A DNA stretch of 64,000 nucleotides from Trypanosoma brucei. Its lineage: Eukaryota. The DNA lies in assembly GCA_000002445.1 (NCBI GenBank), contig CP000066.1, positions 768,001 through 832,000 of the forward strand, in the 5' to 3' direction. The notes beneath the pieces are model-generated. The model did no database searches. It was not told the origin of the DNA and saw only the letters and a list, made by a program, of their open reading frames with translations. This document shows, in pieces, positions 1 through 64,000 of this stretch. Both the position numbers and the translations under genes were made by a program. Position 1 is the first letter of the stretch; the number at the start of each line of letters is the position of its first letter.

Positions 1-446
1 GAGCCTGTTGTACTCACCGTCCCGCGAACCACGCAGTTGCCACGATTAACTTCAATAACAGTACCTGGTGACACGATCGTATCATGAGGCCATTTTGTTG
101 ACAGCCATACGGTTGCCACACGCGCTCCAACAGGGGGCTGAAACCCGCGTAGTGGCACCCAGTTCAAATCTGCACTAACCCACAGCACGAGCAAATCATG
201 CACTCGGTCCTTTGAGACATATACCACAGTAATTTCCCCCTCACTGGCCGCATCCAGAAGGTGAAGATCACCCACATCATCCTTGAGAGAATTGAAGTGA
301 TGCCCTGCTGTTATGAGAATGCGAGGAGCTATTGCAATGCAGCTTCCAAGGAACTCATCCCGAAAATACAAGGGATAAATGCCTGACAGAACAGCATCAG
401 ACGGGTCAGATGATGCGGGAGGTCCAGTGAGTCCATGACGAATCAT
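1..446 (-). CDS. Trypsin-like serine peptidase domain protein, partial (3' end outside window)
   Basis: Minus-strand reading frame from ATG at 446 runs open to position 1 (MIRHGLTGPP...). It contains the His-region motif ILITAGHH (cf. TAAHC) and an Asp region DLLVLWVS typical of the PA-clan fold. The frame has no stop inside the window, which is probably why it is absent from the ORF track. A polypurine tract on the plus strand (481-700) gives the upstream pyrimidine tract. Confidence 0.35.
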   Translation of the reverse strand, partial: MIRHGLTGPPASSDPSDAVLSGIYPLYFRDEFLGSCIAIAPRILITAGHHFNSLKDDVGDLHLLDAASEGEITVVYVSKDRVHDLLVLWVSADLNWVPLRGFQPPVGARVATVWLSTKWPHDTIVSPGTVIEVNRGNCVVRGTVSTTG

Positions 447-736
447 TTCCTTCGTCCCCCACTTCTCCCACACACGTACAGTTTCCTAAATGTGAAGAAA
501 AAAAACAAAAAAAGGAAAGGAAAGAGAAGAAAAACGGAAACAAGGGGACGAACCCCCCGCGTGTGACATATGAGCGGAAAACAAAAAGAAAAAAGCGAAA
601 AAGAAAATAATGCGCCAGAGAGTAAACGTTTGCAAAGTGGGGGGAAAAGAAAAGGGATGAAAAATGCGGCTCCAGCGAAGGTAAGTGTGAAACTGCTCTA
701 CGAAGCGTAGACGTTAACAACGAAGAAACCCTCTTC

Positions 737-760
737 CACACACACACACACACACACACA
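737..760. repeat. (CA)12 microsatellite
   Basis: Direct read. Confidence 0.95.
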
Positions 761-1603
761 GATTCAATATTAAGCACCAACAGAGAACAAAGGGGAGTAC
801 ATAAAAGGGAAAAGTAGATGTTTATCCCTTTCCCTCCCATCAGATATAAACAAACACAGAAGGAAAAAAAAAGAAGCAAAATAGGCGTGTACTAAACCAC
901 AAAACGGCAAAATATTCACTTCTAACCACACCTCGAAAAACTTGCGGTTATGATCCTCCTCCCCCCCCCCTTCTCCCAATTATATCTCTTCTCTCAATTT
1001 GGGCCCTTTTTTTCTTTCGTTTCCGCCGCTGTTTAGGTCTGGTATTGTTTCCCTCATCGAAAAATGTGGTAGAACAGAAATTCTCTATAAATGAAAGGTA
1101 GGTAACGCATGTAAGTTTGCATATCCTTTGCGGGCTTTTGACTGCACAGTATCATCACGTAAAGGAAGAGAAATGAGGAAGCAACAAAGAAAGGTGTGTT
1201 CGAATATGGTGAATCATAGCACCCATATAAAAAACAGGAAGGAAGAAAGGAGAAACGAGAGTAGGCGTAGAAAAGGTGTAAAAAAAAAAAAGAAGGGAGG
1301 GAAGGAGGGAAAACAAGTGAAGCAAATGGTACGTCACATGGCTCTATTCCACACACACGTACCGAAGCAACGCGATGACTTGCCTCATTCCTGCTTGATC
1401 CCATGTATCTTCTCATCTCTGTGCCTTACAAACACACCGAGGACCACACATCAATACCCAATTAACTCCCTAGTTTAACAGATCCTTCATTTGGCCAACG
1501 TCTCAATTCCACATAAAGAGGACACGACACGAAGTGCGGTAAAAAAAAACTTCAGCAAGATAGCTAACTGACCAACGAAGATATACCCCGCCTCCATCCC
1601 ACA

Positions 1604-3304
1604 TCACTTCTTCTTCAATTTGCTCTCCTTTACCCAGTCCTTAATGACCTTCAGAATACTTTCAAATTGCTGTGAAACCTTCGGGTCATTGGCATGCTGC
1701 TGCACGCTCATATCTAACATTTTCATAACGTCAAATAACGAATCTGCCGGCTCCTGCCCAGCGAACACCTGCTGGAAGACACCAATGCAGGCCCCTTTCT
1801 TCCCCTCAATATACTCAGGAGCGCTGTCAAGACGCTCAAGAACATCAAACGCCTTCGCAGCATAGTAAAAGGCACACACCTTGTAGCAATCGTTAGCCAT
1901 GAGTTGAAGAATATTAAATGACTCGGCGCTGGTCTCCATCTTGAGGTAAATGTCCCAAGCCCGCTTTGCATGCTTGTTCATGATGTGTGCGCGCATAAGC
2001 CAACTCATGTAGCTGAACTCCGCTTTGACCTTCTCCGAACGCACTGCTGTGAGTGATTCCTCCGCCTCAGCAAAGCTCCCAGTTGCAGCGCATGCAATAC
2101 CATGAAGGTATAGAAAAGTGTCATCATTCAAGAAGTAGGGCTTAATGGAACGTAGGTAAATGAGCACATTGGGGAAGTCGCGCAAGATGAAGAAATACGA
2201 AGCCATGCATTGCCGACCTGGAATTGTATCGCACTCGGACTGTGCAGATCCTATGAGGTTAAAGTACTCACGCGTAGTCTTCAAATGCTCCTCTGAGTCC
2301 AACTTCTGTCCAATGAAGGCATTCACAACTGCTTTCAAAATGTACTCCGTTGAAGCCACAGGTTCAAGATCCTTAATCAGTTCATAGGCCTCCTCAATCT
2401 GCTCATGGCGCAGGTGATATATGACGAGATTCAGCCGAGCCTCTGGCACAACGTTGAGCAGTGGCGGAAGCACCTGAAGGGCGTCCTCGCCATTACGGAA
2501 GACAACCAAGTTATGCTTGACAATATCATTTTCTACATTGTAGGTGGAGCGCTGCAGGTCGATCAGCACACGCAGTTCCGCTTCAGCCGCTTTGCCATTG
2601 TACAGCCTGTAATGATTGCAGGACTTGAGATTAATGGCGGTGGCACTATTATTGTGCGATTGCAAATACACATTAAGCACTTCGAGACTAACATCATAAT
2701 AGTCCATCTTGTAGTAGCACATGGCCACGTAAACGTTCAGTGCGATGTACTCGCGGGTTTCGAGAAGTATGCGCTTATACACATCGATTGCCTCCTGGAA
2801 GTGACCGCGATAGAAATGAACAGCACCCAGCGATAGTTGATCCTCCACCGTTTCCTTCAGCTTCTGGTGATAGACAAGCAACTTGTCCTCATCATACGTC
2901 TTCTGAGCAATGTGAAACAGCAAGCGTGTCTGCAGTGAACAGTCCGGCCCCTTCAACGCACATTCCTCCGCCTCTGCGTAGGACCCGTTGACAAAATGGC
3001 AGCAACCCATGTGAATATAGTGCATTGGATCGCATCCATCAAGCGACAAGAGCTCCTTATATACATCGAGAGCTTTGGATACGTCATTCATGTGAAATGC
3101 ACTGTAGGCCAACCATGGGTTAATGGGGAGATCTCCCACTGGCTGGTTTGTTGTCTTATAAAACTCGAGAACGGTTGTGGCCTTGGAGAAGTCGCGTTGT
3201 TGCAGCGCTTCCTCAAGCTGATCAACAACAGATGTCTTTGTCTGCCCCACCTTCTGGAGAGGTGCGGCATTCTTACGCTTCACCCTCCCACTTGTAGACA
3301 GCAT
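1604..3304 (-). CDS. IFT56: Intraflagellar transport protein 56 (IFT56/TTC26/DYF-13), TPR protein
   Basis: 566 aa with a true ATG at 3304. It is collinear with IFT56/TTC26, sharing blocks such as [123 protein letters not shown] and [10 protein letters not shown]...[14 protein letters not shown]. Confidence 0.85.
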
Positions 3305-4494
3305 CAGTCCGGTTCGTATTTATTAAGTGTAAATCCTTTATCTGCTGAATATCTCTACTATATCTTCCCCTTTATCCCCTTCACGATTTTTTTTCTCTTC
3401 TTACCTCGGTTAACTTTTGCTTTTTTTTTTCTTCTTAGCTTGCTTCCGCCCTCGCTTTTCCTCCCATGATGTAACGGAGTAGAGAGGTCGCAAGCACGCA
3501 GGGCGAGTTAGAAACAACAACAAAATTAAAAGAGGAGCATCAGTCACCGTAACGCAAAGGTTGTCACGCAACACAATGAAACCTTGGCTCAAACAGTTTC
3601 CCAGCAAATTAATATATGCATATACGTACCCCTGCGTACGTGAGTGGATGAGTGAGAGTGAGTAAGTGTGCCCGCGAAGAAAAAAAGAAAGGAAAAGAAT
3701 AACACAGAGCCATGGGTGTCCCCCTGCTCTGCGCAAACGATGACACATAAGCACGGCCCTTCTTCAGTGTGAACTCTCCTTGTCACGCTTCTCCATGGCC
3801 ACATGCACACGGTCCGTTGCATAACTCCGCATACTGCCGCCACATACACACACCGTAAAAGGAATAAAAGCCAAACCGCAGTAGCGTCCAATCAGTTCGT
3901 GGTCGCTCATCCGGCGCAAATTCATGCGCCCACGGGCCAATTCATAACGGGCACGCAGACGCCGCCCCAGTCGTGCAAGAAGCCGCATTCCATAAAAATA
4001 AACGGAATGTGCAGCTTCAAAAGGGAAGGAGAAAGCCCACTACTAGTATGCTGAAGTGGTCCCGTACACTACACCGCACGGGTGATAAAGGAAGGGCTTA
4101 TGTGTGAACACGTCAGTTTGACGTGCACGTGTATGCGTGTGTGCGTATGCGTGTGCGATCGAACGGGTAGTCTGCCTATTTGGTGGTTCGTTCCTATACA
4201 GGTTCCTGTTTGAATGCGTAAATGCAAAGTGATAAATTAAGTAAAGAATCTCAACAGGGCGCAAGGCGTAACGGATCAAATAACAATATCAAAACAGCTC
4301 GAGGTGGTGATGGCTTGCGTACGCATAGATATGTACGCGGCGATATGTGAAGAAAGGGAACGAAACGAAAGAAGGGTTACACACAAGCACCCTCACATGC
4401 ATAAAGGTGGATATGCATATGCACTCACTAACTGGTCCGCACGCCAAACAAAGAGAAAAGGCGTATGTGAAGGGACCTCGACTCCACGCGTGTC

Positions 4495-5475
4495 TCAAAT
4501 AATCTTGGGCCGTACGCAGTAGTGCGGCCCTTCCTCCACGTACTCCTCAACCGTAACACACATCTTTTTGAAGGTACTCAACTGGGAAAGAATCGCCCCG
4601 CCACAAACAGCAGCGTGAGCCGGATCCTTCACGGCGATGTATTGCGGTCCTTCTCTCTGCGTAACTGTGAGAGCATGTGTCATTGCTTCCCCAAGTACTC
4701 GCCCCACTCCCGTCATGCCTGAGGCTGCTCCAACAAGTACCCAACGATCCAGCGATGGGCACTCCAACAACGATTTTTGGTACATGTGCCGCAGAGCGTT
4801 TGGAGCGCTGGCTGTCGGTGCATTGTAAAGAAGTGCCTCACCCGCTTCCCGACATACAGACGGGCTGAGCGTCATTGGAAAGGTGCTCCCATCAGGAAGT
4901 GATATCTGTCGGGACACTGCAGGAGGCTCATCGCCAACAAAACATACCGTTGACTTGAGCGCGAGAAGCACCGGCTCACTGGCCTGCGGAATATGGCGGC
5001 GCAACACCGTGTCGGTATTCTTCGCTCCAACAGAGCGCACATCCTCGCCTAAAAATGACTGCGGAAACCCGTTCACCACCGGGACCGCACGAACACCCCC
5101 ATAGCCCACATCCACACAAACACCCGTCGTTTCTCCCGAGGAGAAAAGAGCCGTCGAGACGCTGTCCACTAGCGAAACGCGCTTAGCACCAAGGCATTCA
5201 AAGCAGCACTTCAGAAGCAGCTCGCGTTTCCTCCGCGGTAACCATGTGTCCGTCAGCAAACATAGCGTGAGCGCAGACCCAGCGGGGCATGTGTCTGAGA
5301 TCAACTCGGCAACATGTCTACCGAAGAGCACAATGTCTAGCGAATCATTAGCCGCGAAAGCTTGAGTTGGAGCCTCGTTAATATTGAACTCAAAGGCAGA
5401 GTTCTTATCAGCCTTTGAAATGCAGGTATGCTTCACTGTATGTGATCCATAATCAATTACACATGTAGCGTCCAT
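4495..5475 (-). CDS. Actin-like / actin-related protein
   Basis: 326 aa with ATG at 5475. The N-terminus MDATCVIDYGSHTVK resembles the actin phosphate-1 loop. The C-terminus GGAILSQLSTFKKMCVTVEEYVEEGP resembles the actin C-terminus (LSTFQQMWISKQEYDESGP). It is divergent and shorter than actin. Confidence 0.55.
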   Translation of the reverse strand: MDATCVIDYGSHTVKHTCISKADKNSAFEFNINEAPTQAFAANDSLDIVLFGRHVAELISDTCPAGSALTLCLLTDTWLPRRKRELLLKCCFECLGAKRVSLVDSVSTALFSSGETTGVCVDVGYGGVRAVPVVNGFPQSFLGEDVRSVGAKNTDTVLRRHIPQASEPVLLALKSTVCFVGDEPPAVSRQISLPDGSTFPMTLSPSVCREAGEALLYNAPTASAPNALRHMYQKSLLECPSLDRWVLVGAASGMTGVGRVLGEAMTHALTVTQREGPQYIAVKDPAHAAVCGGAILSQLSTFKKMCVTVEEYVEEGPHYCVRPKII

Positions 5476-6599
5476 GTGATACTGAAATATATATATCGTT
5501 TATTAGGGGGGGAATGAAACTGTGCAACACGTTCAATGAAGGGGGAAATGGAAAAAAGGATATGCATAACGAGGCGCAAATGGGGTAACGTACAATAAAA
5601 GACATGCAAATGATGTCCACAACCACCGCACCGGCACTGAACATCAACTTAAGCGGGCTTACAACGGAAAAAAAAACGGGGAAGGCGAAAGACCATGGGG
5701 GGAAAGAAGGAAGAAAAGTGACAACGTGAAGCTGCTGCATGCATTTTATTACACAAGAGCGTGTGCGGGTGGATGCGTGTGTAATAGACTGAGGCGGCTA
5801 CTGAACTGTAACAAAAATCTTCACCAATTCCTCCCACCGACTTCACCTGCAGGGGGGTGGAAAGGGAAGGGGAAAGGGGAAAGAGCCGCGGTTGCGGACT
5901 CAGTACGTAAACGTCATATAAAAATGAGCCCCAACTGGGGAAGAAATAGAAAAAAAAAATGATAACAACAACAAATGAGAATAGTGACGAATCTCAACAG
6001 GTACACACACACATATATAAATATATATATATATATATATACGTGAAAATAATGTAGCGATAAACCCTCCCAAACATAAAGGCATGACAACGGTAAAAAG
6101 AGGAGAGCCACCTCAACCCCAGTCACTCAGCGCTGTTGTTATTGTTAACCGTTTGCCATCGTTGCACCTTTGCTTCATCCCTTCCTTTCTTTTTACCTTT
6201 TTTTTTCCTTTTCCGTCTCTCTCTCTCTCTCCTCGTCTCTCTTTGCTCTTGCTCCCTAAACATCTTGTGGGCGCTCCACTTCACTGTTTCTTCTCTTTTA
6301 CCTCACATCCAACAGGGAAGGTGAAAGTTCAATCACCCCTACTTTGGATCAAAAAAAAGAGGGGGAAAGGCTGCGCGACTTTACAGTTTGCACAGTCAAA
6401 CATATTTCCTCCTATTGACGCGGCAAACAATGGTCATACGGAAGTAATTAGCAATACATACCTCCAGAAGCAGTTAGGCATTGCAGTGCAAACGCCCACA
6501 TACCTCAAAAAACGTAAAAAAAAAAAAAAACATGAGCGTATAGAACAGGTCGTTTAGGTTTACGTAGAGAACGGGGAGCGATGGACCTCAAATATTATC

Positions 6600-7709
6600 T
6601 TAATGGGGAGATGTACGCCGGACACCATCAACAAATACACCAACACGGGACGTATATTCCGCAACGGCAGGTGCCCTTCCCTCAACAATGAACGTATCAT
6701 CAGCAACATTCGCCAATCGGTGCATGATGTCTTTGTACTGTTGAACTACTGGCGAATCCCCTTCTGCCGTCGTGGGCGTAGCGCTTTCAGCCCCAACACA
6801 CCGCCCCGTCAAGCCATCACAAGCGGGAGAGGAATACTGAGAACCCGCTGCAAGGGATGATTCCTCCATTAATGACATCACACGCTCACCATCACGGTTT
6901 ACGGTTCCCTCCCGCGTATCATTAAGTCCCACATTAGCTCCTGATGTCGCTGCCTCTTCCTCCCCAGGGTAGTTAAAAGTACTACTCCAATTCATCTTGG
7001 GTGTACGCCATGGTAACTCCTCGCGTGGGCACTTGCCATTCTTTGCGAAATATTCACCATATTTCAACGCACACTTCTGCAGTTGGTTCATCACCTTTGG
7101 AACGATACGTGTTGTGGTGAAGTTTATAACACTGTGCGGAATAGAGCCGCATGGATCGCTGCAGGTGATATACGACAGCAGGCAGCCCCCATCGCCAAAT
7201 GGTTGTATAAGGTAGCCGGTAATGATGGAGCGGGCGCGAACAAATTGTTTCTTTTCCGGGCAGTTCGGGTGTTTGACGGAGTGGTTGAAGATGACGAACT
7301 CACCATTGGTGAACTCCATCCACGAGCGAAGGTTGCAAAAGTCGCGGTTCTTTAATGGCCACGGCAGCTTTACGGCATAGTAGCCAATATCATTGTGTGG
7401 GCTCAAGGTCGCGATATTTTTACCTTCCAACATGTTCTCATCCCATGTCGCGCGGTATCCCGCATCGTGTAAGGTGTCGTAAAGATCTTCACACGTCACT
7501 CCTGGCATCTCTCGCTTCACACGCACGATATTAATTCCCGTGCTTTTGTCCTCAGGTGGCCGCGTTTCCACAAGCGTGTGAGAGTCGGAGTATTGCTTCG
7601 TCCATGCATTTGTTGAGAGGACCAACTCCTTAAACTTACGGAAATCGCGCAGTACCTGAAGTCTATACTTCTCTCCAGCAGACTCAACAAACACATCTTC
7701 TGTCGACAT
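6600..7709 (-). CDS. START-domain lipid-transfer protein (PCTP/StarD-like)
   Basis: The ORF track begins at a GTG codon (7847). The first ATG is at 7709 (MSTEDVFVE). YAVKLPWPLKNRDFCNLRSWMEF and DPCGSIPHSVINFTTTRIVPKVMNQLQKCALKY align with the PCTP motifs (WEVKYPFPMSNRDYVYLR, NPGGQIPSWLINWAAKNGVPNFLKDMARACQNY). Confidence 0.75.
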   Translation of the reverse strand: MSTEDVFVESAGEKYRLQVLRDFRKFKELVLSTNAWTKQYSDSHTLVETRPPEDKSTGINIVRVKREMPGVTCEDLYDTLHDAGYRATWDENMLEGKNIATLSPHNDIGYYAVKLPWPLKNRDFCNLRSWMEFTNGEFVIFNHSVKHPNCPEKKQFVRARSIITGYLIQPFGDGGCLLSYITCSDPCGSIPHSVINFTTTRIVPKVMNQLQKCALKYGEYFAKNGKCPREELPWRTPKMNWSSTFNYPGEEEAATSGANVGLNDTREGTVNRDGERVMSLMEESSLAAGSQYSSPACDGLTGRCVGAESATPTTAEGDSPVVQQYKDIMHRLANVADDTFIVEGRAPAVAEYTSRVGVFVDGVRRTSPH

Positions 7710-9183
7710 TCTTATTAACAAAGACACACTCTCAATCACACGTACCTTAATGATATGGTAATAAGTCCTGGACAACCCCAAAGAGAGAGAGGGGGGTAAG
7801 TAACAGAATTTCACGAGAGAAAGATCTGCTTTTCTTTTTTTCTGCACCGCTTCCAGCCTTCGGTTTTCTTCCTGAAGTCTCCTGAGTTAAACAATAAAAG
7901 TAAAAAAAGGTGCAAAAGCAGGGGATAAAAAAGAGGAGAGCATTACCTGTGCGGTAAATATATAACAATCTTGTGCTCGAATACAGGGAAAGAGAATCGA
8001 ATACCGCCGCATAACAACAACCACATCAACATCAACGATGTCAGCAAACTGCACACGAACTTCCGAGCTTGCATTTATAAAAAAAAAAAAAAGAGTCGAA
8101 CAATGCAACGCAACACAGTGCAGAGCAGAGCATCATTACGAGTAATATACGAATAGCAAGACCGTTTTTCGAAGTCCACATGGCATTATATATATATATA
8201 TATATATACAAATGAATGAGTGAACGAATGAGAAGCAGTGGTTGAACATCCACACGTACTCTTTCTGATACTGTTTTTTTTTCCTTTTTCTCCCTTTAAA
8301 GTGCCTCACACTTGCCCTTTTTTAAAGTTCCCTTGTGCATTTTACCACACACACACCATCAGCCTTTACAGACATTTTCAACAACCGAAATGCGCGGAAT
8401 GTGCAATTTTTCTTCTTTGATTCATGCAAACGCAAACATTTTTTAGGGTGCATTTGTCGCTATCGTCATTGAAACCTTCACATATCTTCACAGACCCTTA
8501 CTTATTGACTAGGAGAATGGTAAACACTTAACTGTAAAAGTAGTAAAGGAAAGGAAAAGGAAAGAGAAGAAAAGAGAGAGAGAGAAAAGGGGGTACCGAA
8601 AAAGAATGCAAAAAATAATGGGAAAAATAAAGTTCACACACACACACACACACACGAAGTAAAGCCACACAACACTACCTGAAGTACATCCAGCGCCCTC
8701 CACCGTGCCGCATCTTCCTATTATCTTGCTTTCTCTATCATTATTCCACGTGAAGAATGATGATAAAGGTTAGTGTCGCTTTGTGGTAAACGGGGAGAGG
8801 GGGGAACAGAAAAAAAAAAGAAGGAATAAAAACGAGCAAAGAAGCGGTTTCAATCTTGCATTTCTCGCGTGTGCTTATGATTTGAATAAACACACATCTA
8901 TCTAACTTGTTTCTTCTTTTTATATTTCGAACCTCTTCTTCTTTCTTTCACACACGCACACAAGTACACGCATGCACATTGGACACTTCTTTCCTCGCAT
9001 TATTCAAAAAGTAAAAAGATTTATACTTACATCTGTCATTTCATGTAGATTTCCCTTCATCCGTCTCTCATACATACGGCCTTATCTTTCCCCTCCTTCC
9101 CCCCCCCACTTCTTGCTTCGCTGCTACTTTCTCTATTATTCCATCCTTTACATGCACATACACATACAAACTCACAAACATAT

Positions 9184-9188
<5 letters not shown>

Positions 9189-9227
<39 letters not shown>
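9189..9227. repeat. (TA)n microsatellite, about 19 units
   Basis: Direct read: atatatatatatatatatatatatatatatatatatat. Confidence 0.95.
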
Positions 9228-9231
<4 letters not shown>

Positions 9232-9461
9232 CATTTATTTATATTTGCGTGTATCAAGCTGATGGATCTTCTAAATGCCGCATACCACATCGTAAATACA
9301 CATGACGAATGGTAATAATAACAGCACCTCGACAGAGAGGAAGGGGAGAACAGGAAAAAAAAAGGAGGGAAGAACGCGGTGTCAAGTTTTAACTGAAACA
9401 AAAGAAAGAAGAAAAGGTACTCTCAGGCGTATACTCACACAATCATACGGGACGATATACC

Positions 9462-10265
9462 TCATGTCGGTGGATCGACGTCCAACCTTCCAACCACATG
9501 ATTGGAACCTAACTTTGCGTCACACCCCGAATGCACATGCATGGAGCCATCGAAACTGTTATCCACCCATATTCCCTTTCCACCCTGAGACACAAAAGCA
9601 CAATGCATGCCACATTCCCTCACCATATTCCCTTGCACAACAGGGTCACTGCCCTCCGTAACATATATCCCAAACTTCGATACATGTTCTACAGAATTCC
9701 TTTCCACAGAGCCCGATGATTGCCCTCGGAAGTAAAAGCCAAAGAGAACATCGCGGACACGATTGCGTGCAATGACTACCCTCGCATTGTTAGCGTGCAC
9801 GCCATTGACACGGCACTCATAAATGTCACAATCCTCCACCTCTCCCATTGAGCCGGTGGAAAAGTAAATGCCGTCACCACCCGATTCGCAGTGATGAATG
9901 CGTGAGCGTCTGACCGTCAATTTTGCCGCCTCCCCCACCCGAATTCCATCACATCCGTGATGAATGTCGCACTCTTCAATGACGGCATGTCCTTTGCGCA
10001 CATCTACGCGTCCACGCACCTGTAGGCCCTTCAAAGTGGCATTTGAACCAATAACAATACCATTTGTAACGATGGTTTCACTTTCAGTAAGGGACGCATC
10101 CCGCTCCGCTGTGACGGTGATGTCTTTAAATACTTTAGGCAGTTCCTCATAAAGGCCAGGTTTCAGGAGAACCGTGTCGCCATCCACAGCAGCGTTTATG
10201 GCCTCTGTTATGGAGCTGTAAGCCCCTTCCTCACCTGGATTGACAACGTGTGTTGTAGTTTCCAT
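9462..10265 (-). CDS. Right-handed parallel beta-helix (pectin-lyase fold / CASH) repeat protein
   Basis: First ATG at 10265 (the track start at 10268 is TTG). It shows a periodic roughly 22-aa repeat with the G-x-V/I-x-x-x-x-I-x-x-C/N hallmarks of PbH1 repeats (IHHCESGGDGIYF, IYECRVNGVHA, VRECGMHCAFV). Confidence 0.55.
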   Translation of the reverse strand: METTTHVVNPGEEGAYSSITEAINAAVDGDTVLLKPGLYEELPKVFKDITVTAERDASLTESETIVTNGIVIGSNATLKGLQVRGRVDVRKGHAVIEECDIHHGCDGIRVGEAAKLTVRRSRIHHCESGGDGIYFSTGSMGEVEDCDIYECRVNGVHANNARVVIARNRVRDVLFGFYFRGQSSGSVERNSVEHVSKFGIYVTEGSDPVVQGNMVRECGMHCAFVSQGGKGIWVDNSFDGSMHVHSGCDAKLGSNHVVGRLDVDPPT

Positions 10266-10754
10266 CAAATAACTCTAATGTGTAAAACTCCAAACTTTCG
10301 GGGGCACACAGGTTCTAAACAAATATGTTATTTCTTTACCTTTTTTTTAAAAAAAAAAAGAAAAATATATGAAGGAAGAAAAGGATCAACTACCTACCCG
10401 CTGTCGTTGTGGGTACTACGTATAAACGGTTTTTTTTTTGAAGAAAAAAAGAGGGAGAGAATATGATGAGAAAACAAACGGCAAAGGTGAAGAAGTATGA
10501 ACGATTGCATAAATGCATCAGCAGTGCAAGGATGAAGACACGAAGGTCCCCTACGTTACTGAGCGACACCGTCAAACAACGAATAAACTAATGATAATAA
10601 TAGTTTTGTGAAATATCGGTAAAACGTGTGTACCTGTAATGTAAAGGCCGTCAGAAACAAACTTTCCAACTAGCATAATTCATTCAGAGCGCGGTGTAAA
10701 ACAATTCATCATCGTACAGCTTCCAATTGTTGCTTCTGTGCAAACTCGGAGGAG

Positions 10755-13700
10755 TTATTCATCACACGCTTGTCGTAGCCACGCTGGCACGTTTGTCGTT
10801 TCAAACAACATAACCCTTTCCCCTTCACATTCGTCATGCAAAAGTCTGAGGGTGAGCGCAGCGACATGTAATCCCTCCTCTGCAGCGGCTTCATCCGTTT
10901 CTACTCCACAGATTCCCCACCCCTCAGCGGAGACGCTCTCCTTTAAACGGTATAATGATCCAGCCATCAACCCATCCGTGTCGGAGCTGCAAGTTGCCTC
11001 AACAGTCACAGACACCTCTGGGAGCGAGGCTGCCACAACTTCCATCTTGTATGATGTATAGAAGGTTGTGGACAAGAGGGGAATTGATGAAGGTCCCAAC
11101 GGGCACACGCGAAGAAAAATCCTCATCTCCAGCCGCACCGCTTTGGTGGGAATAGAGGATGAAAGGAGCAAAATAAGGCCGGAAGATGACGAGGAAAGAA
11201 GATACGCGAGTGTGTGCATTGGTCCCACGCGGGCCCGCTGTGCAACGGCCCGCGCATACGCATGCGTTGATGTCCCTGAAGGCTTATCCGCAACCGCCAG
11301 CATGCGAGGCAATACCGCCACGAGTGTGTTACACTCCTGTAAAGAACCCTGGGGCATCACAGAACGCAGTGCGAAGGTTTTTGAATTCTCCCTGTTCAAC
11401 TTCTTAGGGACACAACTGGGGTGAAGCCTGAAGTATGACTGAACAAATGCCTTCATCCCACCGTGACGGGCACTTTCAAAGGCAGCCAAGGCATCCTTTG
11501 TCCACTTGACGCGTATCTTGGCGGGACTCGAAGAAGGAAGTGGGGACATCAGTATCCGGTAGATGACATATCTGTTACTCAATGGTTTATCGTCTGGTGG
11601 GAGACGTCCATCAATTAAAAATCGCGTCAGGGAGAGGTACTCCGTCGCTATTTCATGGCTTTCATGTTTCTCCAGAGCATCGCATAGGCTACCCATGATG
11701 CCGTGCGCCTCAGCCGCTAGAAGACAAAGCCGCAACAGCCCCGCGGATCCCCATACGCAGTCTGGAAGTACGCTAAAGAATGTACCTGGTAATGAGCCCA
11801 ATGATGTACGCTGTGCTGCCCGAAGCAATGAAACACAAGAACTAAAATCAACATCCCCCTCAGCGCCTTGAAGAACACACTGAAGAGCATGATGCCAGTG
11901 CCCACCCTCAGCAAATCCCTGCAAAATGAACCGCCGCGACTTGAGTGAAGATGTGCCAAGCCCCAACGGCGCGCCCTCAGTGGAAGCGCACATGACTGCA
12001 TCGGGGGTGCGAGCGCAACGTAACGTTCTGAGAAACTTCTCCGGAACCTCACCATAGGTTTGAGCAACAGTCAACGCAGCCTCCCATGGGGACGATGGCG
12101 GCATCCCGCAGATAACAGAACAAAACAAACGGTGTATCGGTGGAAGCGCAATGGATGCAAACGATGTATAAAAGGCGAGTGCCTCCTTCCAACGCTTCGC
12201 ATCACGCAAGGCATAAATAGTTTGGAGACACGCATCCTGAAGAAACATATCCTCAGCTGTCGTGCGTGGAGGATCGCATGCAGCAATCATATCGACAACA
12301 TCAAGCGCACGCCACCACTGACCCGACCGGCGTGTAGCCTGCCCCAATGCAGAGGCTGTCATGAGCGAGGCGGTTTCATCCTCCCTGTGACTTTCTCGAA
12401 GGAGTTGAAAAAAGACTGAGTTCTTGCCTGCATCACTCAATAGGCGAAGAGCCGTTGGCAGTGTTTCCCGCCAATTTATATCACCACGCCCGATCGACTC
12501 ACTCATGGACCGTAACGCAGTCTCCCACACCAAACTGCGATCAGCCAAAAGCACATCACCGCACTCGTTTTGAAAAGCCAAGGCCTCTTCAGGGCTCCGA
12601 TGAAACAAAACCTGCCGAGAAGCGAAGTAAGCCTCTTCTCCGCCTATGTTCCACAGCACCCGCAATACAGCAGAGCAGTTGCGGGAGGAACCGCCAATTT
12701 TAGCGAGCGCCTCATGGCTCAAAGATGTGCCGCAGCATGCAACAATGTCCGACTGTGTACGAGAATCAACATCAGACATAAGCGACAGCATGTTTCCGAG
12801 ACTCGAGCTAAGCTTAAACAGGCGATACCTGTCGTCCACATCCTCACGATGTTTCACCTCAGTGAAAAGCTGCCGCAACAATTTAGTGTTTCCCTCAGCG
12901 CGGCACCTCTCACCCATACGAAGGATAGATGCAGGTGATACCTTTTTAAATGCCTCTACGGGAACTCCCTCATCCGTTCTAAAAATGAAAGGCCGCAGTC
13001 TATCGGAGACAAGAGGATCAAATGTCCGTCGGATAAAATCTCTTGCATCGATGTTGCCGCAGTGCGCTACATACCAATCCAGAGCGTAAAGAAAAACCCT
13101 ATATTCACGTGCAGTTTCCAATGCTTCTCCACCTCTCATAACACGTAATGCATTCTCCGCATGCATCTTGACACACTCGACCATATCTGGTCGGAAGCTC
13201 GCACCAACAAATGAAGAAGAAAGTACATAAACTATGCATAGCCGCAAAATATATTGTGTGTCTTCCCTCAACACAGACATGGCCCGCTTCTCCCGTAGCC
13301 ACTGAACATTCGATGCAAATGCCAGGACGCGCTTATGTTTATCCCCGTAATAAAGAACTGTAGCCAATAAAGCCGCACTGCGAATGTCCTCCCCCTCATC
13401 AATGTTGCCACAAATGGCAAGTGCCTTATGCCAAAATGACTGACAGTACGGCATCCGGCGCTCGTGCGGTAATGAAAGTGCATTGTTGAGTACCTCCAAC
13501 GCATGTATTGCTGAGCGACGACGGAAACCACTATGTGGGGCTGCGTAGAGTTGTGCCGACAACTCCTTAAGTGCCTTTGACCAGGCTGGCAACTGCGAAG
13601 TGAATAAAGATGAGTTGTTACTAACCTCCAGTTTTAATGGAGGCGATGGCGATAGAGGCACGGTTTCATTCATTGGTTCCATGTGTCTGCCATAAAGCTG

Positions 13701-13814
13701 AAAGAAAACATGTGAATCCGTTGCGATGTGGCAACACCGAGGGCCAATAAGTCGGCTCCCCGTAAATCGCCGCATTACTGCCGGCGCCATGTGTATTACT
13801 AGAGGCATACGCAT
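10755..13814 (-). CDS. Large conserved hypothetical alpha-helical protein; possible mitochondrial helical-repeat (PPR-like) protein
   Basis: The track ORF 10755..14291 begins in low-complexity intergenic sequence. The first plausible ATG is at 13814 (MRMPLVIHMAPAVMRRFTGSRL), an Arg-rich N-terminus with no acidic residues that resembles a mitochondrial presequence. The body is helical with Leu/Ala-rich repeats. I recognise no catalytic motif. Confidence 0.45.
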   Translation of the reverse strand: MRMPLVIHMAPAVMRRFTGSRLIGPRCCHIATDSHVFFQLYGRHMEPMNETVPLSPSPPLKLEVSNNSSLFTSQLPAWSKALKELSAQLYAAPHSGFRRRSAIHALEVLNNALSLPHERRMPYCQSFWHKALAICGNIDEGEDIRSAALLATVLYYGDKHKRVLAFASNVQWLREKRAMSVLREDTQYILRLCIVYVLSSSFVGASFRPDMVECVKMHAENALRVMRGGEALETAREYRVFLYALDWYVAHCGNIDARDFIRRTFDPLVSDRLRPFIFRTDEGVPVEAFKKVSPASILRMGERCRAEGNTKLLRQLFTEVKHREDVDDRYRLFKLSSSLGNMLSLMSDVDSRTQSDIVACCGTSLSHEALAKIGGSSRNCSAVLRVLWNIGGEEAYFASRQVLFHRSPEEALAFQNECGDVLLADRSLVWETALRSMSESIGRGDINWRETLPTALRLLSDAGKNSVFFQLLRESHREDETASLMTASALGQATRRSGQWWRALDVVDMIAACDPPRTTAEDMFLQDACLQTIYALRDAKRWKEALAFYTSFASIALPPIHRLFCSVICGMPPSSPWEAALTVAQTYGEVPEKFLRTLRCARTPDAVMCASTEGAPLGLGTSSLKSRRFILQGFAEGGHWHHALQCVLQGAEGDVDFSSCVSLLRAAQRTSLGSLPGTFFSVLPDCVWGSAGLLRLCLLAAEAHGIMGSLCDALEKHESHEIATEYLSLTRFLIDGRLPPDDKPLSNRYVIYRILMSPLPSSSPAKIRVKWTKDALAAFESARHGGMKAFVQSYFRLHPSCVPKKLNRENSKTFALRSVMPQGSLQECNTLVAVLPRMLAVADKPSGTSTHAYARAVAQRARVGPMHTLAYLLSSSSSGLILLLSSSIPTKAVRLEMRIFLRVCPLGPSSIPLLSTTFYTSYKMEVVAASLPEVSVTVEATCSSDTDGLMAGSLYRLKESVSAEGWGICGVETDEAAAEEGLHVAALTLRLLHDECEGERVMLFETTNVPAWLRQACDE

Positions 13815-14540
13815 ATTTGAAAGGAATGAAAAAGGGGAATAAAAAATCATAAAGTGACGGCGACAAATGAGATGAGTGAATGTGAGGAATAAAAATAAAA
13901 AGGAGGGGAGCCAAGCCGCCGTGATATGGCGGAGAATCGAAGTGGATGATGTCAGCAACAAAAGCAAAGGAAAAAAAGAAAAAGAGAGAAAGAAGAAAAG
14001 CGACGGATAGCAACAAACAAAACGAAAAAAAAAATGAGCAGCCAAATGAAGAACATATGAGCGAGAAGAGTTGGAAAAAAAAAAAGAAAGAAGGTAAATG
14101 ACAGCGGATGACGGTGTGTAAAGGAATTTAAAAAAATTGGGGGAGGTAAGCGCACAAAACGAGTAACTGAGCAGTATTACTCGGTAATGTTCATTGCTAA
14201 AACGAAAGTAAAAAAATATATGGTTTAAAAATAAACAACAAATAGTCTTAAAACTGGGGGAACAAGAGAAAATAGCTGTGTAGACGTACACAAAGTGGGG
14301 AATGTAATTGCGTCCCTTTTCTGTTTACCGCTCTTTTTCCCTCCTGTCGGTGTCTGTTTTTATTTTTATTTTCTCTTCTCTTTCTTTCTCCCCAATCACT
14401 CTCTTGCACGCGAACTCGTATCCATTTCATCCTTACATTACTTTTTATCTTTCCTCTCCCCTTTGAATTCTTGTTTCCCCTCATCCCTCTCGTTTCATTT
14501 CACTCCTGCGTGCCAGTTCCAGACACCTCCGTTATTTTCA

Positions 14541-15010
14541 CTATCATCATTATTGGTGTTATTGTTATTATTATTACTAATGCTTTTCATTACTATCATT
14601 ATTATTATTATTATAGTTATTATTTTCATAACCGCTAATACAATTACGACAACTACCACCACTTTAACTGGCAACAACAGGAGATGAAATATCTTCCCAT
14701 TCCTCCTCCCCATTCCCTCAACTGACGGAAGAAACGCGATGTGACGTAACAACAACCAATCAAAAATAAAACAAAATAAAATGAAACGAAACGAAATGAA
14801 ATGAAATGAAATGGAATGGAATCAGCAGTGATAGTGACGATTATAATTATGATGATGAAAATAAAAATTACTATTACCATTACTACTAGTATTAGTAATA
14901 GTACAGTTACTTTCGTCTATATATGTTGTTACCTGTTTAGTGATATCATTATGTTACCATTATTATCATTATTATTATTATTATTAATATTCGCTATTAC
15001 CATCACCGTT
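14541..15010. repeat. AT-rich satellite-like tract: (ATT/ATTATT)n, (GAAAT/GAAAC)n around 14783-14822, (TTA)n
   Basis: tcattattattattattatagttattattttcat, gaaacgaaacgaaatgaaatgaaatgaaatggaatggaatc and tattattatcattattattattattattaatatt, within a 2.5 kb ORF-free interval. Confidence 0.9.
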
Positions 15011-16856
15011 AGCTTTTACCAAATCATCTTTTATTATTTTTTCCGATTTGTTTTGATACACATTATTTTTTCTTTTTTTTTTATTTTGCTGTTGTTATTG
15101 TTGGTGGTGGTGTTTCTTTTTTTTTCTTTTTTTTTTCCCTCCCCCAATTGTTTTTTAACTTCCCTTCCCCTTCACCCGCTATTTTGTATATATAAACGTA
15201 TGATTAAATATATATACATATATACATACATAAATATATGCATTATTCGTATATAAAGTCATACATACATTTTCATGTATTTTTTATATTCAAATGTATG
15301 CACACAAGTAAAAAAGAGGGAAAAGAGAGGGGACTGAAAAGAATGAAAAAGAAAAAGAAAAAGAATGAAAAAGACCCACGTGTAGGTTATACAAGCACAT
15401 AAGTGTATAAAAACTTTTTTTTTGTTAAGACACGAAAAATAATTTTAAAAGAAAAATAAAAAGAAGGGAAAGCAAATATTTTTTTTTTAAACAAGAAGGA
15501 GGAGCAGCGAGGGGCACAATAAACGATAATAAAAATAATAATAATGTGCCCGCCCTGCGCGTCTTGATGGAGAAGGGGATGAGGAGCAAATAATGATAAT
15601 AATAATAATAATATGAAAGATGGAACTAAACGGTAGAAGCATTTTTAAAAACAAAAACAAAAAAACAAAAAAACAAAAAAAAGGGGGGTTACCACATTGC
15701 TCCAATGCGCACAAGTCATTTCCTTTTCCGCCTCTATTTGCTGCTTTCAAAAAAAAAAAAAGGAAAAAAAGGGAAAAAATGAAAAAAAAAAGGAAAAAAG
15801 AAAAAGTATTTTTGTATTTATATATAAACATAAGAAAGTTTGTTGGTGAACAAAACAAAAACAAAAAAGGTAAAAAAGAAAAAAAGAAAAAGCGAAGGTA
15901 AAGTCAAGCAAAGAAAAAAAAAATCCTAACAGTCGCAGACCGCGTGCTGTGAAACTGAAGAAAAAAAAATTGCCCTGCAAGTAGAGGTGAAACTCAAAGG
16001 AAAAAAAAAAAAGTACAAACGCGCGCGAGAAAGGGAAAAAGATGCGCCCATGTACGACTTTATTGCATTCCGTTTCTGATGCTGCCGCTGATGTTGTTGC
16101 TGTTATTTGATATTAAATCACTTTCTTTCCCTTCTCCGTCCCTAATTATTTGTTCATCCCTCTTTTCTTTTTTTTTATATTTCATCATCTCATGTAGGAT
16201 TTGTTCCTTTATTTATGATTTACCTCTCATTCACACCCTTCCCCCTTCTACTTTCCCACCCCTTTCCCACGAAGAAATACGTGTATATATTTATATATAT
16301 TTATATATATATATATGTTTATATTTACACACGCGCGCAAAACTTTCTCTCTACATTTCTGTCTTTCTTTCTAACAAAAAAAAAAAAGAAATCTTTTTCT
16401 TTATTATCTGTAATGCCTTTTTCTTTTTCACCCTCACGCGTGTGTTGCGGCGCTTACATTTTTCCCCATCCTTCCATCCTTCTTTTTCTTTCCTTCCTTA
16501 AGAAGCATACAATCAGTTATACAACAGATTCACACTACTGCACAAGTGTTTGCCAGAGCACTTTCTGTTTTATTTTATGTTGTTACTAACCTCCAATGAA
16601 GTCTCCCCTTCCCTTCCTCCTTCCAAGCATGCAGAATAATAATAATAATAATGAAAATATCGCGTGTACATATATTTAATTATATATGCCATCATCTTTT
16701 ACTCGCTTTCCCCTACACTCACTGCGGCTCCATTGCTGCCGAAGCATATGTGTTGTGTTTGAAAAGGAGAATTTCACTGATATTATTAACACCCTCATCC
16801 GTAGTACCAGTTAGTGTTCCTTTCGTTTCAAGTGACTTCGTGAGTCCAGCACTAAA

Positions 16857-17771
16857 CTAAAACGGATCCGCTGAGGTTATGGCGTGTCCTTTAGCCATCA
16901 TAGCGGAGCCATCCCCTACGGGGCGCTCAAGTGTTGTTGTTGGAACTGTTGTTGTTGGAACTTGCCATACCGCGCGGTGAAGCCCAGCCCTTGGAGACAC
17001 CACACCCTTTTCTTGAGTGTTTGTGTAACAACGGGTTGGATGGACACCATACGGAATGAAAGGCGTTCCCTCGGGTAGTTGCGCTCCCCGTGCGATTGAA
17101 ATGCCGCCACTCGGTTGATCGAAAGCCTCCACCTGAGGTGCTGCTTGGAGGTTCTGTTGTGAAACCACACCTGCAGTTGGAGCTGTGGATGCCGAACCCC
17201 TGGCAGGAGTGGCTTGTGGCACGCGATAAGGCCCTTGAGAAGTTACGGGTTGGATGATTTGGCCATCAGGCGACATTTGTACAACATGTGTTGAATAATA
17301 TGGGCCCTGAGGCTGGGGATACACTCTTTGCGCCGGCTGAGGCACCTGAAGTGCCGTTTGTTGAAAGTATGGCATTTGCATATACACCATGCGCCCGTTT
17401 TGTGGTGTAAGCATGACAGTCTGAGTCGGCACATGTCCGTGACCAGGTGAGGAAGTCATTCCAACTGTTTGATACGCCGGTGGGTTCACGTAATATGCCG
17501 CTCCACCTGCAGGTGTCATTTGAATAGTTTGCATTGGCGAGGGCGGGGCGGCAGCGGCTTGAATTCCACTCCTCGTTGCCTCCACTGGTGCCGGTGCGGT
17601 TTCATCCCTAATGGTAAAGGAACCGGCAGATGCTCGGAGTGGAGACAGTGGCGGAGCCGGTACTTTCATATTGGGGTCATCCGTTCCAAATACAGTTCGT
17701 TTGCCGTCTGTCGTGGGACAGAGGTGCCAACAGCTCGAAGATTGTAGCATACGAACAAAATCAAAATCCAT
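16857..17771 (-). CDS. Pro/Gln-rich low-complexity protein, hypothetical
   Basis: 304 aa with a true ATG at 17771 (MDFDFVRML). The protein is P/Q/T-rich with repeated YxQ/PQ motifs. No domain recognised. Flanked downstream by an unusual 2.5 kb ORF-free repeat region. Confidence 0.5.
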   Translation of the reverse strand: MDFDFVRMLQSSSCWHLCPTTDGKRTVFGTDDPNMKVPAPPLSPLRASAGSFTIRDETAPAPVEATRSGIQAAAAPPSPMQTIQMTPAGGAAYYVNPPAYQTVGMTSSPGHGHVPTQTVMLTPQNGRMVYMQMPYFQQTALQVPQPAQRVYPQPQGPYYSTHVVQMSPDGQIIQPVTSQGPYRVPQATPARGSASTAPTAGVVSQQNLQAAPQVEAFDQPSGGISIARGAQLPEGTPFIPYGVHPTRCYTNTQEKGVVSPRAGLHRAVWQVPTTTVPTTTLERPVGDGSAMMAKGHAITSADPF

Positions 17772-17850
17772 CCTCTACTGCAACGCTAGCTACTGTGAAT
17801 TTACCCCTGCTCTGTAGTCTAAAGAATTGAAGGAAACGAAGAAATGTACA

Positions 17851-17893
<43 letters not shown>

Positions 17894-18742
17894 ATGTGTG
17901 TGTTTGCTTGTTTGTATGTTTACCACATATGCATAAGTGGTAGCCACGAGTATACACGCGTTAATTACCGTTATTTGTATGTTCATCACCACACGCACAA
18001 AGACAGAGAGGAATTCTCTAGCAGTGATGGGGGAAAGGATACAGCAAAGAAAATGTACAAAAGTTGCGTCATCTCGGTTGATCATTGCCTGCAATGGTGG
18101 GCATGTATCGCATGGTAAATAAAAAGACACGAATGAACTTAAAAAGAAAAAAGGAAAATACACGACAAAGAAAGAACATTTTTATTACGACCCTAGATAG
18201 AAGTAAAGTAAGGGAGAAAAAGAAAAGGAAATCGCCAACTAAAACAATAATAACGCATAAAACCTCCTGTATGGCCCTTTATTCGTAAGGGGGATAAGAA
18301 GAGTGGGAACTACATTAAAATCGGATGTAGTTTTTACATTTCAAAAGTGGTGCACCTTCCATAACTTTTTCCTCTCTCTTTTCCCCATCAGTGGAAACAT
18401 CCGGAAATTGGCTTCTTCGTGACCTCATGGTATTGATCTGATCGTTTTGTTAAAAGTGAAAAAAAAACAAAACAAAAAAAGAAGTGAATCACAATCACTG
18501 CTGCCCAGAAACTCATTCAATCACCTCACCAAACAATACGGAGAGCAGTGATGAGAAGAAAAAATGTTGCCACCTGGGGCATATACAAACAAATTTGTTT
18601 TGCGCTTACACTACGCCTCCTCTTCCGTGCAAAGGAAGAAGAAAAACGAAGACTAAAACGTGAAAAATAGGAAAAAAAAAGGAAATCGTCAAGAAAAACA
18701 CCAATACTACTCGGAGAAATAAATATGTAATCACGATAACAG

Positions 18743-18778
<36 letters not shown>

Positions 18779-19224
18779 TGTCCTATATATCACAATCGCC
18801 ACAATTACAACAAATGTAAAACCAGAGAGACACACCCTTCGCCGCGCTGTATACTTTCTGTGTATGCTTGATAATTCGGATCCGAAGAGGGAAATATGCT
18901 GAATCTACAAAAGAAGAAGGGGAAAAAACACAGATGGGGGTGTTGGTCCCATGAACCTTCACATTTCCCTTTTTTTATCGCTTCTCTCATCTTTCTTCTC
19001 ATCAACGTCTTTCCATCTAAAATAAAAAAAACCCATATTTTTGACCCTCCTGGTGGGTCACCCAGTTTCTTTTCGTTTCCTTAACAGTTTGGCGTTGCTG
19101 ATGAAACTGGTGTTGCGATGGGAAATGCGGAAGACAAATACCCACAACACACAAAGAAACGCACCCACGCACGCACTCACACACATGCGATAGAGATCAG
19201 AAGTAAAAGAAAAAAACTACGATT

Positions 19225-21954
19225 TCAAGGACCCACCGACGCATTTGCAGCTGCCACCCTAAGTTGCAAAACAGCCGCATCAGCATGCCCCTGAAGGATT
19301 TCATTACTGCGTGCAGCGCTACCGGACCGCAGCTGCTGCCGCCGCTGTCGCAGCAACTCGGCAGCCTCGGTGATCATCGCCTCACGCTCAGCAAGCGTGG
19401 AGCGCAGTCGTCGGTGCTTTTCTTCGTGATCATGATTGAGTCCGCCACCTACACGCATCGCCCTCACATGCAGCAGAAGGTCATCCATTTCAGAATACTT
19501 CCGTACAAGTCGGTCATCCCCATCCCACCGACTAGGAGATGTTGAAGAGTTCAATGCACGGCGAATGGGAGTACTTAACGCATTATCCCTCTGGGGTATC
19601 ATCGCGTCTCGCTCACTTGACCTGAATGGAGGTGGTTTTTCAATCCTAATCTCAGGCACCGAAGCTACACATCTTGACGGAGCTATTTGGTGCTGATCAA
19701 ATCTATCAATACGTCCACCCTTCTCAGCAGGACACGCACTGTGGCTGTAACCTACTTTCCCAGAAGAAGGTGCCGACGAATAGTCATGCTGTGTTGGGGC
19801 GTCAAGAAACCTCGGTGTATATTCTAATCCTGCAACTCCATTTACCCGTTCTTTGGTACCCGTTGACCCCGTGCAACGCCCCAACTCCAAACGAAATGGT
19901 CTATCCTTCCCGTGCAAGTGATCCACCCGTCCCTCACTCATGGCTCGCGGTTCCTCTAACGCCCCTGATAACACGTCTCGCCCTTCCACCGATGTGTTTA
20001 TCGGACTTACGTAGCGGTGGTCATCGACTCCATGATAACGACGTAGCAAGTTATGTGTCTCACCTATTTGTTGCCTCTCCCTGCTTTCCCCATGGTTGGA
20101 AACGACTGAGGTGGAAAGAACGGGTGGGTTTGCCATCGCGGCATACTTCGACCGCAGGGCCCGGAGGTTCCGTGAAGGCTCCACAATACCTGGAAACAGC
20201 TGCTGAACCTGATTAAAGAGCGGGATAACAACAGAATCTAGAAACGCAATTTGCGACCGCCCAACGGATGTCGGGAGATCGAAACCGGGAGTAACGGGAA
20301 GACCGCGGCGGCGCTCCTCCTGTGCTTGCGCGGCGTGTTCCTCCGTGAGCACAAGCCATTTTGCTGCGATGTCTGCACCACGACTAATCACACCAAAGTC
20401 GGCTGCCAGAAGAAGGAGAGAGAGGGCATCTACCCTATCGTCAGGAGCACCGTAGTCGAAGCCGCCCTCTCGTGCTTTTGCTCGCCAGTGCTCTAAATGG
20501 TCCTCCAACACTGCGGTGTCTGTTCGGCAAATGAGTTTTGACACGATAGTCTTGAACCTTAGGAATGACTCATCATTCATACGACAGGTGAAATTGAGCT
20601 CTGGCACCTCCACTAGCTGAAAAGCAGTGGCCACATGCATTTGTTCAAGGGTACCAGGGCCGGGGTAACGATAGCACAGCGGGTCGCACGTCCGCACCAA
20701 AAACTCATTCGTACGCCCCGGGTGCCGGACGTCAAGTGCAACCGCTGCAAAAACAAGGGCTTTCAACTCCACAAGCGTCACGTGTCTCATGAGTGGCTTT
20801 GTGGCGGAGGCAAGCGAGAAAACAGCCTGCACCACATCCGCCGCGCGCACTGCGTTATGGAAAGGATTTGGTCTGTAATTATTTTCTATAGCTGCCACCA
20901 TGTGGCACCACCTTTGCATCTCTTCCTCTGAGGCAAACATCTTCCACCGCGTGACAACCTCGGCCGCTACCGTCTGCAGTGCAGAAGGTACAAGTGAGGC
21001 GACCTCTAGAGTATCAAACCCCCAGTCACTGAAATCGATGCCTTCACACAATGCAACCTGCAGTTTTGTTGGGACAACGGTCAGTATCGTGGCATGTACT
21101 ATAGACGGATGAGAATAACGTGCCGACATCGGGGCCGAAGATGACGAACGGACCATCTCGAGAGATTTTTGCTCTTGCCTAGGTTGTACAACCTCCCCCG
21201 CGCCATCCGTGCCGCCCCTCTGTGGGTTTTGAGCAGCCTGCTCCTTAATCTGGGTTTGCGTGGCAATTTGGTGCACCTTTCGCTGCGCACCTTCTGCATG
21301 CCCTTGAAATTCTTGCAGTTTACTGCTCAGAGCGCTGTTTTCCCTTTTGAGTCTGCTTATCTCATCTTGGAGTTTGCCAACTACTCGACCTCCCTCATTT
21401 GTTTTTTCTGCTTGCCCAACAAACGGCACGGACGGTGCCTTCTCCTCCCGCACGGTATCGACGGTGGATTCCTGCTTGCGCACGGAGGCATTGCGCTGCT
21501 GAAGTACCCTTGGGCTAGGTAACGGTGCTTTTCGCTCTAAATTAACCTTTTCCGTCGCATTCATTCGCATCTTAGCGTCTGGAACCCTCAAATGTGCATC
21601 CACAACCACGCGATCAGATGATGTATCTGAGGGCGGTTGCACCTTTGTCGCGGTACGGATGCGTGATAGTTTTGACGACACGTTTGGAACGGCGTAAAGC
21701 GGAAGCACATTCAACGCGGTACTGTCCCTGTCGCTACGTAGCATAAGGAAACAGCTCACACAGACTTGGAAAGGCCTGTCTCCGGAAAAAATGACACATT
21801 CCGTCTGCACACACTGGGAGCAGCACAACTTGGAGCAGCACGGACACACAGTCTTCGGTGTAGATGATGTAAATACTTTTCCACACGTGGGACAGTCGTA
21901 GTCCTTCTGCGAAAATCTTCCACAGGGGGAGTGCGAACCGTCGTAGCACACCAT
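19225..21954 (-). CDS. PDEC: FYVE-variant cyclic-nucleotide phosphodiesterase-like protein (PDEC-type architecture) with degenerate metal-binding residues
   Basis: First ATG at 21954 (MVCYDGSH...). The N-terminal Cys cluster CPTCGKVF...CPCCSKLCCSQCV...QVCVSCF forms a zinc finger of FYVE-variant type. Coiled-coil segments follow. The PDEase_I catalytic region aligns to PDE4: FHNAVRAADV (YHNxxHAADV), LDVRHPGRTNEFLV (HDVDHPGVSNQFLI), AADFGVISRG (CADLSNPTKP) and SQIAFLDSVVIPLF (SQVGFIDYIVHPLW). Confidence 0.7.
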   Translation of the reverse strand: MVCYDGSHSPCGRFSQKDYDCPTCGKVFTSSTPKTVCPCCSKLCCSQCVQTECVIFSGDRPFQVCVSCFLMLRSDRDSTALNVLPLYAVPNVSSKLSRIRTATKVQPPSDTSSDRVVVDAHLRVPDAKMRMNATEKVNLERKAPLPSPRVLQQRNASVRKQESTVDTVREEKAPSVPFVGQAEKTNEGGRVVGKLQDEISRLKRENSALSSKLQEFQGHAEGAQRKVHQIATQTQIKEQAAQNPQRGGTDGAGEVVQPRQEQKSLEMVRSSSSAPMSARYSHPSIVHATILTVVPTKLQVALCEGIDFSDWGFDTLEVASLVPSALQTVAAEVVTRWKMFASEEEMQRWCHMVAAIENNYRPNPFHNAVRAADVVQAVFSLASATKPLMRHVTLVELKALVFAAVALDVRHPGRTNEFLVRTCDPLCYRYPGPGTLEQMHVATAFQLVEVPELNFTCRMNDESFLRFKTIVSKLICRTDTAVLEDHLEHWRAKAREGGFDYGAPDDRVDALSLLLLAADFGVISRGADIAAKWLVLTEEHAAQAQEERRRGLPVTPGFDLPTSVGRSQIAFLDSVVIPLFNQVQQLFPGIVEPSRNLRALRSKYAAMANPPVLSTSVVSNHGESRERQQIGETHNLLRRYHGVDDHRYVSPINTSVEGRDVLSGALEEPRAMSEGRVDHLHGKDRPFRLELGRCTGSTGTKERVNGVAGLEYTPRFLDAPTQHDYSSAPSSGKVGYSHSACPAEKGGRIDRFDQHQIAPSRCVASVPEIRIEKPPPFRSSERDAMIPQRDNALSTPIRRALNSSTSPSRWDGDDRLVRKYSEMDDLLLHVRAMRVGGGLNHDHEEKHRRLRSTLAEREAMITEAAELLRQRRQQLRSGSAARSNEILQGHADAAVLQLRVAAANASVGP

Positions 21955-22604
21955 TACCTGAAGTTTAAGAAAAAAAAGGGCGTGCGGCAACGGTCACAGT
22001 TCAGTATATTACCTGAGTGTACTGGAAGCGCAGTGAGATGCGTAGCCATAGCAGAAAGAGGTGGTAAGGGGGAAAACGAAGAAAGTACCAAGAAAGAAGA
22101 TAAGAAGCAACATTCCAAAGGCACAGAACACACTGCTATGTCATTCAAGAAAAAGAGAATTTTTTTTAAAAAAAGCGTATTTGCGCCAGTTTGTTTGTGC
22201 GCACGTATATGTGTATGTGTGTATTCGCGGATCATGTGCTCACTCGATGAGCGCCATTAGAACAACTGTTAATACGCGCCCAGTCGCACAGTGGCACGCA
22301 CATGTGCATATCCAGCAAACTATGTTGACTGACACAAAAGACAAGTGTAGACCCAGAAGCAAGAGGAAACAAAAACAGTAGGGAAACTCCAGCTTTCCGG
22401 AAACCATCAGAGGAAATTGCTATTACAAAACAGCAGAAAGGAAAAATAATAGAAGAAATAGGGGAAAGGAGTGACGAAATGAAAAGTAAGCAGGGGGAAA
22501 TGGACATGCGTCAACGTACCGTTGTCTATCCACACCAGACCTCTCGCTTTCATTTACTACTTGTCGCCAACAACATCTGTTCGTAACAAAGATCCGCCAA
22601 GGCT

Positions 22605-24107
22605 TCAACACAACCCATAATTTGTAACCTTGTACTGACACAGCAACGCTGCAGCGTCGTCAAGTTGATCGAGATCAATCTTTGCCCCACCCGCGGAGTG
22701 TCGCTCCAAAACGGCGGCTATGTCATCAAGGAAACTCGACCCTGTTCGGGATAAATCTTCGTGGGATAAACTGATGTCGCTGGTATCAGCCCTCTGTGAC
22801 GAGCGGGGCTCCTGCTTTAGCTCAATCACTACGGGAACCCCATCCGCGGCATCTGCATTCTCCTTCCCAAGAAGTTCCATACGGCGCTGCTGCATATTTT
22901 TGCGCAACTCACTCATATTGATTTTACTCTTCGCTGACTTGATGCGCTCCATTGCCTCCATTCTCTCCTGAGAACTTAATTCTTTACCCTTATCAAGCCT
23001 TGGTGTGGCTTTTTTAGGGATATTATTCCTCTTTGCAGGAACTGCAGTGTTTCCAGGCACCTTTGGGGCCCCCGTCTGCCCTCTTGCGGTGAGCGGATGC
23101 TTCTGTTGCTGCCTGACCTGCAACTTCTTCCGGCTGCAATCATCCACTGCCATCACTGCTGCTTTTTCCTCTGCACCCCGCTCATTCCCCCAGCTAGTAA
23201 CAGCATCGCAACTAAAGAATAATTCCGGGCCATAGTACTGTTGAATCAACCTCCCTCGCGATGGTTTCTGCGAGGCGTGTGAAGGGTGACTCGGTGGTAC
23301 GACTAAGTGGTTGTCGATAAGATCCTGAGAAGTCGGACGCTCCTTCGGGTCCTTCCGAAGCATACGAAGAACGATCTCCTCAAGTCGTGTATCTAACCCC
23401 GTGTCAAAGGGTGCAACGTCCCGCGTGAGCACCTGCTGCAGCAACCCCGGTAAATGTTCAGCTTCAAATGGGCGCCGTAACGTACACATCTCATAGAAGA
23501 CAACACCGAGACTCCATACATCACTGCGAACATCATAGGCGTCACCGGCGCACACCTCAGGGGAGAAATAGAGAGGCGTACCAACCATGCTATTTGTTGC
23601 TATGGAGGCGCTTGTGAGGACCGTGCAGACACCGAAGTCGCCTAATTTTAAATGGTTTTTCTCAGTTACAAAAATGTTGCTTGTTTTAATATCGCGATGT
23701 ACAACACGACGTGAATGAAGGTGCGCAAGCCCAGAAAGTAACTCTACCATCCATTCAATGATGGCCTCCTCTGGGAACGGCTGGCCCTCCTCCTGCTGCA
23801 GCATAATGATTTCCTCAAGTGTACATTTACAACATTCCATAATGATATTTACAGATGTGTTGCCACTAAAGCTTTCACGAAACTTAACAATGTTTGGATG
23901 GTCCACACCACTCATTACACATATCTCTTGAAGCACACGCTTCCTCTCATCAGCACCCATGGGAAGCAAAGACATTTGTTTCAGCACATAGGGCCTATCT
24001 GTGCCCACCTCCCGTACCTTAAACACATCAGTAGTGTTACCTAAAAACAAGGCCTTCTCAATGGCATATCGCTTCAGCTCAGGGGCGGAAATATCCCGCG
24101 GCTTCAT
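22605..24107 (-). CDS. NEK-family (NIMA-related) serine/threonine protein kinase with atypical glycine loop
   Basis: First ATG at 24107 (the track start 24110 is GTG). Kinase subdomains are present: VLK (Lys), HRDIKTSNIF (catalytic loop), DFG, GTPLYFSPE and DVWSLG. The Gly-rich loop is degenerate (LGNTTDVFKV). The C-terminal half is a coiled-coil and low-complexity tail. Confidence 0.75.
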   Translation of the reverse strand: MKPRDISAPELKRYAIEKALFLGNTTDVFKVREVGTDRPYVLKQMSLLPMGADERKRVLQEICVMSGVDHPNIVKFRESFSGNTSVNIIMECCKCTLEEIIMLQQEEGQPFPEEAIIEWMVELLSGLAHLHSRRVVHRDIKTSNIFVTEKNHLKLGDFGVCTVLTSASIATNSMVGTPLYFSPEVCAGDAYDVRSDVWSLGVVFYEMCTLRRPFEAEHLPGLLQQVLTRDVAPFDTGLDTRLEEIVLRMLRKDPKERPTSQDLIDNHLVVPPSHPSHASQKPSRGRLIQQYYGPELFFSCDAVTSWGNERGAEEKAAVMAVDDCSRKKLQVRQQQKHPLTARGQTGAPKVPGNTAVPAKRNNIPKKATPRLDKGKELSSQERMEAMERIKSAKSKINMSELRKNMQQRRMELLGKENADAADGVPVVIELKQEPRSSQRADTSDISLSHEDLSRTGSSFLDDIAAVLERHSAGGAKIDLDQLDDAAALLCQYKVTNYGLC

Positions 24108-24431
24108 CACTCACGAGGACGAATAGAGCAACTGATTCGTGGCTATTTGCCCCCTGTGCATCAAAGCGGTGCAAAAAAACCGCAGCCAAGAGGTGAAAAA
24201 AAAAGGGTGTGGTCCGACAGAGCTGGATGAAGCCACAGCGTTGTTCGAGGCATTTGAAAACAAACAAGGTACGAATTTAAATGCGAAAACATAACTGAGC
24301 TGTACGCTGGAAGTGATCCAAAGGGAGGCACAACACCAAACATTACTAAACAAACAATCTGAATAAACAGACACAAAGAAAACACTCACGCGCAAACCGA
24401 CAAAAGAAAAGAGGGCGGGTCGAGCAACCGC

Positions 24432-27323
24432 TCAGGAAACCCTTGGTCGCTTCCGAAGGAGGTGTGCGTAATACAGTTGAAACTCTTCGGGTATGTGTTG
24501 GCCAAAGGAAGTTAGCAACTCCCCATAGCGATCACCAGCAGCCTCTGTAAAGAGCGAGATAAGCTCGTCGGTGGCAGTGCGTAAAACCTGCTTTTTGTCG
24601 TCATCAGTCAAGCCGAGTTGCGTCCGCGTGCCCGCTATCCGCTTCAATATTTCACGAAACTGGTCGTAACTCGTCTGCCGCAGCCGCTGCTTAAGAAACT
24701 GACAGAACTCCTTCGAACTGGAACCCGTCAGGAGAGTTGGTGGGGGAGCTGAATTGGTGGTTGTAGGTGAAGGGAGCACTTGTTTCTTAAATGTGGGTCT
24801 CGGTGCCGACGCCTCCGCCTCCTCCAGAGGAAGTTGTTGTGGCACGGACCTTTCCCCGCTCTTGTCCTTCGTGAATTCCCGAGATACAGCAACCGGCACC
24901 TCACTCGCTTCTTCCAGGATTTTCCGTCGTTGACCACTTTTTTCGGCTGCCGCCCCCTCCAACACCTGTGCAGCAAAGCGTTTCGCCATTTCCGCAGAAC
25001 TTGGAATTTTGGCTGCCTCAGAGCAGCCACCCGGACTGTTGCCCTGACTACCCGGCACTGCCTCCCCCAAAGAGCTGGCACCTCCGATCATTTGTGCACA
25101 CGCACCCGCCTGGCGAGCTGAAGTTCCCGAACGGCGACGGTACGGTGCAAAAAACTTTGCAATGCAAGCGTACGTCCCACGAAACTCCGAGTGGACCGTA
25201 CAACGCGACCCCACCCACTCAGACAGTCCGTGCAACCGATCCACGAAACGTTCATCAGCGAGCACGACAGCGCCATAGTCATCTTTATGTCGTATTACAC
25301 GCCCAACGCACTGGTTAACACTTCGCATGGCCTCGTTCATATACCATTCATTACCGGTAAATGGCTTTCCACCCACCGCAGGCCGTTTGGTCGATACTCG
25401 TGTGATGTATTCCCGTTTGAGACGAACGAACAAATCCGTGTGGTTTGCAAACGGTATACCCGCGATAACCACGCACCTACCATGCTGATCAGCAAAATCT
25501 ATACCCTCACTTATTCTTCCGCGGCACACCGCTAGCAGAAAGGCACCACGTGTCGAATTCGCATCCACCTCCCGCTGAAAGCTAGTAACGATTGTTTGTG
25601 CATCAGCTGCAGCGGCCGGTTCGACAAAAACGGGCTTCACCTGCTCGAGCATCGCCCAAACAGTCTCCGTCTCGTTTGCCCGACCACCTCCAGTTCGCCA
25701 CAAATCCACAGCCGCGTTTAAAGCGACGTAACTGGGGAAGAAAACGAGTATGCCACCTGGTGTAATTCGTGAAATATTCACGAGCGCCATCCCAAGTCCA
25801 ATTCTATAGTCCACACCATTGCGAAAGGCATAACCACCATTCAGCCTCTCACCTCCTGGCCCTCTGCAAAGCACACTTCCAATTACCTGCTTCTCTTCAA
25901 TGACGTGACTTCCCTTGAGGCACACTTCAAAGGAAACACCAAGCTCCATCGCAAAGTGACTGAGGGGCGACAACGTGCCGCTGGTAAGCAACAGAGAGTG
26001 CAAATCACAAACGAGCGACTGCACCACACGCGATATGTCTAAACACCAATAACTCAACGTCCGAGGATTGGCGTGACCATTAGTATTCTTGCCATCGGTT
26101 AGAATAAAATAGGAGGAATCATCATCACCTTCACCACAGCGCTCGAATACGAACGAAAGGAATTGTTGCACCTTTGACAGACCTACACCCGTCGACTCAC
26201 TCTGTGACAGTACTGTAAGCGCTTTTGAAATCACTTCATTTATAAACCCTCCTTCCCCTCCATCACCAAAGAAGATGTCGTGTGTGATGGCCGCCTTCCG
26301 CAGAAAGGAAATCATGTAAGAACCACTCCGAACAATCTCACAGCCTGTTAACGATCCAGAGGTATCTAAACGACCAGCATGTGTCTCTGCCTCCTCTTTA
26401 CTCGGCAGCTCCCTTGGCTCATTAACAATACACGCCTCTAGTCCACAAAGAATAACCTTCAGCGAGGCAAACTCCTGCTCGGATGTCACAGCACTCGTAT
26501 CGTCATTGTTATCTTCATCTTTCGACAAAATTCGTTGCATCGCCATGGCCCTGGAACACTCACAGATAGCATTTGCAAGATCTAGCGGCTGTAGATTCAT
26601 GCAGGAAGCCGACCCGAGCACAGACGGCAAGTTGTGTGCCTCATCAACAATCAACACGGAGCCACTCAACTCAAAAGGAAGTTGCTTTCGAAAAGACACA
26701 TCAAAGACATAGTTATATGGAAGAAATACAACATCTGCATCTTTAGCAGCATCTCTTTCGTAGTAGTACGGGCAGAAGCCGCACTTCCGGCCCTCAGAAA
26801 CTAAATCCTCCATGTCGTGTATCCATAACTCATCTGGAAAATCCTTCCTCCCCGCGGCACGTGCTTCATAGCCACGGTAAAAACGACAGTTCCTATCTTC
26901 TCTGAGCTGGCTGCACAGCTTCCGCTGAGCATGCGAAGATGGAAGCTGAAGCACCTGCGAGTTAAGACACATGTGATCCCTAGAACCCAATACTGCCATG
27001 GAAAAGATGCTGCTGTAGCGGGTCCGCTTGAACTCACGAATAACTTGGCTTAACTGCGCATGAGTCCTACTGCAGTACACCACGCGAAGTAAGCTGGTTC
27101 GATCGCTAATACCACTGTTAAGAAAACAGATGCGCCTCTCGTCTAGCCAAGCCAAAACGCCGCAGAGAAGACACAACGTTTTACCTGTCCCTGTTGGCGA
27201 CTCCAGAAGTGCGTTGTGAGATCCTTTCAGGGCATATATGACAGACCGCATGTACTCCTCCTGCACCGGATAGGGAGCGAATGGAAATGAAACCTCAACG
27301 CCGTCAATAAATACAGACGACAT
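24432..27323 (-). CDS. RTEL1: RTEL1-like Fe-S DNA helicase (Rad3/XPD/FANCJ family, DEAH)
   Basis: 963 aa with a true ATG at 27323. FPFAPYPVQEEYM and ESPTGTGKTLCLLC (Walker A) match the RTEL1 N-terminus. An Fe-S Cys cluster (HMCLNS...C...CRFY...CGFCPYY) and DEAH (VLIVDEAHNL) are present. SYWCLDISRVV...LLTSGTLSP and QCVGRVIRHKDDYGAV match conserved motifs of RTEL1-type helicases. Confidence 0.8.
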   Translation of the reverse strand: MSSVFIDGVEVSFPFAPYPVQEEYMRSVIYALKGSHNALLESPTGTGKTLCLLCGVLAWLDERRICFLNSGISDRTSLLRVVYCSRTHAQLSQVIREFKRTRYSSIFSMAVLGSRDHMCLNSQVLQLPSSHAQRKLCSQLREDRNCRFYRGYEARAAGRKDFPDELWIHDMEDLVSEGRKCGFCPYYYERDAAKDADVVFLPYNYVFDVSFRKQLPFELSGSVLIVDEAHNLPSVLGSASCMNLQPLDLANAICECSRAMAMQRILSKDEDNNDDTSAVTSEQEFASLKVILCGLEACIVNEPRELPSKEEAETHAGRLDTSGSLTGCEIVRSGSYMISFLRKAAITHDIFFGDGGEGGFINEVISKALTVLSQSESTGVGLSKVQQFLSFVFERCGEGDDDSSYFILTDGKNTNGHANPRTLSYWCLDISRVVQSLVCDLHSLLLTSGTLSPLSHFAMELGVSFEVCLKGSHVIEEKQVIGSVLCRGPGGERLNGGYAFRNGVDYRIGLGMALVNISRITPGGILVFFPSYVALNAAVDLWRTGGGRANETETVWAMLEQVKPVFVEPAAAADAQTIVTSFQREVDANSTRGAFLLAVCRGRISEGIDFADQHGRCVVIAGIPFANHTDLFVRLKREYITRVSTKRPAVGGKPFTGNEWYMNEAMRSVNQCVGRVIRHKDDYGAVVLADERFVDRLHGLSEWVGSRCTVHSEFRGTYACIAKFFAPYRRRSGTSARQAGACAQMIGGASSLGEAVPGSQGNSPGGCSEAAKIPSSAEMAKRFAAQVLEGAAAEKSGQRRKILEEASEVPVAVSREFTKDKSGERSVPQQLPLEEAEASAPRPTFKKQVLPSPTTTNSAPPPTLLTGSSSKEFCQFLKQRLRQTSYDQFREILKRIAGTRTQLGLTDDDKKQVLRTATDELISLFTEAAGDRYGELLTSFGQHIPEEFQLYYAHLLRKRPRVS

Positions 27324-27970
27324 GATCCGTTAACAGAACAGGTGGCCTGTAATATTTCCCTTGTCTGGTGAAAAGGGGGGAGGAAAAACGAAGTTTCTGA
27401 ACATGCCAAGGAAAAGCGGGCCTGCTCACACACACGCAATCCGCTACCGTAACTCAGCTTGAAAAGACACCATTTTCAGACAAAAAAAGTGATCATAATG
27501 AATAGGAAGTAGCTGGCGCAAGCAGCCGCTATTGTGGACGAGAAGAGACAAATGACTGCATTTGCTCTCATGTTTCCAAAGAAACGAAGCGCCAAGGGTA
27601 AACTATGGTGCAGGCAGCCCGAGCTTATAACTCTTAACTTCGTAGCGCTTCTTTTTTTCTTCTCTCTCACAAAATGGAACACGCTCACACCTGTTGGAGA
27701 AGATAATTCAGCACCAAGATGGCACTCCCCCTCTACACCGCCAATCGGAGAGATTGTGGTGATGTCACACCGATTACCAAAAACAAAAAAGGAAAAAAGA
27801 AACCCACCTCCCTCCCTGCCCCTCATAATGGCATGTGTAGAATTTAAAATGTATCCCCAACCACCTATTTTCAACTTCTCAATACCGAAAAACAAAAAAG
27901 AAAAAAGGGGGAACAGTAAATACAAAGTCAATATGAGGAGGGGGAGTGTGTAAGACTGGAAGTGGGCACC

Positions 27971-28339
27971 TCACTGCTTATCCTCCACAAAAATAATGTG
28001 ATATCCAAATTTAGTCTTAACCGGTTCCTGAGTCATTCCCCCTTTGGGTAAAGCAAAGGCTTTCTCGGAAAACTCACCCACCATGGCACCACGAGTGACC
28101 CAACCGAGATCACCACCGGAGCGGGCCTTGTCTTCGCTGTAATCCCGAGCAACATTGGCGAAACTCTCGCCAGCCTTTATCTTTTCCAATGCCTCCAATG
28201 CACGGCTGAGCTTCTCGCAAAGAATATGCCGTACCTTCACCTTTGTGTATCCAGAACCACCAGACGTATCCTTCCCCTTTTTTCCACCATCAGCGCTACT
28301 ACCGGTGTTCTTGCCGCCCTTCATGTTTTCTTTGCCCAT
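27971..28339 (-). CDS. Parvulin-type peptidyl-prolyl cis-trans isomerase (Par14/PIN4-like)
   Basis: 122 aa with a true ATG at 28339. It has a basic Gly/Lys-rich N-terminus followed by a rotamase domain ([10 protein letters not shown]...[12 protein letters not shown]), as in Par14. Confidence 0.8.
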
Positions 28340-28547
28340 TGAAACGAAAAAAAAAGGCGACGGAGAAACTCAATTTGGCTCTTCCCCTTTTCGCTTGGGT
28401 CACTGATGCTATGTGACCGAATGCGTTCACGCTCTGTCCTAACCTTTGATGTTCCTTTCCTTTGTTCTTTTATTACATCATGTACTTTGGGATGATTAAA
28501 AGTGGTGGTGAGCCTGGTGGGAAGCGAGGGAAGTGCCCACCGTTGAA

Positions 28548-28581
<34 letters not shown>

Positions 28582-28975
28582 ATACGTATATATAACTGCG
28601 ACACATTAGTTTATATTTGCTTGCTATTTTGTCATTCAAAGCAGTAAACAGGAAATATATTACTATTCTATTGGTTTAGGGGGAAAAAATCAACTAAGCA
28701 CTCAAATCTAACAGAAGGCACACACACATACGCACACACGGAAACACCCACTGCAATATGGTCATCCCAACATCATCCTCGTTTCGTCTCTTCCTGTCAT
28801 TGCTTTTGGCTGCCTGTGCAGTACTTCACAGCCTTCTGATGTCACTGCCGCCACAACGTCATGTCATTATCTATCTGTTCTTCTTGCCATGTGTGCGTGC
28901 AGCTGCATGTATGGCTTTTGCGCCTCCTCTCTTGCTCTCCCTCGCCATGGAAGATCCCTGACGAACACACAACAG

Positions 28976-31900
28976 TTACCGGTCCGTCCTGCCACGGCGG
29001 TTAGTTGTCGAGTTGATCTCGAACACGGTTTCTGCTTCACGCGCCCGCTTCTTAACACCAGTGGCAGTACAAGGCACTGAATCCCCACTAAATGGAGTGG
29101 AAGACTCGTAGGGTCGCGCCATTTCACCCAAACAGGAGGTAATACCGGAGGTAATACCGCAGTTGAGCAACTTCACTACAGCCTGATCCCGCTTCTCCAC
29201 AGTTTCGTTCCACCGCGTCGTCAGCGATTCAATCGCTTCTGCACTGATGGGCACTGCAAAACGCGCAACCGCCTCGTCACGCCACGACTCCAAGCGGGGA
29301 CGAACAGGAGTGTCCGTACCAACGACCTCGATCGCACGGGTGCAGCAGAACAACAACCAGGAAGGAAGTGCTTTCGTGTAGAAGTACATGCACTTCTCGA
29401 GTGTTGTCATGCAAACATCCCGCGCGTGCTCCGAGTCATTTTGTGCTATCTCAATAAGCAGCTCGCTAGCAATAAACTCATGGAGGGAATATTTGCTCAA
29501 CATCTGCGTGAGCTGACTATTCTGCGATGAGTACCGAGCTGATGTACGACGACCTGATGAAATTTTACCCATTGCCGACTTTTCCTCGTCATCTGGTGCT
29601 ATCTCGTCATCAAGCCTCGCTGCCTGTCGCGCGGCCGTCGGATCGATATTGCGTATCTGCACAAGAATAAGAGCGTCAGACAGTTTTGTGACAAATTCTA
29701 TCAACCATGATGCAGTTGGTACGTGCTGCCGGAGCATCGCGACGAAGGCGAGGACACCGCCCTGAGCAAACATGGACTGACGCTGATCGTGGCTGGAAGC
29801 GTAACTCTGAAAAAACTTACTAAGGTAGTCCACCATATACGCGGAGGAGTTGTTCGTCTTCTCTCCTTTGCGGTGGGCTACTAGGTGTGTCAAAAGGTCT
29901 GCAATTATTTCAGGAACGTACCTCGGATGCACGCGGCTGCAGCTAAGTAGCTTGCTAAAGCCAACAACTGCCATTGTGCTTCTCACAGCATTGTTCGTCC
30001 ACACAAACGCGCGCAGCGAATTTAACAAATTGCCACCACCAACCTTGTGCTCATCCTCCCGTGATAAGGCCTTCTCGTGCCGAAGACGTGCCTCAAGAGC
30101 ACTTTCACCACCCGCAGAGGCCGGAGAATGAGCGGTAGCGTCATCATCTTCCCTGTAGCTCACCTCCTCCCCTGCAACACTGCGGCTGCGATTGCTGTAA
30201 GTGCCGCTAGCCCTTGTTTCTGTGGGACAGTCGAAGAAGCGCAGACCGTACTCCATCACAAGGTCAAAGACGACACCCAAAGCTGCCAATGACACGCAGT
30301 CGCCCTTCTCCGTGGTTACATCGGTGGCATCGCTCATTATCAGGGGCATAAACGTGTGAACTGTGTCAGGATTAACAAGGCACTGTAGTCCAAGCGACTT
30401 TGTGGAAACAATCTTCACAGGGCCGTTGTCCAGCCGGCGGCCAAGCTGGATGATGTGAGAGCAAAAGGATGGGATAGTATCACCCCTTTGCGAGTGTGAA
30501 AGAAACGCAAAAACAATGTGCTGCATTCGCAGAAGGAACTTCTCATCCATGTCCATCTCCTCCCGAAGTGTTTCATACTCCTCCTTCTCCACTCCTCCCA
30601 ACCGATTCTTCATGAGTAATGACATCAGATGTTGATGCCGCTCGCGACTCTTCTGTCCGAAAGCTTCCACGTCATCATAACCTAGAGAATATTTTCGCGG
30701 AAGCCTCAAACAGCGGAAGAGGGAACTGAGTGCCGAAGTAACGGTTTTGGTGGCTTCCTCTGGTGTGCGCTCAGTCAATGCCTTCAGTGTGCGGACAGCA
30801 ATATCCACGAATAGCGTGGGGTCATCGTCTGGAACAATCTTAAGCAGAAAACTAATGTTGCGGAGCAGGCTGCTCCTTGTTGTGTTGTCCGAGTGTGCCA
30901 GAAAACCATTTTCTTGATATATCTCAAACACGGAAAGTAAGCAACGAAGCATGGCGTCGGCTTCATCGGCGTTCTTGTATTTCACTGTCTCCGGCTCCGC
31001 ATCTGGATGAGCAAATAGGTTAATGGTGTCCTTGAGGAGGGTGCTGAACTGCGCCAGTGGCAGAAGCACGGCCATTTCATCCTCTCCCTCGGCATCCGCC
31101 GAAAGCCGTGCACTGGTCTTCCACAACAAAAGTGAGGCCGCGCTTACACATCCAAAATCCACCACGTATTTCTTTGCTTTGTTGTGACGCTTACAGTACA
31201 TTAACATCTCCGTGCAAAAAGCATCCACACTTTCAAGATCTATGCAACTGCAGTTCTCCGCCATCAGCAGTTGCAGAGTGGCTTCGCAGTCATCGCCGTT
31301 ATCACGATGCAGCCAAGAGTCGGTCAACGCGGCCCGGCATGCATTGGCAACAGTCTTATTCCCATCCGCTAAACCTTCTTTAATTAACGACGGTAGGTTG
31401 ACTCCCCTCATGTGCGCACAAGCGGTAACGATTTCCCACCGTGAGCGGCTCAACGCGTCCCAGGCGGCTGCACGAACCCGTGCCACTGCATCACGTAAAC
31501 AGCGAATCATGCTGCTGAAGTAGCCGTTTGTGAACTCCGTTCGATCGCGCACATTCAAAAGTATCTGCCGACGTACATCCGCAGAGGTGTCAGTGCAGAG
31601 AAGTGCCAGCAACTGCTGCGTCATATCGCAAGTTTTCTTACCAATTTGAAAATATGATGCGCAGGAGACAGCTCGCTCTCGTACCGCAGGAAACTTGTCG
31701 TGTAACCGTAATTTAACCACCTCCGCCAAATCCTCATACAAATTCTGTCGTGCAACTGTGTCATTCTTAGAATCCACCGTCCTCAGAAGCGCGTCGAAGA
31801 GGGACACGACACCGAGACGAACCATCTTGTCGTTTGCGTTGTGGAGTCCCATTACTGTTTTCAATATTGTTAAAGCAATTTGGTCGGAGCCATACCTCTC

Positions 31901-32161
31901 GCGACACTCTTTACAAAAATCTGTGAGGAAGTTATACTGCCGCTTGAGCGCATCTGGGGGAATACGGGGGGCTTCCTTCAGCACAAGCAACACCACATAA
32001 CACACAGACTCACCCACAGCTATTTGGTTGTCCGCAAAGTACGCAAGTAACTCTTTTCTGCACTGGGGAATGTGTGCGGCGCTCTTATGAATCCGCTGGA
32101 AAATGTTCCCCACACTTGCAACGTCGAACTCCTTGGAAACTCGCTTCTTTTTAGGCGGCAT
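28976..32161 (-). CDS. HEAT-repeat protein, probable condensin non-SMC subunit CAP-G (Cnd3/Ycg1-like)
   Basis: First ATG at 32161 (MPPKKKRVSK; the track start is TTG). The N-terminal block VRLGVVSLFDALL...VVKLRLHDKFPAVRERAVSCAS parallels the NCAPG block VRFRVCLLINKLL...LIRLKDKIPNVRIQAVLALS. HEAT-like helices run throughout. The length (about 1060 aa) fits. Confidence 0.5.
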   Translation of the reverse strand: MPPKKKRVSKEFDVASVGNIFQRIHKSAAHIPQCRKELLAYFADNQIAVGESVCYVVLLVLKEAPRIPPDALKRQYNFLTDFCKECRERYGSDQIALTILKTVMGLHNANDKMVRLGVVSLFDALLRTVDSKNDTVARQNLYEDLAEVVKLRLHDKFPAVRERAVSCASYFQIGKKTCDMTQQLLALLCTDTSADVRRQILLNVRDRTEFTNGYFSSMIRCLRDAVARVRAAAWDALSRSRWEIVTACAHMRGVNLPSLIKEGLADGNKTVANACRAALTDSWLHRDNGDDCEATLQLLMAENCSCIDLESVDAFCTEMLMYCKRHNKAKKYVVDFGCVSAASLLLWKTSARLSADAEGEDEMAVLLPLAQFSTLLKDTINLFAHPDAEPETVKYKNADEADAMLRCLLSVFEIYQENGFLAHSDNTTRSSLLRNISFLLKIVPDDDPTLFVDIAVRTLKALTERTPEEATKTVTSALSSLFRCLRLPRKYSLGYDDVEAFGQKSRERHQHLMSLLMKNRLGGVEKEEYETLREEMDMDEKFLLRMQHIVFAFLSHSQRGDTIPSFCSHIIQLGRRLDNGPVKIVSTKSLGLQCLVNPDTVHTFMPLIMSDATDVTTEKGDCVSLAALGVVFDLVMEYGLRFFDCPTETRASGTYSNRSRSVAGEEVSYREDDDATAHSPASAGGESALEARLRHEKALSREDEHKVGGGNLLNSLRAFVWTNNAVRSTMAVVGFSKLLSCSRVHPRYVPEIIADLLTHLVAHRKGEKTNNSSAYMVDYLSKFFQSYASSHDQRQSMFAQGGVLAFVAMLRQHVPTASWLIEFVTKLSDALILVQIRNIDPTAARQAARLDDEIAPDDEEKSAMGKISSGRRTSARYSSQNSQLTQMLSKYSLHEFIASELLIEIAQNDSEHARDVCMTTLEKCMYFYTKALPSWLLFCCTRAIEVVGTDTPVRPRLESWRDEAVARFAVPISAEAIESLTTRWNETVEKRDQAVVKLLNCGITSGITSCLGEMARPYESSTPFSGDSVPCTATGVKKRAREAETVFEINSTTNRRGRTDR

Positions 32162-32707
32162 GTCCGACAACAAACGATATCTGGCGGTGTTTACAATGCT
32201 TGAGAAGGCAATAGTGACAGTGCTAAGTGCCTTCAGGTATATCCCCTCACCGCGACCTACTTAATATATGCGTAAGAGCGTAATGTTGTTGATTTTAGTA
32301 TTGTCGTTTAAAAGATAAAGGGGAAGGGAAATAAATGGGTATTTGCACGTAAAAGGGTGGAGAAAACGACAAGAAAAAAGCAAATATAGAGCAAAGAATA
32401 CCCAAAAGAGGCCAGTTGCCATCGGCCTGACGGAGGCAATTATACACGTACATCTACATCGACATATGGGTGCGTGCGGCGTCAGTGAACTTCCGCGTAC
32501 GGTATGCGTCTAAACACAGCACAGGTAGCCAAGTCATATTTTTTTTTAAAAAAAGGGGGGGTAGAAGAAAAGTTGGCGTATTGCAAAGAATGGCACAGTC
32601 AGAGAGAAAGAGGGTAACCTGTACACAGAGATGTGTGTGGTGCAGAAATACAGATCCGATATGTTCGCGCCTTGCGGAGGCTACCGCCCTCTTTGTTGTG
32701 GCATGGC

Positions 32708-34009
32708 TTACACTGCAGCGTCAAACTCCCCCTCCCATTGCGTAGAATAAAATAGCTGCCGTCTAAAGTAAAAGGCCTCCTTTTTATCTAACTTGCTCAA
32801 GTAAGAGTGCGTAAAAGTCCGCACGTCCTTCACCTCCATGGCAAAGTGAGTGCTCAAAACAAGATTCTTTGATATCGCAATTACGTCGGGATGTGGCTCC
32901 CGCCCGGCGTGCTTCGCTGCTGTGACCACGTCATTGATTTTGTGAAGGAACTTGTAAATCACCAAAATCCGTGAGAAACCATTAGTCAGGACCGTCATGC
33001 TATTCATCTTCATGGAAAGCAACTTGTACACTGCTGACAACGCACTAGTGAGTGAACGAAGCAGTGGGTAACTGGCTGGTTGTGGATCTGAGTAGTATTT
33101 ACCTACAAGAGTGCATACATCAGTTGGAGTGTTAAGCTCATCTACAAGTTCAACACCAGTTTGCTCAAGTGAGACATTGGTTACGACCACCAAAAGAGCA
33201 GATACAACATCGTCATCTGACGAATCAAATCCATTTTCCACGTATCCGTGCAAAAGCGACGAGACAGCATGAACCGCCCTTCCTTCCATCGCTGCGAAAA
33301 TACCTTCTGTTTGTGTGGTCAGCTGCCCCAAGCATGTCACCGCATGCAGAAACATCTTGCGATTGGTTGCGGAATCGTTTTCCAGAATAAACACAAGGGC
33401 TGCTATCACATCTTTCTTCCCAAAAACACATTTAGAAGAACTCGGAATCGGGTCCATCAGCTCGAAACCTGGAGGCACCTCCGCCCCCAATAACCATCGC
33501 ACACCAGCAGCATTGAAGCTAATCTGATAAAGTACCTGCGCTGCAGCCGCCCGAGCCTCCGCACGCTCAGCTAAATTTCTGCGGTCTTGAATAGAACGAA
33601 TTGCAGCCTCTAATCCACCTTCTTCCATGACTACGTGGCATCCCTGTGAAATTATGCACAGGGAGCGCAGCAGCGCGAACACCTGGCATTCAAACTCAGC
33701 ACATGGCGTAGTGATGAGCGCGGCCACAACAGCTGGAACGACATTCATCCTCAACAGCTTGATTTTCGCCTCCTGCGAGGCGGAGTGAGCAATCAACAGT
33801 CGGACTGCACGCCGACGCTGCAGGGAGCCCACCGCAGGGTCACTGAGACTGGCAATCCAATCCCCAGCGGTGTGGGGTTGTAATCCATTGTAAACGAGTC
33901 CAATGTCACGGTTGGGACGGCCGGCAAAACCCTTCTCCACGTCGTATGGGTGACGCTCCTGAAGACAATCACTGACATAATGTCGCACTGTGCGGGCGGC
34001 CTCCGCCAT
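32708..34009 (-). CDS. Conserved hypothetical protein, ARM/HEAT-like helical repeats
   Basis: 433 aa with a true ATG at 34009. Helical repeat character. No specific motif recognised. Confidence 0.5.
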   Translation of the reverse strand: MAEAARTVRHYVSDCLQERHPYDVEKGFAGRPNRDIGLVYNGLQPHTAGDWIASLSDPAVGSLQRRRAVRLLIAHSASQEAKIKLLRMNVVPAVVAALITTPCAEFECQVFALLRSLCIISQGCHVVMEEGGLEAAIRSIQDRRNLAERAEARAAAAQVLYQISFNAAGVRWLLGAEVPPGFELMDPIPSSSKCVFGKKDVIAALVFILENDSATNRKMFLHAVTCLGQLTTQTEGIFAAMEGRAVHAVSSLLHGYVENGFDSSDDDVVSALLVVVTNVSLEQTGVELVDELNTPTDVCTLVGKYYSDPQPASYPLLRSLTSALSAVYKLLSMKMNSMTVLTNGFSRILVIYKFLHKINDVVTAAKHAGREPHPDVIAISKNLVLSTHFAMEVKDVRTFTHSYLSKLDKKEAFYFRRQLFYSTQWEGEFDAAV

Positions 34010-35273
34010 GGTTTGGATATAGCCTAATTCGTGCTAGCAGTGGAACGTATCTCGTGCGCCTCTATTAGACTAAAACCACGGATCAGGAAGGGTCGAAACT
34101 TGGAGGACACGCACACAAACGATGTGAACCGCAGAGAAAAATATTCCTCTTTGGGGTGATGTAGGTGTTTAATAAATAAGAAGAAGGAAAATAGAGTTCA
34201 TGTGTGTAGCAAGGAAAGGAGAAGAGAGTGAAGATGGCGGCGGCAAGTGATGAAAAAAACCACACAACCAATAAAGGGGGGAGGTGAATGAACACAGCAG
34301 CCAGCAAAAGTAATTAAGTATATAACGTGGAGTTAAATGCATTCAAGCGATACGTAAAGGTAAGCACCGCATCGTGGCGGGGGAAAACAAAAAGCGGCTT
34401 CACCCATCACTCCGCAACATGGCACAGCTTCCCACACATACACATAAATACAAACATAAACACACACACGCGCGCACGCGCACAGCCCCTTTCCCCCTTG
34501 CCCATGTCCATTTCCCCTTGACATTCCAGTAACTGGATTGTCAAGTCTTCTCTCCTCTTTCCCTCTCATCCGTCTCACCCTTCTCCTCTCTCCTCCTCTG
34601 CCTTTAGCGTTCCTATTATCATTATTATCATTATCATTATTCCTAAACACCCTTTCATACACACACACACACGGACCCACCACCCTTCGCGTTTTCGTTT
34701 TATTTCTGGTATTTTATTATATCACATCACTAATCTAAACACTAAGCTATCTTTTTCCTTCTCTTATGTTCATTTTCAACTCTTTTGAAACCGAAAAATA
34801 AGCCCCTGCACGCTATGTTTGTTCGACCGCACAAATAAAAGGGAGCAAAATGAAAATCACTTAAGGGAAAGAGCCAGTGTGCAGCAGAGCGAGTGGCACA
34901 GCGATTTCATCCCCGCAGCTGTCAGCACGGCGTGCCATGAGAATTATTTATAACGACGGCGGGGAAAACAACTATTATTATTAGTATGGGCAACCCTTAC
35001 ATAGACATAGTGCCAAAACTGGTGACATTGGCTGCGGTGGCCGCGTGTTGTTGGCAGTGAATGAACAAGAGGGGAATAAATAAGAATAACAACGCGGAAG
35101 AAGGGAAACCTTCCCTTAAATACCATAAAAACAGAAAACCTTGAAGGGCACAAAAAAAAAAAAAAAAGAAACAAACAACGCACCTCACTCCCTCACTCCA
35201 CCCCACCCCACCCCTCAGGGACGCACACATAAACACACTACATCCACTGGCGCCGACAACTAAAGCGACGCTA

Positions 35274-38200
35274 TCATTCGATTGGTGAAAAGAACCCCAT
35301 TCCCAGAGGTTCACGCTCCATGAAGCTACCGAAGTCAATGATGTGCGAACTGAGAGCTGTGACAACGTACATGACAAGATCCTCTGGGCACAGAACCCGC
35401 TCTTCGTCAAGGGACAGCAATTCCGTCACGGCAGGTGTGAGGAGCCCATCGTAAAGCCAACATCGCACCGGTCGTATTTCAACCGCAGCGTCCTCTGTGA
35501 TTACCACAGAAAGAAGAGAATTGTCCTTCACCTCCGCATCGCAGCCAACCAACGTTGAAACAACGTTGAGTCGGAGTGGCTGGCAATGTGCCAAAACAAC
35601 GCGGTCAATATTGTCCACGGTGTTGATTACATCCTGATAGGGAAGTGTCGATCCGTTGCGAAATGTAATTGCGTGTGGTGTTAAGGGGTCATGATCACCC
35701 GTCACAAAGTACAAGAAGAGGCGTTTCACATCTAAGGCAGCAACCTCCTGCAGCAGGTCCCCTGCTTTAGACGGGTCCCCATAGTTTACCAGGTAAACAT
35801 CAAAACCATATCGGTTTACGAGGACCTCCTGGAGCATCAGGAGCTCACATAGCACAGTCCCCTCATTAGAATTTGCTTCGCAAAAAATAAGCGCCACACT
35901 TCGCCCGGCCCACTCCTTCACAACGTCGGAAGGGACCTCTGCCTTCGCCGCTTTCCCCTCTGTTAAGGACCTAAGCAGTTCATCACTCCTCATCTCGTTA
36001 CCAGGCGCCTCGGCCTCAGTTCCGGTGCAAATAACAAGGTTACGAACAGACCGTCCAAAAGCATCACCGTCGTGGCACTGCAGTCGCAACTTTGAACGAA
36101 CTGCAGCCGCTTGCTGATCGCTTCCCTTGAATGCCACCAACTGACGGGCAAACTTTTCCTTCAGGCGGTTTACTTGCGACTTCAGTCCTGAATTTCTCTT
36201 CACGTCGTTGTTTGCCTGCAAATGAAGGATGAGTTTGCTGATATTTTGGATGTCGGCAAGAGTGGTATTTTCGATGAAATGCTGCTCCTCCTTGAGAAGT
36301 CTCTCCTCCAAACGCGGAAGAAGAGTCAATTCAGCTTTTTTTCCACCCGGGACGACGTTCTTTTGGAGCTTCTCCAGGCACGATGTTAATTTACCCTTGC
36401 TGTGCTTCTTCGGCTTGGTTTGCTTCAGTGCACGGTCCGACAATGCCGCCGTGCACCCTCCATCAGGTCCCTGCGCCGACGTGGGGGATGCTGAATTTTC
36501 CGAGCTTTCAGCAACTTCTGACACGTCCTCGATCTTGGAAAGTGTGCTAGCCGCTGACGCTGCTGCTCTCTGGCATCCTTTGTTGCTTGTATCCAATTCA
36601 CTATCTCTCGAAATATCCCCCGCAACTTCCGATGTGTTTCCGTTATCGTCCTCCTCGTCCTCCAATGATGATTCCTCTGCATTATTTCTGTTAACAACAC
36701 GCTGCAACTCCAACTGTTGTCGCACAGATTCAACGGCGTGCCTGAAAGATTCGGTAAAGCCCCGACCATCCAAGCAGTCCAGCATTGCCGATAATTCGTC
36801 CAATCTTTCATCCGAGACGGAACCCTCACGCAGGCGATTTGATATGTCAAGCAACAGAAGAGTCACAGACTCTTCAGCATCACCTTCGGCGAAGTCACCA
36901 TTACTAGTGTCTTCCTGCGCCTGCATACCAGGCTCTCGCGCACCTCGCGGTCCCCCTGAAGCGGGTATGGACTGAGCAGCATCTACAACAGAATTTTCGA
37001 GCTCCTTAAATCCTAGAAGCAAATTGATTGGAAGTCGATCTCCCTCCTCGCCAGCTTCTCTTAGTAAACTGAGATACGGTCTCAGTTCCTCTTCATTTTG
37101 CGGTGGGTTCTCGTGGATACGGCAAGTTGCCTCATCAAGCATGTCTTGCAGGTATGACATGCGAGCCACCACATCGGCGTCCTGCACTTGCCCATGTCTC
37201 GGTGAACCCTGGTTGAGGTTGGCACGCTCTCTTGTTGACCTCAGTGCTTCCCGGACCCTCTCATCTGCGCCCACTCGAGCCGGGGGAGTCCCCTTCAGCA
37301 GTGTAGCCGGCAGAGCTCTTACATCCTCCACATCATTACTGGTTGAAACGGCGGCGTTCGCTCTATTCATTGCTTCCCCCAGTTGGGCCTCAAACTCGTC
37401 ACGGAGACTCCTTTCCTCATTAGAAGATATCCCAACAGAGTAAACCATAGCCAAGAGACCTTGCAGGGGTTCAAGTTCCTCCATTGAGACAGTGAATTTC
37501 TCCATGTTGCTTCGCCGCAGTCTGTCAGCAATGTCGGCAACGGACCTGAACAACTTCAAACGCTCCGAAAGCATCGCATTAAGATTTCCCTCCTCTGCAC
37601 TAGGGACAGCATCGGCACTCTCTTCATTATCGTCATCTCCAGAACCGTCGTCAGCATTAGCAACACGAGAAACGGCGGGTGTACTGGCGCCCCCAGCCCC
37701 ACTCTCCTCGTGTGCTTCGTCTCCCGTATACGCAGCCACATTTTGCAGCTGTGTGTGCATCTCCTGAACGATAGGAAGAAGAGGGGTTGCTATTTCACCC
37801 AAAGAGAGGCACTGCTCTCGTATCTCTCCGATACTCACTACGAGTCTTGACACAATAAGGCGTCTTTGTCTCGCTGAAGCATTCCGAAACTCTTCGGATT
37901 CTAGAACGTTTCGTATCTCCTCCATCCTTGAAATGAGTTCAAGCGGATTCACAGAAGCTGAAACAGACACATCTCGAGTCGAATCCGGTGCGGTTGAGGC
38001 GGCTTCGAGAGCTTCACTAATGGGAGCAATGAGAACGTGCATCATCTCCGCCTCAGTGGGTTCCATATGTGGCAAGGATGACATAACATTTTGAAGTTGG
38101 GGTAAGAGACAAAGAGCAAAGCTCTTCCTCTTCCCCGCATCAGCTGATTTAAAGGCACTGGAGTCCAACAGCGACTGAATCTCCTCAACGCAGGCTGAAC

Positions 38201-40202
38201 TGGCAAGAAACAGCTGGCTACGCGTCTCACCATTCGAGCCCTGCCGGGCCCTCTGCTGAAGGATACCTTTTATGTGCGCAATAATTCCCATGAGCTGCTG
38301 CTGTCCGCCACATGCTCGGCACTTCTGCTCAATTAGCTGAAGCTGATTGAGGTTCTGCCGCGCTGCTTCTCCCTGCTCATCTGGTGGCAGTGCGTCGAAG
38401 GCACCGGAATTGATGTACTCAAAAACCTTTTCCAGCAATACCACCGCCTCGTCCGCGAGATCCGCCTCCTCCGAAGTGGCAAGACCGTTCGTCGTTGATC
38501 CAGGGGAACGCGCTGCACCACCGCTTGCGGGGCCAAGCTCCCCACTTCCACGTCCCATACTTGCGCGCTGACTCCACCTCTGGTTACTGGAAGTTTCATC
38601 TGGGGTTTCATCACCATCATCGGACCCATCAGCGACGGACCCGATCAGGCCCTGTGCCGTCTCAATCATCGTCATTATCTGCAAGTTTGTCTCGTCTCGC
38701 GGGGCACGCTCCATTCTTTGGTGAAGCCCTCTCAGTTTTCTGCCAAGTTTGCCGATCGTCTGCTGCTGTACCTCAACCGGTGCGTCCATCAACTCATCCG
38801 AGTGAAGTACCTGAATGATTGCCTGCAAATTTGCAACGACATGTGTCACGGGTATATCATCACCTCTCTCTCCCCGATAACCATCCACATTATCGGCTTC
38901 ACCCTCATTGTGTGGGGCACCTGTGCCTCCTCCGCCATGGGAAGAAAGCTCTTCGCGAGTCAGCGCTTCCATCTGTTCAAATACAGATGATACCCTGTTT
39001 GCAACACTGTTGATAATCGCAGTCGCCTCAGAATCATCCCATGTAGCGGCCTCCTGCAGAATACCGCCCAAGGTCGTTTTTATGCTCATCAACTTATCCA
39101 AACGACGCCGCGCATCTGGCTCCCCCAACACTGAAGACTTTAGCTCCGTGAACAAAGAGCGGAGTTGATTCAGTACGAGATCAAAGTTGGCTGGCCTCAG
39201 ACCACGGCGTACTCCTCCCAGAGTTGGAACACCCCCATGCGTACCATCGGCAGTAGCAGCTGCAGATTGCGATCCCCTCCGCTGTAGCCGCTGGATTACG
39301 GCTTCACACTTATTCAGTAGTGGCTCCCCGTATTCGGCGGGGAGGCGGCGTGCGACCGCAGCCACTCTGCTTATCTGCACACCTACTTGGTTTTGAAGCT
39401 CCTGCATCACCGGAGCAGATTCCACGTCAGCCGTCGTTCCGTCCAGGACGCGGACGAAATCATCGACCATATCATGCAAAGACTTCAACTGTTTCTCCAA
39501 GGCTGGGGACGGAGCAGGAAGAGTAGCGCCCTCGCCTTGATTGGGCGAACATGTAAACGTGGCTTGCAAACCACTGATGAGGGGTGCAACCTTTGCCTGC
39601 AACGCCGCCGGCAGTTGTTCCTTCTCTTGACACAGGGCGGCAAGTCTTCGTGCGCACGCCTGCCGTACACCCGTCTGCCATTCCGGTCGTGCGTTCCGAA
39701 AGTCCTGTGATTCGAGCAGCGCGCGAATCTCATCCACCTCCTGCACGATATTAATGAAGCGGTTTTCCGCATCATCTCCCGTGGGAAGTATATCCTCTGC
39801 CTTCTGTGGGGCCACTTGTTGACTGGCTTGGTGCACGGGCCGCTGTGAAGGGTGGGCAGATCGCAACTTGCGCAAGCCCTCGCGAATGCGGACTGCATCA
39901 CCCACCTTTGGCGCTAACGCGGGGAGGTCGGTCTCTCCTAACAAGAAGAGGACTGAACCATCCACATTGTTCTCCTCAAAATTCTTCATCGTCGGAGGCG
40001 AAACGCCGAGTGAATTCAACCAATCGAGCACCTCCTCCGCGCACCACTCCTCAACAGGAGTAGAGGCAGCTGTGTGGGGTTTCCGTCCCTGGCGCCGTCC
40101 CTCTTGACGAGACAAGAACAGATAAACGGAGCTCGGGACGGCCACCGCCGCAGCTGCCGCACAGAGGGCAGTAAACCAACCATTTCCCGTCGCCGAAGGC
40201 AT
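35274..40202 (-). CDS. Large N-terminally membrane-anchored SAM-domain protein with an extended helical region and a C-terminal alpha/beta (caspase-like?) domain
   Basis: First ATG at 40202 (MPSATGNGWFTALCAAAAAVAVPSSVYLFL is a hydrophobic signal anchor). A SAM domain follows (EEWCAEEVLDWLNSLGVSPPTMKNFEENNVDGSVLFLLGETDL). About 1300 aa of acidic alpha-helical sequence with repeated ESxEFRNA-like segments come next. The C-terminal roughly 230 aa has the pattern ALIFCEAN...LFLYFVTGDHD...RVVLAHCQP. Confidence 0.6.
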   Translation of the reverse strand: MPSATGNGWFTALCAAAAAVAVPSSVYLFLSRQEGRRQGRKPHTAASTPVEEWCAEEVLDWLNSLGVSPPTMKNFEENNVDGSVLFLLGETDLPALAPKVGDAVRIREGLRKLRSAHPSQRPVHQASQQVAPQKAEDILPTGDDAENRFINIVQEVDEIRALLESQDFRNARPEWQTGVRQACARRLAALCQEKEQLPAALQAKVAPLISGLQATFTCSPNQGEGATLPAPSPALEKQLKSLHDMVDDFVRVLDGTTADVESAPVMQELQNQVGVQISRVAAVARRLPAEYGEPLLNKCEAVIQRLQRRGSQSAAATADGTHGGVPTLGGVRRGLRPANFDLVLNQLRSLFTELKSSVLGEPDARRRLDKLMSIKTTLGGILQEAATWDDSEATAIINSVANRVSSVFEQMEALTREELSSHGGGGTGAPHNEGEADNVDGYRGERGDDIPVTHVVANLQAIIQVLHSDELMDAPVEVQQQTIGKLGRKLRGLHQRMERAPRDETNLQIMTMIETAQGLIGSVADGSDDGDETPDETSSNQRWSQRASMGRGSGELGPASGGAARSPGSTTNGLATSEEADLADEAVVLLEKVFEYINSGAFDALPPDEQGEAARQNLNQLQLIEQKCRACGGQQQLMGIIAHIKGILQQRARQGSNGETRSQLFLASSACVEEIQSLLDSSAFKSADAGKRKSFALCLLPQLQNVMSSLPHMEPTEAEMMHVLIAPISEALEAASTAPDSTRDVSVSASVNPLELISRMEEIRNVLESEEFRNASARQRRLIVSRLVVSIGEIREQCLSLGEIATPLLPIVQEMHTQLQNVAAYTGDEAHEESGAGGASTPAVSRVANADDGSGDDDNEESADAVPSAEEGNLNAMLSERLKLFRSVADIADRLRRSNMEKFTVSMEELEPLQGLLAMVYSVGISSNEERSLRDEFEAQLGEAMNRANAAVSTSNDVEDVRALPATLLKGTPPARVGADERVREALRSTRERANLNQGSPRHGQVQDADVVARMSYLQDMLDEATCRIHENPPQNEEELRPYLSLLREAGEEGDRLPINLLLGFKELENSVVDAAQSIPASGGPRGAREPGMQAQEDTSNGDFAEGDAEESVTLLLLDISNRLREGSVSDERLDELSAMLDCLDGRGFTESFRHAVESVRQQLELQRVVNRNNAEESSLEDEEDDNGNTSEVAGDISRDSELDTSNKGCQRAAASAASTLSKIEDVSEVAESSENSASPTSAQGPDGGCTAALSDRALKQTKPKKHSKGKLTSCLEKLQKNVVPGGKKAELTLLPRLEERLLKEEQHFIENTTLADIQNISKLILHLQANNDVKRNSGLKSQVNRLKEKFARQLVAFKGSDQQAAAVRSKLRLQCHDGDAFGRSVRNLVICTGTEAEAPGNEMRSDELLRSLTEGKAAKAEVPSDVVKEWAGRSVALIFCEANSNEGTVLCELLMLQEVLVNRYGFDVYLVNYGDPSKAGDLLQEVAALDVKRLFLYFVTGDHDPLTPHAITFRNGSTLPYQDVINTVDNIDRVVLAHCQPLRLNVVSTLVGCDAEVKDNSLLSVVITEDAAVEIRPVRCWLYDGLLTPAVTELLSLDEERVLCPEDLVMYVVTALSSHIIDFGSFMEREPLGMGFFSPIE

Positions 40203-41069
40203 TTCCAACAAAAAAAAGGGAAAAACAACAATGATATGTGTTCACCTCGTTTCGTGGACAGCTTCTGATACCAGCTGGCAAATCAGTATCTTCTCGTTCC
40301 TTTATTCCCTTTATATCTTTTGACAGTTTTCTTGTTCCTCTATTTTTTTTCTTTTTTAAAAAACAAAATCTGTTTTTCCCCTTTCCCTAGACCTTGACTG
40401 TACCAGCAGAAAGACAAGAAAAGTCCTCGTGCACACGGTGATGAGGTTCGGATAATATACGCGCGCACACACATACACACACACACACACACCTATATAT
40501 ATATATATTACAGGAACACAGTCCGCGCAACAAATTGCTTTTCAAGAGGGAAGAAAAATAAAGCTCCAAGTACCAAAGGCGACAACAGGAACCTTCCCGA
40601 TAACCTTCCACCAACCTCATAATGGAACAATAGCGGCAGTAATAACAACAGCAATGGCGGTGACCACAACAACAACGAAGAAGGAGACAATCATTTAACA
40701 TTAACCACCAAGTCAACTTTACCTCAGTAACATGTCACCAACCGTAACATCGATACGATAGCCCCGACATCTGCGCATATACAGCGCAACGGGAGTCTAA
40801 CGTTTGAGAAAAAAAGGGGCACAAAGCGTAACCACACGCAATTATCCGCACGACCATAATTTATAGCAGTGGGAAGTAACACAACAGCAGCAATGATACC
40901 ATTGGTACCACACACACACACGCGCCAAGATACCCTTCTCTCGCACTTGCACAAGCCCTTTTCCGTCTTCCCCCTGTTCCCCATTTACACTATTCCGCCT
41001 TTCGCTGTGGTATATGGAATGGCCAATGAAACCACAACCTTTAAAAAAAAAAAAAACAATCCGGTCTCA

Positions 41070-41465
41070 TCACCTCTCAACTCTGCGGTTTGGAATCAAA
41101 CTCACCGACTTTTCTGCGTCAGCCACAGGCACGGCAGTATTTTGGTTACTATCCGTACCATCCCCAAAAAGTTTCTCATAGTAATAGCCACCGGGCAGTG
41201 CGCTGTAACTCTCCGGCAAATGGTGCCGTTGGTGCTCTGACATTAATCCTGTGATGTACACATAAGCTGCCGCTACAAGAAACCAAAATAGCAGCAGAAG
41301 CCCGCAAAAGGTAAGAAATGATGTGGTGAGACGACACGCGGGTCCTACTGCAGTTTGTGTGCACGTAGCAATGGGGCAAAAGCACTGGTAAAGGCGCATG
41401 TCATCGCCCATGAAACAACTCTCGGAGTCTGTGAAAAAGTGGTTCGTGCGACCCCCGTGGCACAT
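41070..41465 (-). CDS. Possible small single-pass membrane protein
   Basis: 131-aa ORF with a true ATG at 41465 in a 1.5 kb gap between two genes. One strong hydrophobic helix (FLTFCGLLLLFWFLVAAAYVYITGL). No homology recognised. It could be a chance ORF. Confidence 0.2.
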   Translation of the reverse strand: MCHGGRTNHFFTDSESCFMGDDMRLYQCFCPIATCTQTAVGPACRLTTSFLTFCGLLLLFWFLVAAAYVYITGLMSEHQRHHLPESYSALPGGYYYEKLFGDGTDSNQNTAVPVADAEKSVSLIPNRRVER

Positions 41466-41740
41466 GGTGATACACGTATGTGAACTGTATTAACTTCGCT
41501 CCTGTCAGGCAGGGAAGAAAAACCTTGCTGTTCTACAGTCTCCTGTTCGTTCCTTCTTGAAAAAAATATATGTATCAGGGGAAAGACGGGGCCAAAAAAG
41601 TGGTGTTGATTCATTGTTAACGAGGAAATGGATATGACCAATAATACGCAACCAAACGCCCTCCAGGTGTGCATCGCTTACCAACAACATATGAAAAGCT
41701 GCAAGGTTGGTGAAGAAGGACATATATGAATGCACTTGCG

Positions 41741-44098
41741 CTACCAACTGCCAAACGGACCAGTTGGTTGCAACTTCTGCTGTAACTCACGCAGCTTTGA
41801 CTGCTTCTCCAAGACAGCAACCTGCGCCTCCGCCACCTGCCGCCTTTTAACCTCCAGAGCTTCTTTTGCTGCAGCCCACTTCGCCTGCCGTTGGGCCGCA
41901 AGCGCCAACTTTTCCTTCACAGCCTTCACCTCCTTATGCACGGCCAGTAGTTCTAAGAGATCTTTGTGAGTTGGCTGCATAGCTAGCCACTTCCTTCGCT
42001 TCAGCAACTCCTCACCCCGCCTTCGCGCAAACTGGATCTCTTCCCGAAGCTCTTCCTTGTGTTCGCTTGCCACTATGTCCAAAACATCCCCGAACCCATT
42101 TTCATCAGATTCGACGCTAATTTCCAGCGGCTCTTCAGATTGATGTGTCTCCTCAGACACCGTCAGTCTTCGCTGCTGTTCCACCGCATCATGGAGAACC
42201 CGCCGCAGCCCCTCTGCAGCACCCCCGTACGCCAGCTGATCCGTGTTTTCGGCAACCTGAATGAAGAAGCGACGTACCTCCAGCAGCCGCTGCACGTTCT
42301 GCTGATTTCGCATCATTAGTTCATCCAGTGCCTTGGAAGATGCCTCTGAAAACTGATGTATGCATGCGCGGGAAGACTCTTCCATCTCATCTAGCAACCC
42401 TTCAACACCATCTTCACTACCTTGAAACACTCTCTCAGCGCAGAGGGCAAATGCCTCATCATCACCGTCAAGCATCACTACTTGTCTGATATGCTCCACG
42501 ATCCTCGCCCTTTGTTGCAGCACTCGGTTCAACGAAGTGAGGGATTGTAATAATAGCCCCTGTATTTCACTATAGCACCGGTAGAACAGCATTTGTAAAT
42601 TCACAACAGGAGAATCGTTATCTACCGTAGCATCGCGCAGTGTCCGACAAAGAGCCGCGGCGCTGGAGTTCTGCTTCAACAGCTTTTGCGAAAGCAAATT
42701 TAACCACTTCACCTTCTCTGAGGAGGCTCCATTCTTCATACAGTCCTCATCGGTGCATGAGCTTTCTTGAGGTTCACCAGCGTTTGACACCAACGTACTT
42801 GCGTCCAGGTTGAATAACTTTCTCAGTCGAAGCACTTCCAACCCCAATTCCTCGGCCTCAGACTCTAACTCCTCGCAGAGAGTTGTCACGGACATCGCAA
42901 AAACACTGGGGGCATTTTGATGTGACAGCGACACAACATGCGGTAATGCCTGGAGATGACTCAGCGTAGCATCCAAGTGGTGCAGTGTGGTATTCATCTG
43001 CCTGATGTCCACTTCGGCGGAGAAGACCTCCGGGGGTAATAAATTATTCGCATTAAAGGAAAGAGAAGAATTACCGCTAAAAGCCCTGCTGCGAGTGCGA
43101 AAATACCACTCCAGTGAGTCATGCACTAGTTCTTGCAAAGACGAAACGATAGCCATCACACGCGTGCTTAGCAGTTCCACACTGCCATAAACGCTCTCAC
43201 AGTTCTGTAATTGAAGAAACAACTCAGATATCAGAGCCTGTATGAGTAAGACCGAGGAACCAAGTGGTCCCTCACTGTCCAACTTGGAGGCAGCAGCTCT
43301 GCAAGCTTCAATGTACCGGCGCTCGCCCTGAAGATCAAAAGAAGGAAGCCGTGGCAATTCACCGAGTACGCCGACTATCCGGGACCGGATTTCCTCCGCA
43401 GTGTCAGTGGTTTCCATTAATTCCCTAATTCGCGGTGCTGAGCTCTGAAGGATATCTGAAGCTAACCGCTGAAGGGTATTGCATTCTTGTTCAACCATCT
43501 GCATCAGTTCCACCATGGCGTCGTCACCGTTTATTACGTCACTACCACTATAATAATTTGCGTCTGCGGAATCCTTCGCCCTGCGACACAACTCCATCTC
43601 TTGACGAACACGCAAAACAGTGGCCCTCAAAAGCTCTACGGACTCCTGCATGCTTTCATTGTCTTTTGTCTTTGCTGAAAGCTCGGCGGCGTATTCTTCG
43701 TCCCTCCTGCTTATCTCAGATTCCAGGCCAGCCGATTTGACAACTAATGCATTGTATTCATCTTCTTCCAAACCAGTGTCATACTCCGCGAGAAGCGTCG
43801 CCGTGGGAACGACTTCTACCGGCACACCACCGCCCGTGTTGGCCTCGTGCACAGCCGAGCCTGGTGTAGCTGGAGAATGGGATGAGGTGCTTGAAGGGCC
43901 GCCAAAGTGCTCATGATCATGCTTTTGCTTCTCCCACCGTTCCTGTTGGATTGCAAACAACGAAGGGTTCGCTGACGTGCCAGTTCCCACAGCATCACTA
44001 TCATCGCCCTCCCGCGCTCTCTTCCTTGTGGTGGACAACTGGGAGGCAGTTGGTTCCCCATCATCTTCAGCAAACGGATTATCTTCAAATGCTGACAT
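41741..44098 (-). CDS. Coiled-coil protein, hypothetical
   Basis: First ATG at 44098 (MSAFEDNPF; the track start 44125 is GTG). An acidic N-terminus is followed by long heptad-rich helices. The C-terminus has a Lys/Glu-rich coiled coil (KEKLALAAQRQAKWAAAKEALEVKRRQVAEAQVAVLEKQSKLRELQQKLQ). Confidence 0.6.
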   Translation of the reverse strand: MSAFEDNPFAEDDGEPTASQLSTTRKRAREGDDSDAVGTGTSANPSLFAIQQERWEKQKHDHEHFGGPSSTSSHSPATPGSAVHEANTGGGVPVEVVPTATLLAEYDTGLEEDEYNALVVKSAGLESEISRRDEEYAAELSAKTKDNESMQESVELLRATVLRVRQEMELCRRAKDSADANYYSGSDVINGDDAMVELMQMVEQECNTLQRLASDILQSSAPRIRELMETTDTAEEIRSRIVGVLGELPRLPSFDLQGERRYIEACRAAASKLDSEGPLGSSVLLIQALISELFLQLQNCESVYGSVELLSTRVMAIVSSLQELVHDSLEWYFRTRSRAFSGNSSLSFNANNLLPPEVFSAEVDIRQMNTTLHHLDATLSHLQALPHVVSLSHQNAPSVFAMSVTTLCEELESEAEELGLEVLRLRKLFNLDASTLVSNAGEPQESSCTDEDCMKNGASSEKVKWLNLLSQKLLKQNSSAAALCRTLRDATVDNDSPVVNLQMLFYRCYSEIQGLLLQSLTSLNRVLQQRARIVEHIRQVVMLDGDDEAFALCAERVFQGSEDGVEGLLDEMEESSRACIHQFSEASSKALDELMMRNQQNVQRLLEVRRFFIQVAENTDQLAYGGAAEGLRRVLHDAVEQQRRLTVSEETHQSEEPLEISVESDENGFGDVLDIVASEHKEELREEIQFARRRGEELLKRRKWLAMQPTHKDLLELLAVHKEVKAVKEKLALAAQRQAKWAAAKEALEVKRRQVAEAQVAVLEKQSKLRELQQKLQPTGPFGSW

Positions 44099-44930
44099 AT
44101 GCTTCTGAAGGCAATGCCAACACACCTACCACAAAATACGCGTCTCACTGAATGTAAGGAGAGGGGTAAAAGAGAAAACAAAGAACAAACATCCGTTTTC
44201 TTTTTTGTTTGGCAAACAGATAATGTTGGGTGAAAGCACGGGAAGCAGCCGAGCAGACTACCACAGGGGCACAAAGACAGAGGTGAAAAGGGGGTTCAAC
44301 AGGAGGATGCCACCAGCGCATACATATATATATATGTGTGTATATGAGTGGGGTACCTCCGATAAGGAAGGAAGGTAAACTTTATTTTTAAAAAAATAGG
44401 ATAAGGAACGCCAAGAAACAGTAACTTAATGGGCTGCACATATGTGTGTACGCAAACAAACACACACACACACGCAAGCACCAACATTCCTCGTCCATTT
44501 TCCACTTCTCATAGCTCTCCGTTTTTTGTTCTACCTACCAGGGGCTCGGACACAACATATTTGTTGTTATCGGTATATGTGTATTTGCTGGTGTTGCCGT
44601 GGTTTTAGTTGTGTTTTTCTTTTTCATTATAATGCTCTTTGTAATTATTCCCTTTTTATTTTGTTCTTTCATGGCTGCCCCAACGACCATTTACTTGCAG
44701 CTGCAATGATTCACATCCAGTGCGCACGTACATCCGTGCACTCCTGACAAGAAAATAAGTTGGAAGCTTTAAAGCGCCTGATCCAACACAAATTAGCTGT
44801 GGCGCACACACACGTACATTCACATTCATTAATAGCAGTATCAAGATCAACATGGAAATCATCGGCTGCAAAAACGCACACACGCACGTGTATAAATATG
44901 CATATGTTGAAGATACAAATTTATTTATGC

Positions 44931-44996
44931 TTATATATATATATATATATATATAAGCATATATATAAGCATATATATATATATATATATATCGTC
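44931..44996. repeat. Interrupted (TA)n microsatellite with embedded AAGCAT units
   Basis: Direct read: tatatatatatatatatataagcatatatataagcatatatatatatatatatat. Confidence 0.9.
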
Positions 44997-45205
44997 TCCC
45001 TCCCTGACGCACAGGTATAATAATTAGCCCATCAGTCAGATGCAAGTGCAGTGTAGATATACAACACGGCATCTGTCCAATATATATATTATAAACAGAG
45101 AAAGCGAGAGCGAAAAAGAAGGGGAAGAAAGATCTCATTCTCCCCATACATATATATATATATATATATATGTACGTTCCCCGTCGACTTAACGGCTCCG
45201 CAGCT

Positions 45206-46409
45206 TTACTTCAGGTCTTGTAACAGGTGCAGCACCTGATGCACCTCTAAAAATTTGACACGGGGCCAATGCATTGCACGATCATTCCGCTGAAATGACC
45301 ACGGAATGGAGTCATTGTTACATCCCTCCTTCACAGCGTGGTGAAACTCGCCACACGCCTCAGTAAACAGAGACGGCTGTGGGGTGGGACCCCCCTCCTT
45401 TGCCTTAACACCTATGAGGAAATTGACAGACAAAAAACATGAAGAACCCCCCACGTGATTATCCTTTTTGGGCCTTATCTTACGCGGACAGGGACGGGCC
45501 TGTGCATGACGCTCTATGGAGTATATGAGGATTCGTAACCTGCTGGCCACATAGGAACTCCACACAGAAAGCGCCTGCTCAGTCTCCGCCATACTGTGGC
45601 CCGCACAACTTACACCCACAACAAGAAAGGTTGAATACTCTTCCTCTATTCTATACGGTTCCCACATCTCTTCCAACGGGAGAGTCCGCGCCTCCGTCAG
45701 AATGCATTGCACCCGTGTGATCTCGCTGTAAAGCGCCTCCAGCCCACATCGCCCAACGCTACTTGCATCGTTCACATATGGATACGCCGGACTGATCACG
45801 GGAAACAAATCGCAGCAAATTTTATCTTTCGACGGCTTCCATGAGTCTGGCAGCCCGGGAATGCGACCGCGACCCTCCAGAGTCGCAGTCAAATACACGG
45901 GTGAAATACGATCATGGCGGCTCATCCATTGCGTGTAGAAAAGAAAGAAAAATCGAAGAAGAGTACTGGGATGAGAAGATGGAAGCACCTGACAAACCCT
46001 AGCCACCATGATGGCAAGCACCGCGCCGTTCGGATACGTGTAGACATTGCCGTAAACCATCCGACGCATCGCCCATAGCTTTACTGTCTTCAGAACGGCA
46101 GTGAAGACATCGTACGGCACCGGAAGTCGCCGCTTAATCTCAAACGTGAAACGGATTCCGTTCGCACTGGGTCGGGTTTCTCGAGCCACCTTCAGTAGAA
46201 ACGAATCATCCAGCATCTGCTCCTCCGTAGGCGGCTGTGGCAGTCCAACAGAAACAAACACAACATCGACAGCTGTGCCTCTGTACTCAAATTTAACAAC
46301 GGGAACTCTGGCAGCGACTACAGACACGGGACCGACAGAGTTATATAACAACCTCGGAAACTCATCGAAAAAGATATCAGTCGTTAAAACAGATGGACAA
46401 ATCAGCGCG
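45206..46409 (-). CDS. PAP1: Poly(A) polymerase, exon 2 (rest of catalytic domain, central domain and start of RNA-binding domain)
   Basis: RVPVVKFEYRGTAVDVVFVSVG matches [20 protein letters not shown] (third catalytic Asp). LKTVKLWAMRRMVYGNVYTYPNGAVLAIMVARVCQVLP...LLRFFFLFYTQWMS matches the PAP central-domain motifs [35 protein letters not shown]...LV.KFF.VFS.W. The spliced protein is about 487 aa. Confidence 0.8.
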
Positions 46410-47059
46410 CTTCACAAATTCAACGTAATTCGGCGTTGTGATTGTTGTTGGTTGAAATGGTATGGTTGCGGGGTTTTGACAAAAAAAAAATGGAAAATCA
46501 GCATCCGTGTTTGCCGTCAGTACCATGTGCGGGTCACGAGTGCCACGACGACGAACAGACTCACATCAACAAAATATACACATATACACAAATGTATACG
46601 TGTACATATATGATTATACATGTATATGCATATTTAGATAATCACATCATTAACGAAGGAAGAAGCAATGGTCAATGTTGGAAATAAACACAAATGTATA
46701 GACAGTGAAAGCGAAACAGCACGCAGATCAGCCACGAAGGTTCGACAACCACGGCAAGATGAACGCGTCCAGACGTCGACAAGGCGATGGCGGCACGTGA
46801 AACGAGGAACAGGGAACGATGTGAGGAGGGGAAGAAAAGAAGAGGACGGGAGAAGAGCAGGGAAAAGATTACACGTAAAGCAGAAGCACGTTCCTTTAAG
46901 GGTTCACATGATCCAACATAAAATGAAAAAGGACCCAGAACACCAAAAAGGAAAAGAATAGTAAAGAAAGAGAGGAAGAAGAGGGGAGATGCATATACAA
47001 AGAGAGGAGAAAAGAAGAAGGGAGTAGAAAGGAGGGATTAAGGAAAGAACTCACCATAC
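46410..47059 (-). other. PAP1: cis-spliced intron of the poly(A) polymerase gene (GT..AG, about 650 nt)
   Basis: 5' splice site GTATGG at 47059..47054 (minus strand). 3' splice site ..AATTTGTGAAG|C with AG at 46411..46410. Splicing joins GAT GT|C GCG CTG to give SDLD-V-ALICPSVLTTDIFFDEF, which is collinear with bovine PAP [20 protein letters not shown]. The intron contains in-frame stops in the PAP frame and a U10 tract about 75 nt upstream of the acceptor. Confidence 0.75.
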
Positions 47060-47319
47060 ACATCGAGATCACTCTCTGCAACTGAAGCGGAAAGACCGCA
47101 TGAACCAAATGGGTAGGCACGTGCCCATTGTTCCTGAGTGTTTTGGGAGTGCCGCTGCACAATGCGAAGCGCCATCGACTCCACTAGCGTTAAAACCGGA
47201 TTGGGACTAATGGAAGGGCATTCGGCCAACACGCCGTAAAGCATCTCAGACTCGTCGTAGTCATGGTCTTGTGGACGGGGAACCTCTAGTGGTTTCGTTG
47301 GGCCATACATCCACTCCAT
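47060..47319 (-). CDS. PAP1: Poly(A) polymerase, exon 1 (nucleotidyltransferase domain through the DxD motif)
   Basis: ATG at 47319 is the first AUG after a pyrimidine tract and AG. It encodes MEWMYGPTKP...YPFGSCGLSASVAESDLD and ends in phase 2 (..GAT GT) directly before GTATGG. This is the pol-beta-like GS...DxD catalytic motif of PAP. Confidence 0.75.
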
Positions 47320-47420
47320 CAAATAAAGTGTTTCTTCCTTCAACGTAACACATAGAAGTAAAAGAAGCCACACAAGCGGGGATATTGAAAAAATGGAAAG
47401 GTGAGAAAAAAAATAGAGCA
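47320..47420 (-). promoter_or_regulatory. Polypyrimidine tract and candidate SL trans-splice acceptor AGs upstream of PAP exon 1
   Basis: Minus strand reads ctattttttttctcacctttccattttttcaatatccccgcttgtgtggcttcttttacttctatgtgttacgttgAAGgAAGaaacactttatttgATG. Confidence 0.5.
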
Positions 47421-47460
47421 CATAAAAAGGTGCATCAACGCGTAGGAAAGTGGAGGAGGC

Positions 47461-47464
<4 letters not shown>

Positions 47465-47497
<33 letters not shown>
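47465..47497. repeat. (TA)n microsatellite, about 16 units, upstream of PAP
   Basis: Direct read. Confidence 0.95.
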
Positions 47498-47499
<2 letters not shown>

Positions 47500-47896
47500 T
47501 TCCTAGGAACAAAGTGACAGGTGGTTGAAGGGCAACAACTGGAGTATCTGGTATGTTTGCTCTATAAATACACTGCATGTTCCCAGGCCACTGCCACTTG
47601 GCTAATAACCTTGAACTATGCACTTACGCATAGCCGGTAATATGCTGCCCACTCACTCAACACAACGAACGAAATCAGTGGCGTGGGTGTTTCCACGATG
47701 GCACACACGATCGTAGTGGAAGAAAAAAAGAGGAAAGAAGTGTGGAATATTTCATACATTCATATGTCTCTTCGACACCCGAAAGACGATATCTCTACTT
47801 TGCTGCCACACATACACACACACACACATACGCACAGCTACATAGCCCGCAAGCCCCTCGCCGCGATATTCAACTCGGCACGTTAGTGTGACTCCT

Positions 47897-49861
47897 CTAG
47901 ACGGCGGCACGAGGTAGATAATCCGAGCTTGCTGACAGCTTCATTACTTCCTCATGGAGAATGCTGCTCGAGTGGGGAATAACAAAGCGGTCCCCAGCTG
48001 AAGCCACAAGCGCCTGCCCGTCGGTCAGTTGGTCAACGGATGTTACCTCACAACCTGTAGCGTCGTATATTGTGTCCACTTTCTTCCCAAGAGCGTGCCA
48101 CTCCAACTCCCTCTCGACTGTGTTCATGACGGCACGCATCGTTTTGTGCGCAGGCCTTAGTGTTACGGTACGAAAGGGGAATCGGTCGTTATTCCTGTCG
48201 CCATACTCTCCGTTCTCAAACACACGCACGGATATCGGTCTCAGGATTCCCTTTCCCGGGGCTGTATGGGGAGCACAATGCACTCTCTCCTGCTGTTTCG
48301 GCTGCTGTTTCGGTTGTTGCTTTGGTTGGCCACCTGCTGCACCAGAACCTCCAATCGAATGTGACTTCCTCACGGGCGTGCCCGTGGCAGGCCGGCCAGC
48401 CGGAATCCTCGAAGCCTCCGCACTTGCTGCTTCCACCTTTACACCCTTTGAGGGCGCCGGAGGGCAAGCATACACATGACCAGTCGTTGCCACAAGAGAT
48501 ATGCCATCCGTGATAAACTCCGCACGTGCGATTTCAACGCCTTCAGTGGTGAACAAACGCTTCACCCGCCTTCCAGAGGACTCCCAACCAAGCGCTTGCG
48601 TGAGTATATCTAATACACACGGCAGTGTCTTTGCTTGTCCGCTCAGAACAACTTGCTTAAACTGCAATGCAATTTGCCCAGGAAGCACTCCTGCCACCTT
48701 GCACCGCCTCGGCTTCGCAGTCACATCCTTGCTATCAAGTCGTGGAATCCCCGTGGCTCCATCATTCAGGGAGTATTTAGGCTGGTAATTTGTTGGACAG
48801 CCGGTGGGTAGGGAACGATGGTTTCCACCCCTGGGAACACATGCTTCCGGCGGTTTCACCTGAGGAGACGCAATTTCAACGGCTGGTGACTCGCGAGGAC
48901 CGCGGGACCCTGGAGGGCGGCTGCTCGCCAATGCAACACCACCGCTGCCCCTCTCCCTCGGAGTATTTAACGGTTTCGCAGCTCCGTCCTTCTTCTGGAC
49001 ACGAGACTTCGTGGTTAACGTAGGAGAAACTCCCTCAGTCCTCAGAGTGTCAGATCCCGATCTCCTAGTTTCCGTACAACTAGACAGCGAAGGGTTGCTT
49101 TCAGCAGCAGCACGAGCGGAGGAAGAAACCAGCATCGGCTTGCCCCCACAGCGAATAATTGTGGGGGGAGCTGGTGTTGCCGCATTCCACAGTTCGTCCG
49201 TCGATGGAAGCCTTGTCGAGTCAAATCTCTTATTTGCTTTTAACTCCGAAGACCTCCTAAGCTCCTTAGCATTCTGCACACAAGCTGCACGCCTTAGTTC
49301 CCCAATCATTTCCCATGTAGGCTGCGGGGGGGCCTCAGGCTTCGACTGAGGGGTAACACCAGGAGCGGTTTCACCTCCAGTGGAAGTCTCACAACGCGGT
49401 TTCTGTTGCCCAGAGCTATTCTTCGCAGAACCTCTCCCTCTATCCTCGATGTCAAGGCACTCAGTGAGAAATACTTTGGAGGCACCGTCAGCGAATCTCA
49501 TCTCTACTGCTGACTTTCCTTGAAATGAGGGTATGACACGGGTGATCTTCCCTCGTTCGCCCAGGTACACTTGTTTCACAGGGTCAGGAATAAAAATGCC
49601 TTTTTCCTCACGGAGTAAAGTGGACATATCGTCGATCGTCTGAACATAGTCCCCAACACGCAGAATCATCTCTCCCACTTTGAGGGAAGTTGGCTCCTCC
49701 TCAGCTGCCTTTCTCAGGGCTGCCTGGGCAACCTCCGCAGCGGTCATCTCTAAATTCTTGCCAGCCAGCTCATCAAACGCCCTCTGTTCCCTCTCCCTCT
49801 CCTGACGGAGGATCTCAAGCTTTAACTGTATTTCCTCCCGCTTCGATGCCGCTGTATGCAT
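47897..49861 (-). CDS. Doublecortin (DCX)-like domain protein, hypothetical
   Basis: 654 aa with a true ATG at 49861. An N-terminal coiled coil is followed by two ubiquitin-like DCX-type segments (VKRLFTTEGVEIARAEFITDGISLVATTG and RFPFRTVTLRP...GKKVDTIYDATGCEVTSVDQLTDGQALVASAGDRF). The middle is a Ser/Pro/Arg-rich linker with a (QPKQ)3 repeat. Confidence 0.45.
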   Translation of the reverse strand: MHTAASKREEIQLKLEILRQEREREQRAFDELAGKNLEMTAAEVAQAALRKAAEEEPTSLKVGEMILRVGDYVQTIDDMSTLLREEKGIFIPDPVKQVYLGERGKITRVIPSFQGKSAVEMRFADGASKVFLTECLDIEDRGRGSAKNSSGQQKPRCETSTGGETAPGVTPQSKPEAPPQPTWEMIGELRRAACVQNAKELRRSSELKANKRFDSTRLPSTDELWNAATPAPPTIIRCGGKPMLVSSSARAAAESNPSLSSCTETRRSGSDTLRTEGVSPTLTTKSRVQKKDGAAKPLNTPRERGSGGVALASSRPPGSRGPRESPAVEIASPQVKPPEACVPRGGNHRSLPTGCPTNYQPKYSLNDGATGIPRLDSKDVTAKPRRCKVAGVLPGQIALQFKQVVLSGQAKTLPCVLDILTQALGWESSGRRVKRLFTTEGVEIARAEFITDGISLVATTGHVYACPPAPSKGVKVEAASAEASRIPAGRPATGTPVRKSHSIGGSGAAGGQPKQQPKQQPKQQERVHCAPHTAPGKGILRPISVRVFENGEYGDRNNDRFPFRTVTLRPAHKTMRAVMNTVERELEWHALGKKVDTIYDATGCEVTSVDQLTDGQALVASAGDRFVIPHSSSILHEEVMKLSASSDYLPRAAV

Positions 49862-50609
49862 CTTTTACGAGTGTTTCACAAATTAAAATAACACAATGGG
49901 CCGTCTTCCCACAGAGCCTTTACGACAGTACTAACCAGTCAGTCCAGCAGAATAAAGCAAAGAAAAAACAGGGCTGTTGCAGAGAGTTAAGATGCTAGCT
50001 CATGTCGATGAGTGAAAGAAAGAGTGTAGAAAAAGAAAGCTACCAGCAGGTGCTTACGAAAAAAACAACACTCACGCCCTTTTTCACCAAAGGAAGTGCA
50101 GCACATGGTTTAACACACACACAAAAACTTCCCACTCACAACGAAATAAAGGCAACAACACACCTCAACATCCAAGTTATTGTCACCACACACATAATTA
50201 CACACGCACGCATATGCGTGCAAGCATCAAACAAAAAAAAGAACAAAACAGAGCGATTACGCTAGTTGTGAATGAACAACAGAAACACAACCAGGCTACA
50301 CCCTCTCAACACAAGTACCACCACATATTCACATTTCTATGTATGTACGTGCTCAACGAAAACGAAAGGTGGCGAAAGCACGAAACAAGCCCCAACACAG
50401 GCATATGCAATAACAGCACAACACAAACTAGTAAAAGGAACAGTGAACCGCCATATCACACACCTTCAATAAGATTAATTGCTAACATTTTTGGTATCCT
50501 CCATTTTACCTGTGAAGGATTCATCGTCAAATGAAACTAAAGAAGGGTAGAAAACAAAGAAAACACCAAATAAGGTACCTGACGCAGCGGCAACACCACG
50601 TCGACTTGC

Positions 50610-53588
50610 TTAAGCATTCCCAGAAGAGGCACCAAATGAGAAGGGATTCCGTGGAGCATTGTTCTTTTCACCACTTGCTGAAGCATTCCCAGCAGAGGCA
50701 CCAAATGAGAAGGGATTCCGTGGAGCATTGTCCTTTTCACCACTTGCTGAAGCATTCCCAGCAGAGGCACCAAATGAGAAGGGATTCCGTGGAGCATTGT
50801 CCTTTTCACCACTTGCTGAAGCATTCCCAGCAGAGGCACCAAATGAGAAGGGATTCCGTGGAGCATTGTCCTTTTCACCACTTGCTGAAGCATTCCCAGC
50901 AGAGGCACCAAATGAGAAGGGATTCCGTGGAGCATTGTCCTTTTCACCACTTGCTGAAGCATTCCCAGCAGAGGCACCAAATGAGAAAGGATTACTCGGG
51001 GTGCGAGTGACACCTGAAGTTGAACCTGCAGTTGGAGATGGTGACCCGTCTTCGTCATCACCTCCAGCGTTGTCAGCGAAACCCTCATCATCAAACGGGA
51101 CAGCAGATGGGCCACTTTTAAAGAAACCACCAGATGAAGCTGTCTTTGAAGTCACAGCCCCAATACCCGAGCTCGCTGCAGCACTTCCAGCAGAGGCACC
51201 AAATGAGAAGGGATTCCGTGGAGCATTGTCCTTTTCACCACTTGCTGAAGCATTCCCAGCAGAGGCACCAAATGAGAAGGGATTCCGTGGAGCATTGTCC
51301 TTTTCACCACTTGCTGAAGCATTCCCAGCAGAGGCACCAAATGAGAAGGGATTCCGTGGAGCATTGTTCTTTTCACCACTTGCTGAAGCATTCCCAGCAG
51401 AGGCACCAAATGAGAAGGGATTCCGTGGAGCATTGTTCTTTTCACCACTTGCTGAAGCATTCCCAGCAGAGGCACCAAATGAGAAGGGATTCCGTGGAGC
51501 ATTGTTCTTTTCACCACTTGCTGAAGCATTCCCAGCAGAGGCACCAAATGAGAAAGGATTACTCGGGGTGCGAGTGACACCTGAAGTTGAACCTGCAGTT
51601 GGAGATGGTGACCCGTCTTCGTCATCACCTCCAGCGTTGTCAGCGAAACCCTCATCATCAAACGGGACAGCAGATGGGCCACTTTTAAAGAAACCACCAG
51701 ATGAAGCTGTCTTTGAAGTCACAGCCCCAATACCCGAGCTCGCTGCAGCACTTCCAGCAGAGGCACCAAATGAGAAGGGATTCCGTGGAGCATTGTCCTT
51801 TTCACCACTTGCTGAAGCATTCCCAGCAGAGGCACCAAATGAGAAAGGATTACTCGGGGTGCGAGTGACACCTGAAGTTGAACCTGCAGTTGGAGATGGT
51901 GACCCGTCTTCGTCATCACCTCCAGCGTTGTCAGCGAAACCCTCATCATCAAACGGGACAGCAGATGGGCCACTTTTAAAGAAACCACCAGATGAAGCTG
52001 TCTTTGAAGTCACAGCCCCAATACCCGAGCTCGCTGCAGCACTTCCAGCAGAGGCACCAAATGAGAAGGGATTCCGTGGAGCATTGTCCTTTTCACCACT
52101 TGCTGAAGCATTCCCAGCAGAGGCACCAAATGAGAAGGGATTCCGTGGAGCATTGTCCTTTTCACCACTTGCTGAAGCATTCCCAGCAGAGGCACCTGAT
52201 GAGAAAGGATTACTCGGGGTGCGAGTGACACCTGAAGTTGAACCTGCAGTTGGAGATGGTGACCCGTCTTCGTCATCACCTCCAGCGTTGTCAGCGAAAC
52301 CCTCATCATCAAACGGGACAGCAGATGGGCCACTTTTAAAGAAACCACCAGATGAAGCTGTCTTTGAAGTCACAGCCCCAATGCCCGAGCTCGCTGCAGC
52401 ACTTCCAGCAGAGGCACCAAATGAGAAGGGATTCCGTGGAGCATTGTCCTTTTCACCACTTGCTGAAGCATTCCCAGCAGAGGCACCAAATGAGAAGGGA
52501 TTCCGTGGAGCATTGTCCTTTTCACCACTTGCTGAAGCATTCCCAGCAGAGGCACCAAATGAGAAGGGATTCCGTGGAGCATTGTCCTTTTCACCACTTG
52601 CTGCAGCACTTCCAGCAGAGGCACCAAATGAGAAAGGATTCCGTGGAGCATTGTTCTTTTCACCACTTGCTGAAGCATTCCCAGCAGAGGCACCTGATGA
52701 GAAGGGATTACTCGGGGTGCGAGTGGTACCTGAAGTTGGGCCTGCGACGTGTGCAGCCTTTTCCCCATCTCTATTCGTGCCACGGTCAGTTCCACCACCA
52801 AGCCCTTCTGCCTCAAATGTCACACGCCTCAATAGGTCTTGCCGCATAGTTGAAGACGCATCTGCATCGCCTTGGTCGCGCCTCCGCTTCTCTGGAGTGG
52901 GGCGGGGAGCCAATATAGTCGACCTGTACGAAGGCCGTGACGGCCGTATCGTGTAACGCGGCTCGTTGAACCTTGCCAATAACAGAGGATCCACGGTGGG
53001 TAGATTATTTGATGGAGCGGCGTAGTAGAAGTTGTATTGATAATGGTGCGTGTAAGGCCCAGTCTCCGGTTCTATCATCTGGGACCCACGCTGATGGGCA
53101 TTACCAGCAAATTCACCGGGCCTCACAACAACGGGATTGCACTCCGCTCGCGCAACTGCCGCTACTCCTGAGCGATGCGACTGCATATGCATGGTGTTCG
53201 CTGCCGTGGTTACATTATTAGTTATGGGTGGTACCGGCGAGTTTGTCTGGGATGGTGGCGCATGTGAGGAAGCTACTGAGTCTGGCGTTGGACCACACCG
53301 GCTGGCGTCAGCCCCGCCCACGGTGGTCACTCCCAAAACGGCTCGCATGACACCTTTAGCCAAACCGCCGAGACGCGTCATACACCACGCCAAACTGCCG
53401 CTTACACGAGCGATATTCGACATGTTTTTCTGGTGATCAACCTCCTCACCGTTACGCAAGACGACCGTACCTGTTGATACGCCATGGCGAGACATCGCTG
53501 AGTGGTCTCCAAACCGGTGAGACGAGGTGGGCGTAAAGGAATCCTTCTTGGCACAAAGGCGTACGGTTATACGCGGCCGCTCACGCAT
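50610..53588 (-). CDS. FSFG-repeat nucleoporin-like protein (FG-Nup, about 98 kDa)
   Basis: First ATG at 53588 (the track start 53618 is TTG). A non-repetitive N-terminal domain of about 300 aa precedes roughly 25 copies of a 23-aa unit NPFSFGASAGNASASGEKDNAPR (69 bp). These are organised in blocks separated by a 75-aa spacer unit (..SSGIGAVTSKTASSGGFFKSGPSAVPFDDEGFADNAGGDDEDGSPSPTAGSTSGVTRTPS..). The ORF terminates with TAA inside the last repeat unit. Confidence 0.7.
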   Translation of the reverse strand: MRERPRITVRLCAKKDSFTPTSSHRFGDHSAMSRHGVSTGTVVLRNGEEVDHQKNMSNIARVSGSLAWCMTRLGGLAKGVMRAVLGVTTVGGADASRCGPTPDSVASSHAPPSQTNSPVPPITNNVTTAANTMHMQSHRSGVAAVARAECNPVVVRPGEFAGNAHQRGSQMIEPETGPYTHHYQYNFYYAAPSNNLPTVDPLLLARFNEPRYTIRPSRPSYRSTILAPRPTPEKRRRDQGDADASSTMRQDLLRRVTFEAEGLGGGTDRGTNRDGEKAAHVAGPTSGTTRTPSNPFSSGASAGNASASGEKNNAPRNPFSFGASAGSAAASGEKDNAPRNPFSFGASAGNASASGEKDNAPRNPFSFGASAGNASASGEKDNAPRNPFSFGASAGSAAASSGIGAVTSKTASSGGFFKSGPSAVPFDDEGFADNAGGDDEDGSPSPTAGSTSGVTRTPSNPFSSGASAGNASASGEKDNAPRNPFSFGASAGNASASGEKDNAPRNPFSFGASAGSAAASSGIGAVTSKTASSGGFFKSGPSAVPFDDEGFADNAGGDDEDGSPSPTAGSTSGVTRTPSNPFSFGASAGNASASGEKDNAPRNPFSFGASAGSAAASSGIGAVTSKTASSGGFFKSGPSAVPFDDEGFADNAGGDDEDGSPSPTAGSTSGVTRTPSNPFSFGASAGNASASGEKNNAPRNPFSFGASAGNASASGEKNNAPRNPFSFGASAGNASASGEKNNAPRNPFSFGASAGNASASGEKDNAPRNPFSFGASAGNASASGEKDNAPRNPFSFGASAGSAAASSGIGAVTSKTASSGGFFKSGPSAVPFDDEGFADNAGGDDEDGSPSPTAGSTSGVTRTPSNPFSFGASAGNASASGEKDNAPRNPFSFGASAGNASASGEKDNAPRNPFSFGASAGNASASGEKDNAPRNPFSFGASAGNASASGEKDNAPRNPFSFGASAGNASASGEKNNAPRNPFSFGASSGNA
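50612..52745. repeat. Hierarchical coding tandem repeat (69-bp units in higher-order blocks of about 290-560 bp) within the FG-Nup gene
   Basis: The near-identical 69-mer agcattcccagcagaggcaccaaatgagaagggattccgtggagcattgtccttttcaccacttgctga recurs more than 20 times. The spacer unit starting aatgagaaaggattactcggggtgcgagtgacacc recurs at about 50977, 51541, 51835, 52195 and 52689. Unit length is a multiple of 3, so several frames stay open on both strands. Confidence 0.95.
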
Positions 53589-55160
53589 ATGCCCTGAGTA
53601 CACTCTATGCAAAAGCAACCTGAAAAAGAAAAAATGAGAAAATTCCTCCTTATTCAGAAGAGGGATAGAATCCTATTTTGAGCGTAAATTTATCCTTCCC
53701 AAAAGGAGGTAGAAAAGAGCAGCGGGGATGTACAAAGAGGAGACAGCCAAAGGTCTTCACAAGAAAAAGAACATGTGGTGGTGATGGCACCGGTTTTTGG
53801 CAGACACACACACACACACGTACACAGGCACAGACATAAATAACCAAATGAATGCAAACGGTGCGCACAATAGCACCAACACATAGCAATACCCACCCCC
53901 ACTCGAGTTTGTAAGCCGCCCATTTTACCTTCCCCCCTTTTCCGCATTTCCTTCATACAAACTCGCTCACGCGCACACACGTAAATATTTATTTATATTT
54001 CTTTTCAAAATACATATACATATACATATATATATATATATATATATGTATTCGCAAGCACATTTGCAAATACATTTCCACAGAGCGCTCAGCACGAACT
54101 GCAGCCCCCTCTCATTCCTGTCCTTCTACACATATTCCAGCGTCAGTGCATGACACCGGGCTCCCTTTTATCTCGTGGCACTTCAAAAATATCAACTCGC
54201 CTCGATGCAAACAATGCCGCCTTGGCGACGTGTAAAATGATGTGCGCTCCCTCGGAGGCGCCTGCGGAGAGAAGTAGAAAAAAAAAAAGGAGGAAGAGAA
54301 AAATGCGCACAACAGCGATCATGCTGAGCGACATATTATTATGTGGAGCACCCATAACGAAAAAAAAAAAACTGAAAAACAAGGAAGTCAAATGGAAAAA
54401 GGAGGGAAATTTTTTAATAAAAAAAGAAAAAGACTACAAATTCTAAAACGAAGATGGGAATGATTTTTCGTTAAACAACAAAAAGAAGAAAACAAAACGT
54501 TGTACAAACAAGAGACTACACGAATAGTAAAGGAAATACGGAGCGATACACCTGACCGCATATATTACAAATATAAATACGTGTTTATGTTTGGTATCCG
54601 TGCTTTTGCATGTGTGCATCTGCAAGTGCTTCTGTACGAGAAGGAAAAAAAAGGGGGGGAAGGCACAAATTTAAAAAAAAAAAAGAGGAAAGAGGATGAG
54701 GAGAGGAACGAAAGTAGCAAAGAGAACCGCTGGGGAGGAAAAGCGAAATGAACGAAAATAAATAATGTTTTTCCATCTTCTTCTTCTTGCTCGATTTTAA
54801 ATGTGTACGACGTGGACAGTCACATCGATAGGTGCGCACGTACTTTTTACAAGTGTGCTCGCAGCAACAACAAAAGCTTCTTTTCTCCCTTCCTCCTCCT
54901 TCCTCCCTCTTCCCTCCTCTCAACCAACACCTCCCTTCCCCGAACCTACACAAAAAGTAACCAAGAAAAAACAAAACATTGCTTTTCAACAGAAAAGAAC
55001 GGAAGGCAAAAATAGGAAGAAGAAAAAAATGGAAGTCAAATAAAAAAGTATGTGGATTGTCGGTGAGGAAAAGATATGGGGAAAAAAAAGAAAGAAATAA
55101 AAAAATGAGACGGAGTTAACAATTTAAAAAAAAGGGGGGGATCACGGAGGGGTGGAAATA

Positions 55161-56672
55161 CTACATCTTCTTCCCCTCGTACACGCACAACTTAGTGATA
55201 GCATTGGAATGGTGAGCGTGTTGGGCACCCAGCAATTCGTTTAGTTGCTTCTGAATATCCACGTTGGAAATTTCATTATTGAGCATAAGCTGATTCACTA
55301 GCTCCGCAGCCTCGTTAAGAAGTTTCACCCCAATCTCCTTCTCGAGAATGGCCCGCACCTGAGATGCTGGCACAGACTTTCCACTTGACAGTATAATCAT
55401 GTCTTCCTGTGGTGAGCTATCAGAAGGACCATCACCAAACTCCTCGGGATGGCCACCGAGATTTGTCTTGCCCACAATATTTTTGCTTTGCTCTACAATT
55501 AGCTTCTTTTGCTCAATGTACTCCCCGTCATCGTCAACCTCATGGTGCCCGTCATCCTGCTCGCTCTTGGAAGGCGATTGTTGCTGTTGTTCCTGCGGTG
55601 GACCGGCAGCTGCCTGTTCCGCCAACATGGCCTTTATGCTCTCCCGATTCATCCCCCGTAACTTTGCCATTTGCTCCTTTTGGCTCAATTGTGGCTCTTT
55701 GGGGTACTCTTTTGGCTTCTCCGGAGTACTCACAGGCTTAACAGGTTTTGTTATCTTGGGGTTCCGTGCCTCATACTCCGCCCGTTCCTTTTCCGCCTGC
55801 TTCTCAAGGTCCGCACTAAATCCTTTAAGAGACTCCTGCACAAACGGCGACTCTAAAATGCGATTTATGCTGGGACGCTGAACAGGGTTGACTTGCAAGA
55901 GCGCTCCGCAAAGGCCGCGAATTTCCGCTGGCACAGTGGATGGAATGGGCTCATATTGCCCAACGAGGATCTTCTTCAAGAGCTCCTTCAGTGAGCGGGC
56001 GAGAAAAGGCCGTTGGAGCGTCAAAAGCTCATAAAGAATGACACCGAGGGCCCATACGTCACTCTTATTGTTGTATGGTTTGTTCTGGCAGAGCTCCGGG
56101 GAGAAGTAATAGGGAGTGCCACACACGGTCTTGGCACAGGCCAATGTATTCTGCACGACGGTGGAAATACCGAAGTCACCCAACTTCACGACGTTCTTCG
56201 CTGTAAGGAAAATGTTCGCTGTCTTCAAATCCCTATGCAAGATGTGGTTATCATGAAGGTACTTGAGTGCCATGCAAATCTGCAGGAACCAAAACATGGC
56301 CAGCTTTGGTTCAAAGGGGACAACGGGATCATTCTTCTTCGCATCCTTGATACGTGTGTTGAGGTCCCCACCATCGGCATACTCCATAACAATAAATATC
56401 AGTGTGCCATCTTCGAAGTGCTCGTGGTAGCGGATGATATTGGGATGATTGGCTGCCGCTAAAATACGTATTTCATTTTGTACATCACGTTTCTCCTTCG
56501 CAGACATGGCGGCTGATTCAATTGCCTTTGCGACGTACCGTTTGCCATCCTCCTTTGACCGTACGAGCACCGCTTCACCAAAGCTACCCTTCCCGATGCC
56601 CTTCATTATGCGGTACTTGCTGAGAAACAACTCTGAGGACAAGGCTTTACATTCATCTGCAACCTGCGCCAT
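55161..56672 (-). CDS. NEK-family (NIMA-related) serine/threonine protein kinase
   Basis: 503 aa with a true ATG at 56672. The kinase core is canonical (GKGSFGEAVLV, VAK, HRDLKTANIFL, DFG, GTPYYFSPE, DVWALG). A C-terminal coiled coil and acidic tail follow. Confidence 0.85.
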   Translation of the reverse strand: MAQVADECKALSSELFLSKYRIMKGIGKGSFGEAVLVRSKEDGKRYVAKAIESAAMSAKEKRDVQNEIRILAAANHPNIIRYHEHFEDGTLIFIVMEYADGGDLNTRIKDAKKNDPVVPFEPKLAMFWFLQICMALKYLHDNHILHRDLKTANIFLTAKNVVKLGDFGISTVVQNTLACAKTVCGTPYYFSPELCQNKPYNNKSDVWALGVILYELLTLQRPFLARSLKELLKKILVGQYEPIPSTVPAEIRGLCGALLQVNPVQRPSINRILESPFVQESLKGFSADLEKQAEKERAEYEARNPKITKPVKPVSTPEKPKEYPKEPQLSQKEQMAKLRGMNRESIKAMLAEQAAAGPPQEQQQQSPSKSEQDDGHHEVDDDGEYIEQKKLIVEQSKNIVGKTNLGGHPEEFGDGPSDSSPQEDMIILSSGKSVPASQVRAILEKEIGVKLLNEAAELVNQLMLNNEISNVDIQKQLNELLGAQHAHHSNAITKLCVYEGKKM

Positions 56673-57265
56673 TTGCCTTGTCGGTTATCGCCGCTGCTTC
56701 GCTCCTTCGTTCCTTTGTTGTATATATATATATATTTGTTGTGGTTGTTGTCGTAAGTACTGGGCGAGGTTGTAGGGAAGTGACTGTATTAATCCCCCCT
56801 TCCTTCTCTCCTTTTGTTCCTTTTTCCTTGTGATATATCAATAATATAGATATATAGATATATATATGTGCCTGTGGGTGTCTCTTTATTGTTATTCACT
56901 TCTTTTCCCTACTTTCCTTTGATTTTTTTTTCCTTTTTATTCCTTTCTGATATATTTTTCAGAATATGCCACAACCTGTAAAACTTATTAATCAGTCGGG
57001 TTACTATCCCACCTAAATGTAAAACGCACGATTACGCAAAAAGTATCCTGCTTTTTGATTCCTTTCGTGTTTTTCCCCTTTTTTTCTTTTACGTTTGTTT
57101 GTTTTTGTTTGACTATCCAACTTTCGGTATATTCACTATCTGGATTATTTGTTCGTCAATATTCTCTTTATTATTATTATTTTTTTTCTCCGCTTGTTTG
57201 CGTCTCTCCCTTTTCCTTTTCTTTTTTCTCTTCGTTCACTTCAAATAAAGAAATATATAAATATT

Positions 57266-57297
<32 letters not shown>

Positions 57298-57553
57298 TAT
57301 AGGGCTAATGCGAGTGACAAGGTCCCTGTGAGTGATAACGTACTTTCTTATACGCCTGACTAAATATATATGAAATATATGTAAATATCTGTTTATCTAT
57401 TTATGGCCTTTGTACGTTCGGATTGTCCTCAAAAAAAAAAAAAAAATACAAACAAACAAACAAACAAATGCACAAAAAAGGTGGATATATATATATATAT
57501 ATTTGTATACTTCCAGCCACCTTTACTTTTGTTCTTGTTTTTTCCTTCTTTTT

Positions 57554-57564
57554 GTGTGTGTGTG

Positions 57565-57598
<34 letters not shown>
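57554..57598. repeat. Compound microsatellite (TG)7 followed by (TTG)11
   Basis: Direct read: tgtgtgtgtgtgtgttgttgttgttgttgttgttgttgttgttg. Confidence 0.95.
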
Positions 57599-57599
<1 letters not shown>

Positions 57600-58254
57600 T
57601 TGCTTTCTTTTGGTTCCTTTTGTTTCCTCACGTACCAATAACAACAACAGAGTTATTTATTATCATTGAACAAGCATTGTAGTAACAAAAAAAAAGAGAA
57701 AAAAGAGAAAAAAAGAGATGAAGTCATTCAATAGATATTTTTTTGAAAAAAAAAACACAAACAAACAAACTTACAGTAGTAACCAAAATACAGCAGCAGG
57801 CGTTTGGGCACAGAAAAGAATGGACATAACTGAATAGAAGGATGCATGACGAGTCGTAACTTTAACCTTCGGATACGCACAAAGTTGAAGAAAACAAAAA
57901 GAAAGAAAAGGAAAGAAAGGGAGAGAGAAAGGAGAAAATGCTTCTTATAATCTTTCTTTGTTTTTTTTTCTATCCTTGTCTTTTGCCTTCAGTTCCCAGT
58001 TACCTGTCCTCGCATGTGTCCTCTCTTGCGTATTTCTCAGTTTGCTTCTTTTCTTTTTTTTTGTGTGTGTGTGCGTGTGGGTGTGTGGTCACATCGGCCC
58101 TTCACTCAATTTCATTGAGGTTCTAAATTCTGATCCCTCATTGTGCCCCAGTCTAGAGACGAAAACAGAGAAGTTACATAATTGACAAAGGAGAAAAAAA
58201 CATAAGAGGGCGGGCACTCCATTGTCAGTGATATGTATATGTATAGAAATACAA

Positions 58255-58290
<36 letters not shown>

Positions 58291-59056
58291 GTATTTCTTT
58301 TATATATATATATATATTTCTTGTTTGTTTGTTTGCTTGCTTGTTTACTATTATTTATACAATTTCTCTTTTCTTCTCGAAACACGCATAAACATACATA
58401 TATATATATATATATGTCTATACGTGAAGGAGAGAAAGAAAAGTGATAAAAGTCAAGTGATTGGAAGGGAGGGAAATAATAACACAAACAAGGATGGGAA
58501 GAAAAAAAAATCCGTAGGGAGCAAAAAAAAAAAAAAGAGTAAAGAAAAGAAGGAGCGGTAAGTAAAACCAGCCTCCTCAGCTCCCTGAAACCCGCGTAAT
58601 GCCGCTTGATAGTGAATTATTCCATTCACTAGCTTCTTTTAAATACCTCTCTCTCTCTCTCTTCTTTTCTTTTCGTTTTCTCTTTTTTTTTCTTGTTTTT
58701 ATATTCCTTCTCTCCTTCTTTCCCTCCCTTTCACTCACACAGCACCTAACCACATTACATCCCAGGTGAAAATTCACACACATACATACACTAAAAGAAA
58801 GACTGAGTGAGCGCCCCCATACCATCCTTAAGAAAAGGGAGAACAACAACAACAATAACAACAACAACGGCAAAGGGAAAAAACAAAAAAGAAAAAAGAA
58901 AAAAAGGTAAGGTGTGTAAAGGTGGGGAAGGAAACAACATCACCTCCATGTTTGCGTACAACTACATGTAATGCACAGCAAAAACTACGCACGCAGCCGC
59001 CCATTTGAAGCGCTACGCAACCTCCTCTTGCCTTATTCTAAGACATTAGGCTCTAC

Positions 59057-60109
59057 TTAATAAAAACGGCGCAAACATGATTGAACTACACTTGTGCATT
59101 CAAATGTATTGGGTTTCCAGACACCAGTCGCACCTTTTGGAGGTCCCGGAACATACGTGTCTTTGGCTTTTGCCCTCCTTCGTCTCCTGTTCTTTTTCTT
59201 TTCCTCTTCTTCCAATGCTGCAACATCAATCCATGTGTTGGGAAATGGATCGATGTTACCTTCATTTCCAGATCTCGTCCACACAAATGTCATGGCTCTC
59301 TCCTGTACAAATGTCGGACCTGCCGCTTCTTGTTTGTTTTTTCGCTTCCGCTTCGATGGTTTCTCATCTGCTGGTTCAAAATGGTAGACACCAGAAACAC
59401 CTGTGGCTGGGAGCTCATCCAAATAGTCATGTATAACACCCGGTGTCCTGAATAAAGGCCCCAGAGGTTTAGGAGGCGCAAGTTTCTTACGCTTTTTAGC
59501 CTCAGCAGCCTCTAATTTCTCGTGCTCCTTCCGCCAATCATCATTGTATTTGGGATTGTCAAGGAGAATTCCCACGTAACCGTACGTTCCCTTTTTGGAG
59601 GGATTAGTCTTGATGTTTGGCAGGAGTTCTTTTCCTTTGGAGTCCTCCTCCGAGGAGGAGGCCTTCTTCTTTCTTTTAGATTTTTTGGATTTAGGTCCAC
59701 CTTCTTCTCCCGGCATGATGAATTCATATGGTCGTTCCTGGAAGCAACCGCTGTAACCACCTGGTCCGTTAATTGACTTGGGGAAAGATGGCGGAAGGAA
59801 ATCTTTATTAGAGATGTTGTGTTTTTTCGCCTCACGCCGCTCACGATGCATGCGAGTTGTGGCATCCTCAAAAGGGCCCACGCTTTTATTGTTGTTTTGC
59901 TCCGCGGACGCCAATGTGAGAAACTTCTTGTCAAAAAACACTTCAGGACCATTACCGGAGGGACAACGTCCAATCGACATCCCCTTCCCAAGATAACGAG
60001 ACGGAATGGTGTCCATTTTGTCATATGGATCTGTCTTCTTGGGGTCGATATCCGTAGAGACCAGCGGCGGGTCGGAAAACAACCCACCAAACGCGCTCAA
60101 GTGAGTCAT
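59057..60109 (-). CDS. Conserved hypothetical protein with Lys-rich NLS-like stretches
   Basis: The track ORF starts at ATG 60253. The minus strand 60118-60215 is a long pyrimidine tract ending in AG (..cttgtagttattacaatcatcacgtAGagtttaAGgcggaacaaATG). The first AUG downstream of it is 60109 (MTHLSAFGG..). The protein contains KSKKSKRKKK, KRKRKNKQ and KKKNRRRRRAKAK. Confidence 0.5.
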   Translation of the reverse strand: MTHLSAFGGLFSDPPLVSTDIDPKKTDPYDKMDTIPSRYLGKGMSIGRCPSGNGPEVFFDKKFLTLASAEQNNNKSVGPFEDATTRMHRERREAKKHNISNKDFLPPSFPKSINGPGGYSGCFQERPYEFIMPGEEGGPKSKKSKRKKKASSSEEDSKGKELLPNIKTNPSKKGTYGYVGILLDNPKYNDDWRKEHEKLEAAEAKKRKKLAPPKPLGPLFRTPGVIHDYLDELPATGVSGVYHFEPADEKPSKRKRKNKQEAAGPTFVQERAMTFVWTRSGNEGNIDPFPNTWIDVAALEEEEKKKNRRRRRAKAKDTYVPGPPKGATGVWKPNTFECTSVVQSCLRRFY

Positions 60110-60117
60110 TTGTTCCG

Positions 60118-60215
60118 CCTTAAACTCTACGTGATGATTGTAATAACTACAAGAATAAAGACAAAGAAATAAAGAAATAATTAAAAAATGGAGTCGCAGA
60201 ATAAAACAAAACAAA
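60118..60215 (-). promoter_or_regulatory. Polypyrimidine tract and AG acceptor (candidate SL trans-splice site) upstream of the 59057..60109 gene
   Basis: Minus strand: ttgttttgttttattctgcgactccattttttaattatttctttatttctttgtctttattcttgtagttattacaatcatcacgtAG. Confidence 0.45.
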
Positions 60216-62049
60216 TAATCTAACCCATTGTCCAAATGATGGGTACCATTCATTATGACCTTTCCTATTGGACATAATTCCTTGTCGTCACTATTGAAAG
60301 TGCCCTAAACTGTTGATGTTTCAACAGTTCCTTCACGCACTTCTCTCTCTCTCTCTCTTTTATAGTTTCTTTCGATTTTTTTTTAAATTTAATTTCATTT
60401 TATTTTATTTTATTTTTCTGGTTTCGTCAAATTCCCTCTTTTCACTCAAGACATTAAATGCCACTCCTCAACTCGCCTCTCACCAAAAGTCCCAAATTCC
60501 AAATTAGGAGGAGGTGCGCACTTGTCGCCGTAACGCCTCGGGGAGAGAGGGGAGAGTTTTGCAGCAAATATATATATATATATATATATATAAGAAAGAG
60601 AGGAAAAAAAAAAGAGGGAAAGTGAAGACGGCAATGGACCACTCATTTGAAATCCCTCAAATGGACCGCGTCACTCAACTGAATAACAGTGAAGCTTAAA
60701 CTATTTTATTTATTACTATTATGGTTGCTACTTTTTTTTTCTTTTTTTTTTGAGGAGGAGGAGGGGCTGATGATGTGAGGACCTTTAAAAGCAACAAAAA
60801 AGCCAATGCGCGAGCCATCACGCGTAATAGGCCAATAAAAAAAATAAATAAAAGAAGAAAAGAAGGAAAGAAAGAGAAATGAAACGAGAGAAGAAGGCAC
60901 AACAAAAAGGGAGAAAGATGGGAGTGGTTAAAATAAAGAAAGTGGAGAAAGAAGAGGAAATCAATAAGGTAAGTAGGGGAAAAAGAAGAAGAGAAAAAAA
61001 AGGAAATTAAACAAAACAACAGTTCGACTAGTACAAGCAGAAACACGCAGCAGTAGCACAAAAGACAAAAATAAAAACGGTACGGTGAAAAGCAGATCAT
61101 CGTGCTTCCACGCATCAAACATCTGTGTTCGCAATAAGACATGAGCACATTGTGCAAGTGTACATTTTTTGGTGTGAGCATAACCAAACCTGCCTTTTGT
61201 TCTTGTTGTTGTTGTTGTTTTTTTACTTGTTTCATTTTGTTTTATTCTTAACGTCTCTCAACCGCATGTCTTAACATTACTTCCCATCACCATCGTCCAC
61301 CACACCAACCAAGACCAAAGCAATTTGAGCGTTAATGTTTTCCCCCTTCTTTTTTTTCTCCCTCTCTCTTTCTCTCTCTTTGTTTGTTTGTTTGTTCCCC
61401 TCACGTTTCCCTCACAAATGTGACAAACAGCAACACTCCAAATTACTTGCAGTAAACCACCAAAACGACCCGTTCAACATAATATTAGAAATTGACTGCA
61501 CTTCAAAATCTCATCATCACAACAAAGAAAAACACACCAAGACAATAATACCTTTTCATCATCTGCAGTAATTGCATCAAAATAGGACAAAACAATACAT
61601 TTTATCGTACTTAAACGCTAAATCCATTCACCCCTGAGAGAAACTTCCGTTTTGTGTGGCCACACCGGGGTCAAGTAAAAACGAGAAGGGCAATGGCATT
61701 GAAACTATTTTTAAAAAGAAAAAAAAAGAAAATATAGATTTATGTTTAGTCTCCGTTAGCACAGCATATCATCTATATCATTAATTTTTCATTCTTCGCT
61801 TGATCATTCGTTATCCCCCTCTCCTCGCCACACATGCACACATAGGCATGTCTGTCCTTTTCTATTGCACTTTCTTTCTGTTTTTTTCTTCATCCTCTTG
61901 TGCGGTCCAACAATTCACTCATTGAAGAGACGGATATGGGAATCCCCGTGCGTATTGCGCCAATATAAATATACGCAGCCGGCTCCCCTTTGAGACATCG
62001 TCGCTTTCTTTTTTTTTTTGGCTGACTCCTGCAGCAACTACGCAACTAT

Positions 62050-64000
62050 TCATATATTCCCATCATTAGCGGTGTCAGATTTATCTTCACCCGCTCCCGA
62101 AACTCCACCTGCAAAGTTATCACCACTAAATAATACCGCATCATCATCTTCCATTGACCGCAGCTCCCCCTGCACCAAATCCTGTGGAACAGATGTGCTA
62201 AACCACGGCGCGGGAGACTCTGCAAAACCTTCATTCTCATTTTTTACCTGCGGGACCCGGTGCCCATGCAATTCCTTGAAGTCTTCCAATATTTCCCCTG
62301 CCACCTGCTGCTCCTGCTCCCTCCGCTGACGCTCATCCGCCAGACGCCTCTCCTCCAACATCCGCTTTTGCTCAAGGTGCTCATTATACACGCGGCACCA
62401 TTCAGCGTCCTGTCTCTCCGCCTCCAACGCTGCGCGGTGGCCATTGGCAACAACTTTGGGAATGCTTAAGTCGTTGTGATGAACACAGTAGGCGCACAGC
62501 TGCTTTAATAATTTCTTCGCCTCGGACAACCTGCGTGACTCGGACTCTATTTTTATGAACTCATGCGCTATGTTCAAACCTTCCGTCAAGAAGCTCCGCA
62601 ACTCCTTTGCTTCCTGCACGCTCTGCTCCTGTTTCTGGGAAATGGATGCAACGAATGAAGCGCAGTAGAGAAGAGCAAGGTTAAACCGGAGCAGTGGTTC
62701 GCTTGGTAGCTCATCCACAGCCTTTTTCTGTACTGCAATGGCATCGGCATAGCGACCCTCACAAAACAGACAGAATGCAAGTGAGGAAGACTGCAATGGA
62801 GCCCGCTGTGGGTCACGCTGAAGGTAGTCAATTGCCTGCTTAAAGCTGTCACTCAGTATCTTAGCATTCGCCATATGGGCCTCATAGTGCTTCCGGACAT
62901 AACTGCAGTTGGGTACGATTTCCCCTACACGATCCAAGAGCAAAAGGCAACTCTCATGCCTCCCTTCAAGGCCGAGACAACATGCCATTCCATGAGCGGC
63001 GAGTACATTACCCTTATCTTTCTGGAGCGCGAAGTGGAAACGGTCCTTCGCCAATTCCAGAAAGCGGTAACTGTCCCCGCTATGTTGCTGCGCATGCCGG
63101 AGGTAAATTTGGCCGAGAGCAAGAGCCACAACACAAGACCGCGTCTTGGCGAGCCGAAGGATATTCATGGCTGCGGCGTAACGCCTCTGTTCGAAAAATA
63201 AAAGGCAAATATAAACCAGAGCGCGAGGTTCATCAGGGATCGCCTGTCGCAATAGATTCATCCACATGATGGCCTTCCTCCAACATCTTTCAGCCTTCGC
63301 AAGCTCGTACAGGCGGAAGTACGGGTAGGAAAAACAGGGGTGGTGCTTAACAAGGTAAGAATAAAGCTCGCACGCCCTCACCTTATCGCTTGTTTCCAGA
63401 AGCCTGGCCATATTATACACAATAGGAACGTAGTTGACAGGTAATTCGGGTTTGGACAAAAAGTCCTCCCCCAGCTCTGATTCGAGAATATTCTGCAGGG
63501 TGCCGATATCGCCACACATGGACGCTTTGTTCGCCCTTAACTTCATTGGGACCGGCGTACCCAACTCCTCGTAGATGTGCAAAACATGCGTTAGAAGTTT
63601 CGCCGACTCCTCACTATTTAGACGGGAACACCATGCAGCTAAAGTCCACGACAGAACATCGCCGGGAGCTACACTTTCCGTAAGAAGCTTTGAACATTCA
63701 AGAGCTCTCTCATGTAAGCCCAAGTGCGAGGCGTGTGCTGCTAACATTTGCAATACCTCCTTCTGATTTGGATGCTCAGCGTTGATGCGTAGCAGCAGTT
63801 GTTCCGCCTCCACATCCCTCCCTAAAAGAAAAAGTAACCTCGCATAATGAACCCGCGCTGCCAAACAATTAGGAAGCACCTGCATGGAAGATTCAAGCAA
63901 TACTCGGGCTCTAGTAAAATCCCCAAGTGCTAGCAACAAACGCCCCTCCTGATAATCAGCAATGGCGGCATCCTCGACTCTTGCAGTTGGACGCGCCTCA
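62050..64000 (-). CDS. CTR9: TPR-repeat protein, CTR9-like (Paf1-complex subunit), 5' end outside window
   Basis: The frame stays open upstream of the track's TTG start at 63939 through to the window edge. It has multiple TPR-like helical pairs and a C-terminal charged coiled coil (RRLADERQRREQEQQ) followed by an acidic Ser/Gly tail, as in CTR9. The assignment is also based on an unverified recollection that trypanosome CTR9 lies near PAP1. Confidence 0.5.
   Translation of the reverse strand, partial: EARPTARVEDAAIADYQEGRLLLALGDFTRARVLLESSMQVLPNCLAARVHYARLLFLLGRDVEAEQLLLRINAEHPNQKEVLQMLAAHASHLGLHERALECSKLLTESVAPGDVLSWTLAAWCSRLNSEESAKLLTHVLHIYEELGTPVPMKLRANKASMCGDIGTLQNILESELGEDFLSKPELPVNYVPIVYNMARLLETSDKVRACELYSYLVKHHPCFSYPYFRLYELAKAERCWRKAIMWMNLLRQAIPDEPRALVYICLLFFEQRRYAAAMNILRLAKTRSCVVALALGQIYLRHAQQHSGDSYRFLELAKDRFHFALQKDKGNVLAAHGMACCLGLEGRHESCLLLLDRVGEIVPNCSYVRKHYEAHMANAKILSDSFKQAIDYLQRDPQRAPLQSSSLAFCLFCEGRYADAIAVQKKAVDELPSEPLLRFNLALLYCASFVASISQKQEQSVQEAKELRSFLTEGLNIAHEFIKIESESRRLSEAKKLLKQLCAYCVHHNDLSIPKVVANGHRAALEAERQDAEWCRVYNEHLEQKRMLEERRLADERQRREQEQQVAGEILEDFKELHGHRVPQVKNENEGFAESPAPWFSTSVPQDLVQGELRSMEDDDAVLFSGDNFAGGVSGAGEDKSDTANDGNI

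What the first reader, a model, noticed from the sequence alone, without database searches (positions are those of the whole stretch)
19225..21954. PDEC-type phosphodiesterase whose Zn-ligand histidines appear substituted (possible pseudo-PDE)
The catalytic region aligns well with class-I PDEs, and the Q-switch glutamine (SQIAFLD) and the general-acid His of the YHN motif (here FHN) are conserved. In my alignment, however, HAADV is RAADV and HDVDH is LDVRH. In PDE4 numbering, His164 becomes Arg and His200 becomes Leu, while the Asp201 and Asp318 equivalents are retained. Two of the four Zn ligands would be missing, which predicts loss or strong alteration of catalytic activity. Together with the FYVE-variant zinc finger and coiled coils, this could be a scaffolding or regulatory pseudo-enzyme rather than an active PDE. 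I could also be mis-aligning by eye.
Basis: inference. Interest (0 to 1): 0.55.

Follow-up and report, generated by a model that had tools for sequence, protein, structure and literature searches.

The report
Zinc-ligand-deficient PDEC of African trypanosomes
The Trypanosoma brucei gene called phosphodiesterase C keeps the enzyme's fold and is still under strong selection, but it has lost two of the four residues that hold the catalytic zinc, so it is probably a non-catalytic "pseudo-enzyme" rather than the fifth cAMP-degrading enzyme it is usually counted as.

Summary
Window 19225-21954 (minus strand) is the single-copy T. brucei PDEC gene, 909 aa and 100% identical to TREU927. A profile alignment anchored on PDE4D2 and the T. 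cruzi PDEC crystal sequence puts Arg370 at Zn-ligand His164 and Leu407 at His200. Phe365 sits at Tyr159 and Thr480 at Met273. The other six metal-pocket residues, the glutamine switch and the Phe clamp are retained.

T. congolense carries the same substitutions. The syntenic T. vivax orthologue and 14 other trypanosomatid PDECs keep the histidines at both Zn-ligand positions. The change therefore arose once, on the T. brucei + T. congolense stem.

The gene is not decaying:
- The PDE-like domain is 71% identical between the two species, against 27-39% in the linkers.
- Its root-to-tip divergence equals that of T. vivax.
- Within T. brucei it shows 1 non-synonymous to 6 synonymous polymorphisms (pN/pS 0.055).
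- The predicted fold matches TcrPDEC (TM 0.82).

The best reading is a conserved pseudo-phosphodiesterase with a scaffolding or nucleotide-sensing role. Loss of activity is inferred, not shown. No accessible paper mentions this, and several reviews list PDEC among the "five PDEs" of T. brucei.

The parts
19225..21954 (-). Complete PDEC coding sequence (909 codons plus stop), Tb927.3.3070-type gene
   Evidence: ORF. 100% identical to T. brucei TREU927 XP_843900.1. Synteny with T. vivax: RTEL1-like helicase, kinase, PDEC, then a ~300-aa ORF.
21739..21897 (-). FYVE-like zinc finger, aa 20-72. All eight Zn-cysteines are present. The PI3P-binding motif R(R/K)HHCR is replaced by PKTVCP and the WxxD tryptophan by Phe.
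   Evidence: Pfam FYVE E 0.0028, 18.1 bits, below the 27.8-bit cut-off. Sequence read. Orthologues outside T. brucei/T. congolense reach the Pfam FYVE annotation.
21232..21414 (-). Predicted coiled-coil segment, aa ~181-241
   Evidence: Only weak, sub-threshold Pfam coiled-coil-type hits (Leu_zip, SlyX, APG6_N). The motif LQDEISRLKRENSALSSKLQEF is conserved with T. congolense.
20125..21129 (-). Class-I PDE-fold domain, aa 276-610 (catalytic-like domain)
   Evidence: PF00233 E 8e-44. Aligns to 3v93 over aa 276-609. AF2 model pTM 0.81 with Foldseek TM 0.82 to 3v93/3v94.
20860..20862 (-). Phe365 (TTC) at the position of invariant Tyr159 of the YHN motif
   Evidence: T. vivax has TAC.
20845..20847 (-). 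Arg370 (CGC) at the position of Zn ligand His164
   Evidence: T. vivax has CAT. This is a single second-position change.
20734..20736 (-). Leu407 (CTT) at the position of Zn ligand His200, the H of the HD dyad
   Evidence: T. vivax has CAT.
20515..20517 (-). Thr480 at the position of invariant pocket residue Met273 (Tyr in T. congolense)
20242..20253 (-). Retained nucleotide-recognition residues Gln568 (Q-switch) and Phe571 (hydrophobic clamp), in SQIAF
19228..19554 (-). Conserved C-terminal helical/coiled-coil module, aa 801-909
   Evidence: 58% identical between T. brucei and T. congolense, against 27% for the preceding segment. Alignment.

Best explanation
This is the T. brucei orthologue of kinetoplastid phosphodiesterase C. 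Its class-I PDE domain has been turned into a pseudo-enzyme.

On the branch leading to T. brucei + T. congolense, after T. vivax split off, four otherwise invariant active-site residues were replaced by single-nucleotide changes. Two of them are Zn ligands: His164->Arg370 and His200->Leu407. The others are Tyr159->Phe365 and Met273->Thr/Tyr. With half of the protein ligands of the catalytic zinc gone, and the HD dyad now LD, hydrolysis of cAMP/cGMP should be abolished or reduced by orders of magnitude (inferred).

The rest of the domain is kept under purifying selection (shown): the fold, six of the eight metal-pocket residues, the glutamine switch and the Phe clamp. So are the Zn-finger cysteines and the C-terminal coiled coil.

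The most likely mode of action is therefore non-catalytic. The protein would be a membrane- or organelle-tethered, oligomerising protein whose PDE-like pocket still binds a nucleotide (cAMP, cGMP or AMP) or a partner protein, acting as a sensor, buffer or scaffold (inferred). Arg370 plausibly fills the empty metal site and pairs with Asp408 and Asp519 or with the ligand phosphate (speculative).
For: Shown:
- Identity and architecture.
- Arg and Leu at the H164 and H200 columns in pairwise and profile alignments anchored on verified PDE4D2 numbering.
- The Giardia PDE paper PMC5617230 names exactly these eight residues (H, H, H, D, H, E, H, D) as the strictly conserved metal-binding pocket of class-I PDEs. 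T. brucei PDEC has six of the eight.
- The same R/L/F state occurs in T. congolense and in all six T. brucei-group sequences. H/H/Y occurs in T. vivax (syntenic locus), T. cruzi, T. grayi, T. theileri, T. melophagium, Leishmania, Leptomonas, Phytomonas, Angomonas and five unnamed kinetoplastid sequences.
- Ten substitutions are shared-derived in T. brucei and T. congolense at sites invariant in six other trypanosomes. Four of them hit residues that are also invariant in eight more distant PDECs and in PDE4D2.
- Constraint between species: T. brucei vs T. congolense identity is 71% with one gap in the PDE domain, against 27-39% in the linkers. T. grayi vs T. melophagium, which have intact histidines, show the same contrast (73% vs 28-40%).
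- No rate acceleration: distance from the salivarian node is 0.31 (T. brucei) and 0.35 (T. congolense), against 0.32 for T. vivax.
- Constraint within T. brucei: 1 non-synonymous to 6 synonymous segregating sites in the domain (pN/pS 0.055, binomial P 0.0013 against neutrality). The flanks show 6 to 4 (pN/pS 0.47).
- The fold is retained: pTM 0.81, TM 0.82 to TcrPDEC.
- The His-bearing T. cruzi orthologue is a demonstrably active PDE. It complements PDE-deficient yeast, and its knockout raises cAMP.
Against: - No activity, metal-content or binding measurement exists for this protein in anything I could read. Inactivity rests on the known role of the residues.
- Six of the eight metal-pocket residues remain, including both Asp ligands and the general-acid His. 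A rearranged or single-metal site with residual activity cannot be excluded.
- Purifying selection is also what an active enzyme would show.
- The polymorphism sample is small: six sequences and 17 segregating sites. The domain-versus-flank contrast is not significant on its own (Fisher P 0.13).
- Interspecific dN/dS could not be computed, because no T. congolense DNA was on record.
- One T. b. equiperdum assembly carries two frameshifts in the gene. If real, the gene is dispensable in at least one lineage.
- Pocket residues M273, F340 and the L319 equivalent are altered, so nucleotide binding is not assured.
Confidence: 0.68

Rival explanations
1. It is still an active cyclic-nucleotide phosphodiesterase. 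The metal centre has been rebuilt from the remaining ligands (Asp408, Asp519, His366, His411, Glu437, His440), or uses only the second (Mg/Mn) site. Arg370 would supply the positive charge that polarises the phosphate.
For: Six of the eight metal-pocket residues, the general-acid His, the Q-switch and the clamp are retained. The domain is under strong purifying selection with no rate acceleration. The open literature lists PDEC among the five PDEs of T. brucei without comment.
Against: His164 and His200 are invariant in about 95% of 182 aligned PDE domains. Besides the T. brucei and T. congolense PDEC sequences themselves, almost all exceptions are degenerate extra (mostly N-terminal) domains of multi-domain PDE proteins. 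The exception among them is P0038, where the degenerate domain is the principal one. These two histidines are among the eight 'strictly conserved' metal-pocket residues (PMC5617230). Arg and Leu cannot coordinate a metal. Two more invariant active-site residues (Y159, M273) changed on the same branch, which looks like release of catalytic constraint at the site itself.
Confidence: 0.14
2. The gene is a relic on its way to loss. Its ancestral job was control of cAMP at the contractile vacuole complex, as in T. cruzi. That job disappeared with the organelle in salivarian trypanosomes, and the active site was the first part to decay.
For: T. cruzi PDEC acts at the contractile vacuole complex, and T. 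brucei is stated to have lost that organelle (PMC13340794). The zinc finger of T. brucei and T. congolense has also drifted below the Pfam FYVE threshold. The T. b. equiperdum assembly GCA_003543875.1 has two 1-bp deletions in this gene and none in the neighbouring coding sequences.
Against: - The 909-codon ORF is intact in TREU927, T. b. gambiense, three Logan assemblies and, as a 950-aa product, T. congolense.
- The domain is 71% identical across the T. brucei/T. congolense split, against 27-39% for the linkers.
- pN/pS is 0.055.
- There is no acceleration relative to T. vivax.
- The equiperdum indels may be long-read assembly errors, and that parasite no longer passes through tsetse.
Confidence: 0.08
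3. The domain has been neofunctionalised into an enzyme with a different chemistry or substrate. The remodelled pocket (Arg370, Leu407, Phe365, Thr480 and His at the F340 position) would serve a new reaction.
For: The active-site changes are concentrated and fixed in two species, while the surrounding pocket is conserved. Selection is strong.
Against: Position 273 differs between the two species (Thr vs Tyr), and so does the N321-equivalent position (Val vs Ala). That argues against a precisely tuned new site. No precedent was found, and nothing in the sequence points to a specific new substrate.
Confidence: 0.1

Closest known systems
Trypanosoma cruzi PDEC (TcrPDEC / TcPDEC2; PDB 3v93, 3v94)
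   Same: It is an orthologue. It has the same architecture: an N-terminal FYVE-type zinc finger, coiled coils, a centrally placed class-I PDE domain and a C-terminal helical region. The catalytic domain is 57% identical, with E 3e-117 and TM 0.82.
   Different: TcrPDEC has all eight metal-pocket residues and is an active PDE. It complements PDE-deficient yeast, and its knockout raises cAMP. It works at the contractile vacuole complex, an organelle reported lost in T. brucei. T. brucei PDEC has Arg, Leu, Phe and Thr at H164, H200, Y159 and M273.
Trypanosoma vivax PDEC (KAG8347631.1)
   Same: It is a syntenic salivarian orthologue: RTEL1-like helicase, kinase, PDEC, then a ~300-aa ORF. It is 55% identical in the domain. 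It shares some salivarian changes, for example the His before the AAD motif replaced by Val.
   Different: It keeps Tyr159, His164, His200 and Met273. It is therefore the closest presumably active relative and the natural comparator.
Human PDE4D2 and other class-I PDEs (Pfam PF00233, HD superfamily)
   Same: The same 16-helix fold, with general-acid His, Asp201, His204, Glu230, His233, Asp318, Gln369 and Phe372 equivalents.
   Different: T. brucei PDEC lacks two of the four Zn ligands. The PDE signature HD(x)xH reads LDVRH.
Degenerate N-terminal PDE domains in tandem-PDE proteins of diplonemids and a heterolobosean (Diplonema japonicum P0043, D. ambulator P0046, Artemidia motanka P0102, Percolomonas-cluster P0052)
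   Same: These are PDE-fold domains that have lost metal ligands. The D. japonicum domain 1 carries the same Arg/Leu pair at H164/H200.
   Different: Those domains are far more degenerate: E230, H233 and the T271/D272 region are also lost. They sit upstream of an intact catalytic domain in the same polypeptide. T. brucei PDEC is a stand-alone protein with a surgically altered site. Their function is unknown.
Canonical PI3P-binding FYVE domains (e.g. EEA1)
   Same: The same spacing of eight zinc-binding cysteines and the GKxF turn. The register against EEA1 is recalled from memory.
   Different: The R(R/K)HHCR motif is PKTVCP and the WxxD Trp is Phe. The Pfam score of 18.1 is below the 27.8 cut-off. 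The basic motif is missing in all trypanosomatid PDECs examined.

Membership tests
Class-I cyclic-nucleotide phosphodiesterase (Pfam PF00233 PDEase_I) | Profile match above the curated gathering score | tested here: met
   150.5 bits against a cut-off of 24.8, aa 365-591 covering profile positions 1-232 of 238.
Class-I cyclic-nucleotide phosphodiesterase (Pfam PF00233 PDEase_I) | All-helical PDE catalytic fold | tested here: met
   AF2 pTM 0.81. Foldseek TM 0.82 to TcrPDEC and 0.69-0.76 to human PDE1/3/4/9.
Class-I cyclic-nucleotide phosphodiesterase (Pfam PF00233 PDEase_I) | Eight strictly conserved metal-pocket residues (PDE4D2 H160, H164, H200, D201, H204, E230, H233, D318), as listed for class-I PDEs in PMC5617230 | tested here: not met
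   Six of eight are present. H164 is Arg370 and H200 is Leu407.
Class-I cyclic-nucleotide phosphodiesterase (Pfam PF00233 PDEase_I) | PDE signature motif H-D-[LIVMFY]-x-H-x-[AG]-x(2)-[NQ]-x-[LIVMFY] (PROSITE pattern, recalled from memory) | tested here: not met
   The sequence reads L-D-V-R-H-P-G-R-T-N-E-F and fails only at the first His. T. vivax HDVRHPGRSNGF fits.
Class-I cyclic-nucleotide phosphodiesterase (Pfam PF00233 PDEase_I) | Invariant purine-scanning glutamine and hydrophobic clamp | tested here: met
   Gln568 and Phe571 are present. The I336 equivalent is Leu.
Class-I cyclic-nucleotide phosphodiesterase (Pfam PF00233 PDEase_I) | Hydrolysis of cAMP and/or cGMP | not testable with these tools
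   No assay data for the T. brucei or T. congolense protein in any paper held.
Kinetoplastid PDEC orthogroup | Orthology: best reciprocal similarity, gene tree matching the species tree, and conserved gene order | tested here: met
   The top PDB hit is TcrPDEC. The NJ tree recovers (T. vivax,(T. brucei,T. congolense)) within Trypanosoma. Synteny with the T. vivax locus L002. Named PDEC, single copy, in PMC2689650.
Kinetoplastid PDEC orthogroup | Architecture: N-terminal FYVE-type finger, coiled coils, and a central rather than C-terminal PDE domain | tested here: met
   Finger at aa 20-72, coiled-coil hits at aa ~181-241, PDE domain at aa 276-610 and about 300 aa of C-terminal extension. The architecture is described for TcPDEC in PMC13340794.
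Canonical FYVE domain (PF01363) | Pfam gathering score and the PI3P-binding motifs WxxD, R(R/K)HHCR and RVC | tested here: not met
   18.1 bits against a cut-off of 27.8. The motifs read RFSQKD, PKTVCP and QVC. The eight Cys are retained.
Pseudo-enzyme (catalytically dead homologue retained by selection) | Clear homology to an enzyme family, with loss of residues essential for catalysis | tested here: met
Pseudo-enzyme (catalytically dead homologue retained by selection) | Retention under purifying selection after the loss | tested here: met
   71% vs 27-39% identity between T. brucei and T. congolense. No rate acceleration relative to T. vivax. pN/pS 0.055, P 0.0013. The sample is small and interspecific dN/dS was not obtainable.
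Pseudo-enzyme (catalytically dead homologue retained by selection) | Experimentally demonstrated lack of catalytic activity | not testable with these tools
   Requires a recombinant-protein assay or yeast complementation.

The most novel reading that the evidence does not exclude
T. brucei/T. congolense PDEC is a cyclic-nucleotide receptor made from a dead phosphodiesterase. Arg370 occupies the vacated zinc site and clamps the cyclic phosphate, as the conserved arginine of CNB-domain phosphate-binding cassettes does. Gln568 and Phe571 still read the base. Ligand binding is passed on through the coiled coils and zinc finger to a membrane compartment. The same Arg/Leu solution in the dead N-terminal PDE domain of a Diplonema protein would then be a convergent way of stabilising a metal-free PDE pocket. 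My own knowledge, not checked in the papers read here, is that trypanosome PKA is reported to be cAMP-independent; if so, this would supply one of the missing cAMP effectors of African trypanosomes.
Probability: 0.2. Interest if true: 0.8.

Novelty: new variant of a known kind. Interest (0 to 1): 0.5.

Why it matters
T. brucei is routinely described as having five cAMP phosphodiesterases, and PDEs are pursued as trypanocidal drug targets. If PDEC of T. brucei and T. congolense cannot hydrolyse cyclic nucleotides, several things follow:
- The catalytic repertoire is four enzymes.
- Inhibitor and knockout phenotypes from T. cruzi PDEC cannot be transferred to African trypanosomes.
- PDEC becomes a candidate non-catalytic cAMP-binding or scaffolding component, in organisms whose cAMP effectors are largely unknown.

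It also offers a clean natural experiment. T. vivax keeps the histidines and T. brucei/T. congolense do not. That allows study of how an HD-superfamily enzyme turns into a pseudo-enzyme by a few single-nucleotide changes, and whether this is tied to loss of the contractile vacuole complex.

Tried and rejected
- **Word-indexed protein search.** It recalled few orthologues (9, 2 and 1 hits) and gave no further salivarian species such as T. simiae, T. godfreyi or T. evansi. The exhaustive representative search supplied T. vivax and the wider set instead.
- **T. congolense DNA.** It is not on record, so interspecific dN/dS and branch-site tests were not possible. T. brucei vs T. vivax would be saturated at synonymous sites and was not attempted. 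I substituted domain-versus-linker identity, a relative-rate comparison and within-species pN/pS.
- **Literature on the T. brucei protein.** Searches for TbrPDEC, TbPDEC, Tb927.3.3070, the old gene ID and 'pseudophosphodiesterase' found nothing about it.
- **Papers not held.** The TcrPDEC structure paper (looked up by DOI and by PMC3320927), a guessed PMC id for a Seebeck PDE-inhibitor review (PMC3164761), PMC12981958 and the RIT-seq paper are not held. I could not read the Kunz 2005 FEBS J paper on TcrPDEC or the kinetoplastid PDE nomenclature note either. An earlier remark on TbrPDEC inactivity in closed-access work cannot be excluded.
- **Supplement searches.** Searches for Tb927.3.3070 in the TrypTag and Dejung 2016 proteomics papers returned nothing. 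I therefore have no localisation, expression or fitness data.
- **Model coordinates.** They are not exposed, so the geometry of Arg370 relative to Asp408 and Asp519 could not be measured.
- **Rejected: sequencing error or strain artefact.** The same residues occur in six T. brucei-group sequences and in T. congolense.
- **Rejected: mis-alignment.** Pairwise and profile alignments agree, with flanking invariant residues in register.
- **Rejected: a second, active PDEC paralogue.** None appeared in the exhaustive search, and the gene is described as single-copy in PMC2689650.
Full report
**What is there.** The finding's coordinates hold one long minus-strand ORF, 19225..21990 from a TTG. The ATG at 21954 gives 909 aa. 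The product is 100% identical to the annotated 'putative 3',5'-cyclic nucleotide phosphodiesterase' of Trypanosoma brucei brucei TREU927 (XP_843900.1), on a 1.65-Mb contig. PMC2689650 names this single-copy gene PDEC. All ORFs over 200 aa between 10.7 and 32 kb lie on the same strand, as expected for a trypanosome polycistronic unit. The neighbours are a protein kinase and an RTEL1-like helicase upstream and a 304-aa ORF without Pfam match downstream. The same order occurs at the T. vivax locus.

**Architecture.** Pfam gives PDEase_I (PF00233) at aa 365-591, E 8e-44. It gives a sub-threshold FYVE hit at aa 20-72 (18.1 bits against a 27.8 cut-off) and weak coiled-coil-type hits around aa 181-241. 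The finger keeps all eight zinc cysteines but reads PKTVCP where canonical FYVE domains have R(R/K)HHCR. The best solved structure is the T. cruzi PDEC catalytic domain 3v93, E 3e-117 over aa 276-609. An AlphaFold model of aa 276-612 (pTM 0.81) superposes on 3v93/3v94 with TM 0.82 and on human PDE1/3/4/9 with TM 0.69-0.76.

**Checking the observation.** The phmmer alignments to TcrPDEC and to human PDE1B already show NPFHNAVRAADV against NPYHNAIHAADV, and AAVALDVRHPG against AALTHDVCHPG. To get crystal numbering I verified a PDE4D2 sequence against 1oyn and 5wh6, where chain residue 1 is residue 79. I then aligned it, TcrPDEC and all retrieved PDE domains to one profile.
- Changed in T. brucei: Phe365 at Y159, Arg370 at H164, Leu407 at H200, Thr480 at M273 and His at F340.
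- Retained: His366 (H160), Asp408 (D201), His411 (H204), Glu437 (E230), His440 (H233), Thr478/Asp479 (T271/D272), Asp519 (D318), Gln568 (Q369) and Phe571 (F372).

[quoted passage not shown] This protein has six. Across 182 aligned PDE-domain rows the two columns are His in 165 and 164 (8 and 5 rows have a gap). Five of the non-His rows at each position are the T. brucei and T. congolense PDEC sequences themselves. Almost all the others are degenerate extra domains of multi-domain PDE proteins.

**When it happened.** T. congolense PDEC carries the same Phe, Arg and Leu. An exhaustive profile search of 1.84 billion representatives added T. vivax PDEC (KAG8347631.1). T. vivax is syntenic and retains Tyr, His, His and Met. 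T. cruzi, T. grayi, T. theileri, T. melophagium, Leishmania martiniquensis, Leptomonas, Phytomonas, Angomonas and five unnamed kinetoplastid sequences all have His at both Zn-ligand positions. A neighbour-joining tree of the domain recovers (T. vivax,(T. brucei,T. congolense)). The changes therefore arose once, on the T. brucei + T. congolense stem. Each is a single second-position nucleotide change relative to T. vivax: TAC->TTC, CAT->CGC and CAT->CTT. Ten substitutions are shared-derived in the two species at sites invariant in six other trypanosomes. Four of them hit positions that are also invariant in eight more distant PDECs and in PDE4D2. The remodelling was focused on the active site.

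**Dead gene or retained protein?** Four lines of evidence favour retention.
- The ORF is intact in TREU927, T. b. gambiense, three independent Logan assemblies and T. congolense.
- Since the T. brucei/T. congolense split, which postdates the loss, the PDE-like domain has stayed 71% identical with one gap. The linkers are 27-39% identical and the C-terminal helical module 58%. The His-bearing pair T. grayi/T. melophagium shows the same contrast, 73% against 28-40%.
- The distance from the salivarian node is 0.31 for T. brucei, 0.35 for T. congolense and 0.32 for T. vivax, so losing the ligands did not speed up the domain.
- Among six T. brucei-group sequences the domain has 1 non-synonymous and 6 synonymous segregating sites (pN/pS 0.055, binomial P 0.0013 against neutrality). 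The flanks have 6 and 4 (pN/pS 0.47). The direct domain-versus-flank contrast is not significant (Fisher P 0.13), and the sample is small.

Together these results argue against a decaying pseudogene and for a protein whose PDE fold is still needed.

**One discordant observation.** In the T. b. equiperdum assembly GCA_003543875.1 the gene carries two 1-bp deletions, at codons 285 and 625. The neighbouring helicase, kinase and 304-aa ORFs have none in the same 8.7 kb. The annotation there splits the gene into 220-aa and 238-aa fragments. This may be long-read assembly error. It may also be real inactivation in a parasite that no longer cycles through tsetse. I could not decide between the two.

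**How it most likely works.**
- Established knowledge: in class-I PDEs the Zn ion is held by H164, H200, D201 and D318. The bimetal centre activates the attacking hydroxide, and these histidines are part of the invariant HD-superfamily motif.
- Inference: with Arg and Leu at two ligand positions the zinc site cannot form as in active PDEs, so cAMP/cGMP hydrolysis should be lost or drastically reduced.
- Shown: the rest of the pocket, including the glutamine switch and Phe clamp, and the fold are conserved under selection.
- Inference: the protein acts non-catalytically, as a nucleotide-binding sensor or buffer or as a scaffold. It would be positioned by the zinc finger and oligomerised by the coiled coils.
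- Speculation: Arg370 fills the metal site electrostatically, pairing with Asp408 and Asp519 or with the ligand phosphate. I could not measure this because model coordinates are not exposed.
- Context: T. cruzi PDEC is an active enzyme at the contractile vacuole complex, and T. brucei is reported to have lost that organelle (PMC13340794). This gives a plausible reason for release of the catalytic constraint. Whether T. vivax fits that correlation is unknown.

**Rivals.**
- An active enzyme with a rebuilt metal site (0.14) is compatible with the selection data. It is disfavoured by the near-universal invariance of the two histidines and by the simultaneous loss of Y159 and M273.
- A relic on its way to loss (0.08) is supported only by the contractile-vacuole argument, the drifting zinc finger and the equiperdum frameshifts. 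The conservation data contradict it.
- A new enzymatic activity (0.10) cannot be excluded, but two pocket positions differ between the two species.

**Comparison with what is known.** The gene is a member of the kinetoplastid PDEC orthogroup by similarity, tree, synteny and architecture. It belongs to the class-I PDE fold family by profile and structure. It fails two defining catalytic features: the eight-residue metal pocket and the HD signature. Filing it as 'a phosphodiesterase' in the functional sense is therefore not justified by sequence. The nearest analogues of a metal-ligand-deficient PDE domain that I found are the degenerate N-terminal domains of two-domain PDE proteins from diplonemids and a heterolobosean. 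One of them, in Diplonema japonicum, has the same Arg/Leu pair. Those domains are much more degenerate and are fused to an intact domain.

**Novelty and limits.** None of the papers I could search or read comments on the catalytic residues of T. brucei PDEC. Several, up to 2026, list it among the PDEs or PDE subfamilies of T. brucei. Key closed-access sources were not available: the TcrPDEC structure paper, the Kunz 2005 FEBS J paper on TcrPDEC, the kinetoplastid PDE nomenclature note and a Seebeck review on PDE inhibitors. An earlier remark cannot be excluded. I rate this a new variant of a known kind, a lineage-specific pseudo-enzyme form of PDEC. It is of moderate interest, and of higher interest if the protein proves to be a cAMP receptor.

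Noticed in passing
L001:3791-6518 (T. b. equiperdum GCA_003543875.1), equivalent to window 19225-21954: The PDEC ORF is interrupted by two 1-bp deletions. One is at gene position 855 (codon 285), TATAGTA->TAT-GTA, not in a homopolymer. The other is at position 1874 (codon 625), GGG->GG. It is annotated as two fragments of 220 and 238 aa. No indels occur in the neighbouring coding sequences within the same 8.7 kb. This is either real pseudogenisation in a tsetse-independent parasite or a long-read assembly error.
   Followed up: partly
Proteins P0043, P0046, P0102, P0052/P0165, P0029, P0042: Long proteins from diplonemids (Diplonema japonicum, D. ambulator, Artemidia motanka), from a Percolomonas-containing cluster and from unnamed metagenome sequences carry two PDE domains. 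The N-terminal one is degenerate at the metal ligands. Domain 1 of D. japonicum has the same Arg/Leu pair at H164/H200 as T. brucei PDEC. Their function is unknown.
   Followed up: partly
window 14000-16800: An AT-rich stretch (GC 0.31 over 14001-16000, against about 0.47 for the window). It is full of short A/T-rich microsatellites and lies between the minus-strand ORFs 10755-14291 and 16857-17771. It is probably an unusually long intergenic/UTR region.
   Followed up: no
window 16857-17771 (-) and 10755-14291 (-): Two sizeable ORFs (304 aa and 1178 aa) flanking the AT-rich stretch have no Pfam match at E <= 0.001. The 304-aa ORF has a positional counterpart of 321 aa downstream of PDEC in T. 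vivax.
   Followed up: no
window 21739-21897 (-), zinc finger of PDEC; alignment A1: The FYVE-type finger of all trypanosomatid PDECs examined lacks the basic R(R/K)HHCR PI3P-binding motif. In T. brucei and T. congolense it has diverged further: 46% identity to T. grayi, against 74% between T. grayi and T. melophagium, with the WxxD Trp lost. It falls below the Pfam FYVE threshold. The targeting module therefore changed on the same lineage as the active site.
   Followed up: partly
P0002 (T. congolense PDEC), N-terminus: The deposited T. congolense protein has a 55-residue N-terminal extension not seen in any orthologue. It is probably an upstream start-codon mis-call in that annotation.
   Followed up: no

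What the first reader, a model, noticed from the sequence alone, without database searches (positions are those of the whole stretch)
45206..47319. Poly(A) polymerase gene interrupted by a roughly 650-nt cis-spliced GT..AG intron
The PAP nucleotidyltransferase motif (GS...SDLD) and the central domain sit in two minus-strand ORFs about 0.65 kb apart. A phase-2 GT donor (GAT GT|GTATGG at 47059) and the only compatible AG acceptor (46410/46411) restore PAP collinearity: DLD-V-ALICPSVLTTDIFFDEF against bovine [18 protein letters not shown]. Cis-splicing is extremely rare in trypanosomes, with only PAP and one DEAD-box helicase gene described in T. brucei. My recollection is that the T. brucei intron is 653 nt and the T. 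cruzi one about 300 nt. This is therefore most likely the already-described PAP intron, not a new one. It also points to the T. brucei lineage. Ab initio gene callers will miss it and give two truncated ORFs, which is what the supplied ORF track shows.
Basis: partly seen in the sequence, partly recalled or inferred. Interest (0 to 1): 0.8.

Follow-up and report, generated by a model that had tools for sequence, protein, structure and literature searches.

The report
Known intron in trypanosome PAP1 gene

Summary
On the minus strand, exon 1 (47319..47060, 260 nt, phase 2), a 650-nt GT..AG intron (47059..46410) and exon 2 (46409..45206) join into a 487-aa protein. That protein is 100% identical over its full length to the deposited T. 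brucei brucei TREU927 poly(A) polymerase (XP_843909.1). Only the spliced product carries a complete PAP nucleotidyltransferase domain. It also aligns without a gap across the junction to solved PAP structures.

The intron sits at the same codon and phase in T. b. gambiense, T. cruzi, T. vivax, T. grayi and T. theileri, with lengths from 268 to 651 nt. Its first 10 nt (GTATGGTGAG) are invariant and pair with the 5' end of U1 snRNA.

Published work quoted here describes experimental cis-splicing of this gene (Mair et al. 2000), U1C/U1-70K crosslinks at its 5' splice site, and long reads of the spliced mRNA.

- The intron is 650 nt in this strain, not 653. Its length varies between isolates.
- A third cis-spliced gene, RBP20, was described in 2024.
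- Other in-frame AG acceptors exist, but they delete conserved residues.

Verdict: real, correctly interpreted, already known, low interest.

The parts
47060..47319 (-). PAP1 exon 1 coding part: ATG at 47319 and 260 nt ending in phase 2 (GAT GT|). It encodes M1-D86 and the first two bases of V87. It includes the G72-S73 motif and catalytic D84 (47070..47068) and D86 (47064..47062).
   Evidence: Pfam PAP_NTPase profile 1-86; identical to residues 1-86 of XP_843909.1
46410..47059 (-). Cis-spliced GT..AG spliceosomal intron of 650 nt, with no long ORF and no Rfam family.
   Evidence: same position and phase in five other Trypanosoma taxa; 10 of the 13 differences from T. b. gambiense fall in it
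47049..47059 (-). Extended 5' splice site GTATGGTGAGT. The first 10 nt are invariant in T. brucei, T. cruzi, T. vivax, T. grayi and T. theileri. All 11 are shared with T. cruzi.
   Evidence: predicted pairing of positions -1..+12 with the U1 5' end AACUCACCUGCA at -14.3 kcal/mol, equal-best (tied with an overlapping window over the same motif) among 22-nt windows at the 174 GU sites of the pre-mRNA; mutation data quoted in PMC6467909 and PMC11613528
46810..47048 (-). Pyrimidine-rich (60-88% C+T per 50 nt) 5' part of the intron.
   Evidence: composition bins; a pyrimidine-rich start is also seen in the other species; a U1C crosslink cluster at +15..+19 is reported in PMC4041458
46481..46497 (-). 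3' polypyrimidine tract TTTTCCA(T)10. The T run is 10 here and 11 in two other T. brucei assemblies.
46410..46411 (-). 3' splice site AG. It is the first AG after the T-rich tract; the nearest AG upstream is 150 nt away. The literature also reports it as a minor SL trans-splice acceptor.
   Evidence: PMC4041458 and PMC11613528
45206..46409 (-). PAP1 exon 2 coding part. It holds the third base of V87 through K487 plus the stop TAA (45208..45206). It includes the third catalytic Asp, D135 (46267..46265), the rest of the NTPase domain, the PAP central domain and a weak RNA-binding-domain match.
47334..47440 (-). Upstream pyrimidine-rich tract followed by AGs at 47339/47338 and 47335/47334. This is the inferred spliced-leader acceptor region for exon 1 and is not verified here.
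   Evidence: sequence; inferred from the general trans-splicing rule of a polypyrimidine tract followed by the first AG (PMC6597758)

Best explanation
The region is the PAP1 gene (Tb927.3.3160) of Trypanosoma brucei, TREU927-type allele. It is a canonical nuclear poly(A) polymerase gene split by one U1-dependent GT..AG spliceosomal intron.

The gene lies in a long minus-strand polycistronic array. The inferred processing runs as follows. The pre-mRNA receives a spliced leader upstream of ATG 47319. The U1 snRNP binds the extended 5' splice site GUAUGGUGAGU at 47059. The spliceosome then joins 47060 to 46409, using the first AG after a T-rich tract.

Splicing brings together catalytic Asp84 and Asp86 (exon 1) with Asp135 (exon 2). 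Only the spliced mRNA can therefore encode an active enzyme.

Shown here: the gene structure, the identity of the product, the domain restoration, the cross-species conservation of intron position, phase and 5' splice site, and the predicted complementarity to U1.

Taken from the literature: that splicing really occurs, that it depends on U1, that a minor SL-exon2 isoform competes for the same acceptor, and that PAP1 polyadenylates snoRNAs and lncRNAs rather than bulk mRNA.
For: Gene structure and product:
- The spliced product is 487 aa. It is 100% identical over 100% of its length to the TREU927 poly(A) polymerase, accessions XP_843909.1 and AAZ10350.1.
- A separate GenBank T. brucei entry, AAF36551.1, is also 487 aa with the same SDLDVALICPS junction. 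It differs only at S79A and P400L.
- PAP_NTPase matches profile positions 1-193 of 194 in one stretch (E 1e-27), and PAP_central matches at E 1e-35.
- The alignment to S. pombe Pla1 (7q74) has no gap across the junction, E 4e-33.
- The separate ORFs carry only the domain halves 1-86 and 127-193.

Public gene models:
- The T. b. gambiense DAL972 gene spans 2115 nt for a 487-aa product, which implies a 651-nt intron.
- The T. cruzi CL Brener gene spans 1761 nt for 485 aa, which implies a 303-nt intron.

Conservation:
- Exon 1 is 260 nt in phase 2, followed by GTATGGTGAG, in T. cruzi, T. vivax, T. grayi and T. theileri. Their intron lengths are 300, 363, 268 and 380 nt.
- Against gambiense the intron has diverged about seven times faster than the exons: 10 differences in 650 nt versus 3 in 1464 nt.

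U1 pairing: predicted duplex energy is -14.3 kcal/mol, the lowest (tied with an overlapping window over the same motif) among windows at the 174 GU sites of the pre-mRNA.

Literature:
- PMC4041458: PAP Tb927.3.3160 is cis-spliced, U1C and U1-70K crosslink at positions -1..+3, and U1C knockdown reduces cis-splicing.
- PMC6467909: quotes Mair et al. 2000.
- PMC11613528: phase 2, a 10-nt motif, and long reads of SL-exon1-exon2.
Against: The intron is 650 nt, not the published 653 nt. The original genomic entry could not be retrieved to locate the 3-nt difference.

A canonical-looking GGTGAGT lies 5 nt downstream of the real donor, at 47054, and scores almost as well for U1 pairing (-14.1 kcal/mol).

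The literature describes cis-splicing of this intron as inefficient, with many intronic reads (PMC4041458).
Confidence: 0.97

Rival explanations
1. The two ORFs are separate transcription products. Exon 2 alone would be trans-spliced to the spliced leader and would yield an N-terminally truncated protein, so the gap would be an intergenic spacer rather than an intron.
For: The intron looks like a trypanosome intergenic region: it is pyrimidine-rich and has a T tract followed by the first AG. Published work reports a minor SL-exon2 isoform, in 1 of 2 bloodstream and 2 of 6 procyclic long reads (PMC11613528). That isoform rises after U1C knockdown (PMC4041458).
Against: The catalytic residues are split, with D84 and D86 in exon 1 and D135 in exon 2, and the NTPase domain is cut in half. 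An exon-2 product would therefore lack two of the three carboxylates. Exon 1 has no in-frame stop before the donor and is conserved in five other taxa with the same phase. The invariant 10-nt U1-complementary motif would have no role in a spacer. The deposited proteins are the joined 487-aa form.
Confidence: 0.02
2. The intron is real, but the true 5' splice site is a neighbouring GT. One candidate is the canonical-looking G|GTGAGT at 47054. The other is GA|GTTCTT at 47050, which with the same acceptor gives a 490-aa protein reading DLDVYGDALICPS.
For: One search shows that 47050 with 46410 stays in frame (490 aa). One search shows that the window at the 47054 GU gives nearly the same U1 duplex energy (-14.1 kcal/mol). 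In the standard U1 register, GGUGAGU would be the cleavage site.
Against: Donor 47054 is phase 1. It is in frame only with acceptors at 46318 or beyond, which delete conserved residues. The 47050 product adds three residues where the solved PAPs align without a gap. All deposited T. brucei proteins are 487 aa and read DLDVALICPS. The orthologues read DLDIVLFCP or DIDIVVFCP only if GTATGG is the donor. U1C and U1-70K crosslinks peak at -1..+3 of the annotated site (PMC4041458).
Confidence: 0.01
3. The gene is a disrupted pseudogene or an assembly artefact, and the 650 nt are an insertion.
For: Mechanical ORF callers give two fragments. The L. donovani orthologue was at first annotated as a pseudogene (PMC6467909).
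Against: The same interruption at the same codon and phase is present in independent assemblies of six Trypanosoma taxa, with different lengths. The exons show far fewer differences than the intron. The boundaries are exactly GT..AG and restore the frame.
Confidence: 0.005

Closest known systems
T. brucei PAP1 (Tb927.3.3160) cis-spliced intron, Mair et al. 2000 (RNA 6:163), as quoted in PMC6467909, PMC4041458 and PMC11613528
   Same: The gene and the product are the same: 100% identity to the TREU927 protein, and the same junction as AAF36551.1. The GT..AG boundaries, phase 2 and the conserved 11-nt 5' splice site shared with T. cruzi also match.
   Different: The intron is 650 nt here against 653 nt reported. 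Other T. brucei assemblies have 651 nt through a T10/T11 run or other small indels, so this is most likely strain polymorphism. The protein differs from AAF36551.1 at S79A and P400L.
PAP1 introns of other kinetoplastids: T. cruzi 300-303 nt, T. vivax 363, T. grayi 268, T. theileri 380, L. donovani 841 nt (PMC6467909); the median is about 440 nt (PMC11613528)
   Same: Identical position, phase and first 10 nt. The 3' end is poorly conserved apart from the AG.
   Different: Length and internal sequence are unrelated. The T. brucei intron is on the long side for Trypanosoma.
The other kinetoplastid cis-introns, in DBP2B (Tb927.8.1510) and RBP20 (Tb927.8.6440)
   Same: They are U1-dependent GT..AG introns that begin with GTATG, and their genes encode RNA-metabolism proteins (PMC11613528).
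   Different: The genes and chromosomes differ, the phases are 1 and 0, the introns are much longer (medians about 3350 and 1300 nt), and the conserved 5' motif is shorter.
Canonical eukaryotic poly(A) polymerases with solved structures (S. pombe Pla1 7q74, yeast Pap1 1fa0/2hhp, bovine PAPalpha 1f5a/1q78, human PAPgamma 4lt6)
   Same: An NTPase domain with G-S and D-x-D plus a third Asp, and a central domain. E-values are 4e-33 to 8e-31 over residues 58-407.
   Different: The N- and C-termini are shorter. The C-terminal RNA-binding domain matches only weakly (17.7 bits, below the Pfam cut-off of 24). According to the literature it acts on snoRNAs and lncRNAs, while the intronless PAP2 (Tb927.7.3780) handles mRNA.

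Membership tests
Kinetoplastid PAP1 cis-spliceosomal intron | GT..AG boundaries that restore one open frame | tested here: met
   GT at 47059, AG at 46411/46410, 650 nt, spliced CDS of 1464 nt giving 487 aa.
Kinetoplastid PAP1 cis-spliceosomal intron | Phase 2, immediately after the D-x-D catalytic motif, at the same position as in the orthologues | tested here: met
   Exon 1 is 260 nt in the window and in T. cruzi, T. vivax, T. grayi and T. theileri and in gambiense and CL Brener. PMC11613528 states phase 2 for PAP1.
Kinetoplastid PAP1 cis-spliceosomal intron | Extended conserved 5' splice site (10-11 nt, GTATGGTGAGT) complementary to the U1 snRNA 5' end | tested here: met
   It is invariant for 10 nt in 5 species. 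The predicted duplex with AACUCACCUGCA has 12 pairs and one bulged U, at -14.3 kcal/mol, the lowest value in the pre-mRNA (tied with an overlapping window over the same motif). The U1 sequence was taken from PMC11613528, not from this window.
Kinetoplastid PAP1 cis-spliceosomal intron | Polypyrimidine tract followed by the first AG as the 3' splice site | tested here: met
   TTTTCCA(T)10 lies at 46497..46481. There is no AG between it and 46411/46410.
Kinetoplastid PAP1 cis-spliceosomal intron | Removal from the transcript in vivo (spliced cDNA or junction reads) | not testable with these tools
   No RNA data were available. Splicing is reported in Mair et al. 2000 (quoted in PMC6467909), PMC4041458 and PMC11613528. 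The deposited proteins correspond to the spliced form.
Kinetoplastid PAP1 cis-spliceosomal intron | Branch point upstream of the polypyrimidine tract | not testable with these tools
   Kinetoplastids have no branch-point consensus (PMC11613528; PMC6597758).
Canonical eukaryotic poly(A) polymerase (Pol-beta-type nucleotidyltransferase) | PAP nucleotidyltransferase domain with G-S, D-x-D and a third catalytic Asp | tested here: met
   PF20750 at 97.6 bits, profile 1-193 of 194. G72-S73, D84, D86 and D135 align with GS, DID and ISIDLIF of S. pombe Pla1.
Canonical eukaryotic poly(A) polymerase (Pol-beta-type nucleotidyltransferase) | PAP central domain | tested here: met
   PF04928 at 123.2 bits, E 9.6e-36.
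Canonical eukaryotic poly(A) polymerase (Pol-beta-type nucleotidyltransferase) | C-terminal PAP RNA-binding domain | tested here: inconclusive
   PF04926 scores 17.7 bits, below the cut-off of 24, and only profile positions 5-45 of 181 match. The PDB alignments do extend to residues 386-407.
Canonical eukaryotic poly(A) polymerase (Pol-beta-type nucleotidyltransferase) | Polyadenylation activity and substrates | not testable with these tools
   From the literature only: PAP1 acts on snoRNAs and lncRNAs, and PAP2 is the mRNA enzyme (PMC11613528; PMC6597758).
Self-splicing group I/II intron or intron-hosted ncRNA (considered and rejected) | Match to a curated RNA family or a conserved structured core | tested here: not met
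   Rfam gave no match at gathering thresholds in the whole window. Only sub-threshold miRNA-model hits (19-29 bits against cut-offs of 75-100) appeared, on a TA/TG-rich low-complexity stretch. That hairpin has z = -1.6.

The most novel reading that the evidence does not exclude
The intron may be kept as a regulatory device rather than being a relic. Cis-splicing (U1 at 47059) and spliced-leader trans-splicing compete for the same acceptor at 46410, and this could set the ratio of active PAP1 mRNA to a catalytically dead SL-exon2 mRNA. The roughly 240-nt pyrimidine-rich 5' part and the variable T run could tune that choice, and through it snoRNA and lncRNA maturation. The literature already raises this idea as speculation (PMC11613528, PMC4041458). 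Nothing in my evidence tests it.
Probability: 0.15. Interest if true: 0.45.

Novelty: already known. Interest (0 to 1): 0.1.

Why it matters
It matters mainly as a quality check. The scan correctly recovered one of only three cis-spliced genes known in T. brucei from raw sequence, with exact splice coordinates, and it assigns the window to T. brucei (its PAP1 product is identical to the TREU927 protein on the 1.65-Mb contig).

There are two practical by-products. The deposited orthologues in T. vivax, T. grayi, T. theileri and T. congolense are truncated within exon 2. The T. cruzi Dm28c model reads through the intron. All of these could be corrected using the conserved GTATGGTGAG donor.

Nothing here changes current understanding of trypanosome splicing.

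Tried and rejected
- **Donor/acceptor enumeration.** I listed all GT/AG pairs that keep the frame open. There are 511, so frame alone does not select the junction. Homology, conservation and the deposited protein do.
- **Alternative donors 47054 and 47050.** Rejected; see the rival explanations.
- **Look-ups by exact protein.** The TREU927 protein and the upstream 654-aa neighbour were 'not on record', so the TREU927 genomic record itself could not be aligned. I used gambiense DAL972, two Logan contigs and four other species instead.
- **Mair et al. 2000.** The paper could not be read by PubMed id or by PMC1369902. Its content is cited second-hand from PMC6467909, PMC4041458 and PMC11613528.
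- **Supplementary tables of PMC11613528.** These hold per-species intron lengths but are not held as text.
- **First paper search.** It failed on term syntax, and the next one returned nothing because 'poly(A)' cannot be matched.
- **Rfam search for an intron-hosted RNA.** Nothing credible.
- **Whole-intron fold.** It gives z = -4.7, but with only 20 shuffles, and the signal comes from TA/TG low-complexity palindromes. The main hairpin alone gives z = -1.6. The other species' introns are too short to contain the element. I do not treat it as evidence of a functional structure.
- **Plus-strand ORFs inside the locus.** ORFs 46101..46613 and 46668..46961 have no Pfam match and are taken as spurious.
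Full report
**What is in the sequence**

All coordinates below are on the minus strand. A 127-aa ORF (47421..47038) contains ATG 47319 and reads MEWMYGPTKPLEV...FGSCGLSASVAESDLDV before running into pyrimidine-rich sequence. A second ORF (46351..45206, 381 aa from a TTG) carries the rest of a poly(A) polymerase.

Joining 47060 to 46409 removes 650 nt that begin GTATGGTGAGT and end TTGTGAAG. Exon 1 is 260 nt, so the intron is in phase 2 and splits the codon of V87. The joined CDS is 1464 nt and encodes 487 aa.

Frame alone does not fix the junction. 511 GT/AG pairs keep the frame open, and for donor 47059 the acceptors 46353, 46308 and 46281 are also in frame. So 'the only compatible AG' is too strong. 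Acceptor 46410 is the only one that retains the conserved segment. It is also the first AG after the T-rich tract at 46497..46481, with the nearest upstream AG 150 nt away.

**Is it a PAP, and does splicing restore it?**

The spliced protein matches Pfam PAP_NTPase over profile positions 1-193 of 194 in one stretch (97.6 bits). It matches PAP_central at 123.2 bits. It matches the PAP RNA-binding domain only weakly, at 17.7 bits against a cut-off of 24.

The two ORFs taken separately hold profile positions 1-86 and 127-193 of the NTPase domain.

Against solved structures the best hits are S. pombe Pla1, human PAP gamma, yeast Pap1 and bovine PAP alpha, with E-values from 4e-33 to 8e-31. The alignment to Pla1 runs across the junction without a gap: sdldvalicpsvlttdiff against SDIDTLVVVPKHVSRDNFF.

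Catalytic D84 and D86 lie in exon 1. The third Asp, D135 (aligned with ISIDLIF), lies in exon 2. Neither ORF alone can encode an active enzyme; this last step is an inference from the family's known catalytic triad.

**Identity**

A search of the large protein collection returns a 487-aa protein with 100% identity and 100% coverage. It is named poly(A) polymerase [Trypanosoma brucei brucei TREU927] and sits on a 1,653,225-bp contig. Its accessions are XP_843909.1 and AAZ10350.1.

Two other entries share the cluster, and both are 487 aa with the same junction:
- T. b. gambiense DAL972, which differs at S79A, A327V and P400L.
- GenBank AAF36551.1, 'polyA polymerase [Trypanosoma brucei]', which differs at S79A and P400L.

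The window therefore carries the TREU927-type allele of Tb927.3.3160.

The gambiense gene model spans 2115 nt for 487 aa. It is therefore annotated with a 651-nt intron, and I confirmed its GT..AG boundaries.

**Conservation**

The deposited orthologues were used to fetch their loci, and tblastn placed residues 1-87 and about 88-end in two blocks in each. In every case exon 1 is 260 nt, the phase is 2, and the intron starts GTATGGTGAG.

| Taxon / source | Intron length (nt) |
|---|---|
| Window (T. b. brucei TREU927-type allele) | 650 |
| T. b. gambiense DAL972 | 651 |
| Two Logan read assemblies (sample organism not named) | 651 |
| T. cruzi Dm28c | 300 |
| T. cruzi CL Brener | 303 |
| T. vivax | 363 |
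| T. grayi | 268 |
| T. theileri | 380 |

The 5' ends align as shown. The 11-mer GTATGGTGAGT is shared with T. cruzi. This agrees with the statement that eleven nucleotides are conserved between the two species and that point mutations there abolish splicing (PMC11613528; PMC6467909).

Against gambiense, 10 of the 13 differences in the gene fall in the 650-nt intron and 3 fall in the 1464-nt exons. That is the pattern expected of non-coding sequence between constrained exons.

**Length discrepancy**

Mair et al. 2000 reported 653 nt for T. brucei and 302 nt for T. cruzi, as quoted in PMC6467909. I measure 650 nt here.

The two Logan read assemblies have 651 nt through a T11 run in place of T10, plus two substitutions. 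Gambiense reaches 651 nt through different indels. T. cruzi shows 300 and 303 nt in two strains.

The intron length is therefore polymorphic. AAF36551.1 differs from TREU927 at two residues, so it came from another strain. I infer that the 3-nt difference is strain variation. I could not retrieve the original genomic entry to show this directly.

**How it works**

The window is one long minus-strand gene array. Of the 20 ORFs of at least 250 aa, 19 are on the minus strand. This is the usual trypanosomatid polycistronic layout (PMC6597758).

Upstream of ATG 47319 there is a pyrimidine-rich tract followed by AGs at 47339/38 and 47335/34. This is the likely spliced-leader acceptor, which I infer and did not test.

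The kinetoplastid U1 5' consensus is AACUCACCUGCA (PMC11613528). It can pair with positions -1 to +12 of the 5' splice site: 8 contiguous pairs on GGUGAGUU, then 4 more after a single bulged U at +4. The predicted energy is -14.3 kcal/mol. That is the lowest value, tied with an overlapping window over the same motif, among windows at the 174 GU sites of the pre-mRNA. The 10-mer and the 11-mer at the donor each occur once in the 64-kb window.

Published iCLIP places U1C and U1-70K crosslinks at -1..+3 of this site, with a U1C cluster at +15..+19. U1C knockdown lowers cis-splicing and raises trans-splicing of the spliced leader onto exon 2 at the same acceptor (PMC4041458). Long reads show both SL-exon1-exon2 and a minor SL-exon2 isoform (PMC11613528).

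PAP1 is reported to polyadenylate snoRNAs and lncRNAs. The intronless PAP2 is the mRNA enzyme (PMC11613528; PMC6597758).

**Rivals**

Separate genes, a neighbouring donor (47054 or 47050), and a pseudogene or assembly artefact were each considered and rejected. The grounds are the split catalytic triad, the frame, the ungapped homology, the 487-aa deposited proteins, the conserved phase across six taxa, and the reported crosslink position.

No self-splicing intron or hosted ncRNA is indicated. Rfam gives nothing at gathering thresholds. Only sub-threshold miRNA-model hits appear, on a TA/TG-rich stretch, and that hairpin is not unusually stable (z = -1.6). The whole-intron z of -4.7 rests on only 20 shuffles and on those low-complexity palindromes.

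**Comparison with the known, and verdict**

This is the T. brucei PAP1 intron itself, first described in 2000 and annotated in the reference genome. It meets every defining feature that could be tested here. In-vivo splicing and the branch point could not be tested with these tools.

A third cis-spliced gene, RBP20 (Tb927.8.6440), was reported in 2024 (PMC11613528).

Novelty: already known. Interest: low. The finding is a correct call, and a useful control showing that the scan can detect a rare trypanosome intron from sequence alone.

Noticed in passing
L002/L003 (T. vivax) 2038-3861; L004 (T. grayi) 2133-3864; L005 (T. theileri) 2021-3858; protein P0004 (T. congolense); L001 (T. cruzi Dm28c) 3001-4623: The deposited PAP1 orthologues are mis-modelled. 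In T. vivax (286 aa), T. grayi (287 aa) and T. theileri (285 aa) the model starts at an internal Met of exon 2. The T. congolense entry (356 aa) lacks exon 1. The T. cruzi Dm28c model (540 aa) translates straight through the intron (SDLDMYGESFSNPSL...). Using the conserved GTATGGTGAG donor I obtain full-length products of 485-487 aa for T. vivax, T. grayi and T. theileri.
   Followed up: partly
window 46481-46490 (T10 run) and the intron generally; L006, L007, L008: The PAP1 intron length varies within T. brucei. It is 650 nt here, 651 nt in two Logan assemblies (T11 run plus 2 SNPs), and 651 nt in gambiense DAL972 through different indels. The 2000 paper gives 653 nt. Ten of the 13 gene differences from gambiense lie in the intron, and all three exon differences change an amino acid (S79A, A327V, P400L).
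   Followed up: yes
window 46555-46650 (minus strand, inside the intron): A TA/TG-rich low-complexity stretch forms two adjacent hairpins. It attracts sub-threshold Rfam miRNA-model hits (19-29 bits against cut-offs of 75-100). The fold is not significantly stable (z = -1.6). The other species' introns, at 268-380 nt, are too short to contain such an element.
   Followed up: partly
window 47464-47497 and 45149-45173: (TA)n microsatellites flank the PAP1 gene on both sides, in the upstream and downstream intergenic regions.
   Followed up: no
window 47897-49861 (minus strand) and 41741-44125 (minus strand): The upstream neighbour is a 654-aa protein with a C-terminal doublecortin (DCX) domain (Pfam E 1.4e-10). 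The downstream neighbour is a 794-aa ORF with no Pfam match. The order DCX protein, PAP1, then a protein of about 750-790 aa is kept in T. cruzi, T. vivax, T. grayi, T. theileri and T. b. gambiense.
   Followed up: partly
window 50659-52956 (+) versus 50610-53618 (-): The only long plus-strand ORF in the window (765 aa) lies entirely antisense to a 1002-aa minus-strand ORF. All 19 other ORFs of at least 250 aa are on the minus strand, so the window is a single directional gene array. The antisense ORF was not examined.
   Followed up: no
window 47049-47059: The part of the 5' splice site best matched to U1 (GGUGAGUU, 8 contiguous pairs) lies at +5..+12. It is not in the standard register across the cleavage site. 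A canonical-looking G|GUGAGU sits 5 nt downstream of the real junction and is not used, to judge from the frame and the deposited proteins.
   Followed up: partly
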